This document shows positions 1-64,000 of a stretch of DNA of 64,000 bases, one piece after another. The position numbers were made by a program, and so were the translations under genes. The notes under the pieces were generated by a model that saw only the letters and a program-made list of their open reading frames with translations, was not told where the DNA came from and searched no databases. The first letter of the stretch is position 1. Each line of letters opens with the position of its first letter. Origin of the DNA: Octopus vulgaris (taxonomy: Eukaryota); NCBI GenBank assembly GCA_951406725.2, contig OX597831.1, forward strand, positions 26,164,001 to 26,228,000, in the 5' to 3' direction.

Positions 1-945
1 AATACAGATTCTCAATAAATGTGAGCTAAATTAGCTACACTGATATTTGAACTGTTTTTGATCATGCTATTTCTAGTATAAATCAATTTTTATATCTGAT
101 GAAAGAAATGAGACAATGCAGGTACAAAAGTGGCAGTAACTAGGTGTACATATGCAAACAAACTTGAGCATTGTTTCACAAACTAAATATATTACACTAT
201 ACTATGTTTATATAGGTACTTCTGAAAATATGAACTAGATAAAAATAGTGCCAAAGTGTAGTTGTAGCAAATACTTGAAATTCCAATTATGATCTTCTGA
301 TGGTTATCATACCTGGTGTTACCTGTAGGCTATTGTTAATTGGAACTGGTAAAGGGTTGTAATCATTTCAAGACTTGTAGAAGAAATAGAGCTTCATTTA
401 TTTCTTCCATAATCTCGAAATTACAGCAATATTTTTTACATGTTATACTTCATAATATTCTCTATATCGTATGAAAATCTTTATTACGTGTAGATTGCTG
501 CATGCAAATAAGAAATAGAGAATGCTGTTCTTTATTATCAAAGCCTTTGTTTTTTTTTATGTTGTTCATTTTTCTTTTTTACACATTTAAACCATATCAC
601 TGTATCATTCACATCAACTTTTATCAATGATTTGCATCTGTAGAACAGGTGCCCTACCATAATCTGTACAGTATTGATTAGTGATATATATATATATTTA
701 TATATGTGGATGGATGGATACACACATATTTATATACACACACACATAAATATATATGTACAGATATATATGCATATATGCGTGTGTATATGTATATACT
801 CCAGCATGGCCACAGTCAAATGATTGAAACAAATAACTGAATAAAGGAATATATATTTTTATATATGTGTGTGTGTATGTGTGTGTGTGTGTGTGTATGT
901 GCATGTGTATGTATATATATATATATATATGTGTGTGTATGTATG

Positions 946-1034
<89 letters not shown>

Positions 1035-1041
1035 ATGTATG

Positions 1042-1074
<33 letters not shown>

Positions 1075-1205
1075 GGGGAGAGATAGTTATATAGATAGAG
1101 AGAGAGAGAGATGATAATGAAGATAAACACAACTAAGTTTTATATATATAAATTTGCATACATGCATACACACGTACTTATACACAGGTATATATATATA
1201 TATAT

Positions 1206-1463
1206 AAGGATATTCAAAAGCTGAAAATATTGCAAAGATAAACACTTATGAGCAAGTATATAGATATTTATATATACTGACAAATAAATTTACATGGTGT
1301 ATAAAAGGTTCTGAAAGCTGAGGGGAGAAAGCTATGCACTCTCCCCTCAGTTTTTTTTTTGAATTTTCTATATTCCATGGAAATTTATTTATCAACGTAT
1401 ATAGAAATATCTATATACATAAGTGTTTATCATTTCAATATTTTTCAGTTTTTGTATATCCTT
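1206..1463. mobile_element. Palindromic (fold-back) non-autonomous element in (TA)n
   Basis: Arms aaggatattcaaaagctgaaaatattg...gctgaggggaga and tctcccctcag...caatatttttcagtttttgtatatcctt are reverse complements around an ~11-nt loop; TA repeats on both sides. Confidence 0.7.
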
Positions 1464-2551
1464 ATATATATACCTACATGTGTATTATGTAAAGTTATAT
1501 GGGTACTGTATATAGTAATGCATGTGTTATTATATAGTATTGTATGTATTTTGTGTATTGTATATGTGTGCTGTGTATTGTACTGTGTGTCCTGTGTATA
1601 ATAAGGTGTACTGACTTCACAACCAAATGCTCTTCTTCCAAATGAAAACCTCCTGCAACTCATTAGATCCCTAAAGCACCGTGAAGACATTAATTTCAAG
1701 AAGTATATCAGAAGTAAATATATCGGATGAAGTTTGTTCCTTTCCAAACTTCTGGTTCTGAAGAACTAAAATCTTGCCTCAGCAGACAGAAGTAGTCCAG
1801 AATGTTTATATTATAAAAAGGAAAACAAAAATCAAAGTCCATCCCTGAATCATAGGCCCATAAAGTTGGTTTCTCAGATTCTATGATGTATACTGTTATC
1901 AAGTAAGATGTATTCTATTGTACTCAGAATATATAACTTTATAAAATGAATGAAGATTAATAAAGCATACCAGACTCACAGTAGTCATACAGGCATACCA
2001 TTGAGTGGACAGTCCTTGTGGTTACATGCAAAAGTCTCTCTGCCTAAAGGTTTTAAATAGACCCTGTACTTCAGGAGTAAGCTTGAGAAAGCAAGGGACT
2101 AGCAGACTAAACTGTAAAATAAATCCAGCAGAAGGCAAGAGAAAGCCACAACCAGTTGTTATTTTAGAGGAATGATTGCACAATAAATTCTCAACATTCA
2201 GATTAATCTGTCAAATGTGATGTTTATTTAATCATGCATTATCTTGTAGCTTTAAGATTTCAGTGATATGATCGTTTTTAGAATGACAACTTGCAACAAT
2301 TGAAACAGAAGTACGAAGTGGTGAATTGTAACTTCAATTCTCCAATGATACAAAATGGACCATCTGTACCACAGTAAGTGTGCTCAAACGTAAAAGAGGC
2401 AATCCACCACAATGAGTCGATGTATATCTTCATCACCTGGTAGAGTTCATAATGTGTTTTTGTTTCTGGGTGAATTGACATGAGCTTAAATAATCAACCT
2501 CACATGATCGAGTCATGTCCATAGATTGGATGACAATAAACAATGTTTTGA

Positions 2552-2786
2552 AAGGCGGCAAGCTGGCAGAAACGTTTGCACACTAGGTGAAATGCATAGC
2601 CGTATTTCGTCTGCCTGCTAGAGTTCTGAGTTCAAATTCCACCAAGGTCGACTTTGCCTTTCATCCTTTCGGGGTCGATAAATTAAGTACCAGTTACGCA
2701 CTGGGGTTGATATAATTGACTTAATCCGTTTGTCTGTCCTTGTTTGTCCCCTCTGTGTTTAGCCCCTTGGGGGGAATAAAGAAATA
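2552..2786 (+). mobile_element. SINE family B (Nin/Deu-like central domain) with 16-bp TSD
   Basis: aaggcggcaagctggcagaaacg...gagttcaaattcc (B box)...gcctttcatcctttcggggtcgataaattaagtaccag; flanked by aataaacaatgttttg (2535-2550) and aataaacagtgttttg (2787-2802). Confidence 0.85.
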
Positions 2787-2837
2787 AATAAACAGTGTTT
2801 TGTGTCAAGACCACTGGGGTCCTCACATATATGCTCT

Positions 2838-2998
2838 TCCTCCACTGGATGGGATGCCAGTCCATCACAGGCTTACTCAATTTTGCCAGCTGAGTAGGTT
2901 GGATCAATGTAATATGACATATTTTATTTAAGAACACAAAGCATTGCCCAATTCAGGAATCAAAACCACAATCTTAAACACCAAGCCATGTGCCTCCA
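2838..2998 (-). mobile_element. Degenerate SINE, family D-like head
   Basis: Reverse complement starts ggaggcacatggcttggtgtt and ends in a gatggactggcatcccatccag tail. Confidence 0.5.
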
Positions 2999-3139
2999 CA
3001 TTTATATCATATTACATATTATAATATTACATATTATATCATATACACTGTGAGAAATGTGTGAGTAGTAATTGTACTACACACTATTTCACAATCAGAA
3101 GTTTGGAAAGGAACAGACTTCATCAAATATATTTACGTG

Positions 3140-3304
3140 GGCGCAGGAGTGGCTGTGTGGTAAGTAGCTTGCTTACCGAACACATGGTTCTGGGTTCAGT
3201 CCCACTGCATGGCACCTTGGGCAAGTGTCTTCTACTATAGACTCAGGCCGACCAAAGCCTTGTGAGTGGATTTGGTAGATGGAAACTGAAAGAAGCCAGT
3301 TGTA

Positions 3305-3335
<31 letters not shown>

Positions 3336-3339
3336 GTAA

Positions 3340-3403
<64 letters not shown>

Positions 3404-3619
3404 TTGTTTGTGTGTCTGTGTTTGTCCCCTGCAAAATCGCTTGACAACCGATGCTGGTGTGTTTACATCCCCGTAACTTAGCAGTTTGGCAAAAGAGACT
3501 AATAGAATAAGTACTAGGCTTACAAAGAATAAGTCCTGGGGTCGATTTGCCCGACTAAAGGCGGTGCTCCAGCATGGCCGCAGTCAAATGACTGAAACAA
3601 GTAAAAGAGTAAAAGAGTA
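3140..3619 (+). mobile_element. Full-length tRNA-derived SINE family A with internal (TA)n(TG)n
   Basis: Head ggcgcaggagtggctgtgtggtaag (A box)...gggttcagtccc (B box); tail gactgaaacaagtaaaagagtaaaagag; more than 12 related copies in the window. Confidence 0.9.
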
Positions 3620-5182
3620 CAACATTGAATTATTTTCTGTCTCTACAATAGAAAAACCAGCTTTTGTAATGTTGTATTGCATACTTGATAAGGGAAGCAT
3701 TCTTGTATAATTGGTTCAGTTCTTACAGCCTTGTTATTGGCTTGGAGTTACAAACGCCAATTCAACATAAATCAACTCATCCAACGATGTAATTTGTAAA
3801 ATCATATCCAGACCTTATTAGTTTAGCAGGGAAAAGAAAAAAAAACATCAGATTTAAATCACTAGATTGTTGTAAGATAATAACTCAATGCAACTTGAAA
3901 CAAGCTGGTGCAGCTGCAACTGTTATGTGAGATATAACTATGTAAGTGAATGAGTACAAATGATAGATTTGGTACCGCTTGTATTTCCTGACAATTAAAC
4001 TATATTTTTCTTCAAAGCAAATGTTTATAGTTTTATTGTTATTACTGTTATGTCTCATTATTCTTTAATGTAAGAACTGAAATGCACAGAGCCAGACTGA
4101 CTGGCATTTGTTATAATCCATACATAGTTTACCATATTATTTGTTAGAGTTTTTTAATTAATCTTCCAACAATCTGGAATTCTAGTTCTTTCGCTTATTG
4201 TCTTTCTCTATTAGATTTTTCTTGAAGCGGGGGGCTGGTGTCTTTCAATGATAAGAATAATATTTTTAATGAAGTATATATACAGTGAGAAAATATCATC
4301 TTTAAGACTGCTTTAAGAATGTAGTTCAAGTTTGTAAATTAACAAACCAAAGTTTTCTTGGATTTCTTAAGTTTTCTTAGATTAAAATTTCTTCCTTTTC
4401 TTCCTCCTAAATCTTAGTTTGAAAATTCAATGGTTGCTTAATAACAGACCATTGAATATTTTAGGATGGTAATTTATATACATTTTGCTTTGTTTGTTGT
4501 GATAAAATTTATATCAGTTTCTCTAATTTAGAAGATAAATCAAGCATGAAAGAGCCAAAGTGTTAATGATATTCCTGTAAATGAAAACTAGATAATTGAT
4601 CTTACATCTAATGAGATGCATGTGTCCTACATGAAACTTGAAGTAATGTGGAGCTGAGTCAAACTGTTATGTATGCATACATATTAATGCATATGTATTA
4701 GCTAAATAAGATTTGGGTAAAAGAAAAAAAAACTTGTATGCTATGCAAAGCTCATCTTCAGTTGATGGCTATCTGATGTCATTATATGATGGAACCACAC
4801 TTGCAACTGGATATACACTAAGAATTCCATATTATCCATAGACTTTATATAAACAGATAAATGGTAGAAAATGGAATGAGTGACATTCTTAATTTTAAAT
4901 CACTACAATTGTTTTGGCACATTTTTACACACATAGTACATTGGTGAAATGCTGTGTTGTCCTTTTCATCCATTCAAGATATAAAATGCATGCATACATG
5001 AATATATATATCATCATCATCATCAGCATCATTTAACATCCACTGAAGGAGGATAAAAGGAAGTACAGCATAACTTGGTCCATAGTAAGACACACGAAAC
5101 CATACAATATAATTTTTTGGAGATGCTATCTCTGCTCCGAGGAATCCCTGTCTATTCTGTGGACTAATGAGAAGATCATTAA

Positions 5183-5576
5183 TGGAGGCACAATGGCCCA
5201 GTGGTTAGGGCAGCGGACTCGCAGTCGTAGGATCGCGCTTTCGATTCCCAGACCAGGCGTTGTGAGTGTTTATTGAGCGAAAACACCTAAAAGAGCTCCA
5301 CGAGGCTCCGGCAGGGGGTGGTGGTGATCCCTGCTGTACTCTTTCACCACAGCTTTCTCTCACTCTTACTTCCTGTTTCTGTTGTACCAGTATTTCAAAG
5401 GGCCGGCCTTGTCACTCTCTGTGTCACGCTGAATATCCCCGAGAACTACGTTAAGGGTACACGTGTCTGTGGAGTGCTCAGCCACTTACACATTAATTTC
5501 CCGAGCAGGCTGTTCCGTTGATCGGATCAACCGGAACCCTCGGCATCGTAACCGACGGAGTGCTTCCAACAACAAT
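5183..5576 (+). mobile_element. tRNA-derived SINE family C
   Basis: tggcccagtggttagggcagcggactcgcag...ttcgattccc tRNA-like head; 3' part shared with the SINE at 34790. Confidence 0.85.
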
Positions 5577-6069
5577 AGAATTTCTGAAGACTCTTGTGGT
5601 GTCTATACGCATATAAATGTACTTTCACACATTGCAGTCGGAATGAATTTTGTGTAACTGTTAACATAATTTACTTTAAGGTATTGAGGAATTAAGTTTA
5701 CTTTTAACCTCCCCATTCTGACAAACACCAAGTATATAGTTAACTCGTTTTGTGATCATGAGTGCACCAAACCTCGTGTGTGCATGCTCACATTTTTGTG
5801 GGTGCTTGTATAACCAAATGTCCTCATGGCATGCAGCTTGCCCAAGGGCATTTATACATCCATACTTGTTATTGGGTTTTTTTTTAATACTTTTCTCACT
5901 GTTTTGTGTGTTTGCTTCTCTTTTCTTCATCTGTGATTTTTATTTTTCCTCTTCTCTGTAAATGAAGATATTTCCTCCATCTGACTGCTTTTCTTTCTAC
6001 AAAATGAGAAGTTACATTGTGGAACTGTTACTCCAATGAGTTGTGTCTATTTATCACCCAATGAAATAC

Positions 6070-6195
6070 ATTTACTCTGCTGGATACTCCTGAACCAATT
6101 GTTGAGTGTCCCACCCATGAGGAATCGATGCTAGACATACCAAAGCAATTGTTATGATTAATAATAAATTCTCACATATTCCATATTCCATCTTT
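6070..6195 (+). mobile_element. Decayed Penelope-type terminal-repeat fragment
   Basis: Homologous to 9105-9220 (atactcctgaaccaattgttgagtgtcccacccatgagg...tccatattccatct); (TA)n follows. Confidence 0.45.
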
Positions 6196-6243
6196 CAGTT
6201 GCCACAAATATATATATATAATGTATCTATATATATATATATA

Positions 6244-6562
6244 TTCTGCTATAGCCCCGGGCCGACCAATGCCTTGTGAGTGGATTTGGTAGACGGACAC
6301 TGAAAGAAGCCTGTCGTATATATATATATATACGTGTGTGTTTGTGTGTCTGCGTTTGTCCCCCTAGCATCGCTTGACAACCGATGCTGGTGTGTTTACG
6401 TCCCCGTCACTTAGCGGTTCGGCAAAAAAGAGACCGATAGAATAAGTACTGGGCTAACAAAGAATATGTCCCGGGGTCCAGTTGCTCGATTAAAGGCAGT
6501 GCTCCAGCATGGCCGCAGTCAAATGACTGAAACAAGTAAAAGAGAAAAGAGAAAGAGAGAAA
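6244..6562 (+). mobile_element. 5'-truncated SINE family A
   Basis: ctatagccccgggccgaccaatgccttgtgagtggatttgg...gactgaaacaagtaaaagag matches 3140-3619. Confidence 0.85.
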
Positions 6563-6668
6563 GATATATATGTATGTATGTATATGTATGTATGTATGTA
6601 TATATGTATGTATGTATATGTATGTATATACATATATGTGTATGTATACATATATGTATATATATATA

Positions 6669-6930
6669 TCATCATCATCATCGTTTAACGTCCGCTTTCC
6701 ATGCTAGCATGGGTTGGACGGTTCAACTGGGGTCTGGCAAGCCCGAAGGCTACACCAGGCCAGTCAGATCTGGCAGTGTTTCTACAGCTGGATGCCCTTC
6801 CTAACGCCAACCACTCCGAGAGTGTAGTGGGTGATTTTATGTGCCACCGACACAGGTGCCAGACGAGGCTGGCAGACGGCCACGCTCAGATGGTGTTTTT
6901 TATGTGCCACCGACACAGGTGCCAGATGAG
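6669..6930 (-). mobile_element. SINE family E ((ATG)n tail, ggaagggcatccagctgtagaaa core)
   Basis: (CAT)n-cgtttaacgtccgctttccatgctagcatgggttgg...ggatgcccttcctaacgccaaccactcc; internal duplication of ttttatgtgccaccgacacaggtgccaga. Confidence 0.8.
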
Positions 6931-6947
6931 GTATATATATATGTATG

Positions 6948-6978
<31 letters not shown>

Positions 6979-8529
6979 ATACATGTATGTATGTGTATAC
7001 ATTTGTGTGTGTGTGTTTTCTCCAATGCAGATTCGCATGAAGTAATTTCTTTAACTTATAAAAAGAGTCTAAGATAGGTTTCCCTTCAAGCTGACACACT
7101 GATAATGAGACAGCTAATTGAATATAGCACTTAATTAGCATATCAGGCCATGGACAAGCATTTTAACCTAATACCCATTTAATGAAAGGACTCAAGGGCT
7201 CAAGACATATTAACCCATTGGATTTCATTTAATTAATTTTGTGTGTTAATTGAAGTGGATATAACAAACATTTCTTGTTTGAATCATTTTGGCTCTTTAA
7301 CTTTCTAAGCTAACTTTTTTTTCTTTTTATTTGATATACTTTGAGAAGTGTATGAGGCAAAAATAGAAAGACAAAAAAAGAAGAAAAAAAAAGAACTTAA
7401 TTCTAATCGGAGAAAGAAGTATGAGTCATGAGGGAACTTGGCTGAGATATTTGAAGTTTTGTTGATTCTGAAAGTAATGTATAGGAAATAAGTAAAGAAT
7501 GAATGAATGATGTTATTTAAAGAAAATCAAAGAAAAGCTTCTTTCATTTATGATTAAACACTTAAAAGTTTTGAAAGTGAAAACAAATACAAATAGACAA
7601 AAAAAAAACAAACATAATATAGATAAAGGCTATATGTGCCAAGTGTCTTTTATTTACCATTTTGTTCTGCAGAGAGACTTTCAATTAGATGGTCCTTAGA
7701 GATTTTCTTCCATTAAATATCAGAGATTGAATCTTTTGAAAAACTTTGGTAAAGAAATATCCTTCAGATAGAGCTACCGAATGGCTCCAGTGATTCTTAG
7801 ATCTAGATTAAGTCTATTCTTGTTTGTCTACCTCATTGTTAAAGAGAAGCAGTAATTAACCAATAATGTTATTGTTGGGTAACCGTGGTAAGTTACAATT
7901 AATTAGACATAATTTAGACAACTGCTGTAATGTAGATTTTCAATGATGTTTAATTTATCAGTGGAAAATTTTGTATCGTTCTCAAATTTTCTGTTTTGCG
8001 AATTCAAATTGTACTGCAGGCATTCCAGCAGGTCAGGAGATGCAGTTCTAATTAAGACGGCGCCATACCACAGTCAAATATTTTGCTTCCACTGAAACAG
8101 AATGCTTGAAGCAAATCATAAACCCCATACACTAACATTTATACAAATATGTCAATGTACACACACACATACAAATATGTGTATGTACATATATACACAC
8201 TTACACATATATTTATGTAAATATGTGTGTATTTAAACATATATACATTTATAAATGTATATATATATATATATATACACACACATATTCATGCACACAC
8301 ACACATGTATCTTCATATGTGCATGTATACAGACACATGTGTATTTACTAACAGTATAGCAATGCTTAAAGTTTTGTGGCCATACAGCAGGACATGTCTT
8401 ACTCACCATGCAGTGGAAATGTCTTTACACACCGTGTTACAATAGAACTAAGTCAAACTATTATTTAATGTAAATCCAGCCAAATGTGTGGAGTGCTACT
8501 TTCTTTCCATTCTTCACTCATTCAAGTGT

Positions 8530-8695
8530 GTGCAGGTGTGGCTGTGCAGTCAGAAGCTTGCTTTCCAACCACATGGGTCTGGGTTCAATCTCACTGCGTC
8601 TCACCTCCCCTTGGGCAAGTGTCTTCCACTATAGCCTCAGGTCGACCAAAGCCTTGTGAGTGGATTTGGTAGATGGAAACTGAAAGAAACCCATT

Positions 8696-8762
<67 letters not shown>

Positions 8763-8828
8763 TGTGCTTGACAACCGATGTTGGTGTTTTTCTGTCCCCA
8801 AAAGTTTACAGTTCAGCAAAAGAGACCA
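8530..8828 (+). mobile_element. SINE family A, 3'-truncated
   Basis: gtgcaggtgtggctgtg...gccttgtgagtggatttggtagatggaaactgaaagaa-(TG)n-cttgacaaccgatg. Confidence 0.8.
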
Positions 8829-8860
8829 ATGTATATGTTTATATATATATATATACACAC

Positions 8861-9300
8861 TTGATTAATGAGAGAGATGGAAGATGGAGGATACAACAGT
8901 GTTTATTAATCACTACTTTTTTTTGCTACATAGTGTATTCGCTTCATTTTGCATCTAGTTTTTATAATTGATCTTATGTAAAAATGAAGCTGTATATTTT
9001 AATTTGCTGCTTTTCTATACACAAATCAAGAAGATATCTTGCAGAACAGTCATTATTTTAATAGGATACGTCTTGTAATCGTATGAAGAGACACATCTAC
9101 ACTATCAGATACTCCTAAACCAATTGTTAAGTATCCCACTCATGAGGGATCAATGCTAGATGGGTCGAAACAGTTTAAGTGACCAATAAACATTCTTGTA
9201 TCTTCCATCTTCCATCTGTCTTATTAATCAAACACCCAACACACACTGTGAAAGTAAACATGCTTTACCAGTAAGCTACCAGGTATAAACAATACAATTT
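8861..9300. mobile_element. Penelope-type terminal-repeat relic with inverted copy and decayed hammerhead-like core
   Basis: 8861-8914 is the inverted copy of 9179-9231; ctcatgagggatc...gggtcgaaacagtt at 9139-9175; ends in (TA)n. Confidence 0.5.
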
Positions 9301-9301
9301 A

Positions 9302-9357
<56 letters not shown>

Positions 9358-9361
<4 letters not shown>

Positions 9362-9735
9362 CACCATCTAGAAAAATAGAAATATTAAAAATAACAATAA
9401 TATACCGATGATTAAGTAAATTGCAAAATAATAATAAAAATGTATATATTTGGTAGGAAATATTTTACTATTTTTATTATTTTTAGTTTTATTTTTTATC
9501 ATTATTTTGCAATTTACTTAATCATCGGTATATTATTGTTATTTTTAATATTTCTATTATATGTAATTTTCTAGATGGTGTAATTTAATTGTCCATTTTG
9601 AATTGATAAAAGGTGGTTTTTTCTAAATTTCATATATATATATATATATATTATATTTTGTGAAATTTGATTTTGTATTTCTAAATTGAATTTTTCCCTG
9701 TAAGTTAGGAATAATATTCCCTCAAATAATTATTA
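9358..9735. mobile_element. AT-rich fold-back element in (TA)n
   Basis: Near-perfect inverted arms attacaccatctagaaaa...gcaaaataat / attattttgcaatttacttaatcatcgg...ttttctagatggtgtaat (9358-9583); the right extension resembles 52370-52555 in reverse orientation. Confidence 0.7.
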
Positions 9736-10333
9736 TATATATATATATAACACATACACATATAGGCACACACACTCACTTACATCTATATATACAAGCG
9801 TATTACATCACACACACTCTTATGATGCAAGTCTGATCAGTAATGAGAATGACATTTTCTCGTTAACATTTTCCAAAGCAAAATGGACATTTTGTCCCAG
9901 CTGATGATGCCCAGCCATTGCATTAACAGATTTTGTCCAGTCGCATGCAATACAGAATCATGACATTTTGGTATTGCATATAGACATGTGTCTCTTTAGA
10001 CCACCAACATTTGTTACATAATTGGCAGACATATATTAATTCATATAATGCTAGTGTGTTATTGGCTTGCTTTAGTTCATGTACTCTTGGGTAGCAAACA
10101 AGACCAGCATCAGAAATAAATACAGATGTAATTATGAGTTGAACAATTGAAGGTATTATTGAAAATCTACTAAAACATACTTCATTCCAAATTTTTGGGG
10201 TTTTATGTAATTTTCGTGAAAATGTTTTGGTGTATGGGGTATAATTATAGGACATAAAGTAAAGGGACACAACTCTATATCGTTAGCATTTAGTCGAGCT
10301 CAATACCATTTTTTTCTAATTATTATTCTTCGA

Positions 10334-10540
10334 AAGGCAGCAACTGTCAGAATCGTGAACACATTGGGCAAAATACTTAGCAATATTTCGTCCGTCTTTA
10401 CGTTCTGAGTTCAAATTCCACAGATGTTGACTTTGACTTTCATCGTTTCTAGATCGATAAAATAAATATTAGTTGAGGACTAGGATCGACATAACTTACC
10501 CCACCTCCAAAATTGCTGGCCTTGTGCCAAAATTTGAAAT
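10334..10540 (+). mobile_element. SINE family B variant (ccaaaattgctggccttgtgccaaaatttgaaa tail)
   Basis: ttctgagttcaaattcc...gactttgactttcatcgtttctagatcgataaaataa. Confidence 0.75.
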
Positions 10541-10542
10541 CA

Positions 10543-10599
10543 TTCTTCTTCTTCTTCTTCTTCTTCTTCTTCTTCTTCTTCTTCTTCTTCTTCTTCTTC

Positions 10600-10631
<32 letters not shown>

Positions 10632-10712
10632 CTTCTTCTTCTTCTTCTCTCTTTCTTCTGCTGCTACTACTAGTACTAAGAAGAAGAAGAAGAAAAAGAA
10701 GAATCGGAAGAA
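10543..10712. repeat. (CTT)n followed by (AAG)n microsatellites
   Basis: Direct reading; source of the poly-L/F/E ORFs. Confidence 0.95.
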
Positions 10713-10714
10713 GA

Positions 10715-11066
10715 AGACTCGAAGAGTGCAAACCTCTGCCAAGGCAACACCAACATCCTCTGAACGATTAGCCAGAGATAATTTTGAAAATGAGAATATC
10801 TGAAATAAACTCGACTGCTCTCACAAACGAGAATACTAAAAATGAACCCGACCGCTCTCAAAATTTAAGTAAAAAAAAAAAACCAAAAATAATCCAGAAT
10901 CATTGTCCGGTACCGAATCGATCCCAAAATCTAATCAGTTCGTGTCAGTCACGAGGCCTAACATCACTGAAAGTTTCATCCGAATCCATCCAGCGGTTCT
11001 TGAGATATTTTGTCCATGGACAAACAAATACGACTGAAAACAATACTTCTGCCTTCGCTAAGGCGC
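10715..11066 (+). mobile_element. Non-autonomous DNA element, Helentron-associated (HINE-like) architecture
   Basis: aaacctctgccaaggc near the 5' end, internal gaaagtttcatccgaatccatccagcggttcttgagatat, and 3' aaaacaatacttctgccttcgctaaggc hairpin. Confidence 0.5.
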
Positions 11067-11069
11067 GCC

Positions 11070-11232
11070 TGAAATTTTGGGTGAGCGGACTAGTCTTTTA
11101 CATCGACCCCCGCCCCCAAGAGGATTAAAGGTAAAGTTGACCTCGGCAGAATTTGAACTCAGAACGTAATGACAGATAAAATACCACCCAGTATTTTGTC
11201 CAGTGTGCCAATGGTTCTGTCAGCTCGCCATC
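11070..11232 (-). mobile_element. SINE family B variant
   Basis: aaagttgacctcggcagaatttgaactcagaacg...cagctcgcc is the reverse complement of the family B head. Confidence 0.75.
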
Positions 11233-12555
11233 TTATGATGATGATGATGATGGTAGTAGTGGTGGTGGTGGTGGTGAGGATGATGATGATGATGATATAA
11301 AAATCGCTTCTGATTTAAGCATCGGGCCAACACTTTTCAGGTGAAGACGTTAGGCAATACCATGAATCTGGTACTTGATTGGTACTTTATTTTATCGCCC
11401 CCCCCCCCCCGCCCCCAATGAGATTTAAATTCTGAAAGGGAACTAGTCAATTATATGGCTTCCAGTAAATGACCAGTATCTCTTTTATCGAACCCAGAAG
11501 TACATAAGACAAAGTCAACTTTAACAGGATTTGAACGCAAATCTTATCTAAGTTTGGCATGGAGTCATGCATTTGGCAGAAGAGGAAATTATTGGTACAT
11601 ACTTTGCTAGCATGAAAGACGACGTTAAGCTCGTCCAAATAATCCCCCCTCGCCTAATCTCTATCCTCTATTTGAAATCAATCATTTATCGCTATCATTG
11701 CTACAGTTATTTCCCTTACATCACAAATTACACTTCGTTGACAGTTTCCTTGAAAAGTTATAGACTTTGTATTGTATTTAAAAATCTTTTTAGGTGATGT
11801 CAACCTAAATATTAAAATTCTTTCTTAAATACAATTTATTTTTGAAGAACTACGTAATTCTTAAGACCTATAATTTTCGTTAAATTGGAAGTACTACTTT
11901 TCCATAGATCGATATTTCTGTTTTATATTTTGGTTTCCTGAATTTTTATATGCACTAATCTTCCTTTACTTCTACTTTCACTTTCTCTTTAAGCAAAGTA
12001 AATATTTTAAAATGTCATCGTTATTTATAGTAATGAGAAGTTTGCATTCAAAGACGGTCTTTTTTTTTTCTTACTGTTTTAAGTGTAAAACTAGGTGGTA
12101 TTTTTTTCAGATTTGATATTTCAAAACAAGTTAAAAGAAATAAATTCTACTAACTTCAAACACTGTAGGTTTTTTCAGTTAGTGTCTTTTTTTTTCCATA
12201 TATATATATATAATATACATGTGTGTTTGTTTATATATATAACACATATCCCCAATGCAGATGGTGACTACATATTTCCAACCAGTCAAGTTTGTACATG
12301 CCCCAAACATCTCAACACTGCATGATTTTAATATATAAGAAGACATAACAAGACAGTCAGCTATGACCATGCAGAATTTTAGACCCTGTCCACGCAGTTG
12401 ATATGATGTAAAGACAAGCCAATGCATCATATTTGGTGTCAATAATGGTCACAAACTCAGGTGTATAAGAATGTCACAATTTCCAGCTGTTGTTGAAAGA
12501 TCTGAAAATGGCCAGATCATTTTTTGCCCAATGGTCTTTATATCAGAGTAACCAT

Positions 12556-12895
12556 AGGCTAGAGAATTGCTTAAAAATAGCTGGGAGATGCTTCTAGACT
12601 AAAGTTTTGCTTAACAAAAGCTTGGAGGTGCTTTTAGGATAGATATTATCTTAACAAGCATAGAATAGATGTAACTTTTAGTCTAGATAATTGCTTAACA
12701 AAAGCTAACAGAAGCCTTGCTTTTAAGCATGAGAATAGCTTAGCAAGAGTTGGAGATGTCAAGCTTTTCGGCTAGAGAATTGCTTGAAAAAAGACAAGGA
12801 GGTACCTAACTTTTAGGCAAGAGAAAATTGCGACAATAGTAAAAGATACTCAACTTTTATGTTAGCGAATTGTTTAACAAAAGTAGGAGATGCCT
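12556..12895. repeat. Degenerate ~40-bp minisatellite, about 8 units
   Basis: Recurrent cttttaggctagagaattgcttaacaaaag...ggagatg. Confidence 0.75.
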
Positions 12896-13224
12896 TGTTA
12901 CCAGTTGCACATTTGTTACAGTGTGATAGACATCAACTCAGAATCTCTAGCATGAGGCTTAAAATATGTAGACTGACTGCGTAAACTGTTTGATCTGTAT
13001 TGATAGCCACTGTGGTGGGAGGAAGAAAGAAAGAATGAGAGAATAAGGGACAGAGCTGTTTATGACTGGTTTCATCATGAATGAAATCTGGTGAAAATGT
13101 TTGGTCAGTAGTTGATGGGCTCAGAGAAGTTATTTCTGGTAACAGAACAGAATGCAGTGTGTTTTTGTATAAAGTTATGAAGAAAGAAATATTGGAGAGG
13201 TTGGTCCATATAAAACTGACTCTC

Positions 13225-13495
13225 TTTTTTTTTTCTGCCTTCAATCCTCCAACGTGGAGTATAGGCCACTTATAATTGAATTCCATGTCGCTTCTGTACT
13301 TATCCTCTGCCATGAATGTCTCCCTTTCTCTAGTTCCTTTTGTGTTGATCTCTGCCACAAGTTCTTAGGCCTACCTTTCTTTCTATATCCATTTGGATTC
13401 CACTGTAAAGCACTTTTCGCTACATTTGGTGTGTCTTTTCTAATTGTGCTACCAATCCACTTCCACTTTTTCGTAAATATTTGCTCCCCTAATCG
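13225..13495 (-). mobile_element. RTE-clade LINE 3' end with A tail
   Basis: Minus-strand translation LGEQIFTKKWKWIGSTIRKDTPNVAKSALQWNPNGYRKKGRPKNLWQRS (RTE C-terminal W-x-P-x-G-x-R-x-x-GRP motif); T run at 13225-13234. Confidence 0.85.
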
Positions 13496-14065
13496 AAACT
13501 TGATTAGGGAGCAAATTATTTGAGAAAGAATAATCTAACCAAGATTGAAAAAGAAAATGCACGAATGACATTCTTACATTTCAATAAAGATACTAAATTA
13601 GTAGAAATTGTACACATTTTAGTTCTTCCCTTGACACAAATTCATAGATACTATAGCAAGGAATGCCATCAAAACAATAGTATACACCAGCTCTAACAGA
13701 GTTAGACCTGGTGTATACTAGAAAATATAGAGCTAGCTCTAGTGCAAACTATTTCTTGGAAGGATGGGAACAAGTGTTCGGTAAGTTATTTAAGACGTAT
13801 TAAGTAAATATCTTTCATGATCATAGCAGCATAATGTCTTCTTTCAGCTGTTCTGCCAGCGCTATCTAGTTATATTGAACTACCACCTATCTCACTACTT
13901 CGCCTATTAGAATTTAACATAAGGGAAATAATAAAACCAGTAATAAGAGTGTTCTAGTTTATCTTTAAATATGTGAGTATAGATAAATGAATTTATTTTT
14001 TAAAATGTATTAAATACAGATTGCGTGTTTTAATTTAATGAAAATTTTGATTTCTGACAACAATA

Positions 14066-14114
<49 letters not shown>

Positions 14115-14304
14115 CCTCCCTCCATCCCCCATAGCACTCTTCAATGGGAACTCATAGTCATACTAAGAGGTGCAAACGTTAAGATAACTGCGTGAATATT
14201 TATCTTAACAAGGGAAATAACTATGTGTCATTGCAAGGGACACGACTCTATTGCATTAACTATCACCGAAGTTCACTTAATCATAGCTTATCGACTTGCC
14301 TACT

Positions 14305-14342
<38 letters not shown>

Positions 14343-14593
14343 ATCTATCTACATTCGATTTACTTTGGGTGGCATAAACTTTAACTATAGTTATATAATT
14401 TTATTTAGTTACTTGCTGAAGTCAGTGTCTATTTTACGTTTTAAAGCTGTACTCACTAGCAGTTTTGTAAAATCGATTAATAAAAGCAACTCTTTATTTT
14501 AAACGTTTATAAAGATCGAAATATATCTTACCAGGATCACAAAACACTGAGACGATATGACTTTAAAAAAGGTTATTTGAAATTGTACCTATG

Positions 14594-14766
14594 TAGGTGC
14601 AGGTGTGGCTGTGTGGTAAGAAGCTTGCTTCCCAACCATATGATTCCAAGTTCAGTCCCACTGTGTAGCACTTTGGACAAGTATCCAAAGCCTTGGGAGT
14701 GGAATAGGTATATGGAAACTGAAAGAAGCCAATCGTATATACATATATATATGTATATATATATAT

Positions 14767-14811
<45 letters not shown>

Positions 14812-14816
14812 TATAT

Positions 14817-14861
<45 letters not shown>

Positions 14862-15165
14862 CATATATATATATATATGTATATACATATATATATGTCT
14901 ATATATATATATATATATTGTGTGTGTGTGTGTATATATATATATATGTGTGTGTATATCTTTGTGTTTGTTCCCCCATTACCACTTGTTGGTGTGCTTA
15001 TGTCTCCATAACTTAGCAGTTTGGCAAAAGCGTCCAATAGAATAAGTATTACTCTTAAAATTAAAAAAGTCTTGGGGTTGATTCGTTTCTCTAAAACCCA
15101 TCAAGGTAGTGCTCCAGCATGGCCACAGTGAGACAACTGAAACAAGTAAAAGAATAAGAGAATAA
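14594..15165 (+). mobile_element. SINE family A with expanded internal (TA)n
   Basis: ggtgcaggtgtggctgtgtggtaagaagcttgcttcccaacc head; gctccagcatggccacag...ctgaaacaagtaaaag tail. Confidence 0.85.
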
Positions 15166-15190
15166 ATACAAAATATAATATTTGTCTCAA

Positions 15191-15356
15191 GAGTGGCTGT
15201 GTGGTAAGTAGCTTGATTACTGATAACCAACTACACGGTTCCAGGTTCAGTCCTGCTGTGTGGCACCTTGGGCATGTGTTTTCTACTATAGCCTTGGGCC
15301 GACTAAATCCTTGTGAGTGGATTTGGTAGATGGAAACTGAAAGAAGCCTGTCGTGT
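15191..15356 (+). mobile_element. SINE family A, 5' half
   Basis: gagtggctgtgtggtaagtagcttg...ggaaactgaaagaagcctgtcg. Confidence 0.8.
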
Positions 15357-15518
15357 GTGTGTGTGTGAGTATATATGTATATGTGTGTATATATATATAG
15401 AGATGTGTATATATATATATATTATATATATATATATAGGATTGTTTGTAGAAATACATAAACCTGAAGAAGAAGCACACTCTAAGAGGTACAGCAGTTA
15501 ATATTATAGTGGGGTAGG

Positions 15519-15705
15519 CTGGTTTATGGGGTTACCCTGGGTTTCTCACTCATAAGGGGTTTAGCCTTACAGTGTATCTTCAGATCCCAAACACTGCTCA
15601 CCTGAGACCTCTTTAGTCTCAGGCTAGCATCATTTGGGGTTTGACGATACGCTGTAAAGTTTAACTCCTTATGAGCAAGAACTCCAGGGTAACCCCACAA
15701 ACCAG
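15519..15705. mobile_element. Palindromic MITE-like element
   Basis: ctggtttatggggttaccctgg...cctgagac / gtctcagg...ccagggtaaccccacaaaccag, ~90-bp imperfect arms. Confidence 0.75.
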
Positions 15706-15820
15706 AATACCTCATGAGAATCTAATATGGTTCGAAAATCGATTAAGGTTATTCATCATATTTTCAGTTGATGGAGAAATGGCTAAAATTTACCCTGTTT
15801 ATAATTATACCATATGTTAC

Positions 15821-15854
<34 letters not shown>

Positions 15855-15856
15855 TC

Positions 15857-15893
<37 letters not shown>

Positions 15894-15961
15894 TATACAC
15901 ATGTTTATATATCTGTTGGAGTACCTCAACTGATTCAGATGTAAATTCTGTAATGTCCTTT

Positions 15962-16065
15962 TTGCCCTGAAGATATTTCACTCAAAATCTTAAAAAATGC
16001 AAAATTATTTTATTATATATATTTTATAATTTGCATTGAGTGTAAATTGAAACTATTGTAGGCAA
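15962..16065 (+). ncRNA. Type I hammerhead ribozyme motif, canonical core, long stem II
   Basis: Stem I TTGCC(15962-66)/GGCAA(16061-65); CTGAAGA 15967-73; stem II ATTTCACTCAA/TTGAGTGTAAAT; GAAAC 16049-53; tatt loop; GTA 16058-60. Confidence 0.65.
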
Positions 16066-16460
16066 TGTTAATTGATTAAAAATTAATTTATATCCTTTAT
16101 ATCTCCCCATTTGCTTACTAAATAATACTTGATATTTGTATAATATATTTATTGAAGAATCATATCTTCAAAGTATAATATATTGAACCAATGTATCTTG
16201 GATAAAACTATCCCTATAAGAGGTTTATATATCCTCAAAATGACTGTATATATATATTGATTAAGTATTACTATATTTGAGGTTTTAATGAAGCTGTAAG
16301 ATGTAATTCAGGCACTCAGCTATGAGTCGACTGCATCTGATAGCAGAAACAGCTGGCCCGAAGTTCATAAGATAATCATTTATTTCCTTTTTTCATCTCT
16401 CTTTCATGTTATTGCTTTGTGGTCAGGTAGCACTTCTTTCTGAAACATATATATATATAA

Positions 16461-16507
16461 AGATGAAGACAGGTGAAAGAACATCAAGCAGGTGTATTAG
16501 TTTGAAG

Positions 16508-16510
<3 letters not shown>
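16461..16510 (-). mobile_element. Fragment of the element family at 62385-62631
   Basis: agatgaagacaggtg...gcaggtgtattagtttgaagctc is the reverse complement of gagcattaaactaatacacctg...cacctgtcttcgtct; in (TA)n. Confidence 0.6.
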
Positions 16511-16574
<64 letters not shown>

Positions 16575-16692
16575 AGAAGAAGATGAGGAACTTTGGATGA
16601 AAGCATAGGAGCTTTTATGAGCATACTCAAAAATGCTTCACATGAATGGACTTAAAATATATACACACACACACACATAGACATACACATAT

Positions 16693-16830
16693 GACAGGAT
16701 TCTTTCAGTTTCCGTCTATCAGATCCTCTTACAAGTCTTTGGTCGGCCCAAGGTTATAGTAGAAGACACCTCCCCAAGGTGCCACACACTGATACTGAAC
16801 ATGGAACCATGTGGATGAGAAGCAAACATC
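16693..16830 (-). mobile_element. SINE family A fragment
   Basis: ttctttcagtttccgtcta...ggtcggcccaaggttatagtagaagacac...ggaaccatgtgg. Confidence 0.75.
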
Positions 16831-17530
16831 TTAGATCCACAAGTTTTAATCAACTTTTAGTTGTGCCATTTCCATCTGTAAAAGAAATCACATCCAAAAT
16901 AGGTAAAATACTTCATAGAACCACATTTATTTCTGTAGATTGCAAGAAATATAATTTATATGCTTTTGTTTCTTTATAATGTTTCACTGAGAATAATTAC
17001 CTTTAGTTTTCCCCACAAGGATTAGGGATTAAGATTTCTTTGGAAGGAGAAAATTCAAGTTGTCATGACATTCATTGCCAAAGAGTATTAACAAGCGAAG
17101 TAAAGCAAAAGCATTATAAAGTAAGAATCGGTGTTTGTGTGCAGACTCAGCTTACCAAGAATTTACTTTCTGTTATATCATACATGCACAGAACGACATC
17201 ATACATCATCATGTTCAGCCCTGATATCTCAACTTCTACACAGAGAAGCGTAGGCCTTGTTAGTCTGAAATGATAAAATGTAAATTGCATTGCTCTGTTG
17301 TCAGTATAACGACAAGTTTAATTACATTTGTCAGATTAACAATGATTGTAATAGTGACATCTCAATTCTTTCTTTCAGTTTTGGACCCTGTAATCAACAC
17401 TTGGTCTGTCTGTCTGTCTGTCTGTTTCTTTCTCCCTCCTTCTTTTTCTGTCAGTACCCACACACATGAATTAATATAAACAGCTAGTTGCAATATAAGT
17501 AATATAAAGGAAAAAAATCTTATCATCACT

Positions 17531-17630
17531 AAGCACCTATATTGCAAGAAATAACAGTTAAAAACCCTTAATGCGAGCTTCTTACTGCATTAAGAGTTTT
17601 TAACCCCTATTTCTTGCAAGACAAGTGCTT
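17531..17630. repeat. 100-bp imperfect palindrome
   Basis: aagcac...ttgcaagaaata...gttaaaaacccttaatgc / gcattaagagtttttaac...tatttcttgcaa...gtgctt. Confidence 0.7.
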
Positions 17631-17677
17631 CAGCACCCTTATTCACATTTAGTGAAGATAAAATTTGTGTGTGTGTG

Positions 17678-17768
<91 letters not shown>

Positions 17769-17772
17769 TATG

Positions 17773-17952
17773 ATATGTGACAATTAGCTGGGTGTCATAG
17801 TAAAACTCAGAGTTTCAGATGCCGGGGCTGAAGGCTGCTCCGACTTCTCATCAGTTATTACGAACACTTAATAACTGATAAGATGCCTGAGCAGATTTCA
17901 GCCCTGGCATCCGAAACTCCGAGTTTTATTATGACAACCAATTGTCACATAT
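17773..17952. mobile_element. Palindromic element in (TA)n with a hammerhead motif on each strand
   Basis: Plus: TAATAA-CTGATAA-GATGCC...GGCATC-c-GAAACTCcGAGTT-TTATTA (17869-17931). Minus: TAATAA-CTGATGA-GAAGTCGG...CCGGCATC-t-GAAACTCtGAGTT-TTACTA. Confidence 0.75.
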
Positions 17953-18366
17953 TATATATATATGTATATATGGTCCAACCCATATATACCGTCCAACCCA
18001 TGCTAGCATGGAAAGTGGACGTTAAACGACAATGATGATGATATGGTGTCTCTTAAAATGGATTTTATTGTATAATTAATTCTTATCCAAATTACCAAAC
18101 TACATGATCAGTAATGATTAATCAATGAGCTTATTTTCTTTCTATCTCTTCTATCAACCTGTTCTGTTCTGAAGATATCATCCCTTCATTTTATCCCTTC
18201 CAAAACCACTTAGTGTTACTATTTCTTTAGTTACTTAAAACATAACCCCCAATACTATATCCTTAGCTGATTTATTAATTTTCAGAAACACATGTATTTT
18301 TAATTTCCTCTTCTACCAACCCATGTTTCTTCATCAGCAAACCTTTTAGGGCCAGCATATGCTTCA

Positions 18367-18457
18367 GTCAAAACCTCATTAGAGTGTTACTATCTCTTAT
18401 GGGATGACACCACTGCAACAAGCACCAACATCCAAAAGAAGGCCACTCAACTGATTG
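18367..18457 (+). mobile_element. Decayed CR1/Jockey-group LINE fragment
   Basis: Translates VKTSLECYYLLWDDTTATSTNIQKKATQLI, resembling the RPxLEYxxxxW...IQKxAxRLI post-RT motif. Confidence 0.45.
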
Positions 18458-18916
18458 TCAGTCGGTATCAAAAATTTATCATTTGGTCTATTTTTAGTTA
18501 TCTATTTTACCTTAAAACCAAGTCACCAGTTTTTCAAATTTGCCAACTCTATGCTCTTTTATTCTAAAAATTGGAGCAACATATGGCTATATGATCCCTC
18601 TATTAATTTCTGCTCCCTTCAGTCATGATAAGGAAATTAGATGATGTCAGTGGAGTTCACAAAATTTCTAATGTAAAATCTACAATGGTAGACATTGAGA
18701 TGATACTTACACACCATATTGTGTTTTAAGTATGATTTAGCTTTAACATCAAGAAAATTGACGAAACTATTACTGACTACATAAAATATAGGGTTTGCAT
18801 TTATTTGCTATGAGAAGGTAGAGAGGAAATGTTTCCCAATTCAGATTCTTTGGCCTGTTTTTCCTGGCTCTCCCATGAAATATTATTTTTATTTCTCATC
18901 AGCTTCTGGTATAATT

Positions 18917-19131
18917 CCGATTTCAAATTTTTGCACAAGGCCAACAATTCAGGGAAGAATCTAAGTTTGTTTAGATTGACCCCACAATGTTCGACTGGTA
19001 CTCAATTTTATTGACCCCCGAAAGGGTGAAAATTAAAGTCAACCTCGGCAGCATTTGAACTCTGAACATTAAACACAGATAAAAGGTTGCTACGCATTTT
19101 CCCCAGCATGCTAATGATTTTGCCAACTCAC
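18917..19131 (-). mobile_element. SINE family B variant
   Basis: tttcaaattttgcacaaggcc...ttgacccccgaaagggtgaaaattaaagtcaacctcggc...tttgaactc. Confidence 0.75.
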
Positions 19132-19287
19132 TGAATATTATGAGAATATTGATCTACTACTAAGAGTAATAAAACTGTCAAAACATTTAAACTCCATTGT
19201 GATAGCTGTCTACATTCAATACGCCCAAATATAATTTGGTCACCATACTGGCTTTTATATATCTTTACAGTAAACATGTGTATGCAT

Positions 19288-19703
19288 ATCATCATCATCA
19301 TCATCATCGTTTAACGTCCGCTTTCCATGCTAGCATGGGTTGGTTGATTTGACTAAGGTCTGGTGAACCAGATGGCTGCACCAGGCTCCAATCTGATCTG
19401 GCAGAGTTTCTACAGCTGGATGCCTTTCCTAATGCCAACCACTCTGAGAGTGTAGTGGGTGCTTTTACGTGCCACCGGCACAAAGTGTAGTTAGGTGATA
19501 CTGGCAGCAGCCACGCTTAAATGGTGCTTTTTATGTGCCACCTGCACAGGAGCCAGTCCAGTGGCACTGGCAATGGCCTCACTTGAATGGCTTTTTACAC
19601 GTGCCACCAGCACAAGTGCTAGTAGGGTGACGCAGGTAACGATCTTGCTCGTATGATACTCTTAGCGCTCCACTAGCATGGATGCCAGTCATTGAATTTG
19701 ATT
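19288..19703 (-). mobile_element. SINE family E with internal ~70-bp repeats
   Basis: (CAT)n-cgtttaacgtccgctttccatgctagc...; repeated cttttacgtgccacc modules. Confidence 0.8.
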
Positions 19704-20225
19704 TAAGTATATTTTTAATTATATGTGCAGTGCACAAATTAATGATTAGTAGCCACTCTCACACAACCAGGTTCAGATTTAGTCAATCATTGTTTTTCAC
19801 TGATTTAAACAACAAAACAGAAAACAGTACTTCTTCTTTATGTACAGGCTATAACCGCAGAACCCTGGCTTGTCTGTTCTCTCTTCTTTGACAGATCTCA
19901 GCCAAAGCAGAAACCAGCAGGATCAGTTATTGCCAATTCTTATTCATGTTACTCTTAATCTAAGGCATGTTGAACGAGGCATAGCTTTGCATTATCTTCT
20001 TAATACTCTTGGGTTATTTCATCACATATGCTAATTTCCTTTCTTCTATCTGAACCACATTTTTCATTCACAGCATTCATCTGTCGCATAATTGAGCTTT
20101 ATTTCAAGCATTTACATTTCGCATACATCTACAATATGCTTAATTCAACCCTGATTTATGAATACTGCAATTGAAATTTGTTATTTTTGCTTTGTTGGAA
20201 TTATTGCCTCATTCAAATTCTGAAC

Positions 20226-20310
<85 letters not shown>

Positions 20311-20340
20311 ATATATATATATATAATATATATATATTAT

Positions 20341-20548
20341 ATGTGACCGCGTGTGTATCATTGGCGAATTTTTTCCCTCCGTCTTCCCTTCCTTGGATCT
20401 TTCCTTTCCCTATGTTTCTGACGAAGAGCTCCGCTTGAAACATTAAATCCTCCTTCTTTCTTTCCTTTCCTAAGCGTCCAATAACACTATACTTGTTCCA
20501 CGTCCTCGTGTTGTTGTGTTTTCTCTTTGTGTTTTCATGTATGGTTTA

Positions 20549-20552
<4 letters not shown>
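20341..20552 (+). mobile_element. Penelope-type non-autonomous element in (TA)n with minimal hammerhead
   Basis: ttt-CTGACGA-A-GAGC-tcc-GCTT-GAAAC-ATT-aaa at 20415-20447; second copy at 63465-63692. Confidence 0.7.
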
Positions 20553-20596
<44 letters not shown>

Positions 20597-20769
20597 CACA
20601 TAAATGTGAAACAAGGTGGAGAAAAGAGTACTCAAATACCAGAGGTAGAGTAAATATGCTTTATTTAAAAGCAGCAAAATATCACACAAAATCTAACAAA
20701 ACTGTCCAACGAACAGGAACGTGAAACTCTGAATAACAGTTTTTGTGATATTTCTGCTCTTTTAATAAA

Positions 20770-20770
<1 letters not shown>
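20597..20770 (+). mobile_element. Partly palindromic element in (TA)n with decayed hammerhead-like fold
   Basis: aaaactgt-CCAACGA-acaggaacgt-GAAACTCtGAATA-acagtttt (20698-20743); flanking arms ctttatttaaaagcagcaaaatatcac / gtgatatttctgctcttttaataaag. Confidence 0.55.
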
Positions 20771-20821
<51 letters not shown>

Positions 20822-22136
20822 GTTTGTTTCTTGCATATATCATAAACTCTTATGCTTTCATAAATTAATTATATTAACATATATTAACATATATTAACTG
20901 TTAGTGATGCTGTAGTTTTTGTTTCTTTAAACTTTATTTTCGCACACATTAGCAGTGAAATAATTGAATCAAATTATGAGCACGTGTGTATGCGTGGTGT
21001 GTTGTTTAGTGCGTGTGTATGTGTGGGTCTGTGTGTGTGTGTGTGCATATTTTTTCCATGCATAATAATAATCTAGTCGTAAACTTAATTCTCTAGTTCC
21101 CATCTTCTCCCTCCCTTCCTTTCTCTCTCTCTCTCTATCTCGCAACTCTCCCTCCCTCCCTCTCTCTCTCTCTCTCAATTTATGTACCTTATAAACAATA
21201 CAATTATCAACTTTTTTTGCAGAGTACATGTTATCTTGTTACAACGGTATTACATATAATACTTCCTTTTTTACATCTAATTGAAATGGCTATCAGTTAA
21301 TCTAATTGATTTCTATTTAATCTATATTTCAACAGCACCTAACCTGTCATTCAATCCATATTTTAAGTATTTCTACTCTGGATATTAAAACTAATTTCAT
21401 TCATGATTTATAAGCTATCATACCTTAAGCTACCATGCAAATGTTTGTGTTTGAAGGTAAATGCCATTTATGTATTTAATTTCACTTTTCTGCTTTCACC
21501 CTATTTTGTCTCTTCTGTTTCCCGATTTTTATTTGAGGTGAGAAAAAGAAAAAAAAAAAAAAATCAAAGTTGTTCAGTCATTAATCATAAATTGCTTACA
21601 ACTTTTTAATATTCATCTGAATGCAAAATATACTAGTAAAGATTTCGAGAAATATTTTTTTTATTCAAAGTTTTAAATTTTCTAAGAAAAAGAAAAAAAA
21701 AAAATTTTTTTTTTTTGGTGCTCCTTAGATTTTCTTCCTCTGTAAATTGAAATAAAATTTACACCTTTTAAAAGCAAGTTCACTTTCGTTCAAAACGTTA
21801 CTATAATTAATAATTCTCACATAGAATATGAAGCCATATTTGAATTGCAATAGGCACTAGATGACATTCTTTATATCAGATGCCAGCAGGAAATCACAAT
21901 GGTTTCATCAACTTCCGATACTATCACTCCCTCTGGTGGTGCCAAGCAACATTTATACATGTGTGTGCATGTACATATGTGTATATGTGTGTGAGAACGT
22001 GTGCATGATGCATGCATCAGCTTGTGCATGTGTAGGGTGTGTGTGCATAAATTATAACATTCATGTTATAACGAGATTTTTTCTTCAGATTTTAATTTAA
22101 ATACAAACATATCAGTAAAGGTAGATTTATATTAAA

Positions 22137-22526
22137 CTAGCAGTATCGCTTGGTATTGCTCGGGTTTGTTTCAACCCTTTAGAATTGGATTTTTTGAAAA
22201 GTAAAAGTTTTGCATTATGTAGCTTGTTATTCTCTTTAAGTGAACATTTTTCTGGTTGAAATACACCGAAAAATGGCAACACAGCAGTCAAAAAATCGTA
22301 AAAAATAGGGATTTTCATAGAAAAAAAGCACCTTTTTGATGTAAATAATTTTTGGTGTTAACATGGTCCGATTTGAATTTTTTCTTCTACGGAAGGAAGA
22401 GCAAGCCTTCTTCTATCATACTCTCGATTTTGGTCAACTTGCACCACAGGGTCTCGGAGGAGATAGTATTAGTTGAAGGCTACCAAACCTGCCACACACG
22501 GACAACTTCAGCTTTATATATATAGA
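22137..22526 (-). mobile_element. Non-autonomous Helitron-like element
   Basis: Minus strand starts TC(tatatatataaagctgaagttg) and ends cccgagcaataccaagcgatactgCTAG; inserted between A and T; second copy at 57352. Confidence 0.75.
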
Positions 22527-23565
22527 TGAGTCATGTATTTTAAACGGTTTTCTTCAATACTGAACAAGAAGGTAGAAATTTCTTTCGACCATTTTCCTGT
22601 ACATAGAACATAGATGCTTGAGGTTTAGGGATAACAAACAGATAACTGAGAAACATGGTTCTATGCATTGTGCTTATCACCGAAGCACATCATGTATACA
22701 GTTTTTTTTTTTTCTTGTAGAACTCTCACGGTAAAACCTACATTCAATAAGTTGGAAGACCATCCAGAGAAAGTTTTGTCTCTCATCCTTACTTTCATCT
22801 TTATAATACAATGCATTAAACGAACTGTATACATCCTTTTAATTCAGGAAGGATTGTGTCTTTCCTTGGAAATAAGATTTGTCAAATTATGAAGATCATT
22901 ATGTCAGAAAGTGATATTGGTACATTCAGATAATACAATCCACTGAAAATATTCTTCACTTGAAGAAGAGGAAGAAGAAGTGAAGGCTGATTTCTAGAAG
23001 TTGTGGTGAGAAGCTGTCCTAGGAAAAGACCCACCCCACACATGCAAGCATGAAAATAACAAAAATAACATGATGTGGATGATGATGATGATGATGATGA
23101 TGATTACTATGATGATATTGATTGTATTTCCCCCACCCCACCCCCTTAAATTTAGATATTTCTGTTGTCATTTTCCATAGCTTGGAGATGTGTCAACTTG
23201 CCTATGAGGGCCAGTGCTTTCACATAGATCTCTGCCTGCTTTTACTTGGACATATCCTGTCCTGATCCAGATAGATTCGACTGTAAATACTTTGTGTAAT
23301 CTCCTGTTAGTGTGCGTGGTTCCTTGATGATCAGTTGCTATGGTTTTCAGGAATGAAACTCCATCAAGCCACGACCAGCCTATCATCACACCTGACGTAT
23401 ATAATCCAGGACTATTTTAATCATTATACTCAAACAATTTTTAAGACTGCACAATAAAGTTTGATGAAAATATAGCCACTATATGTTGCAAAGTGAGCAA
23501 TCATGTAGAGATTTTCATGAGTTCTTTAGCAACATTTGATATAATATGATAGAAGGAAATTCTTG

Positions 23566-23770
23566 TATACAGTGCTCAGGTGCACCACAACTTGTCAAAG
23601 GTGTGTATAAAGAATATGCAGTAATGTACAAATGTCTGGAAGGTGAACGGTGTATGAGTTAGATACATGCTTGCGTGTGTATGGAGGTGAGAAAATCAGG
23701 TGTAGTGTTGGCGAATCTCAGGAAGCATGGAAGTTTTGAAGGATGCAGTGCTCCAACAACTTACAACTGA
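23566..23770 (-). mobile_element. LINE 3' end (CR1/L2-like)
   Basis: Minus translation VVSCWSTASFKTSMLPEIRQHYT* followed by UTR-like sequence. Confidence 0.5.
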
Positions 23771-23777
23771 TATATAA

Positions 23778-23819
<42 letters not shown>

Positions 23820-23916
23820 AAACACATGCATACATACATACATATCTATTTGTTTGTGTGTTTATGTAGATATAATGGTCTTTCTGACTACTCTGCATTA
23901 CATGCAGTTTTGCTTG

Positions 23917-23950
<34 letters not shown>

Positions 23951-25157
23951 TTTTAAACTAGAGGCTCTTCTTATTGTCAACAATTGTAAAGCTCCAGTGA
24001 TGAATGTATTTATTCTACTAACAGCACCTCAGAAATTCTGCAAGCTCAGGGCCATCTCATAAAATAAAAATAGACACAAGACAAAATATAAAACTAACCA
24101 TTTACAATTTTTTTTTTTTTTAATAATCTAAAGAGCTTCCCAAAAAAAATCTATGATTTTTCTATTTCACTTAATTACCCCCAGAAGCAGCTTAAAAATT
24201 ATCTGAAATTACAGTTAATCAGGGAAACAGGCAAGAACAAATCAAAAAATATTGTTGCTGAGATGTTAAGTGAATTGTGCAAACAATTACATACCAATCC
24301 TGACAGATATATTTCCGCCGACCTTGAGGTGTACAATAACTTCAATCAACTGTTGCGGGTAAATAAATGTGTGTGTGTGTGTGTGTGTGTGTGTTATGTT
24401 CATTTGTCCGAACGTTCAGTTCTGTGATCAGCTTAGTGGTTTGCAGTTATTTTAATCTCTTACAGATGAGTAACCTTTACAACTGTAACAAAATTTGCTG
24501 GAGGCTAATAGAAATGATGAACTCTGGTGTATAACAAACTCCAAAGTAGTAATCTTACAGAAATAACTCTATGTTAAAACATGAAGAAACGATAAGCAAA
24601 ATTGTTTTGAATTTCAATTATTTGTTGATTTTTTTTTCTTATATATATAAACTTCTAAAGTTAAATGATTCAGAAGTTTTGCTATTTTAAAACTAATTTT
24701 TTTATTCATTGTTTTCATTCATTTCTTCTTATTTTTCTTTTATTCATATTTTATTTTCTATTCATTTAATGGTGGTGCCCCAGCATGGTTGTAGTTCTGA
24801 AGCTGAAACTGGCAAAGAGCAAAAGAGTATAAAATGGTGAATTTGTTTGTCGTACTTATTTAACAAGAAATTTCATCTGAAATCATGGCTTATTTAAAAA
24901 CAATTTCACTTACATTATTTCTCCTTCTGCATTTGTAGATTTTGTCAATGTTTTTTAAACATCAAATCAAAATTCTTCTGGTCTTCAGAGACATTGGCGT
25001 TCACACAGACTCAGGTTATTTGTAACATAGTCTTATCTACACAAGAGCTGCACAAAGTGGGCCATATGATTCTGAAGTGGATCACACCCAAGTGTTAATG
25101 GGCCACAGTAACATTTGTGTGTCTACAAAAAACCCATATACTTGTGGATCTTTCTCA

Positions 25158-25389
25158 ATACCTATTTCTTTATTACCCACAAGGGGCTAAACACAGAGGG
25201 GACAAACAAGGACAGACATAGGTATTAAGTCGATTACTTCGACCCCAGTGCGTAACTGGTACTTAATTTATCGACCCCAAAAGGATGAAAGGCAAAGTCG
25301 ACCTAGGCGGAATTCGAACTCACAACGTAACGCAGACGAAATACCGCTAAGCATTTCGCCCGGCGTGCTAACGTTTCTGCCAGCTCACC
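25158..25389 (-). mobile_element. SINE family B, full length
   Basis: Reverse complement of 2552-2786. Confidence 0.85.
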
Positions 25390-25748
25390 CACACCATCTA
25401 ATTTGTTTGGGGGGGTGGGGTTGTGTGTGGAGGGGTGTCATTTACCTAGGTATTCCTTCCATTCAGATCAGCTATGAGTACTTTCTGTTACTTTCATTTT
25501 ATCATAGTTTTATTTAGATTTGTCCTTGAATATTTCGGCCTTATTTAGTCAACAGCTGATATTAAAATAGCAGAAAAAAGTTCCCCATTCCAGCTCTGTA
25601 ATGTAACCCTTCCAGCAAAAAATAACAAAGTATTAACATAATTTTTTGTACATGACCCAATACCATTTTTATAGATCTTTAAGCATTAATGCTCTTTCAA
25701 AATTTCTTTTTGATTTCATTTCTGTTAAAACAACATATGTACAATATA

Positions 25749-25862
25749 GGCGCAGAAGTGGATGTGTGGTAAGTAGCTTGCTTACCAACCACATGGTTCC
25801 AGGTTCATTCCCACTGCGTGACAGCTTGAGCAAGTGTCTTCTACTATAGCCAGAGGCCTGTC

Positions 25863-25940
<78 letters not shown>

Positions 25941-26148
25941 CTGTGTCTGTGTTTGTCCCCCCAACATCGCTTGACAACCAATGCTGGTGTGTTTACGTCC
26001 CCGTAACTTAGCAGTTCAGCAAAAGAGACCGATAGAATAAGTACTAGGCTTACAAAGACTAAGTCCTGGGGTTGATTTCCTCGACTAAAGGCAGTGCTCC
26101 AGCATGGCTGCAGTCAAATGACTGAAACAAGTAAAAGAGTAAAGAGTA
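25749..26148 (+). mobile_element. SINE family A with internal deletion
   Basis: Head and tail as 3140-3619; lacks the ccgaccaaagccttgtgagtggatttgg segment. Confidence 0.85.
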
Positions 26149-26562
26149 TAACAGTTGGCAAACATGGTTATTATTGTGGTGGCTACAGGAATTTTGTAAA
26201 TAATTGTATATGGCTTCTTCTGCAAGCAAAGCCATGATTTTTTTTTTTTTTTTTTAGGTTTCATCGAATCAATTTTTGTGCTTGATTGATGATTATTTCA
26301 TTGGAACACAAAATCATGAAAGGCATTATAAACTTGGCAGAATGAGAGCAGTACTAACTCATTAATTGATAGAAACAAAAATGCCATTCAAAGTCTGTTC
26401 AAAAGGATGACTTCTAATCAAAATTTGTGGTTCAGTAAAATTTCTGTTTCTTCAAAAAAAAAAAATACGAGTGCCAATGTTTGGTAAGATATATTTATTC
26501 AGAAAACAAAACAAAACAAATGCTCAAATTCTGTTGTTTAGAACTGATTACGCATTAAGTTC

Positions 26563-26630
26563 TTGCTGCTGCTGCTGTTGCTGCTGCTGTTGTTGCTGCT
26601 GCTGCTGCTGCTGTTGTTGTTGTTGTTGTT
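26563..26630. repeat. (CTG/TTG)n microsatellite
   Basis: Direct reading. Confidence 0.95.
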
Positions 26631-26638
26631 AATATTAC

Positions 26639-26850
26639 AAGATGGTGAGCTGGCAGAATTGTTAGCACACTGGACAAAATGCTTAGCTGTGTTTCACCTG
26701 CTTCTACATCCTGAGTTCAAATTCTGCCAAGGTCAACTTTGCCTTTCATCCTCTCAGAGTTAATAAAACAGAGTATTTGTCAAGTTATAGGGGTTGATGT
26801 AATTGACTAATCCCCTAAAATTGCTAGCCTTGTGCAAAAAATATTTGAAA
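26639..26850 (+). mobile_element. SINE family B variant
   Basis: gatggtgagctggcagaattgttagcac...gagttcaaattctgcc...ctttgcctttcatcct. Confidence 0.75.
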
Positions 26851-26982
26851 CAATTATCATTGCTAATTAATCCTAATCAGTCCTACTGATTGGGCTGCCC
26901 TAAGATCAAAGGTATTGAACCTATGAGCAACCCATCTTGATAGCATGCGTAAAGCATCCGGCTCGACCATTAATTTGGATAT

Positions 26983-27020
<38 letters not shown>

Positions 27021-27085
27021 TCTTAAGATGGTTAGTTGTGATTTGAGGATGCTGTGGCTGCCATTTGTTGCATGACTAGCAACAA

Positions 27086-27297
27086 AGCTGGCAGAAACGT
27101 TAGCATACCGGGCAAAGTGCTTAGTGGTATTTCATCTGTCTTTACATCCTGAGTTCAAATTCTACTGAGGTCGACTTCATCTTTCATTCTTTTGGGGTTG
27201 ACAAATTAAGTACCATTTGTGTACTGGGGCGATCCAATCCATTGCCCCCCCAACCTCCCAAAAATTTCCGGCCTTGTGCTTAGAGTAGAAAAGAATA
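27086..27297 (+). mobile_element. SINE family B variant
   Basis: agctggcagaaacgttagcataccgggc...ggggttgacaaattaagtacc. Confidence 0.75.
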
Positions 27298-27332
27298 TTA
27301 CTTCATATAAATTCAAGACTATCTACTTAATA

Positions 27333-27779
27333 GGCGCAGGTGTGGCTGTGTGATAAGAAGTTTACTTCCCAGCCTCATGGTCCCGGGTTCACTTCCACTG
27401 CATGGCACCATGGGCAAATGTCTTCTATCATAGCCTTGGGGTAGATGTAGTAGACAGAAACTGAAAGATGCCTGTCATGTATATATATGTTTGTGTGTGT
27501 GTGTGAGATAGAGAGGGAGAGTGTGTGTGAGAGAGAGAGGGAGAGTGTGTGTGTCTGAGTGTTTTTGTGTTTATCCCCTACCATCGCTTGACAACCGTTG
27601 GTGGTGTGTTTACATCCTTGTTACTTAGCAGTCTGGCAAAAGAGACCGATAGAATAAGTACCAGTACTTGATAAGAAAAATGAAAGTACAGGTGTCAATT
27701 CATTCAACCAAAATTCTTCGGGGCGGTGCCCCAGAATGGCCACAGTCTAATGACTAATACAAGTGAATGGCAAAAGATA
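27333..27779 (+). mobile_element. SINE family A
   Basis: ggcgcaggtgtggctgtgtg head; catcgcttgacaacc...ggccacagtctaatgact tail. Confidence 0.8.
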
Positions 27780-28264
27780 ATTAAGAAATCAAATGTTAGC
27801 CATATCTCTCATCTTTGGTTTACGTAAGAAAACATTGCTGTTTGCCTATTAAAACAGTATTATTTGTTGTTCTCTTAAAGCTTTAGGTTTTCGTTGTTTA
27901 TTGATTTCTTAGTCCTTGCTACTAGTTTTGTCTAACAATAGAGCTGAAGTTGGCTTTATGGAAAGGATCTGAACATAATGGCTTTTAAATTTGTGAATCT
28001 GGGTAGAAATATTCATTAACATGAAACAATATTGATATTCCACACCTATTTTACATTTTGGTGCAGTTTTATGATGAAATGTGCATGTAAGTGTGAACAT
28101 GTGTGTTTGTGTGTGCATGTTTGTTTGTGTGTGCGTGTGTGTTTGTGTGTGCATGTGTTTGCGCGCATGTGTGTGTGTTTGTGTGTGTATATACCAAACT
28201 TGCTACTCAAGTCCTTCCTAGGATATTAGTTTATCACAATGAATTTAGTTTCACAGGAAAAAGA

Positions 28265-28283
28265 AATAGTAGTAGTAGTAGTA

Positions 28284-28345
<62 letters not shown>

Positions 28346-28346
28346 T
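28265..28346. repeat. (AGT)n(AAT)n microsatellite
   Basis: Direct reading. Confidence 0.95.
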
Positions 28347-28705
28347 ATGTTAATGATTATAAAATGAATAAATAAATAAATGAGGTACTTTAAAAATGTG
28401 ATTAATCTCATTACATTTATTTTTAACAAAGCCGACATTGAAGATGATATGAGTGAAATCAAATGATTGATTGGTTGATTTATAACAAATATCCATCATG
28501 AAATATTGATAAATTAGCACGTGAATGATGACAAGGAAGTATGTGTGTGTGTGTGTGTGTCCTTCCATGCGTGTTGTGCATGCTTTTTAAACTATGTAGT
28601 CGCAAATATTGATTTCACTTTTATAGTTAATTAACTTCTTTATTCACCATTATTCATGACAATAAGCCATTTTTGCTTTATGCATCTGTGTCGTTTAAAA
28701 AAAAA

Positions 28706-28736
<31 letters not shown>

Positions 28737-29103
28737 TCGGTAAAAAAAAACCTCAACAAAATCTCTTAATAAAAGTACAGAATGTGTACTGTATTGGTAG
28801 GGAATTGTATTTGTATATATGTTCAATACAAAGTAATTCATTGGTGTTTTATAATTTAATTCCTATCGTCTTTCTTAGCATAGACACCCATTGATTGTCA
28901 AAGACTGGCAGAAGAACCGGTATCTGAAATTTCTTGAATTTCCCAATAATTATTTCAGTCTGAATATTTAGTTTTTAGTCTTGCAATTTGATCCAGTTTC
29001 CAATAATTATCTTACTCTACATTTTGTTTGTTATTTAATGATCTCTTATTCGTGCAGGTTCAAATCTCTCTCTCCCCCACCACCACCACACACTCTCTCA
29101 CGC

Positions 29104-29153
<50 letters not shown>

Positions 29154-30917
29154 CATATATATATGTATATGTGTATGTGTATTGGGTGTTTTTTTTTGTT
29201 TTTGTTTTTGTTTTCTTCTCATTTTCCCATTTTCTTTCCTCGGGAGAAATATACCAAAATAACACTTGTAAAAATATTCTCTCCATCAGTCATTTTCTTT
29301 ATATGTTTGATTGTTTTCTGTTCTTGCTTTGCCAGTACATATACTAAAATTAGAAATTTTTCTGTCTTTCTTTCGCAAGTTATGTCCAGAGATATCTTTT
29401 GTTTTGCTAATCTTGTGTTTTTCTCCCAAGGTGGGGTTGGTTTACCCAGAGGGATAGAAGTGGTAAGAAACAAGAGTGTGTGACATTGTTACCTCCTGTT
29501 GAAGTGCAGCACTGTGTATTTCAACAATCTATGACAATAGCCATTTAAACAACTAAAGAGTTGGGCCATTGGAAGCACTACTACAAGATTATTCAATTTA
29601 CTAAAAACAGCAGCCAAAATCTTCAATTTACACACTACCATTATAAGAAAAAAATGGTGTGATGGATAATGTAGCTCTAGCCTAAGTCTGAAAGGTCAGT
29701 TGGAATGTTTTTGATCACACACACAAACAAACAATTAATAATGGATTATAAGTATAGGAGATTTAGATGTATTTCATGGCTAACTGGGTGTTAACTAAAT
29801 ATCTTGTTAAAGGTTGTTAATAAACTGATTGAATTAATTATAAAATAGCGAATAATAAAAATAATTCTTCTTTTCTTTCTCCAATTATGTAGACAATAAA
29901 AAATCCATTAGCTTAAATAGTTTATTTATTTGCTTCTCTAACAGTAAGATGTGAGGCAAAACACCACTTGCATTTGATTTCCTATGTAACCAGGAACAAG
30001 AAATTTAACCATAAACAGAATGTAAGGCCTAACATAATTGATAAAATATAATCGTTCCGCTTGACTAGAGACATATTCAGCACATTGTCACATTGGGAAT
30101 CAGGTTTTGCAAAGTTCATCTTATTGCTGGCTCCCAGTGAGGCCAACTACAGAACCTGGCTGGTTCATAGGTGAGTTAGAATCACTATTAGCAACTAAAT
30201 CAAGTCTCAAACAGAAGAAAACAGAACAGATTGCGATGACAAGTGGATTACATCAGAAAGGGGTATACTATAAGGTCAGCGTTATATAATGTGGATGTTT
30301 AAGTGTATCTGAAGAGGCTGTAAATAAAATATTAGAACTGGTTGTTTAAATTCACTGAGTACTTAAAACAGTGGCAGCTGTTTTATATAAAAATAGATGT
30401 CTGTTAAAGTAAATTGATAAATGATAGCTAAATTCGTGAGTTAAATTGTCAGAAACAAAATCATTAAACAATGTAGTTGTAAGATTGTTTGATGTTTCAG
30501 TTTTATTATGTATCAAGTTATTTACTTAAACACACCCACACCCACCTAGTGTACACAAATTTAATCTGTTTAAGAACATAAGTATGTATGTATGTATGCA
30601 TGGAGAGATAGCCATGTGTGTGTGTGAAAATTAACAGTAACAGAAGCAGTATTAATAGCAAAAGATAATTTTGATCTCCAACTTAACATATAAGTTGTGT
30701 TAGAACACAGAACACTGTATTATTTACCTTGAGAGAATCTCACATAAGCACTTGGGGCACATAAAAGCACTCATGATTATCTTGTTGGCAGACGAGAATC
30801 ATCAGCTACAGTCACTTGAACTGCCAGATCACATGATTTCACCTTGCTATGGGTTCATCAGTGACAGATATCCAGCAGTGCAACAACAGCCGAATCTCAC
30901 ATATAGAAATATATATT

Positions 30918-31155
30918 TACCTATTTCTTTACTACCCGCAAAGGGATAAACACAGAGAGGACAAACAAGGACAGACAAACGGATTAAGTTGATTATATCG
31001 GTCCCCAGTGCATAACTGGTACTTATTTAATCGACCCCGAAAGAATGAAAGGTAAAGTCGACCTCGGCGGAATTTGAACTCAGAACATAACAGCAGTCGA
31101 AATACCTCTAAGCATTTCGCCCGGTGTGCTAACGCTTCTGCCAGCTCACCGCCTT
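30918..31155 (-). mobile_element. SINE family B, full length
   Basis: Reverse complement of 2552-2786. Confidence 0.85.
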
Positions 31156-31341
31156 ATATATATATATACCTAGAAAAGGGACAGCATGGGTGTGGTTGCT
31201 ATAGTGGCTTTGATTCTGATTCTACTCACACTAAAATAATCTGATCTAGTGGTCACTCAGATGACTCTGCTTTTGAATTATGGATGCAATACATCTGAAG
31301 AACTTCTTTACAGTTTCTATGGTGTTAGAAAGGTCATCTTT

Positions 31342-31470
31342 GGTGTTAGGAAGGGCATCCAGCTGTAAAAAGCATGTCAATTGGAACCTGGTGCAGCTCC
31401 CCAGCTTACCAATTTTCAATCAAACTTTCCAACCCATGCCAGCATGGAAAATAGACATTAAATGATGATG
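31342..31470 (+). mobile_element. SINE family E, 3' part
   Basis: ggtgttaggaagggcatccagctgtaaaa...ccaacccatgccagcatggaaaa...(ATG)n. Confidence 0.7.
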
Positions 31471-31486
31471 ACAATATATATATATA

Positions 31487-31564
31487 GGTGCCAAGCAGTG
31501 GGACTGAACCCAGAACCATGTAGTTGGTTAGCAAGCTACTTACCTCACAGACACTCCTGTGCCT
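31487..31564 (-). mobile_element. SINE family A head
   Basis: gcagtgggactgaacccagaaccatg...cttacctcacagacactcctgtgcc. Confidence 0.7.
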
Positions 31565-31646
31565 ATACACAGTTTCAGTGAACTTCTGCACTTTTATTGT
31601 CAAAAGACCAGAAGATGTGACAGATATATACATTTTTCTATTATGC

Positions 31647-31711
<65 letters not shown>

Positions 31712-31727
31712 TGTATATATATGTATA

Positions 31728-31778
<51 letters not shown>

Positions 31779-32194
31779 ATGTATGTACTTATATGTATGT
31801 ATGTATTTATATGTATATATATGTATATATATATATGTGTGTATATATGTATATATATGTATATATATGCATATATATGTGTATATATATATATGTATGT
31901 ATATATATGTGTATATATATGTATATATATGTGTATATATATATGTATATATATGTGTATGCATATGTGAGTTACCTTGACTTTGTTGTTATAAATGAGT
32001 GACATTGTCATCGAACTAGTCTCCCTTATTTCTAAGCATCAATGAAAACCTGTGTGGTCATTACCTTGCTTAAAAACAGGAGAGGGATAACAACAGAAAT
32101 GGCATTTGTCCATAGAATGTAAGTTGCCTCAACAAATTTCATCCAATCCATGCAAGTATGGAAAACCAGATTTTGAAATGATGATGATGGTTTC

Positions 32195-32228
<34 letters not shown>

Positions 32229-32231
<3 letters not shown>

Positions 32232-32436
32232 TTCAGCAAAATTTAGATTCAGATGAATTTGGTACTTAAGTTAAAGGCACCAGAATTTTGTATGGTATTA
32301 TCCATATAAATCAAATGGGGTGATTATAATCAACATAAGCAACAAGGATATCCAAGGTAGAGTAGTACGATTGTTTCATGCTACTTCATTTTATTAAACA
32401 CTGTAAGTATTACATCAGTTTTAAAATGTCGAGCAA
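32229..32436. mobile_element. Truncated (TA)n-embedded element, probably Penelope-type
   Basis: Flanked by (TA)n; minus strand retains gtagcatGAAACaatcGTActac (3' half of a hammerhead-like fold only). Confidence 0.4.
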
Positions 32437-32743
32437 TATATATATATATATATATATATGTATATTACCTTTTGAGTTGCCTTTAGCTTCAAACCACAAT
32501 GGGAGGAATAAAATATGTTCCATTGATAAACTGGTTGCCATTTCAGATAGCTGTGGTGTCAGTATAAGTACAAGCATGCAAACACACAACACAGACTTCT
32601 GTTTCTTTCAAATACTTTATTTTCCCAACGAATTTCATCAAATTTTTTTTTTATACATTTCACATAAAATGTATTATTTTTCCTTCTAATTTAATGTCTC
32701 ATTGTTATAGAATGGCATGGAGATATCATTTCATTTCATATAT

Positions 32744-32799
<56 letters not shown>

Positions 32800-32933
32800 G
32801 TATATATATATATAAATATATATGTGTGTGTCTGTGTGTCTGTGCATGTATTTATGTATCGGCATATGTATGTGTGCATCTATGTATCTGTATGTATGTA
32901 TGCATATATATAGAGTAGATAAAGCTGTAAATG

Positions 32934-32965
<32 letters not shown>

Positions 32966-33614
32966 CATACATACATTTTTATATACATATACAGATATAT
33001 ACTTACGTGTATAAATATGCATATGTATGTGTATGAATAAGTATATATATGTATATATTTATATATATATGTATATGTGTATGTATATACATATATCTGT
33101 ATATATACGTATATTTATGCATAAATATATATATATAAATGCATATATACATATAAATACACACACGCACACACACACACACACACATATACATACATAC
33201 ATGCATACACCTGTGTATGACAGTATCACAAATACAAACAATACATACATCATTCACCTACAAATTTTCAGAAGAAACATCCTTATCTGTGGAAACCTTA
33301 CATATGAATTTTTATCTGTAGAAAGCTCTTCTCTATATCAAATAAATCAATATAATCATAATATATGGTTCTTTTTCTATATTCATGTACATGCTAATAA
33401 ATCAATATTTATTGTATATTGTTGTTATTTTCATTTTTTGAAGTTTCACTTTAGTTATGTTATTTTTTTTTTTTATATATATTACATAATTTTACATTTG
33501 TATATGTAAAACCTGCATGTAAATGATAATACCTGCTGCAACCTTTAATTTCAACATTTCTAATTATCAATATTGCTATACTTCGTCAATTCAAATTGGA
33601 AGCACAAGCTTAAA

Positions 33615-33616
33615 CG

Positions 33617-33649
<33 letters not shown>

Positions 33650-33974
33650 TGCATGTATGTATGTATGTATCTATGTATCTATGTATGTATGTATGTATGT
33701 GTATATATATATATGTGTGTATGTATGCATGTATATATGTATATATATAGATATGTATATATATATATGTATGTATGTATATATATATATGTATGTATGT
33801 GTATATATATGTATGTATGTATATATATGTATGCGTATATATATATATATGCACATATATATATATGCATATATATATATATATATGCATATATATATGT
33901 ATATATATATATATATATGCATATATATATATGTATATATATATATATGCATATATATACATATATATATATGC

Positions 33975-34005
<31 letters not shown>

Positions 34006-34017
34006 TATGCATATATT

Positions 34018-34074
<57 letters not shown>

Positions 34075-34075
34075 C
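33615..34075. repeat. Long compound (TATG)n/(TA)n microsatellite
   Basis: Direct reading; similar tracts at 860-1060, 14740-14960, 31645-31970, 32740-33200, 50600-51260 and 58330-58620. Confidence 0.95.
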
Positions 34076-34386
34076 ATACACACATTCACACCCAAATATA
34101 TCTAATTGTTAATAACAAGTTTCTTGCTGCTTTTTTGTTTTTGCTTTTTTAATCTTTAATCACGGGAGTAAATTATCAGTTTTAAATAAATATATTCTGT
34201 TAAGTGCATTGATTATTCTTTCTCCCATTCGTTCTTTCAAATTCACACACACCTGATCAACATCATCATCATCGTCATAGGCTGAACAGGTCATCATGAT
34301 CTATGTCAGTTTTTATTTAGAATTACCTCCCCGTTAAGTAGATTAGGTGCTGTATCTCACAAGCACTATGTATATATCTATATATA

Positions 34387-34427
<41 letters not shown>

Positions 34428-34574
34428 ACACAGACAGAGAGTTGAGTGGATGACAGACTGTGACTTGATGGTATTTAGCTACTGTGTGTAGTAGGTCTTG
34501 CAATGATGAAGAGCCTCTCTAAGTATCTTGTCTCTATGTATGTCGTATATGTGTGCATATATGCATGTGTGTGA

Positions 34575-34632
<58 letters not shown>

Positions 34633-34651
34633 ATATATATGTATATACACA

Positions 34652-35237
34652 CAGGCTGGTGCAAAAGTAGGAGAACAGTTATGAAAAAGAAAACACATAC
34701 AATACTCATTTATTTTTATCAAAAAATTTACAAGTTACAATAAAAGTATTATTATAGTTATCATAAATGCATTATTATGATTAATGACATGAAGGCGCGT
34801 AGCTTAGTGGTTAGGGCACTTGGCTCACAATTGTAAGGTCCTGAGTTCAATTCCCAGCGACGCATTTTGTCCTTGAGCAAGACACTTTATTTCACATTGT
34901 TCCAGTACACTCTGCAGACAAAAATGAGTTGTATCTGCGTTTCAAAAGGTCGGCCTTGTCACACTCTGTGTCACACTGAATCTTCCTAAGAACTACGTTA
35001 AGAGTGCACATGTCTGTAGAGTGCTCAGCCACTTGAACATTAATTTCACGAGCAAGCTGTTCCGTTGATTGTATCAGCTGAGACCCTCGTCGTCGTAACC
35101 AACAGAGTGGTCCATGATTAATGACACTGAAAATATCAAAAACGAGACTAACTAATTTAATGTGCTAATAATTTTAATGAATTAAGTATTATAACATCCA
35201 TGTGATACTTACTGTATACCTACTTTTGCACCCCTTG
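34652..35237. mobile_element. Tc1/mariner-type MITE interrupted by a SINE
   Basis: TIRs caggctggtgcaaaagtaggagaacagt and actgtatacctacttttgcaccccttg, followed by TA. Confidence 0.75.
34790..35113 (+). mobile_element. tRNA-derived SINE family D (tail 1) with 13-bp TSD
   Basis: tgaaggcgcgtagcttagtggttagg...gagttcaattcc...tgtccttgagcaagacacttt; TSD atgattaatgaca at 34777-34789 and 35114-35126. Confidence 0.85.
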
Positions 35238-35309
35238 TATATGTATATGTATGTGTGTGTGTATATATATATCTATATATATACACTCACACACACACAC
35301 ACACACACA

Positions 35310-35590
35310 ATTGCAGTATGGAAGGTGTTTATAAGCCATTTAAAAATACACAAAAACCATTAGATTCACTTCAACATTTAAATTTAATTTGCCAAAATAT
35401 TTTCATTGCTTTGAGACTGCGACCTGTTCACTGACAAAATTCTGTGCTGCATCTGAATTTTGTCAGTGAACAAGTCACAGTTTCAAAGTGAAGAAAATAT
35501 TTTGGCAAATTAAATTTAAATGTTGAAGTGAATTTAACAGGTTTTGTGTGTTTTTAAATGGCTTACAAACATCTTCCACATTTTAATTGT
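35310..35590. mobile_element. ~280-bp palindromic element with two variant-core (GTGAACA) hammerhead folds
   Basis: ~125-bp inverted arms around tgtgctgcatct; each arm reads TTTGTCA-GTGAACA-R-stem II-GAA-AATATT-T-TGGCAAA. Confidence 0.7.
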
Positions 35591-35757
35591 TTTTGTTTCA
35601 GCACATGATCTCAGATCAGGTTACTTGCTATGCAAGTACATCTCCATAATAATTATATATATATAGAAAGAGAAAGAGAGAGACACACACACACTCACAC
35701 ATGTATTGAGAGTTGACTGTCAAAAAAATACATGCTCAATACCATAACAGAAATTAA

Positions 35758-35980
35758 CCCGTTTCAATACTAGCCTGGCTGAAACTGCCTCTGGTTCTGT
35801 AGTACAAATGTCTTGTTTTCAAAAGTTCTGAATTAGAATATTCCACCAAACCTTTGTAACATTTTATGTTCCTAACACTAGCTTAATGATAATTAAGTTA
35901 TTTTACTAAATTCTATGTTATATTTAAAATTAATTGAAAGAAACACAGAGCTTCTCAACAAAAATATGGTAATAAAAGCA
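35758..35980. mobile_element. piggyBac-type MITE (decayed)
   Basis: TTAA on both sides (35754-57, 35981-84), CCC start, degenerate short TIRs. Confidence 0.5.
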
Positions 35981-36007
35981 TTAATAATATTTTATATTTT
36001 AAATCTG

Positions 36008-36670
36008 AAACTAAAAGAAGCCAACTGAATACATGATTGTGTGTGTGTTGGTATGTGTGTGTGTTGGTGTCAGTGTCTCTTTCTATTAAGATCATGTGAT
36101 AGTTGTAAAAGAATGTCACTGTCTTACAGCAGTGTCCTTTATTGCCAATCTTTCATGGAGACATGTCTGGCTTTAGGGAAATATTATTGTACTTGGAAAC
36201 AGGTGAGGGTTGGTGACAGTAAAGGCATCTGTATGTAGAATGTTGGTGACAGTAAAGGCACCTGTATGTAGAATTTGCATTTTGGGAAACTACCACCTGT
36301 GTCATCTCTTGTGAAAGGTAAGAGAGTCCAGTTTGCTGGACATTGTTGTAGAGCTGAAAAAGAGGTAATTTCTACTCTTCTCCTCTGGAAGCCATCTACT
36401 CGCAATACCAGAGGGTGCACACTCTCATACTCTGATGTAATCTCCAGGGTTACAGGCATCCAGCAACAGGACCTCCGTAATGCCATGATGGACCGTGAAG
36501 TCTGGCGTAGCATGGTAAATTCCATTGTCTCAACCACGGTCGAACAATGATGATGATGATGTATGTAGAATGTTGGTGACAGTAAAGGCACCTGTATGTT
36601 GAATATTTGCGTTAACAAATTCTGTCCAACCAATGCAAGCATGTAATAGTTAACATTAAAATAGTGATAA
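36008..36670 (+). mobile_element. SINE (A-type 5' part, E-type tail) interrupted by a LINE fragment
   Basis: gaaactaaaagaagcc...ggaaacaggtgagggttggtgacagtaaaggcat...tgtccaaccaatgcaagcatg; relatives at 32005-32190 (+) and 63120-63350 (-). Confidence 0.6.
36279..36559 (+). mobile_element. RTE/RTEX-clade LINE 3' end, open frame, (TGA)n tail
   Basis: FGKLPPVSSLVKGKRVQFAGHCCRAEKEVISTLLLWKP...AMMDREVWRSMV* (FAGHxxR and DRxxWR motifs) then tgatgatgat. Confidence 0.85.
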
Positions 36671-36680
36671 TGAAGATACA

Positions 36681-36952
36681 TCTATTATATAAAATCCGTT
36701 CTGTCTGTCTGTGTGTATGTCTTCTAGGATCCTCCATCCGATTGCACTCAAATTTGATATGCAGATACGAACGGTATCAGGGCATGTATAAGTCTTTAAA
36801 GATTTACAAAAATTGAATCCAGGTGAGAATGCAATTGATAAAGCCGTGGGAACGTACATTTGTATGCGCATCGGACAAGTTATTTTCAGAAAATTTGGTT
36901 TAAATGTGTGACAACTCAGCACCGGCCATTGGACGGGGGGGCGTTTTGCTAA
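36681..36952 (+). mobile_element. Non-autonomous Helitron-like element
   Basis: a|TCtattatataaaatccgttctgtctgtctg start; GC-rich 3' end and gCTAA|t (decayed CTAG). Confidence 0.6.
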
Positions 36953-36962
36953 TAGGTATACT

Positions 36963-37789
36963 TAGGGTGCGATGCGTAAATTGTCGTCATTTTATATTTT
37001 TAATTTCACATATGCACATTGCTTGTTTTTAATTTTGTCGACTACACAGTATAGTAGGCTCAGTTGAGCACCATCTGTGAGGAAAACAGTACCATGTCAC
37101 AATTTAGAAATTTAGAAACAACATGCTATACTGCTTGGCTTTTGTGCTGGAATCTTCAATACGAACATTTCAGACTGTCTGTGTGTGAATCTGAGGACAT
37201 GTACTGAGAATGATAAAAATTAAACATCCAGTCAGCACTATGGTGTTTAGAGTGATCGCTAGTGATGGTGACATTATGCCCCCATTCATCTTCTCACACG
37301 GCCTTAGGCTCAATATGGAGGCTTACATCATGTGTCCAGAGGAGGTAGTACTGCCATGGGTCAAGAGGGTGGCTGCTAGAAGACCCTATGTTTTGCAACA
37401 GGACTTTGCACCATGCCACACAAGCAGAAGAACCCAGTCATGGCTGTCAGACAATTTCTGTGACCCTACTACCCTTAACATCTGGCCACCTAACTCTTAA
37501 GACTGCAGCTCCCTTGATTATTATGTGTAGGGCATAGTTGAGTGAGAGACTAACAAAACTCCCTTGTAACACCAAAGATGAACTGAGGGCAAGGATTATG
37601 GCAGCATTCACCAACTTAAACAAGGAAACCATCCAGAAAAGTTGCAGGAGATTCCAAAGTTGCCCGGGGACCACGGTTGAAGCCAATGGCGATTTTACTG
37701 AATAAATTTACTCTTTAGTATTTCAATATATTTTTATTTAATTTTGGTAAATACATCTGTTAAAATGACAGTTTATTCACTGTACCCTG
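36963..37789 (+). mobile_element. Tc1/mariner DD37D (maT-type) transposon, internally deleted pseudogene
   Basis: QQD-FAPCHTSRRTQSWL...WPPNS*DCSSL-DYYV: 37 residues between the last two Asp; TIRs tagggtgcgatgcgtaaattgtc / gacagtttattcactgtaccctg+TA; internal stops. Confidence 0.85.
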
Positions 37790-38347
37790 TATTCATGAGT
37801 CTGTGCATGTGTGTGTGTGTGTGTGTGTGCATTCCATTCATCAATCCATTATTAAAAGTTTTCAATTTCTGATTAGTAATGGTAGCTCCTGTTGTTATTA
37901 CTTTGTGTGTATTTACATGCATTATTGTGCACGTGTGTGTGTGTGTGTTTGTACATCTGTGCTTGTTAGGATATCTGAGAAATTGGTTTTAATCAATAAT
38001 TACACATGAATAAAAAAAATATTATTTTTGTTATTTATATTTTCTATTGCTTTCTGTTCGCTACTTTGAAAAGTACTCCATGCTTGATTTCCTGTGATTT
38101 TTATGTCTCAGCATTTTTTTGTTACTTTTAAAAAAATTTTAAATCTTGCTTTCATGGCTGTTTTGCTAATCTTATAATTTTATGTATGATTTGTAACCAA
38201 AACTATTCTATTTAAAATATTACCTCATTACAGTTAGAATATGAGAAAAAAAAACTATCTTTTAAATGCTTGTCTCTGTATACATATATGTGTGTATGTA
38301 TGCATAAACATGGAAAATTGACAATAGATGATGATGGTGGTGATTAT

Positions 38348-38586
38348 CATCATCATCATCGTCGTCGTTTAATGTCCGTTTTCCATGCTAGCATGGGTTA
38401 GACGATTTGACTGAGGACTGGCGAACCAGATGGCTGCACCAGGCTCCAATCTGATCTGGCAGAGTTTCTACAGCTGGATGCCCTTCCTAATGACAACCAC
38501 TCCGAGAATATAGTGGGTGCTTTTATGTGCCACCGGCACAAGGGCCACTCAGGCGGTACTGGCAACGGCCACGCTCAAGTGGTGTT
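38348..38586 (-). mobile_element. SINE family E
   Basis: (CAT)n...ttccatgctagcatggg...ggatgcccttcctaatgacaaccactccg. Confidence 0.8.
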
Positions 38587-39755
38587 TATCCCATCAACAA
38601 CAGACCTAAATGCAAGTGCATGTTTAAAAATTTCGGTATCTTCCAGATTGAACAGTGTTGTCAGTCTTCTCAGAGAAAGTTCAAATCACTGAAGGAAACC
38701 ATCCAGCCAGTGTTGTGATGCTTTGAATTCTCCTGGAAATATACCATGCTCCACAGTTTTCAAATGCTTGAATATCAGTCCTGTGAACAACCAAAGCCTT
38801 TGCTTTCCTATCAGAAACCCATTCACAGATAGCGTCTTCCAGCTCAGAAAATAGTGGTTGCCAACCTGATCCACACTTGCATTTCTTTGCGTTTCCCTCG
38901 TCCACTTGTTGACTGAGCTTATTGTACTCTACTTGTCATTTTTGAACTATTCGGAGACCCCAATTTTTTTCTTTACAGAAAACAGTAAGATTCTTGCCCA
39001 GTGATTCTTCCATGATTTCTTTCTTGTATTCAATGGAATAACTCTTTTCTCTTGCACTCATCTTGTCTTGAGGTGAAAATGGCCTGACAAATGATTTCCC
39101 ATTCAATTTCATCATGTTGTATTCTGAGAGATTTTTGCCTTGAAAGAAAATGTGTATGTTATTGTATTTTGCATTCACTGACCAGTACTGACCACTGATA
39201 AAAATGTTACATGACACATTTGAAAGCTCTAAACATGGGCTGTTGATTGATGTATAGCTTGTTAATAGTTGAGTTATGAAAGAGAGACCAGGATAGATTT
39301 TGTGACAATATTATTTTTAGTCACCAAAAAGATATTTTGAATGGTTCTAGGTGAATTTGTCTACAACAATTTATGTGTGTGGTTGTATAAGTGTGTGGTT
39401 GCATGTGTGTGTGAGGGGAGTTGTATGTGTATGTGGTTGTACATGTGTGTAGTTGTGTATGTGTGTGTGGTTGTATGTGTGTGTGAGGTTGTATGTGTGG
39501 TTGTGTGTGTGTGTGGTTGTATCCATAGATGAATTGTAGATGAATTGTTGAAGATAGATTCGCCAGATTCCATCATGAACAGTGTACACACCACAAAAAA
39601 GTGGTTTGAATGAGTATGAAGAGGCTTCTTATTTCTTTCATCTGCTGCTACTCTCAACTATGGCCTATTTTAAAGGAGGGGCTACATTAAAATCATTCTG
39701 AAAAATCATGCTAGCTCTTATTTTCTGATGAGGTCTTATTTTCAGGGAAACACGG
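38587..39755 (-). mobile_element. pogo/Tigger-type transposon, 5' half (HTH-psq/CENP-B relic)
   Basis: Minus frames: KSYSIEYKKEI..., LFSELEDAICEWVSDRKAKALVV..., EFKASQHWLDGF; terminus TA-ccgtgtttccctgaaaataagacc. Confidence 0.8.
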
Positions 39756-40602
39756 TACGTGTACATATGTGATTCAAATATACCTTCATGTATTCATCTG
39801 TGGACTATTTATGTTTGTGATTGTAAATGATCACATTTTAGAGAAAATTAAAAGCAAATCAAAAATACAATTAATGCATATTTTATAGAAATATGGTTTA
39901 ATGTTGATTTGCTGTTTTTTTTTTTTTTTGTCATCATCAAGTACTTTTTTTTTTTTTTGCATTCTGTTCTGCAAACAATAACCGAATACCTCTTGTATGC
40001 AATTCTAGCTTAAAAAAGCAGAATTGCTTCTGCAGAATATCAGTGTGTGTGTGAGAAAGTCTAAACAAGTTGCTGTCTCCTTGCAGAAGGCAATCAGCTG
40101 GTTGTTTAAAACTGTGTGAAAGAATTAGAAAGATTTTGGATGAGAATCTCAAACAATTTTATTCCTTTAGCTGCCTTTTCTATTTTTCAAACCTGAAAAT
40201 GCTGATGGAAAGGAAAGTGAATCTATTGCTGATAATACTGCTGCTAAGACTTTTCTGTTGCTGTAGTTACCAAAGATAGGAATAAACTGTTGGCTGTTGT
40301 TAGCATTTAAAGATATACATGTCATCAGCTCCACAGGAAAACTTGAAGTATGAATATATGAATGCTTAAGACAACTTGTAACAGTGACATTGTGATTTCA
40401 ATAGACACACATGCAAACATATCTAGGAGTGTGCAAATGTGTGTGTGTGTGTTTGTAAATCCATAGACAAATAAATTGATATATAGATAGACAGATAGAC
40501 AGACACATACACACACACACACATACACAAGTTTGTGCACACAAACAGAAATAAGTGCATACACTATCTCATTTTATCAATGCAATTTATTAACGTATGT
40601 AT

Positions 40603-40807
40603 CTTTTACTCCTTTACTTGTTGCAGTTATTTGACTGTGGCCATGCTGGAGCACCGCCTTTAGTCGAATTAAATCAACCCCAGGACTTATTCTTTGTAAG
40701 CCTAATACTTATTCTATCGGTCTTTTTTGCCGAACCGCTAAGTTACGCGGATGTAAACGCGCCAGCATCGGTTGTCAAGCGATGTTGGGGGGACAAACAC
40801 AGACACA

Positions 40808-40853
<46 letters not shown>

Positions 40854-41034
40854 TATATATATACATATATACGACGGGCTTCTTTCAGTTTCCATCTACC
40901 AAATCAACTCACAAGGCTTTGGTCGGCCTGAGGCTATAATAGAAGACACTTGCCCAAGGCGCCACGCAGTGGGACTGAACCCAGAACCATGTGGTTGGTA
41001 AGCAATCTACTTACCACACAGCCATACCTGCACC
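40603..41034 (-). mobile_element. SINE family A, full length
   Basis: Reverse complement of 3140-3619. Confidence 0.9.
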
Positions 41035-41352
41035 TAATTTATTTTTCTGCTTTAGTATTTGTTTGTTTTAATTTTAACTGTTTATAATCCAACTAACAAT
41101 ATCATAGCTCATTAGTTAATCCTTTATCTGCTTATTGATCACGTCTCTCGTTAGTTAATGTGCAGCATTGTTCTTAGCTGTTGTCTCTTTCAAATGCTGC
41201 AAAACAGCAGCTGCAATCTGCTGTCTTTTCCCCGTCACTTTTCAAAATTGCAATACTGTGTTTCATTCATTAGTAAAAAGACCATCCATCAGTCAACACT
41301 AGTCATCACCATCCTTTCCTCCATGCACACTGTCTTTACCGCATTAACAAGT

Positions 41353-41600
41353 GCCATCATCATCATCATCATTATTGCTGTCATCGTCGTCATCACCATC
41401 ATCATCATTGTCATCATCAACATCATGACCGCCATCATCATCATCATCATTGCTCTCATCGTCCTCATCACCATCATCATCATTGTCATCATCAACATCA
41501 TGACCGCCATCATCATCATCATCATTGCTGTCATCGTCCTCATCACCATCATCATCATTGTCATCATCAACATCATGACTGTCATCATCATCATTATCAT
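41353..41600. repeat. (ATC)n-derived 75-bp higher-order repeat x3
   Basis: Units start 41353, 41431, 41506, each ending catcaacatcatgac. Confidence 0.9.
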
Positions 41601-41871
41601 CTCACCACAATCTACTTATGCTATACTTCCAAATTAAATTAATACTTACCGTTTTTTACCTTTTTAGAACTGTAGGGATGATCAGGGAAGTAGAAGCTGG
41701 ACAGGATTTTGTATTGTCCTAAATTCAACTCCCCATAGGGGTGACCTCTCTTTTTTCATCCAACCAAAACCAATCTGATCTGTTACACCTCCTTTCCCAG
41801 TTATTGGCCCCTTGCTAGTGAAAATAAACATTGTTTCCCTTGTTGGTTGTCAAATACTTCAGTCAGGAATG

Positions 41872-42152
41872 GCCATGGGATTACACCTACAGAGTTACCC
41901 TCTGAGGCACAACTTCAACCAAAGCTGTTTATAGAAGACTAGCAGTTACCCATGCATACCAGCTTCCCCTCTGCATGCCACCAATGTTATCCAAGAAAAA
42001 GACAAATGCCAATACAGCTTGGCACCAGAGCTGTCGCAATTCATGAAATGAAGTGTTTTGCACAAGAACAGAACACACAGACTTGTCCAGGAATCGAACT
42101 CACTATGTCATGATTGTGAGGCCAATGCTCTGACCACTGAGCCATACACCTT
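41872..42152 (-). mobile_element. SINE family D (tail 2), decayed
   Basis: Reverse complement of 46403-46740. Confidence 0.7.
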
Positions 42153-42319
42153 CTACCTGAATATGATTGTTTTAACTCTCGGTTAATTTAGAATATTCCT
42201 TTTCTATAATTGTTACTTCTTGGAAAGGATTAAACACCACAGCCTGGTTTTCAGCATCCTCTATGATTCTAAAGCAGAATGAGACCTTAACAGGTTTCTT
42301 TGTCAAAGGAATTGCCTAT

Positions 42320-42503
42320 TTATTCACATTGTTTTGAATTTATCATCTGTTACTTCGTAGCTTCAAGATCTCAATGGTGAGTTTGTATATTTTTTAAGAA
42401 TGACATTGTAGGGTAGGTATCAGAGGCTAGATCTGGTCAGTTTAAACATAAAAGAGGTAGGACATTGGGACCAGATGCAGCTGGATTAAATGCTAAAGGT
42501 TTA
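42320..42503. mobile_element. piggyBac-type MITE end
   Basis: Ends ttaaatgctaaaggttta; inverted relative at 43265-43422, short end ttaaccctttaacatt at 42925, partial copy at 2225-2288. Confidence 0.55.
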
Positions 42504-42835
42504 CAGAAATCATAAGCATTTTCATTAGCGCTTTAGATATGCATGTTTTTATTTCAAGAAAAATTATTGAAAGCATATGCAGGAAATAGAGTAATATAAA
42601 CTAAAAATACTGATCTGATATATATATGTGAATGTCAATATCATTAGAGGCAAAATTCAGGTTTATGTTCACAATTAAAGCTGATATTCAGCCTTAACCT
42701 TGCGGACATCTTTTTCAAGCTTAAAGTGTTAGTGTTTTTGCAGTATTTATTGATCGTTGTCTTTCATTTCATCTCTCTCTCATTTCTTTTCCTTGATGTT
42801 TCATTTTATTTCTATGATCTTGCTCTCTTTCTTTC

Positions 42836-42900
<65 letters not shown>

Positions 42901-43264
42901 CTCTCTCAATAGATATCTGTTTGCTTAACCCTTTAACATTCAATCCAACTACATATGGCTACCATAATCACACTGCTATTTGTTTAAAAAGCATCATGCA
43001 GTACCTCGTAAACAGATCACCTTGACAGCAAGAAAAAAAAAGTTTTCCTTTAGATTATACACAAAGAAAAAAATATCATATACTTCTTATTTTTATTATT
43101 TTACCCTTTTTTCTTTTCTTTTATGAATATCTAACTCCATACTTTTTATGAAAACTAACAGGTCCACACTATCTCTTTAATCGTTCTCATTTTCATAATG
43201 CCAGCAAAACAATAGCTGAAGTTTTTGAGTTCCTTAGATTTTAAAGTAAAGGTTATTATAATGC

Positions 43265-43422
43265 TTTAGCACTTAAACTGGCCACATCAGGCCCTCAACC
43301 TGTTTTATGCTTAAACTGGCCAGATCCAGCCTCTCACACTTATCCTATGTCATTTCTTAAAATAAGCAATTACATCATCGAAAGACAGAAACTACAAGAT
43401 AATAGGTGCTAAACTCAAAACA
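43265..43422. mobile_element. piggyBac-type MITE end, inverted relative to 42320-42503
   Basis: tttagcacttaaactggcc...ggccagatccagcctctcacacttatccta. Confidence 0.55.
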
Positions 43423-43423
43423 T

Positions 43424-43796
43424 AATTTTTTAATACATTCGCTGTTTTCTTCATTAACGCGCATAATTTTTGATTTGTCACGGTTAACTTTCAATCCTAG
43501 TTTGGCAGCTATTGCTTCAAATTTTGACGTTTTATTTTGCATTTGGTTATATGTTTGTGAAAGTAGCACTATATCATCTGCAAAGTCGAGTTCTTCTAGA
43601 GCTTCTGCATCCGTCCATTCAATGCCTGTTTGGCTTTCAATCGTAGTTTCCTTCATAATCCAATCTATAACAAGTAGAAACAAAAAGGGAGAAAGTATAC
43701 AGCCCTGTCGAACTCTATTTCGAATTAATCCGTAGCTCCGTTTCCATGCAAGACTCGGCATGACATTCCTTGGTAAGTTGCTCTTATTATAGATAT
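43424..43796 (-). mobile_element. RTE-clade LINE reverse-transcriptase core fragment
   Basis: ISIIRATYQGMSCRVLHG...(stop, frameshift)...VRQGCILSPFLFLLVIDWIM...LDFADDIVLLS...GLKVNRDKSKIM. Confidence 0.92.
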
Positions 43797-43946
43797 AGTA
43801 CAATTTGAAAAGACACACCAAATGTAGTGAAAAATGCTTTACAGTGGAATCCGGATGGATATAGAAAGAAAGGTAGGCCTAAGAACTCGTGGCGTAGATC
43901 AACACAGAAGGAACTAGAGAAAGGGGGACAAACTTTGCAGAAAGAT
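43796..43946 (+). mobile_element. RTE-clade LINE C-terminal fragment (same family as 13225-13495)
   Basis: KDTPNVVKNALQWNPDGYRKKGRPKNSWRRSTQKELEKG. Confidence 0.88.
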
Positions 43947-44215
43947 CACCTCCACTCCCCTCACAAAATTCCTTGTCTTGCAAGTTAGTCGGTGACCCTG
44001 CCAGTACTGGGGCCATGTAAAAAGCATTGTGCCCCAGAGCAGGATACTTTATTTCATGTTGCTCCAGTCCACTCAGCTATTTTTTCTTTCTTTTTCTTTT
44101 TTTTTTCTTTTTTCTTTTACTGTATTTCAAATTCACAGAAAGATAGAAAGATACTCTACTAGACTGAAATGCTTAACTCCTCCTTCTCCTCATATCTCTG
44201 TATTCTAGAATACAC

Positions 44216-44254
<39 letters not shown>

Positions 44255-44856
44255 TAACAAAGATTAGTTTATCCTACAAAGGCTGAGAGGAATTAAACAA
44301 AAAAACTTGTGGGATTTATTGCCAAGAATGTTGTTGCACAAAGTGAATCCACGTACCCAGTCATTAGTGGAAGAACAATACTAAGAATAACATCTAAAGA
44401 TATTCACCCATTGATTAACAAATCAGAACCAGCTGTTATGTTATATACATCACTGAAACACACAACAAACACATGTGTGTTGACTGTGTGTGTGTGTGTG
44501 TCTGTATGTCAGGTATACATTTATATATCGTGTATGTTTTATTCCTGTTGGTGAATTGACACATCTCATTTGCAAGCTCTAATTGAACTCTAGCTTGGAC
44601 AATTCATAATCAGGAATGTGGCTCAATATCATAACTTCTGAGAGATAATGCTACTACCACTACTACTACTACTGATGATGATGATAATAATAATAATAAT
44701 AATGCACACAGCCAGAAATTCAGTGGGAGGAAATAAGTCAGTTATAATAATTGTTTCTAAACTTATAATATTCAAGGCAGGTGTTACTGGATATGTTTAT
44801 CATGGAGGTTTCTATCAAGTATAACCAATATTGTAGTGTTTGATACTAACACAGAT

Positions 44857-45235
44857 CATCATCATTATTTAATGTCCGTTTTCCATGCTTGCATGGGTTG
44901 GCTGGTTCAACCGGGGTCTGGGAAGCCAGGAGGCTGTACAAGGCTCGAGCCTGATCTGGCAGTGTTTCTACAGCTGAATGCCCTTCCTAACACCAACCAC
45001 TCCATGAGTGTAGTGGGTGACTTTTACGTGCCATCGGCACAGGGGCCAGAGGAGGCTGGCAAACAGCCCCGATCGGTCGGTGCTTTTTACATGTCACCGA
45101 CACGGACACCAGTCAGGTGGCACTGGCATCAGCCACATTCAGATGGTGGTTTTACGTGCCACCGGCACCAGTGTCTTAACTACAATTTCCATTTGATTTT
45201 TATTTTGATGTTGGTGTTGACATTGATGTACTTGA
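44857..45235 (-). mobile_element. SINE family E
   Basis: (CAT)n...ttccatgcttgcatgggttgg...gcccttcctaacaccaaccactcc plus internal repeats. Confidence 0.8.
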
Positions 45236-45240
45236 CTCAA

Positions 45241-45395
45241 TAGGTCTCCTCAAGAACAGCGGGTCACTCTATGATGCAAGGTTAGCACAGCAGGCCATCC
45301 TGCGAGCCATGAACTCACTTCATTTGTCAGGTCTTCGCAGTTACAGCGTATCTCAGGGGTCTCAGTCTTTCGTCATTTCCTCTGTGAGGCCCAAT
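45241..45395 (-). mobile_element. RTE LINE 3' end fragment
   Basis: Minus translation LGLTEEMTKD*DP*RYAVTAKT* (decayed DRxxWR). Confidence 0.55.
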
Positions 45396-45458
45396 GTGCC
45401 ACCGGCTGGGTATCACAACTGCAATATCCATTTGATTTTTATTTTGATGTTGATGTAG

Positions 45459-45507
<49 letters not shown>

Positions 45508-46012
45508 GGGAATAGTGAGTGATGTGGAGGTAAACCTGGATCATTACACAACCTTCAATTCTGATTATAGCTTCATCCTTTCATTTCGTTTAACTATTAG
45601 TGGCTGTTAGCAAAGCATTAATGTCACGTAATCGTATCTCACTCCTTCTATTCTCTAAATTTAAAGTCCTGTGCCTATGTAATAAATCAATATTTCTTAT
45701 AGTAGAAAAGACAAAAATCAATTTTTTTTCTTATCTTCATAATATTGATATCAATTTACATAATATTGAAGAATATATATGTATATATATGTATATAGTT
45801 TTCTTTTTTACAATGAAGTTGTATGAGATATCTTCTAGATAAACTGGTTTTGATGTCTTTTCTTTGTAATACTGCTTCACTTTTTCTTTCCTTGTCTTTT
45901 TTTTGTTTTGTTTTTTGTAATTTTTTTTGTTCATTTTTTTCTCATTTTTCATTGCAACTTTTATGCAAACAAAACAACAACAAACCTGTTGTCTGTTTGG
46001 TCTGGTTACGGT

Positions 46013-46029
46013 TGACGTCATTTACGTCA
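46013..46029. promoter_or_regulatory. Tandem CRE-type bZIP sites
   Basis: TGACGTCA (46013-20) and TTACGTCA (46022-29) in non-repetitive sequence. Confidence 0.3.
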
Positions 46030-46402
46030 CTGATCTCAAATAATCTTTATTAACCACTCCCACAATAAGATTTTTTTTTTTTTTTTCCCCTTCTAGAAAA
46101 CATTCAATATCTCTACGTGCTCCAGTATCAGTGTTAGTCAGTAGTGAGTAGGACGAAGTGTATTTTGGATATCTACATGGGTGTGTTTACTCTCCGTGTT
46201 CGAATTTTCGTCATTGACTTTTGCTCTGCAAAAGAGCAGCAGAACTAAATGAGCACCAAGTAAAACAATAATGTTGAATTGAACTGTTCGTTTGTATTTC
46301 TTCTCTTCTAGATTGGTGACTATATGGACATGAACAAATATACATACACATACCTCGCACACACTTACATTAAGCTGATAAACATAGTGTATGCATAGTG
46401 CT

Positions 46403-46740
46403 GAAAGCGTATGGCTCAGTGGTTAGAGCATCGAGCTTACGATCGTGAGGTTGTGAGCTCGAATCCCGGACTAGGCTGTGTGTTGTGTTCTTGAGCAAGA
46501 CACTTTATTTCACGTTGCTCCAGTTCACTCAGCTGTAGAAATGAGTTGCGACATCACTGGTGCCAAGCTGTATCGACCTTTGTCTTTCCCTTGGATAACA
46601 CTGGTGGCATGGAGAGGGGAAGCCGATATGCATGGGTGACTGCTGGTCCTCCATAAGAACAACCTAGCCCAGACTTGTGCCAGGAAGGGTAACTTTCTAG
46701 GTGCAATATCATGGTCTGTGTCGTGACCGAAGGGGGTCTC
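46403..46740 (+). mobile_element. SINE family D (tail 2) with ~14-bp TSD
   Basis: tggctcagtggttagagc...gagctcgaatccc...gttcttgagcaagacacttt; atgcatagtgctga at 46391 and 46743. Confidence 0.88.
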
Positions 46741-47117
46741 AGATGCATAGTGCTGAGAGAGAGTGGGGGAGGGGGGCTTCATTCAATAAACTTATGATAA
46801 AAGAGGTTCCAGATGTAAATATCTAATAAGTTTTTCAGACACTGTGTATCTGCTATTATATTAAGCAATATGTCCTCTCTGTTTTAAGATGCTCAGGTGC
46901 AGGCATGGCTATGTGGTAATGTTTGCTTATGTGTGTTTATATAAGGAGGGATAAAATGAATCAACCACCATGGCTGATTTTTCAAGACATTATAGGCTAT
47001 TAGCCCTCCAAGATCTGGGCACCTATGGCAAACTTTACCCTCTGTCTGAGATTCTGAGCCAAAAAAGAAAAAAAAATAGTTGCATATACAGTTGAAGAGT
47101 AATGATTTCAGACAAAG

Positions 47118-47408
47118 TAATGGACAAAATCAGAAAAAAAATTCAGGGGAATAACAATAATAGGGCTTTCTCTCAACTACCATATTCGTAAGGCTTACTA
47201 ATGGACAAAATCACAAAAAATTTCAGGAGAATAACATTAATAGGTCTTTCTCTTAACTATCATTCATTAGGCAACTAATGGACAGAATCACAAAAGAATT
47301 CAGGAGAATAACAATGATAGGTCTTTCAACTACCATATCTGTTAGGCACACTAATGCACAGAATCACAAAAAAGTTCAGGAGAATAACAATAATAGGCCC
47401 TTCTCTCA
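47118..47408. repeat. ~78-bp minisatellite, 3.7 units
   Basis: Units start taatg at 47118, 47199, 47276, 47352. Confidence 0.9.
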
Positions 47409-48019
47409 TCTAGCACACTTGTTCACCTGTACCACTACTTTCCTCATCATTTTCACTAGTTTGATTGTCTGAATTGCTCTCATTGCTAGCACAAGTGAAA
47501 ATTCCTGGTGTAAAGAATAAATATCATCAATAATTTCCTCAACTACAAAGAATCTAGGTTTTTCTCATTTACAAAACAAAGCGCTGGGTTCATCACACAC
47601 TAATTTCATTACAAAATTTTTATTTTTTCCTGATTAGAAACAAACTTAAACAACAGGTATGGGGACAACCATTAACAATGAGTCATAAATACACTTGACT
47701 ATGAGGCTGCGATCAGTTGACTAATTTTAGTAATTTATCTTCTTTTTCTTTTATGTGTGCTGTTCATTACCATAAATGGTAATCCAGCAGAGATGGCATT
47801 TAAACTTTTCCTACTATAATGAGAACACAGTGTGACAGAGTTAAAGATATTTCAAATGGCAAGATCATATTGTATCTTAAGGAGTTTGTTTTCCCTTTCT
47901 GTCTACCTACTTTAGTGAATATCACAGAGACTAGATATCATTCATATTTCTGAGATATGTGCTGCATTACAGTACTCAAGAAGACCCACCCATTACAACA
48001 GAACTGAGATCCTAAAACC

Positions 48020-48250
48020 AAGGTGCCACATAAAATACATTGGTGTGGGTGATGGTGCCACATAAAAAGAACCTAGTACACTTTGCGGAGTGGTTGGCAT
48101 TAGGATGGGCATCCAGTCATAGAAACCAAGTCAAAATAGACTATGGAACATGGTGTGGCCCCTTATCTTGCCAGTTTCTATCAAGCTGTCCAACCCATTC
48201 CAGCACGAAAATCAGACGTCGTTAAATGTTGATGATGATGATGATGATGA
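48020..48250 (+). mobile_element. SINE family E, 3' part
   Basis: ggtgccacataaaa...gtggttggcattaggatgggcatccag...ccaacccattccagcac...(ATG)n. Confidence 0.7.
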
Positions 48251-48769
48251 TGACAATGCCGACGATGACGATGACACTGATGCCTGAGTGAATAATAGAA
48301 GTTATTTCAACTCAGGTTAGCAAGCAAAATAAATGCAGAGAGTAAGAGAAATGTTAAGTGGGCATATTCTGAACATAGAATTTATTGGCTCCGTTTTTGT
48401 GTCTTGAATATAATCACTTGATCACTCTGTAATGTAATTTCACATTTCCTTGCCTCAGATTATCCAGCTTTAAAATAAATCCCCTTGCAAAGGAAATGTG
48501 ACAATTCTCATGAAGTTATGATGTCGTATAACTGACCACTTATAAGCGCAAAGAAGGCTACAGCCTTTGTGTCGTTGCCCTTGGAATAAAGCCATTTCGC
48601 TCTAGTTTCTCTGGCTAAAACAAAACCACAAATGCAGATTTAACTTTTTGGCTGAGAGGTTAGCAATAGGAAGCCATGCTGTTGTTAAAAAAGTACTTCA
48701 GCATTTACAGATTTTCATGAAAATTAGAATAGTAATGTGTGTGGGTGTGCATAAATAATATATACGTAC

Positions 48770-48978
48770 AGTGAACTGGCAGAATCCTAAACATGCTGGG
48801 TAAAATGATAAGCAGTATTTTGTCCATCTTTAAGTTCTGAGTTCAAACTCAGCTGAGGTCAATTTTACCCTTCATCCTTTCAAGGTCAGTAAAACAAGTA
48901 CCACTTGTGCACTGGAGTTCATGCAACCATCTTTCCCTATCTCCTAAAATTGCTAACCTTATGTCAAAATTTGAAACA
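48770..48978 (+). mobile_element. SINE family B variant
   Basis: gaactggcagaatc...ttctgagttcaaact...cttcatcctttcaaggtc...aaaatttgaaac. Confidence 0.7.
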
Positions 48979-48993
48979 AATATACTAATAATA

Positions 48994-49092
<99 letters not shown>

Positions 49093-49104
49093 GTATATAT
49101 ATTG

Positions 49105-49312
49105 ATGAGCTGGCAGAATTGTTAGCATATGGGGCAAAAAGATAAACAGTATTTCATTAGTCTTGATATTCTGAGTTCAAATTTCACTGAAGTCAACTTT
49201 GCCTTTCATCCTTTCAGGGTCGATATATTAAGTACCATTCGAGTACTTGGTTCAATATAATCGACTTACCCTGCTCTGAAATTCCTGCCATTGTGCCAAA
49301 ATTTTGGAACCA
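49105..49312 (+). mobile_element. SINE family B variant
   Basis: gagctggcagaattgttagc...gcctttcatcctttcagggtcgat. Confidence 0.75.
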
Positions 49313-49334
49313 ATATACATCTTTTACCTTCTTT

Positions 49335-49712
49335 CTATTTTGTCCCTTGTTTTAGTCATTAGACTACGACCATGCTGGAGCAGCATCTTGAAGAATTTTT
49401 AGTTGAATGGATTGACCTCAGTACTTATTTTTTTAAAGCCTGGTATTCATTCTATCAGGCTCTTTTACCTGTTAAGTTGCAAGGACACAGGTTGTTAAGC
49501 AGTGGTGGGGGGCATACACGGCACTCACTCACACACACACACACACACACACATATACAAAGGGCTTCTTTCTGTTTCCATCTACCAATTCCACTCCCAA
49601 GACTTTGGTCACCTTGAGGCTATAGCAGAAGATACTTACCCAACATGTCACACAGTGGGACTGAACCTGGAACCATGTGCTTTAGAAGCAAACTTTGAAC
49701 CACACGGCCATA
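49335..49712 (-). mobile_element. SINE family A
   Basis: ccatgctggagcagc...gtgggactgaacctggaaccatgtg. Confidence 0.75.
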
Positions 49713-49749
49713 CACGTGTGTGTGTGTGTACCTCGCCTGTGTTTGTATC

Positions 49750-49940
49750 ACATAAAAAGCACTAAGTCCACTCTGTTGAGTGGTTGGTGTTAGGAAGGGC
49801 ATCCAGCCGTAAAAATTCTGCCAAAACTGTCTCACAGAAGTCAGGTGCATGCTTCGACCTGGCCAGCTCTTGTGGTACCATCCCACCCATGCTAGCATGC
49901 AACACGGATGTTAAATGATGATGATGATGGTGATGATGAT
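49750..49940 (+). mobile_element. SINE family E, 3' part
   Basis: gagtggttggtgttaggaagggcatccagccgtaaaa...cccatgctagcatg...(ATG)n. Confidence 0.75.
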
Positions 49941-49947
49941 ATATATG

Positions 49948-50281
49948 TGAAGGCGCATGGCTCAGTGGTTAGAGCGTAGAGCTTACGATCGTGAGGTTGT
50001 GAGTTTGAATCCCGGACCAGGCTGCGTGTTATGTTCTTGAGCAAGGCACTTTATTTCACGTTGCTCTAGTTCACTCAGCTGTAGAAATGAGTTGCGACAT
50101 CATGGGTACCAAGCTGTATAGGCACTTGCCCTACCCTTGTATGACACTGGTGGCATGAAGAGGGGAGGCCGGTATGCATGAGCGACTGCTGGTCTTCTAT
50201 AAACAACCTTGCCTGGACTTGTGCCTGGGAGGGTAACTTTGTAGATGCAATTCCACCATCAGTCATGACTGAAGGGGGTCT
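49948..50281 (+). mobile_element. SINE family D (tail 2)
   Basis: Closely similar to 46403-46740. Confidence 0.88.
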
Positions 50282-50695
50282 TAACATATATATATATATA
50301 TATATATATATACTTGAACAAACTTGAAACACTGGATTCACAATAAACAAACAAATGCACATTTTGAAAAAGTATAGTATAAAGTTTATATCCAAGCTTT
50401 GTAGTTTGCAATTTTCTTCTTGTTTAGTATTTTGGCCTGTATTAAGTAGGCGATGTTTTTGTGTCAAGAAAAGTGCAGCCAACAGAGGTTTCAGCTGTAT
50501 CAAATGTTTGTAATCCAACCCTTTCTGATAATATTGGAGGTGAACCTCAATGTATTAGCAAAAGTGAAAAAGCGTTACTCATGTGTTGTAAAGACCATCA
50601 CTAATGTTTATATGCATGTGTATATGTATATGTGTAAGTATATATGCATATGTGTGTATGTTTACATATATATATATGAGTGTGTATAAATACAT

Positions 50696-50753
<58 letters not shown>

Positions 50754-50874
50754 ACGTTAATTGGAGTGAATTGAAATCAGTACAGACAACTGATTTGCCT
50801 ACAAACAATGGTGCTTGCATTCTGTCTAGCTTTCTCTCTCACTTCATATGTGTGTGTTTATGTGTCTGTGTGTA

Positions 50875-50922
<48 letters not shown>

Positions 50923-52207
50923 CATACACACATGTATATGTGTGTATGTTTATATGCATGTGTATATGTATATGTGTAAGTATATATGCATATTGGTGTA
51001 TATGTATGTATATACATATATATGTGTGTGTATATATACAAACATATATATATATATGCATATATACATATATATATATGTATGTATGTTTATATGCATG
51101 TGTATATGTATGTGTGTTTACATGCCTGTGTATATGTATTTGTAAGTAGATATGCATATGTGCATATGTATGCGTGTGTATGTATGTATATGTATATGTC
51201 TGTGTACACACACACAAACACATGCGCACACACACATGCAAAAACACACACACACATTTATATATTGGAAGAAGTGCAGATTGTAAAATAGCGTAACCTT
51301 TAATGCAAAGCAGCATGATTTTATTCAAGAATCTATAGAAAAAAATAATATAGCTGCTTCAACAATCAGCATTAAGAATGTATCTTTAAGTATTAATTCT
51401 TTTATTTTCCTTTGAAGATAGATTTTTTTTTTCTTTTCAAATCCCGTTTTAATATTTCTTTCCTGCTCTGTATTTTTTTCTTTTATTATCTTATGTTTTG
51501 ATTTTTTTTTTTTATATTTCTTTCCTTTTTTTGTTGTTGTTGTTGTATGTGATTTGACTTTTGTTTATTACATTTTACAAAGCTTCTATATTATTATATA
51601 TATAGAGAGAGAGATGTTAGCATATATTTGAACTGTTACCAAGGAAACTAGAGCCTGCAAGTTATATGATTAAGCTAGTTCTTGCTTAAACTGGTTATTT
51701 AGTTAACCATACCAGCAACTTAGAATATCCATATGGAGGAAAGAGATTTTAAATTAGCTGATTGATAATATGTGTGGTGTGAATATCTGGGCTAATGTTG
51801 ATGAAATAGCACTTCTTGCTTTCATTATAGTCATTATAGAGACAATTTTATTTTCACATTGGTGTTTGTCAGCTTGTTAAGCAGCTGTGTTCATCTGAGA
51901 AATCCTCGCACCTGATACAAACTGTTGTTGTCTGTGTAGTGAAACTTCATGCTTAGAGAATATCAGAGGTTTTTGAAATACAATATCTGTTGCTGCTGCT
52001 GCTGTTGCTATTGCAGATGCTGCTAACAGCAATAATATATAACAGGTAAAAGTTTCAGTATCAGGAGACATTTTTCAGGTGATACAACTAGTGTCTATCA
52101 TGTGGTTAATAATTACAACTTTGTCAATCACATTTGTTTCCAAGACTGTATTAAAATAAAATTTTAAACCTATGCCAATTCTAAAAATTTTAATTTCATA
52201 CATGTAT

Positions 52208-52240
<33 letters not shown>

Positions 52241-52249
52241 CACATACAT

Positions 52250-52346
<97 letters not shown>

Positions 52347-52369
52347 TATATATATATATATATACATAT

Positions 52370-52555
52370 AATAATAAATATTAGGGAATAAATCCAAATT
52401 TACAGGGAAAAAAATCAGATTTAGGATTAAATCCAATTATATAGTAAAATATTATATCATATTAATTCGAGACAAAACCACTATTTTGCAAATCAAACAA
52501 GGAAAGACTTAATCAATACATAAAAATTTTAATATAAATTAAATAAATTATTATA
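52370..52555. mobile_element. AT-rich (TA)n-embedded element end
   Basis: tattagggaataaatccaaatttacagggaaaaa is related to the reverse complement of 9690-9735. Confidence 0.55.
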
Positions 52556-52567
52556 ATTATATATATA

Positions 52568-52722
52568 GGTGCGGGCATGGCTGAGTGGTTAGGGAGCTTG
52601 CTTCCTAGCTACATGGTTTCGGGTTCAGTCCCACTGCGTGGCACTTTGGGCAGGTGTCTTCCACTATAGCCCCGAGTCGACCAAAGCTTTGTGATTGAAT
52701 TCAGTAGGCGGAAGTTACTGCC
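52568..52722 (+). mobile_element. SINE family A, 5' part
   Basis: ggtgcgggcatggctgagtggttagg...gggttcagtcccactgcgtggcac. Confidence 0.75.
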
Positions 52723-52803
52723 GTGTGTGTATATGTGCGTGTAGGTGCTCAGTGCCTCTCCGAAAGAGAGAGAGGGCTATACACACACACACACACACAC
52801 ACA

Positions 52804-53190
52804 AAGGTGGCGAGCTGGCAGAAATGTTAGCATGCCGGGCAAGATACTTAGCAGTATTTCGTCTGCCATTACGTTCTGAGTTCAAATTCCGCCGAGGTCA
52901 ACTTTGCCTTTCATCCTTTCAGGGTCGATTAAATAAGTACCAGTTACGCAGTGAGGTCGATATAATCGACTTAATCCATTTGTCTGTCCTTGTTTGTCCT
53001 CTCTGTGTTTGGCCCCTTGTGATTAGTAAAGAAATAGGTATTTCATCTGCCGTTAAATTCTGAGTTCAACTTCCGCCGAGGTTGACTTTGCCTTTCATCC
53101 TTTCGGGGTCGATTAAATAAGTACCAGTTACACACTGGGGTCGATATAATCGATTTAATCCATTTGTCTGTCCTTGTTTGTCCCCTTGGG
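52804..53190 (+). mobile_element. SINE family B head-to-tail partial dimer
   Basis: Full unit to aaagaaatag (~53038), then restart at internal gtatttcatctgccg. Confidence 0.85.
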
Positions 53191-53585
53191 AGCTTGGAAT
53201 GTTGCAACGATTTAAGCCAGGTCTTTGGTTCAAACAAGAGATACCTTTTGCCCTCCTCTCAGTCTTGGAGCTCCTTCTTTATAAAGTCATAGACACTGCC
53301 TCTCCTCCTGACTACAAAATAATAAAAAAGAAAAGGAAAGAAAGCTGCATACCATCACTACCCTAGCCACTCACAGATCCTGATTCTTCTCATCTCTTTG
53401 CCCCTACTGTGTTTCACTCCTCACCTTACTTACTACTTCTCCTAATCGTATCTTCACAGAACTGCAGTACCCTTGAACCTCTCTTCCCTCCACATTTTCT
53501 TAAAACAGTTATCAAGTGCACTGATCTCATGAAACTTTGTGATTATTACAGTGAGGAAGAAGCAACTTTAGTCAATGAATAATCT

Positions 53586-53636
<51 letters not shown>

Positions 53637-54012
53637 GTTAACTTCAGACATGTTGGTGAATGAATTACTTAGTAAATATACAAGATTTTTCATTTATTTA
53701 CATAAGAAACAAAATTATTGAAAGATTAAATACCTCAGAAATGCTATCTACTTGAACAACAATAGGAATTTTAATGTTCATATATTTAATACAATTTCTT
53801 GCTAATCTTGAGCTTAAATTAAAAATCTATATTCTTTCCTTTTGTTTTGTCTTTCTTGAACATCTGTTAATTGAGACATTATAAGGAGAATTGCGAGATG
53901 TCAATATTATAAGGTATTTTATTTGATTCTTTCTTGAGGTAAAAATAAAGTTGAAACTTGTCTGGATTTATTTGTTATAGTACCTTGAATAAAACATAAA
54001 ACTTCAGCTTAT

Positions 54013-54174
54013 AGGTGCAAGCATGACTATGTGGTAAGAAGCTTGCTTCCCAACCACATGGTTCTGGGTTCAGTCCTACTGTGTAGCACCTTGGACAAGT
54101 GTGTTCTACTATAGCCTCAGGCTGACCAAAGCCTTGTGAGTAGATTTGGTTAGACAGAAACTGAAAGAAGCCTA

Positions 54175-54250
<76 letters not shown>
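54013..54250 (+). mobile_element. SINE family A, 5' half plus (TG)n
   Basis: ggtgcaagcatgactatgtggtaagaagcttgcttcccaacc. Confidence 0.8.
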
Positions 54251-54255
<5 letters not shown>

Positions 54256-54264
54256 CACATCTGA

Positions 54265-54448
54265 AGGGGTGGTGGCAATCCCTGCTGCACTCTTTCGCCA
54301 CAACTTTCTCTCACTCTTTCTTCTGTTGGCCTGCTTGCTTAGCCAGTGGGGTGGCATCATATGAAGGCTAAAACAATGCGAAGTGCATTGTGACCAGCGA
54401 TGTGTAGCAATATCTGATAGCCTGATCGGTCATGGTGATCACAGTGAT
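54265..54448 (+). mobile_element. SINE family C body with a different 3' tail
   Basis: ggggtggtggcaatccctgctgcactctttcgccacaactttctctcactctt matches 5315-5368, then diverges. Confidence 0.7.
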
Positions 54449-55420
54449 AATTTAGTAAAGATTCGAACCCAATTGTAATTTCATAAAAATTTAGACATTG
54501 TACAACAGTGTTTCCTATGATTGCTATTCTATTAAATTCAGTTCTGTAAATTTCTGTTACAATTTTATTCCCCGCTTTGCTGTCACTAATTAGATCGACT
54601 CTGGAAAGATGTTCAGAAAGAATCACGTCACCAAATAAAACATTGTAAAACATGCTATCTGTACTAAATCCTCTGCCTTAATTATAGAAATTATTATCTC
54701 ACAACTGTGATGTGAGGAATTTTCTTGACATGACGAGGATAATTCTCCAGTTGATATCTAATCAAGAGGTGTTGTGATTTGTTCCAGGAAAACATCATTA
54801 TATGTCATCAAGGATAATAATGCCATTAACCATAAAGATTGGGCCTGTTTTGATGGAATATGGAGGTACCATCAGAATACCCATCAGAATAATTCAGACC
54901 ATGATTGGTTTCATATACACCTTTCCAAAAGTGCCTTTGTTATTACAAAGGTTAAAAATATTAATTTACTTAATTTATAAGTGTGAGTTCTAACAAAATA
55001 TTGTATTATGTGAAGGCCTTTGATTTTCAAGAAGGGGACTAACGTGTTGCTATGTGAGTTCAAGAAATAATTCTGTAGATGTAGAGAAATCATTGCTAAT
55101 TGTATTCCAATTAGTTAAACAATAACGCTCAATTAATAAGAATCACTGATATATGTCAGATATTGATTTTGTTAATTAGTCTGTCAAATAATAGAAGTAC
55201 TCGTACTCTTTTCAGTCCCTTTTAAAAGAGAGGAAAGTGGATAGTGATGGACATGAGCTCATATAGATTTATGATTAGAGTAGAAATATGGAAGGAGATG
55301 AAATATTTGTATGCCGCAGTTTAATGGAGTTAAATGTTACACAAACTATTTAGTACAGGGTCTTTGAGATGAGACTGAATATGGACAAGAAAAGACAGAA
55401 CGGAAAGTGATACAGTTCTA

Positions 55421-55665
55421 TTATTTAAGAGATGAGGAGTTATGTACATGATGTACATTCGATGGATATTTGTCCTCATCTTGTTTGTTGTTAACACAAC
55501 GTTTCAGCTGACATACCCTCCAGCCTTCATCAGGTGTCTTGGGGAAACCCAGGTTTGAAATTTCCCCAAGACACCTGATGAAGGCTGGATGGTATATCAA
55601 CCAAAACGTTGTGGTAACAATAAACAAGATGAGGACAAATATCCATCAAATGTAAATAATGTAAA
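55421..55665. mobile_element. Palindromic element with two opposed minimal hammerheads
   Basis: ~100-bp arms. Minus: GACAC-CTGATGA-A-GGCTG...CAGCT-GAAAC-GTT-GTGTT (55493-55538). Plus copy 55570-55613 with GAAA changed to AAAA. Confidence 0.8.
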
Positions 55666-55796
55666 TAGAGAACAGAAAGTACATTGCAAGAGTTTAAACT
55701 GGTCATGGTACAGAATTGAAACGATATAACATGTGGGCGGATCCCTTGTTTCCGGGTGCCACTTATTACATATCATAGTGATTCATTTATCTTTTT

Positions 55797-56481
55797 TCTT
55801 TTACTTTTTTTCAGTCATTAGACTGTGGCCATGCTGGGGCACCACCTTGAAGAATTTGTAGTCGAATAAAGTGATCTCAGTACTTCTTTTGCCTTTTAAG
55901 CCCAGTACTTATTCTATCAATTTCTTTTGCTGAACTGCTAAGTTACAGGCACATAAACACACCAACCCTGGTTGTCAAGTGGCAGTGGGGACAAACACAA
56001 ATGCACACACATGTATGCATGCATGCACACACACACATACACACATATAGGACACACTTCCTTCAGTTTCTTATTTCTTTATTGCCACAAGGGGCTAAAC
56101 ATAGAGGGGACAAACAAAGACAGACAAAGGGATTAAGTCGATTACATCGACCCCAGTGCATAACTGGTACTTAATTTATCGACCCCGAAAGGATGAAAGG
56201 CAAAATCGATCTCGGTGGAATTTGAACTCAGAACGTAACAGCAGACGAAATACCACTAAACATTTCGCCAGACGTGCTAACGTTACTGCCAACTTGCCGC
56301 CTGTTCTTCAGTTTCTGTCTACTGAAGAAACTTTAGTTTCTGTCTACCAAAACCATTCACAAGGCTTTGCTCAGCCCGAGGTTATTGTAGAAGACACTTT
56401 CCCAAGGAGCCATGAAGTAAGACTGAACTCAGAACCATGTAGATGAGAAGCAAATTTTTTACCATACAGCCATGCCTGCAC
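55797..56481 (-). mobile_element. SINE family A carrying a nested family B SINE
   Basis: A tail at 55800, A head at 56480; see the nested element. Confidence 0.8.
56072..56302 (-). mobile_element. SINE family B nested in family A, 11-bp TSD
   Basis: cttcagtttct at 56061-71 and 56306-16. Confidence 0.85.
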
Positions 56482-57060
56482 CAAGCCACATCTGTGCCTG
56501 AAGTGTGTAAATTGCATGAGCTTAGCTGATATTGAGTTAGTTGAATCGATGCTATCGGTGAATGAATTGACATAAAGAATGAGTTACTTAAGAGAAAAGC
56601 CATATAAAAGAAAAAAGACAACTAGTCTTTTTTGCTCCGGTGAAATTATTTTAAAAATATTCTGATACATAAAAAACTATTATCTACTGACATATTTTCA
56701 TCTGATGGTCTAAGATTTACTTAGACACATCAGTGGAAGCCACAGGAAACTTGATTCTAGAATGAAAAGAGAAAGACTTAAATGTTACTTAAATGTGTGT
56801 TAAGTTGAAGCCACAGTAAACTCGATTTGAAAATGGAAAGAGAAAGGTTTAAATAGGAGTGGTTCGGGAACTTGCCTATCATATAGATCGCTTTTACATT
56901 TATATACATACAGACAATTGCAAAACTGTGAGAAGATACCACAGTGTATACACATATTCATATATGTATATTAGCCATGTATATATATATATATATACAT
57001 ATACACATATATAAAATTAATGTAGACAGCAGTTTCAATGTTTCACCAAGAAGGAAAACT

Positions 57061-57160
57061 ATAATTGTCTCTAAATGTGACTAGGGTGTTAGAAACACCT
57101 GCACTGCTCTTATTTCTAGCAATGCAGGTGTTTCTAATACCATAGCCTCATTTAATGATT
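57061..57160. repeat. 100-bp palindrome next to (TA)n
   Basis: taaatgtgactagggtgttagaaacacctgcactgct / agcaatgcaggtgtttctaataccatagcctcattta. Confidence 0.75.
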
Positions 57161-57220
57161 ATATATATATATATATAATATTATATTATATATATATTAT
57201 ATTATATATATATATCATAT

Positions 57221-57294
<74 letters not shown>

Positions 57295-57351
57295 TATCAT
57301 ATATATATATATATATTATATTATATTATATTATATTATATTATATATATA

Positions 57352-57784
57352 TCTATACATATAAAGCTGAAGTTGTGTGTGTGTGTGTGTGTGGCAGGTT
57401 TGGTAGCCTTGAACTAACACTATCTCCCCCAAGACCCTGCGGTGCAAGTTGACCAAAATTGAGTGTATAATAGAAGAAGGCTTGCTCTTCCTTCCGTAGA
57501 AGATAAAATTCAAATCGGACCATGTTAACACCAAAAATTATTTACACAAAAAGGTGCATTTTTGCACCCTATCTTTTATGATTTTTTGACTGCTATGTTG
57601 CCCTGTTTCGGTGTATTTCAATCAGAAAAATGTTCACTTAAAGAGAATACCAAGCTACATAATGCAAAATTTTTACTTTTCAAAAAAGATTGGAACTATG
57701 TCAAAACTTTGTCAATGCAACATCAAAGTCTGCCGTTTTAAGGGCAACTAAAAAACAAACCCAAGCAACGCCAGGCTATACTGC

Positions 57785-57787
<3 letters not shown>
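57352..57787 (+). mobile_element. Non-autonomous Helitron-like element (same family as 22137-22526)
   Basis: TCtatacatataaagctgaagttg...cccaagcaacgccaggctatactgCTAC. Confidence 0.75.
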
Positions 57788-57824
<37 letters not shown>

Positions 57825-57827
57825 TAT

Positions 57828-57878
<51 letters not shown>

Positions 57879-58013
57879 AGTAAGTACAGATGGTATAAAG
57901 CATTTAGAACACTGGCTTGCTTGTTAGTATTCTGACATTTCACATAGAATAGTCAAAGCCATGGATGTTGTAGCATGGAAATCTAAATTTGCTTATGGAG
58001 ACAGCAACTGAGT

Positions 58014-58135
58014 ATCGCCTGAGGAGATACATATAGATCTTCTTATACGGGCAAATCATTAAATAATTTAATTTAAACTTAACTTTAAATCCTTTATATA
58101 CGAGGATGTGTATGTATCGAAACATTTGTAGTGAT
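58014..58135 (+). ncRNA. Type I hammerhead ribozyme motif, intact core, ~20-bp stem II
   Basis: ATCGC/GTGAT stem I; CTGAGGA 58019-25; GATACATATAgATCTTC/GAGGATgTGTATGTATC; GAAACA-tt-TGTA 58119-30. Confidence 0.75.
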
Positions 58136-58347
58136 TAAAAAACTGCCTAACCATATTTACTCTTCCTTTTGACTATTTTACTTTTTACTTTTTATTTTCA
58201 CACACGATGACTACCTAGGACTAGAATTGGTAGCCTACAATAAGAATTTGGCTATTTGAGAATACTAAGAGTGAACGAGGTCTATTTGTACTCTTATAAG
58301 TTCTTAACAGAACACTCCTCAACTGACTATTATATTATATACATATA

Positions 58348-58391
<44 letters not shown>

Positions 58392-58405
58392 ATATTATAT
58401 TATAT

Positions 58406-58452
<47 letters not shown>

Positions 58453-59559
58453 TATATATATATATATATTATATTATATATATATATAATATTATATATA
58501 TATTATATTATATATATATATTATATTATATATATATTACATTATATATATATATATTACATTATATATATATATATTATGTTATATATATTGTTATATT
58601 ATACATATATACTATATATACTAATCTATACTTTATCATTTTCCATTTTTTAACCTTCCACATTTTCTGTATGCTTCCTTATCAACTGTTCGTGTTTCTT
58701 CTCTGATTCAATTTCTAGTTCATTATGATATGTGATTTGTGCCTAATGAATATGTTTGAGGTTTTTCTCAACATAAAAAAACTATTAGTAGCACATAAAA
58801 ACAAATATTGTGTCTATTAAATAATATATATATATATATACATACACACATACATACACACACACACACATACATGAATGTGTGTCTGTGTGTCTTTTAA
58901 CTGAGTTTTTAATATATGAAGAAAATGTGTAATGTATTGAGTACTATCTTCTTCTTTTATTTACAATAGTAACATTTGAATGTGTGTGTGTATAAAATTC
59001 TTGAAACACGTTTCTCGGTCCCTAATTATTTCCTATACTACCATGCGCTTTTTTTTGTCAAGCATCAGGTGTCCAGGTATTTCTGTTTAGTAACAAACTC
59101 ATCTAAATTTCACAACATCCTTATTCTCTAAACGCAGCTGTAATGTGGAAGAAATATTTATTTACCTTGCTTTGACTATCCTATGTGAAATGTCAGAATA
59201 CTAACAAGCAAGCAGTGTTCTAAATGCTTTATACCATCCATACCTGCAGTGAATTAGTAGATACATACAATACAACTGAAGATAATGCAGTGTTAGGCTA
59301 AAATAGCAGAAAAGAGCTGTATCAATTGCAGTACGTATTGTGGCGTTTCATCTTAGTTGGGTTTGAATACAAATCCTACTATAATTGTCTGTACTACTTA
59401 TGTTTATGGTGTCAATGAAATTCATACTAGCAATACAGCAGTGTTGATGCTATCAGCTAAACACCTCACTTTTCTTCCTAACTTAGAATTAATAATATTC
59501 TATTATTTCTTGGTCCAAAATACTATAGCCATTAATACCAGTTAGATACTGTTATAAAT

Positions 59560-60200
59560 TTGGCATATATAATGCATTGGTCTTTGTGTTTCATGGTATA
59601 TGTAATATATTGTGGGCCTGAAATGCCAGACACTGACTAATAGGCAGTTAATGGATTTGTAAGGTGTGTTGAGGTAATGGGATATGAGTTGGCTCTGAAT
59701 GTGTTGGAGTATGCTGCAAAGATGCTCACGGTAGCAATCACCAGTCAATGACCTGTTTCACTAACAGAAGTACAACAGAATTTCCACATTATGCAGATAT
59801 TATCCAAATATTTATGGATAGAGAATATAAATTGAAAGTTGTGAAAGAGAAGGAGGGTTCAATGTTTTGGCATGCATATAGGGAGCAGAAACACAGTGAT
59901 ACAGATACTAGAGTGGACACAGTAGAGTGTGGGATCCAGAACCACTAAAAACTCCTCTCATTGAAACATCATTGTCGTGGGGGCTGGTCATGTAGAATGT
60001 GTTGACGTCCATGGTAAATGGTTTTGAACATTCTCAGGAGAAAGAGAATGAGTGAAGGAGGTTTAGAGAATGATTGGTCTTACTTATGTAAGTTAGCCAG
60101 GCAGAGAAGAGAGATGATTATAGCTTGTTGAGGTACCTGAAATTGTCTTATTTGAGGATATCTAAGAGGAAGTAAATAGTAGAGGTGTGATACATCTAAA
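59560..60200 (-). mobile_element. Decayed, internally deleted Penelope-like retroelement (RT + GIY-YIG)
   Basis: Minus frames: TYISKTNHSLNLLHSFSF (~60040-60093), FTMDVNTFY (FTMDV at 60004-60018), SETGH*L/GDCYREHL...HYLNTPYKS (~59660-59760), in the expected order. Confidence 0.65.
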
Positions 60201-60585
60201 CAAGAACCAAATCACATTCAAGAGTATGAATCTAAACTATGTGAGGTGGGTGAAGGTTTGAAGGTGAAAATGCAAGTAAAATATCACACAACCTCATAAT
60301 ATTTATGCAACTGTAATCCCAGTAAATATTGACAAACATGAAAAAATTTTGTCAGTGCCAATAACAAACAAAACGTGAAGACCATTATGCCAGTTTGTCA
60401 CTCAATAAATAATGATGTACCTATCAGTATTTGATATATTATTTTATATCTGTTACTACTTCTCTTATCTATTTATTTTGTAAAACTACTTTATTTGTTA
60501 TGTCAAAGAATTTGTCAGCAAAGTTTATCTAATTTTTATATTTGTCACATACTCACATCTTGAATCATATGATTACTTTATATAC

Positions 60586-60742
60586 AGGCATGGCTGTATG
60601 GTAAGAAGCTTGCTTCCCAACCACATGGTTCCCGGTTCAGTTCCACTGCATGACTCCTTGGGCAAGTGTCTTCTATAGCCTCGGGCTGACCAAAACCTTG
60701 TGAGTGGATTTGGTAGATGGAAACTGAAAGAAGCTCATCATA

Positions 60743-60800
<58 letters not shown>

Positions 60801-60992
60801 TGTATTTGTGTGTCTGTGTTTGTACCCCCATCATCGCTTGACAACCGATATATATTTATATGTATGTATTTGTTTGTCTGTGTTTGTCCCCCACCCCCAC
60901 CATCGCTTGACAACCGATGGTGGTGTGTTTACATCCCCATAATGTAGCGGTTTGGCAAAAGAGACTGAGAGAATAAGTACCAGGCTTACAAA
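60586..60992 (+). mobile_element. SINE family A with internal duplication
   Basis: gtctgtgtttgt...catcgcttgacaaccgat occurs twice (~60812 and ~60877). Confidence 0.85.
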
Positions 60993-61796
60993 GAGAGAAA
61001 GAGAAAGAAATACACAGACAGAAAGATAAACAGACACACCCATACACATGCTCTACACATACGTTTGTGTGTGTGTCCATAAGTATATATGCAGACACAC
61101 ACATACATGCATGCACATGTATACGTTTGCAGCATAATCAAATCCAGGAAGTGTGTTGTATCAAATGAGATGAGAGAATGCCTTTAGTGAGTGGGTGGTA
61201 AAGTTGGGTTTTTTTTTTCCTTTTTACTTCTTACTTTCTACAAAGTATCTTAAGTTTAGAGAGGAAAATGATAGAGAACAATACTTCCTTACAAATACAA
61301 CTGGCATAAATATAAGAAACAAATATTATTACCATTTCTGACACAGAACTTAACAATTTCGTGGCAGTAATGTATTCAGTTCCTTGACACCCAATACATG
61401 TTTTATTGGTTCTGGAAGGGTTAAAGGTACTGTTAAATTCAGAACAGAGAAGTTCAAAATAAAAAAAAAAGTTATACCATCACAGTAAACATTTCTTTTA
61501 TTTTTGATTTTATTTAAACAGAAAATAAGTTAAAATAGATATACGTACCTTTATATACAATAAAATATATTTAAGTATTTCCTTTTTGTAGATTTATTGA
61601 TTATATTGATTTTCTGTATGAATGTTTATGTAGATAGGTATGTGTATACATATATATATATATATTTATATATAAATACACACACATACATATATATATA
61701 TATAGATAGATATATAAATATCTCTCTCTATATATATATATAGAGATATCTATTTATATACATATATATATATGTGTGTGTGTGTGTGTATATATA

Positions 61797-61850
<54 letters not shown>

Positions 61851-62044
61851 TACACAGCCTTGGTTTTTTTATCTTATTACGCAAAAAATTCTTATATACA
61901 CACACTGACATAGAACCAACATTGAACCCTTTATTCACAATATTACCGAATCTGGAACTTAACTATGGTCTGTCTATAGCACTTATTCAGCATTACCTGA
62001 TACCTTTGGGTCTCAATGATACCATTATCTCTTATATATATATA

Positions 62045-62155
62045 CTACACTCACGGAGTGGTTGGCGTTAGGAAGGGCATCCAGCTGTAGAAACATTGCC
62101 AGATTAGACTGGAGCCTGGTGCAGCCTTCTGGCTTCCCAGAACCCCGGCGAACGT

Positions 62156-62158
<3 letters not shown>
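62045..62158 (+). mobile_element. SINE family E fragment
   Basis: ggagtggttggcgttaggaagggcatccagctgtagaaac. Confidence 0.75.
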
Positions 62159-62203
<45 letters not shown>

Positions 62204-62348
62204 ATATATTATATTTCTAATCACCAGAACATTACAAAAGTGATTCAAGGACATACTGTTTCATGCATACAAAGCCCTTTAGTCCTCTTTAGTGATTAGA
62301 AATAAAAAAAAAACGTACATGTGTTTATGTACATATATTTATGTACGC

Positions 62349-62384
<36 letters not shown>

Positions 62385-62386
<2 letters not shown>

Positions 62387-62631
62387 TATCTCCCCTTCTT
62401 CCTAGCTCTCCTGTCTGACTACCTCTGTCCAGCCATCACCATGATTGACCACTAGCTATTAAAGCTTTCTTTTTTTATTCTCTCTCTGTTTATTTTCTCG
62501 TGTTCCTTTCTGTTGAAGAGCGTAGGCTCAAAACATAAAAGACTTTCTCACCTTCCCGAGCATTAAACTAATACACCTGTTTGTTGTTTATACACCTGTC
62601 TTCGTCTTCTGTCTTTTTGTAAATTCCACCT
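62385..62631 (+). mobile_element. Penelope-type non-autonomous element with CTGTTGA-core hammerhead-like fold
   Basis: CTTT-CTGTTGA-A-GAGC-gtag-GCTC-AAAAC-ATA-AAAG at 62506-62541; ends in (TA)n. Confidence 0.6.
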
Positions 62632-63374
62632 ATATATATATATATATATGTTATATGTGCGTATGTATAGCAGTATTGTGTGTATGTATAGCAGTATGTA
62701 TATGTGTGTATAAGTGTGTTTGCGCATATACTTTACTGGATGTGTGGGTTAATCGATTGATAATATTTTAAAGAAAATCTCATGTATTTATGTTTGTGCT
62801 GACTTATTTTAAATATGCCTCATATTTAAAATTCTTTAAATTTCATTAATTCTATGAAGGGCAAACTTAAATTTCTAGTTATGAAATAGAAAGTATATAA
62901 ATGTAAGCTTGACATTTTAATGTCACATATTTCCAAGGATGTAATAAAGTTATATTCCTGGATGATAACGTGCAACTCCTAATAATTTATTTAATATTTC
63001 AATTTGAAAATGATATTCTTTTAGAATAGATAAATATTTAAATGATATAGTTGTAGGTATAAACTTAATATAACACACATACACACACACAAACACACAT
63101 ATATATATCATCTTTCACATCATCATTTTAATGTCAACATTTCTGTGTTTGCATGGTTCAGATGGAATTCAATGAGGCAGATTTGCTATGCCAAGATGGC
63201 CTTCTTGTTGCTACCCCTTCCATGTTTCCAGTTTCCAATTAAGAGTGTATTTCCCCATGGCTGGCCATGTTTTTGCGGAAGACTGGAAACGAAGGACACA
63301 TGTTGAATAATGGTGATGTTTGTTTATTAAAACAACTACATGATGACAACACAAGCACACACACACACACACTC

Positions 63375-63423
<49 letters not shown>

Positions 63424-63464
63424 CATATATAAATCTATATGCCTGTATACATATATATTTTTCA

Positions 63465-63687
63465 GAGGATGTCACATTTTCAATATGTGACTTTGTGTGT
63501 ATCGTTGACGATTTTCTTTCTCCGTCTTACCTTCTTTGGACTTTTTCCTTTTTTCTATATTTCTGACGAAGAGCTCTGCTCGAAATGTTAAATCCTCCTT
63601 CTTTCTTTCCTTTCCTGAGCGTCCAATAACTCTATACTTGTTTCACATCCTTGCATTGTTATGTTTTCTCTTTGTTCATATTTGGAT

Positions 63688-63692
<5 letters not shown>
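63465..63692 (+). mobile_element. Penelope-type element with minimal hammerhead (family of 20341-20552)
   Basis: ATTT-CTGACGA-A-GAGC-tct-GCTC-GAAAT-GTT-AAAT at 63559-63593. Confidence 0.7.
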
Positions 63693-63743
<51 letters not shown>

Positions 63744-63747
63744 TATA

Positions 63748-63804
63748 TCAAAAGGATGCGTTATAATATTATTCCACAGCCATACCATTTATCCAACATA
63801 TATG

Positions 63805-63849
<45 letters not shown>

Positions 63850-63927
63850 ATATATATATACATATATATATCAAAAGGATGCGTTATAATATTATTCCAC
63901 AGCCATACCATTTATCCAACATATATG

Positions 63928-63989
<62 letters not shown>

Positions 63990-64000
63990 TTATAATATAT
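63748..64000. repeat. ~123-bp tandem duplication of unique sequence plus (TA)n
   Basis: tcaaaaggatgcgttataatattattccacagccataccatttatccaac at 63748 and 63871; partial third copy at ~63985. Confidence 0.9.

Follow-up and report, generated by a model that had tools for sequence, protein, structure and literature searches.

A flipped 3:8 pair in a candidate minimal hammerhead at the 3' end of a Penelope-like element of Octopus vulgaris

An inverted pair of element ends and its two hammerhead-like motifs

The analysed window is a stretch of 64,000 nucleotides of the Octopus vulgaris genome (contig OX597831.1, positions 26,164,001 to 26,228,000, forward strand), and the locus under study is a palindrome within it at approximately 35307-35648. 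The initial annotation had described this palindrome at 35388..35509; it is real and its bases are as given there, but its true extent is larger. The two arms, 35307-35456 on the minus strand and 35455-35592 on the plus strand, are alike in 116 of 133 aligned columns. The minus arm (35307..35456) is an inverted copy of the 3' end of a Penelope-like element (PLE), i.e. a pseudo-LTR piece, with 138/148 identity to the consensus of the old subfamily defined below; it begins at an acceptor-like AG/ATG site, has no tail and terminates at a (CA)n/(TA)n microsatellite. The plus arm (35455..35592, delimited by the arm alignment) is a direct copy of the 3' end that is 5'-truncated just before stem I, and on this arm only it is followed by the PLE tail and then (TA)n (35593..35648, plus strand); over 35445-35637 it has 170/194 identity to the old consensus. 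Both copies are members of the old subfamily, the plus arm with 87.6% identity to its consensus and the minus arm with 93.2%, and CpG-type changes account for 7 of the 24 differences in the former and 7 of the 10 in the latter. The arms had been described as parts of one element, and so they are: an inverted pair of PLE 3' ends. Sequencing-run contigs under several organism codes contain the same stretch. At 34795-34990 of the window, a tRNA-like head (Rfam tRNA model, 28.1 bits, gathering threshold 29) followed by a repeat body is probably, to judge by its sequence, a tRNA-derived SINE; ARAGORN called no tRNA gene in the window, 34795-34990 included.

Each arm contains a minimal type I hammerhead-like motif, at 35459..35509 on the plus strand (G3:C8 core at 35466-35472) and at 35388..35438 on the minus strand (core at 35431-35425). 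The plus copy consists of stem I (35459-65), the core GTGAACA (35466-72), an extra A (35473), stem II with its loop (35474-92), GAA (35493-95), AATATT (35496-501), T (35502) and the second strand of stem I (35503-09); the minus copy consists of stem I (35438-32), the core (35431-25), an extra G (35424), stem II with its loop (35423-05), GAA (35404-02), AATATT (35401-396), T (35395) and the second strand of stem I (35394-88). Every element position stated for either arm in the initial annotation was recovered base for base. The predicted site of cleavage is after U17, which is 35502 in the plus copy and 35395 in the minus copy. U4, G5 and A6, A9, and G12, A13 and A14 are present in both arms and in the consensus sequences of all three subfamilies; the canonical identities C3 and G8 are absent, the motif having G3 and C8. 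In the hammerhead core, the 3:8 Watson-Crick pair belongs to the active conformation. The hammerhead models of Rfam have no match at E values up to 10 in window positions 34000-37000 or in an intact copy, in agreement with the earlier expectation that a search of the CUGANGA type would miss this family.

The plus copy is decayed, with C11.1 lost and G10.1 opposite A, and the A-U pair within its stem II is the product of two CpG-type changes and not of selection. The minus copy keeps four of the five stem II pairs, with G10.1 opposite U, and is predicted to fold preferentially into a different structure, with G3-A6 of the core paired to the stem II 5' strand. The two folds lie on opposite strands, and an RNA spanning both arms is computed to fold into a single 140-bp hairpin (-178.8 kcal/mol, z -22.8) in which a hammerhead would be buried. 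The two PLE 3' ends of this inverted pair are dead, and the motif copies in them are most likely inactive. The palindrome would go back to the insertion event itself, in which a second copy, truncated at its 5' end, was joined to the first in the opposite orientation.

The parent Penelope-like element

Long copies contain, upstream of the motif, an acceptor-like site (a branch-point-like CTAAC, a pyrimidine run and AG/ATG just before stem I), a (TACA)n tract, approximately 1 kb of non-coding sequence and then the last part of a coding frame; with this part as a protein query, 4387 candidates were returned. One locus, L134, has a frame of 1025 codons that is open from stop to stop, its first part running in from an inverted copy, and encodes a C-terminal GIY-YIG domain above the Pfam cut-off (25.4 bits versus 22.6). 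The linker motif CX3CX2C is CQSNCAVC at residue 896, and the CCHH motif comprises two cysteines between YQI and YIG and two histidines behind. The reverse transcriptase (RT) is weak in Pfam (RVT_1, 15.4 bits in a second locus, L102) and YVDD is present. The G3:C8 motif lies approximately 1 kb behind the stop of the L134 frame, so that the link to PLEs, which had been proposed from the motif, now has a frame encoding RT and GIY-YIG to carry it. At its 5' end, L134 has an inverted truncated copy that carries the tail, and the tail is present on one end only. Inverted 5'-truncated copies, a one-sided tail and microsatellite targets, by which a PLE is recognized, were all found.

Comparisons with published systems refer to the available parts of the papers cited. 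A one-sided tail has been described for PLEs (Craig 2021, PMC8557442), and the Neptune and Nematis PLEs of that paper share with the octopus element a C-terminal GIY-YIG with CCHH, a CX2-5CxxC linker, the inverted 5'-truncated copy, the one-sided tail and (TA)n insertion; in contrast to them, the octopus element has a microsatellite-rich 3' UTR of approximately 1 kb and a tail of approximately 55-60 bp rather than 30-40 bp. As judged from sequence, the arms of the palindrome are the 3' ends of an EN+ PLE that resembles the Neptune/Nematis type in its described features. A protein tree (20 rows, midpoint root, L193 and L195-L198 not included) joins the element's own frame to P0001 (96/97) and leaves the other branching open. 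None of 20 candidates from viral contigs is related to the PLE frame, and a PDB sequence search gave no match at E 0.1.

The motif resembles the minimal hammerheads (min-HHR) that Cervera and de la Pena (2014, PMC4209133) described from metazoan PLE pseudo-LTRs in its location at the PLE 3' end, in the hallmarks of that type (an extra nucleotide between A9 and G10.1, a G10.1-C11.1 pair and a palindromic stem III) and in the preponderance of solitary truncated copies, with opposite-strand pairs 100-700 bp apart. In Drosophila virilis the end of an intron adjoins helix I (PMC4209133), and the acceptor-like site occupies the corresponding place here, although no spliced form of the octopus element was seen. 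The octopus motif differs in its core, the representatives in the readable part of Fig. S3 being all CUGANGA or UUGANAA, and no GUGANCA core occurs among the rows that could be read of the supplementary alignment of 56 motifs (PMC4209133). It also has G as the extra nucleotide where the >80% consensus of that paper has H (G in one row).

The AG/ATG before stem I is where the 5' ends of copies pile up: of 30 unselected copies (L271-L300), 15 start 55-68 nt before U17, and none of 30 core-selected copies (L033-L062) retains the upstream intron-like sequence. This pattern suggests a short unit, approximately 210 bp long, whose 5' end is defined by an RT stop or by something related to splicing, and not random truncation. 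Short tandem repeats were observed behind or inside PLE frames of metagenomes (L183:1795-2110, L187:5500-6055); in L183, the descriptor found no hammerhead.

Copies, subfamilies and the state of the 3:8 pair

A DNA search of the 2.8 Gb genome returned 2775 candidates. When the genome was scanned with a pattern of 34 letters, of which core positions 3, 7 and 8 were left as N, it gave 606 exact matches and a reversed control gave none, and a looser G3:C8 descriptor has 8735 matches versus 136 in the control; thus, the motif is not due to chance. Among the first 100 of the 606 matches listed, inspected by eye, 85 have G3:C8, 6 differ at position 3 only and 9 at position 8 only, and C3:G8 was not encountered. 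Thirty copies picked by the core pattern include 18 with an inverted partner within 600 bp and 12 without, and 11 of the 30 have the tail, on one side only and with junction points that differ between copies. The palindrome is therefore a frequent outcome of insertion and not a fixed element.

A set of 145 loci yielded 137 de-duplicated copies that fall into a young subfamily (37 copies with 98% mean identity to their own consensus, G3:C8 in 36/37) and an old subfamily (100 copies, 94%, G3:C8 in 83/100); patterns containing the core were used to seed an ancient subfamily (30 loci, 82%, G3:C8 in 20/30). Stems I and II have 7 and 5 bp in the young and old consensus, 6 and 6 bp in the ancient. 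The subfamily consensuses have G10.1-C11.1, one extra nucleotide after A9, A15.1-U16.1, H17 and a self-complementary stem III (AATATT/T or AATT/T). The swapped core and the paired stems therefore persist in the consensus of collected copies, which was part of the check proposed by the initial annotation, and the ancestral stem II surmised there, GTCGC/GCGAC, is the family consensus. The sequences around the ancient subfamily loci gave a tblastn match to the frame at only one of 40 loci, on the opposite strand.

A few arrangements of the motif stand apart. Direct head-to-tail repeats occur at L100 (G000:C2:208856028 region) and L009:1501-1877, 62 and 235 bp apart, and could yield a dimer hammerhead within one transcript. 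On C2, three copies of the motif at a spacing of 3.4 kb were considered as a tandem PLE, but they lack a frame and belong to a segmental duplication. At L093:1600-1635 (minus strand) and in two duplicates, a hairpin that resembles a hammerhead and ends in GAAAC lies on the strand opposite to the motif, approximately 100 bp upstream of a G3-type motif; the surrounding segmental triplication measures 3.4 kb, and its copies of the motif carry A8. Canonical minimal hammerheads with a CUGACGA core and ACGU as stem III form another family in the same genome (L132:619, plus strand; L137:229, minus strand count).

Constancy of the motif within a subfamily reflects descent from one master and not selection. 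Between the old and ancient consensus sequences, none of 33 hammerhead positions differs, as against 44 of the 162 positions elsewhere (p 9e-5 by Fisher's test), a flank divergence of 27%. This test is partly circular, because the patterns by which the ancient family was found already contained 21 of the 33 positions; for the remaining 12 positions, the comparison is 0/12 versus 44/162 (p 0.026), a figure that is in truth slightly weaker because U16.1, one of the 12, was strictly also in a pattern. The same two consensuses differ at N7, the sole free position of the core (A in old, C/T in ancient), in loop II, in both partners of the sixth stem I pair (T-A versus G-C), and in the length of stem III, which remained palindromic (AATATT versus AATT). 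The motif positions that changed are all, by the sequence comparison, ones that a hammerhead allows, and a frozen motif amid drifting flanks argues that PLE hammerheads may be under selection.

A pattern forbidding G3 and C8 gave 24 matches, some of them double-hit copies of the main family and others a separate old family; a loose pattern excluding the main family gave mostly chance matches (194 versus 149 in the control), of which only those that form stems were followed. The sister family has the same hammerhead scaffold with a 5-nt loop II, aligns to the main family within the 48-nt motif and nowhere else (76-79%), and has a complementary 3' strand of stem I although this strand lies outside the search pattern. 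Thirty loci were fetched, 26 aligned and 3 more dropped as not covering the core, leaving 23 copies with U3·G8 in 17, C3:G8 in 5 and U3:A8 in 1. By tblastn, no PLE frame lies within 1.5 kb at any of the 30 loci, and its parent element was not found beside them (L241-L269); its stem III, AGGACU (e.g. G000:C7:87295045-87295280), is self-complementary with two central G·A mismatches.

Related frames at 18 metagenome loci are followed by C3:G8 motifs in L184, L185, L191, L192 and L193 and by a U3:A8 motif in L195, as found by the descriptor; by eye, L187 has C3:G8, L182 has C3:G8 with U4 changed, and L189 and L181 have U3:A8-like cores. None of the 18 has a G3:C8 motif. Motif pairs were dissected by script, and no pair statistics were drawn from a 12-motif MAFFT alignment because its metagenome rows were misaligned at position 3. 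G3:C8 is probably the derived state, to judge by how C3:G8 is distributed among the relatives. The compensation at 3:8 that had been proposed from the window copies thus extends through three subfamilies that keep G3:C8, while in related families this place is taken by C3:G8, U3·G8 or U3:A8, and the reading of the motif as a PLE hammerhead with a compensatory G3:C8 pair is supported by these comparisons.

Predicted cleavage, rival explanations and significance

Small PLE hammerheads with a diminished stem III reportedly cleave as dimers, as Lünse, Weinberg and Breaker are said to have described in 2017. The 3:8 pair is part of the active conformation and natural U3:A8 variants have been published (Perreault 2011, PMC3088659), among them the cores of Schistosoma Cercyon PLEs (PMC4209133). 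The octopus motif resembles these in being changed on both sides of the pair, within PLEs and in over a thousand copies; unlike U3:A8, in which a pyrimidine at 3 and a purine at 8 are kept, its pair is flipped to purine 3 and pyrimidine 8. The identical core change has been engineered as C3G/G8C (PMC8495972) and as G3-C8 (PMC3884650), and in the Poseidon PLE hammerhead of Anolis either single change, C3G or G8C, abolishes cleavage and the C3G/G8C double mutant partly restores it (PMC11167929). Those molecules are laboratory-made, whereas here a family of thousands of copies has the change as its natural state. The literature searched yielded no naturally occurring G3:C8 core, including the available parts of PMC6155905, PMC6765202, PMC7761336 and PMC10085705, although the very large alignment of Lünse 2017 may include one. 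By its sequence, the motif is likely the natural form of a variant that in the papers searched is so far only a laboratory mutant.

For an intact young copy, stems I and II are the minimum-energy structure (-15.4 kcal/mol), with an additional G3·U17 pair on stem I that recalls the inactive 3-17 pairing in PMC3884650; this pair, and the pairing of G3-A6 with stem II in the minus arm, are possible inactive traps in the folding model. The AAUAUU duplex that would be stem III of a dimer is marginal, at only -0.2 kcal/mol, and the minimum-energy fold of two strands has a swapped stem I and no stem III. Minimal PLE hammerheads need a second copy for stem III and cleave slowly and poorly in vitro (PMC4209133), and cleavage by the Anolis PLE hammerhead needs the PLE protein, whose insertion reaction in vitro is possible without cleavage (PMC11167929). 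On these published findings, the expected activity is a slow cut after U17 that is dimer- or protein-assisted. When 30 copies were selected solely on the 32 bases that follow U17, no genomic 5' end lay within 2 nt of the predicted cut (0/30), the nearest starts being 3 and 5 nt away, both at the centre of one AT-rich palindrome, and no peak of loose ends at the predicted cut appears among the contig-layout rows listed.

On balance, we favour the explanation that the parent PLE has a minimal type I hammerhead with G3:C8 in place of C3:G8 that probably, though by no means surely, cuts slowly after U17. The hammerhead fold would have been kept by selection through successive waves of transposition; stem III would require either two copies, paired through their self-complementary AAUAUU, or the assistance of the element's protein; and cleavage would trim read-through transcripts of the parent element. 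The absence of copies starting at the cut and the marginal dimer helix make a structural role without cleavage a real rival: the fold may be kept as a signal for binding of RT or endonuclease, for recognition of the template or as an RNA end, with a G3:C8 core that cuts little or not at all in the cell. The poor cleavage of minimal PLE hammerheads in vitro (PMC4209133), the dispensability of cleavage for insertion by the Anolis PLE (PMC11167929) and the tolerance of a U3·G8 wobble in the sister family point the same way; yet positions 3 and 8 are pairable in every family (G:C, C:G, U·G, U:A), the pair they form belongs to the active conformation (PMC3088659), and G12, A13, A14, A9 and the NUH are unchanged while N7 varies, so we consider such a role rather unlikely, if worth serious attention.

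Improbable, in our estimation, is a founder accident, in which a useless hammerhead took two mutations in one master and was passively copied thereafter. All G3:C8 subfamilies derive from one lineage, so that the swap is a single event, and the ancient family was found with a pattern that contains the core; against this, the motif stayed frozen while its flanks drifted by 27% between subfamilies, stem I changed on two sides and stem III in a way that preserves the palindrome, and two random mutations would seldom yield an exactly complementary pair. Hardly any credence attaches to the palindrome as a MITE (DNA transposon) or a microRNA-like hairpin with an incidental likeness to a hammerhead, for all the stability of the long hairpin and a weak score with a microRNA model (MIR841, 56.5 bits versus a gathering threshold of 200): tested as a MITE, the family lacks fixed terminal inverted repeats, with 12 of 30 copies unpartnered, variable junctions and a one-sided tail, and this explanation is refuted by the element encoding RT and GIY-YIG that has this very sequence as its 3' end.

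It is quite possible, at slightly less than even odds, that the octopus motif is the first natural working G3:C8 hammerhead, selected through at least three waves of transposition, that one genome presents a natural series of 3:8 pairs on one scaffold, and that surveys based on CUGANGA have missed a whole class of this ribozyme. The gain is moderate, because published mutants predict the chemistry and one natural swap at 3:8 (U3:A8) is known. The consensus of the hammerhead core underlies nearly all searches for this ribozyme (standard descriptors are used also in bioRxiv 10.64898/2026.07.22.740005, in its available part), and a family of thousands with a flipped 3:8 pair escapes both the pattern and Rfam. 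Should the motif cut, it would be evolutionary confirmation that pairing and not base identity counts at 3:8, and PLE clades said to lack hammerheads would merit rescanning with all pair types. The series of G3:C8, U3·G8 and C3:G8 would then allow a direct test of the 3:8 pair and of the role of the hammerhead in PLEs, and selection on PLE hammerheads, if it is at work, bears on what those hammerheads do.
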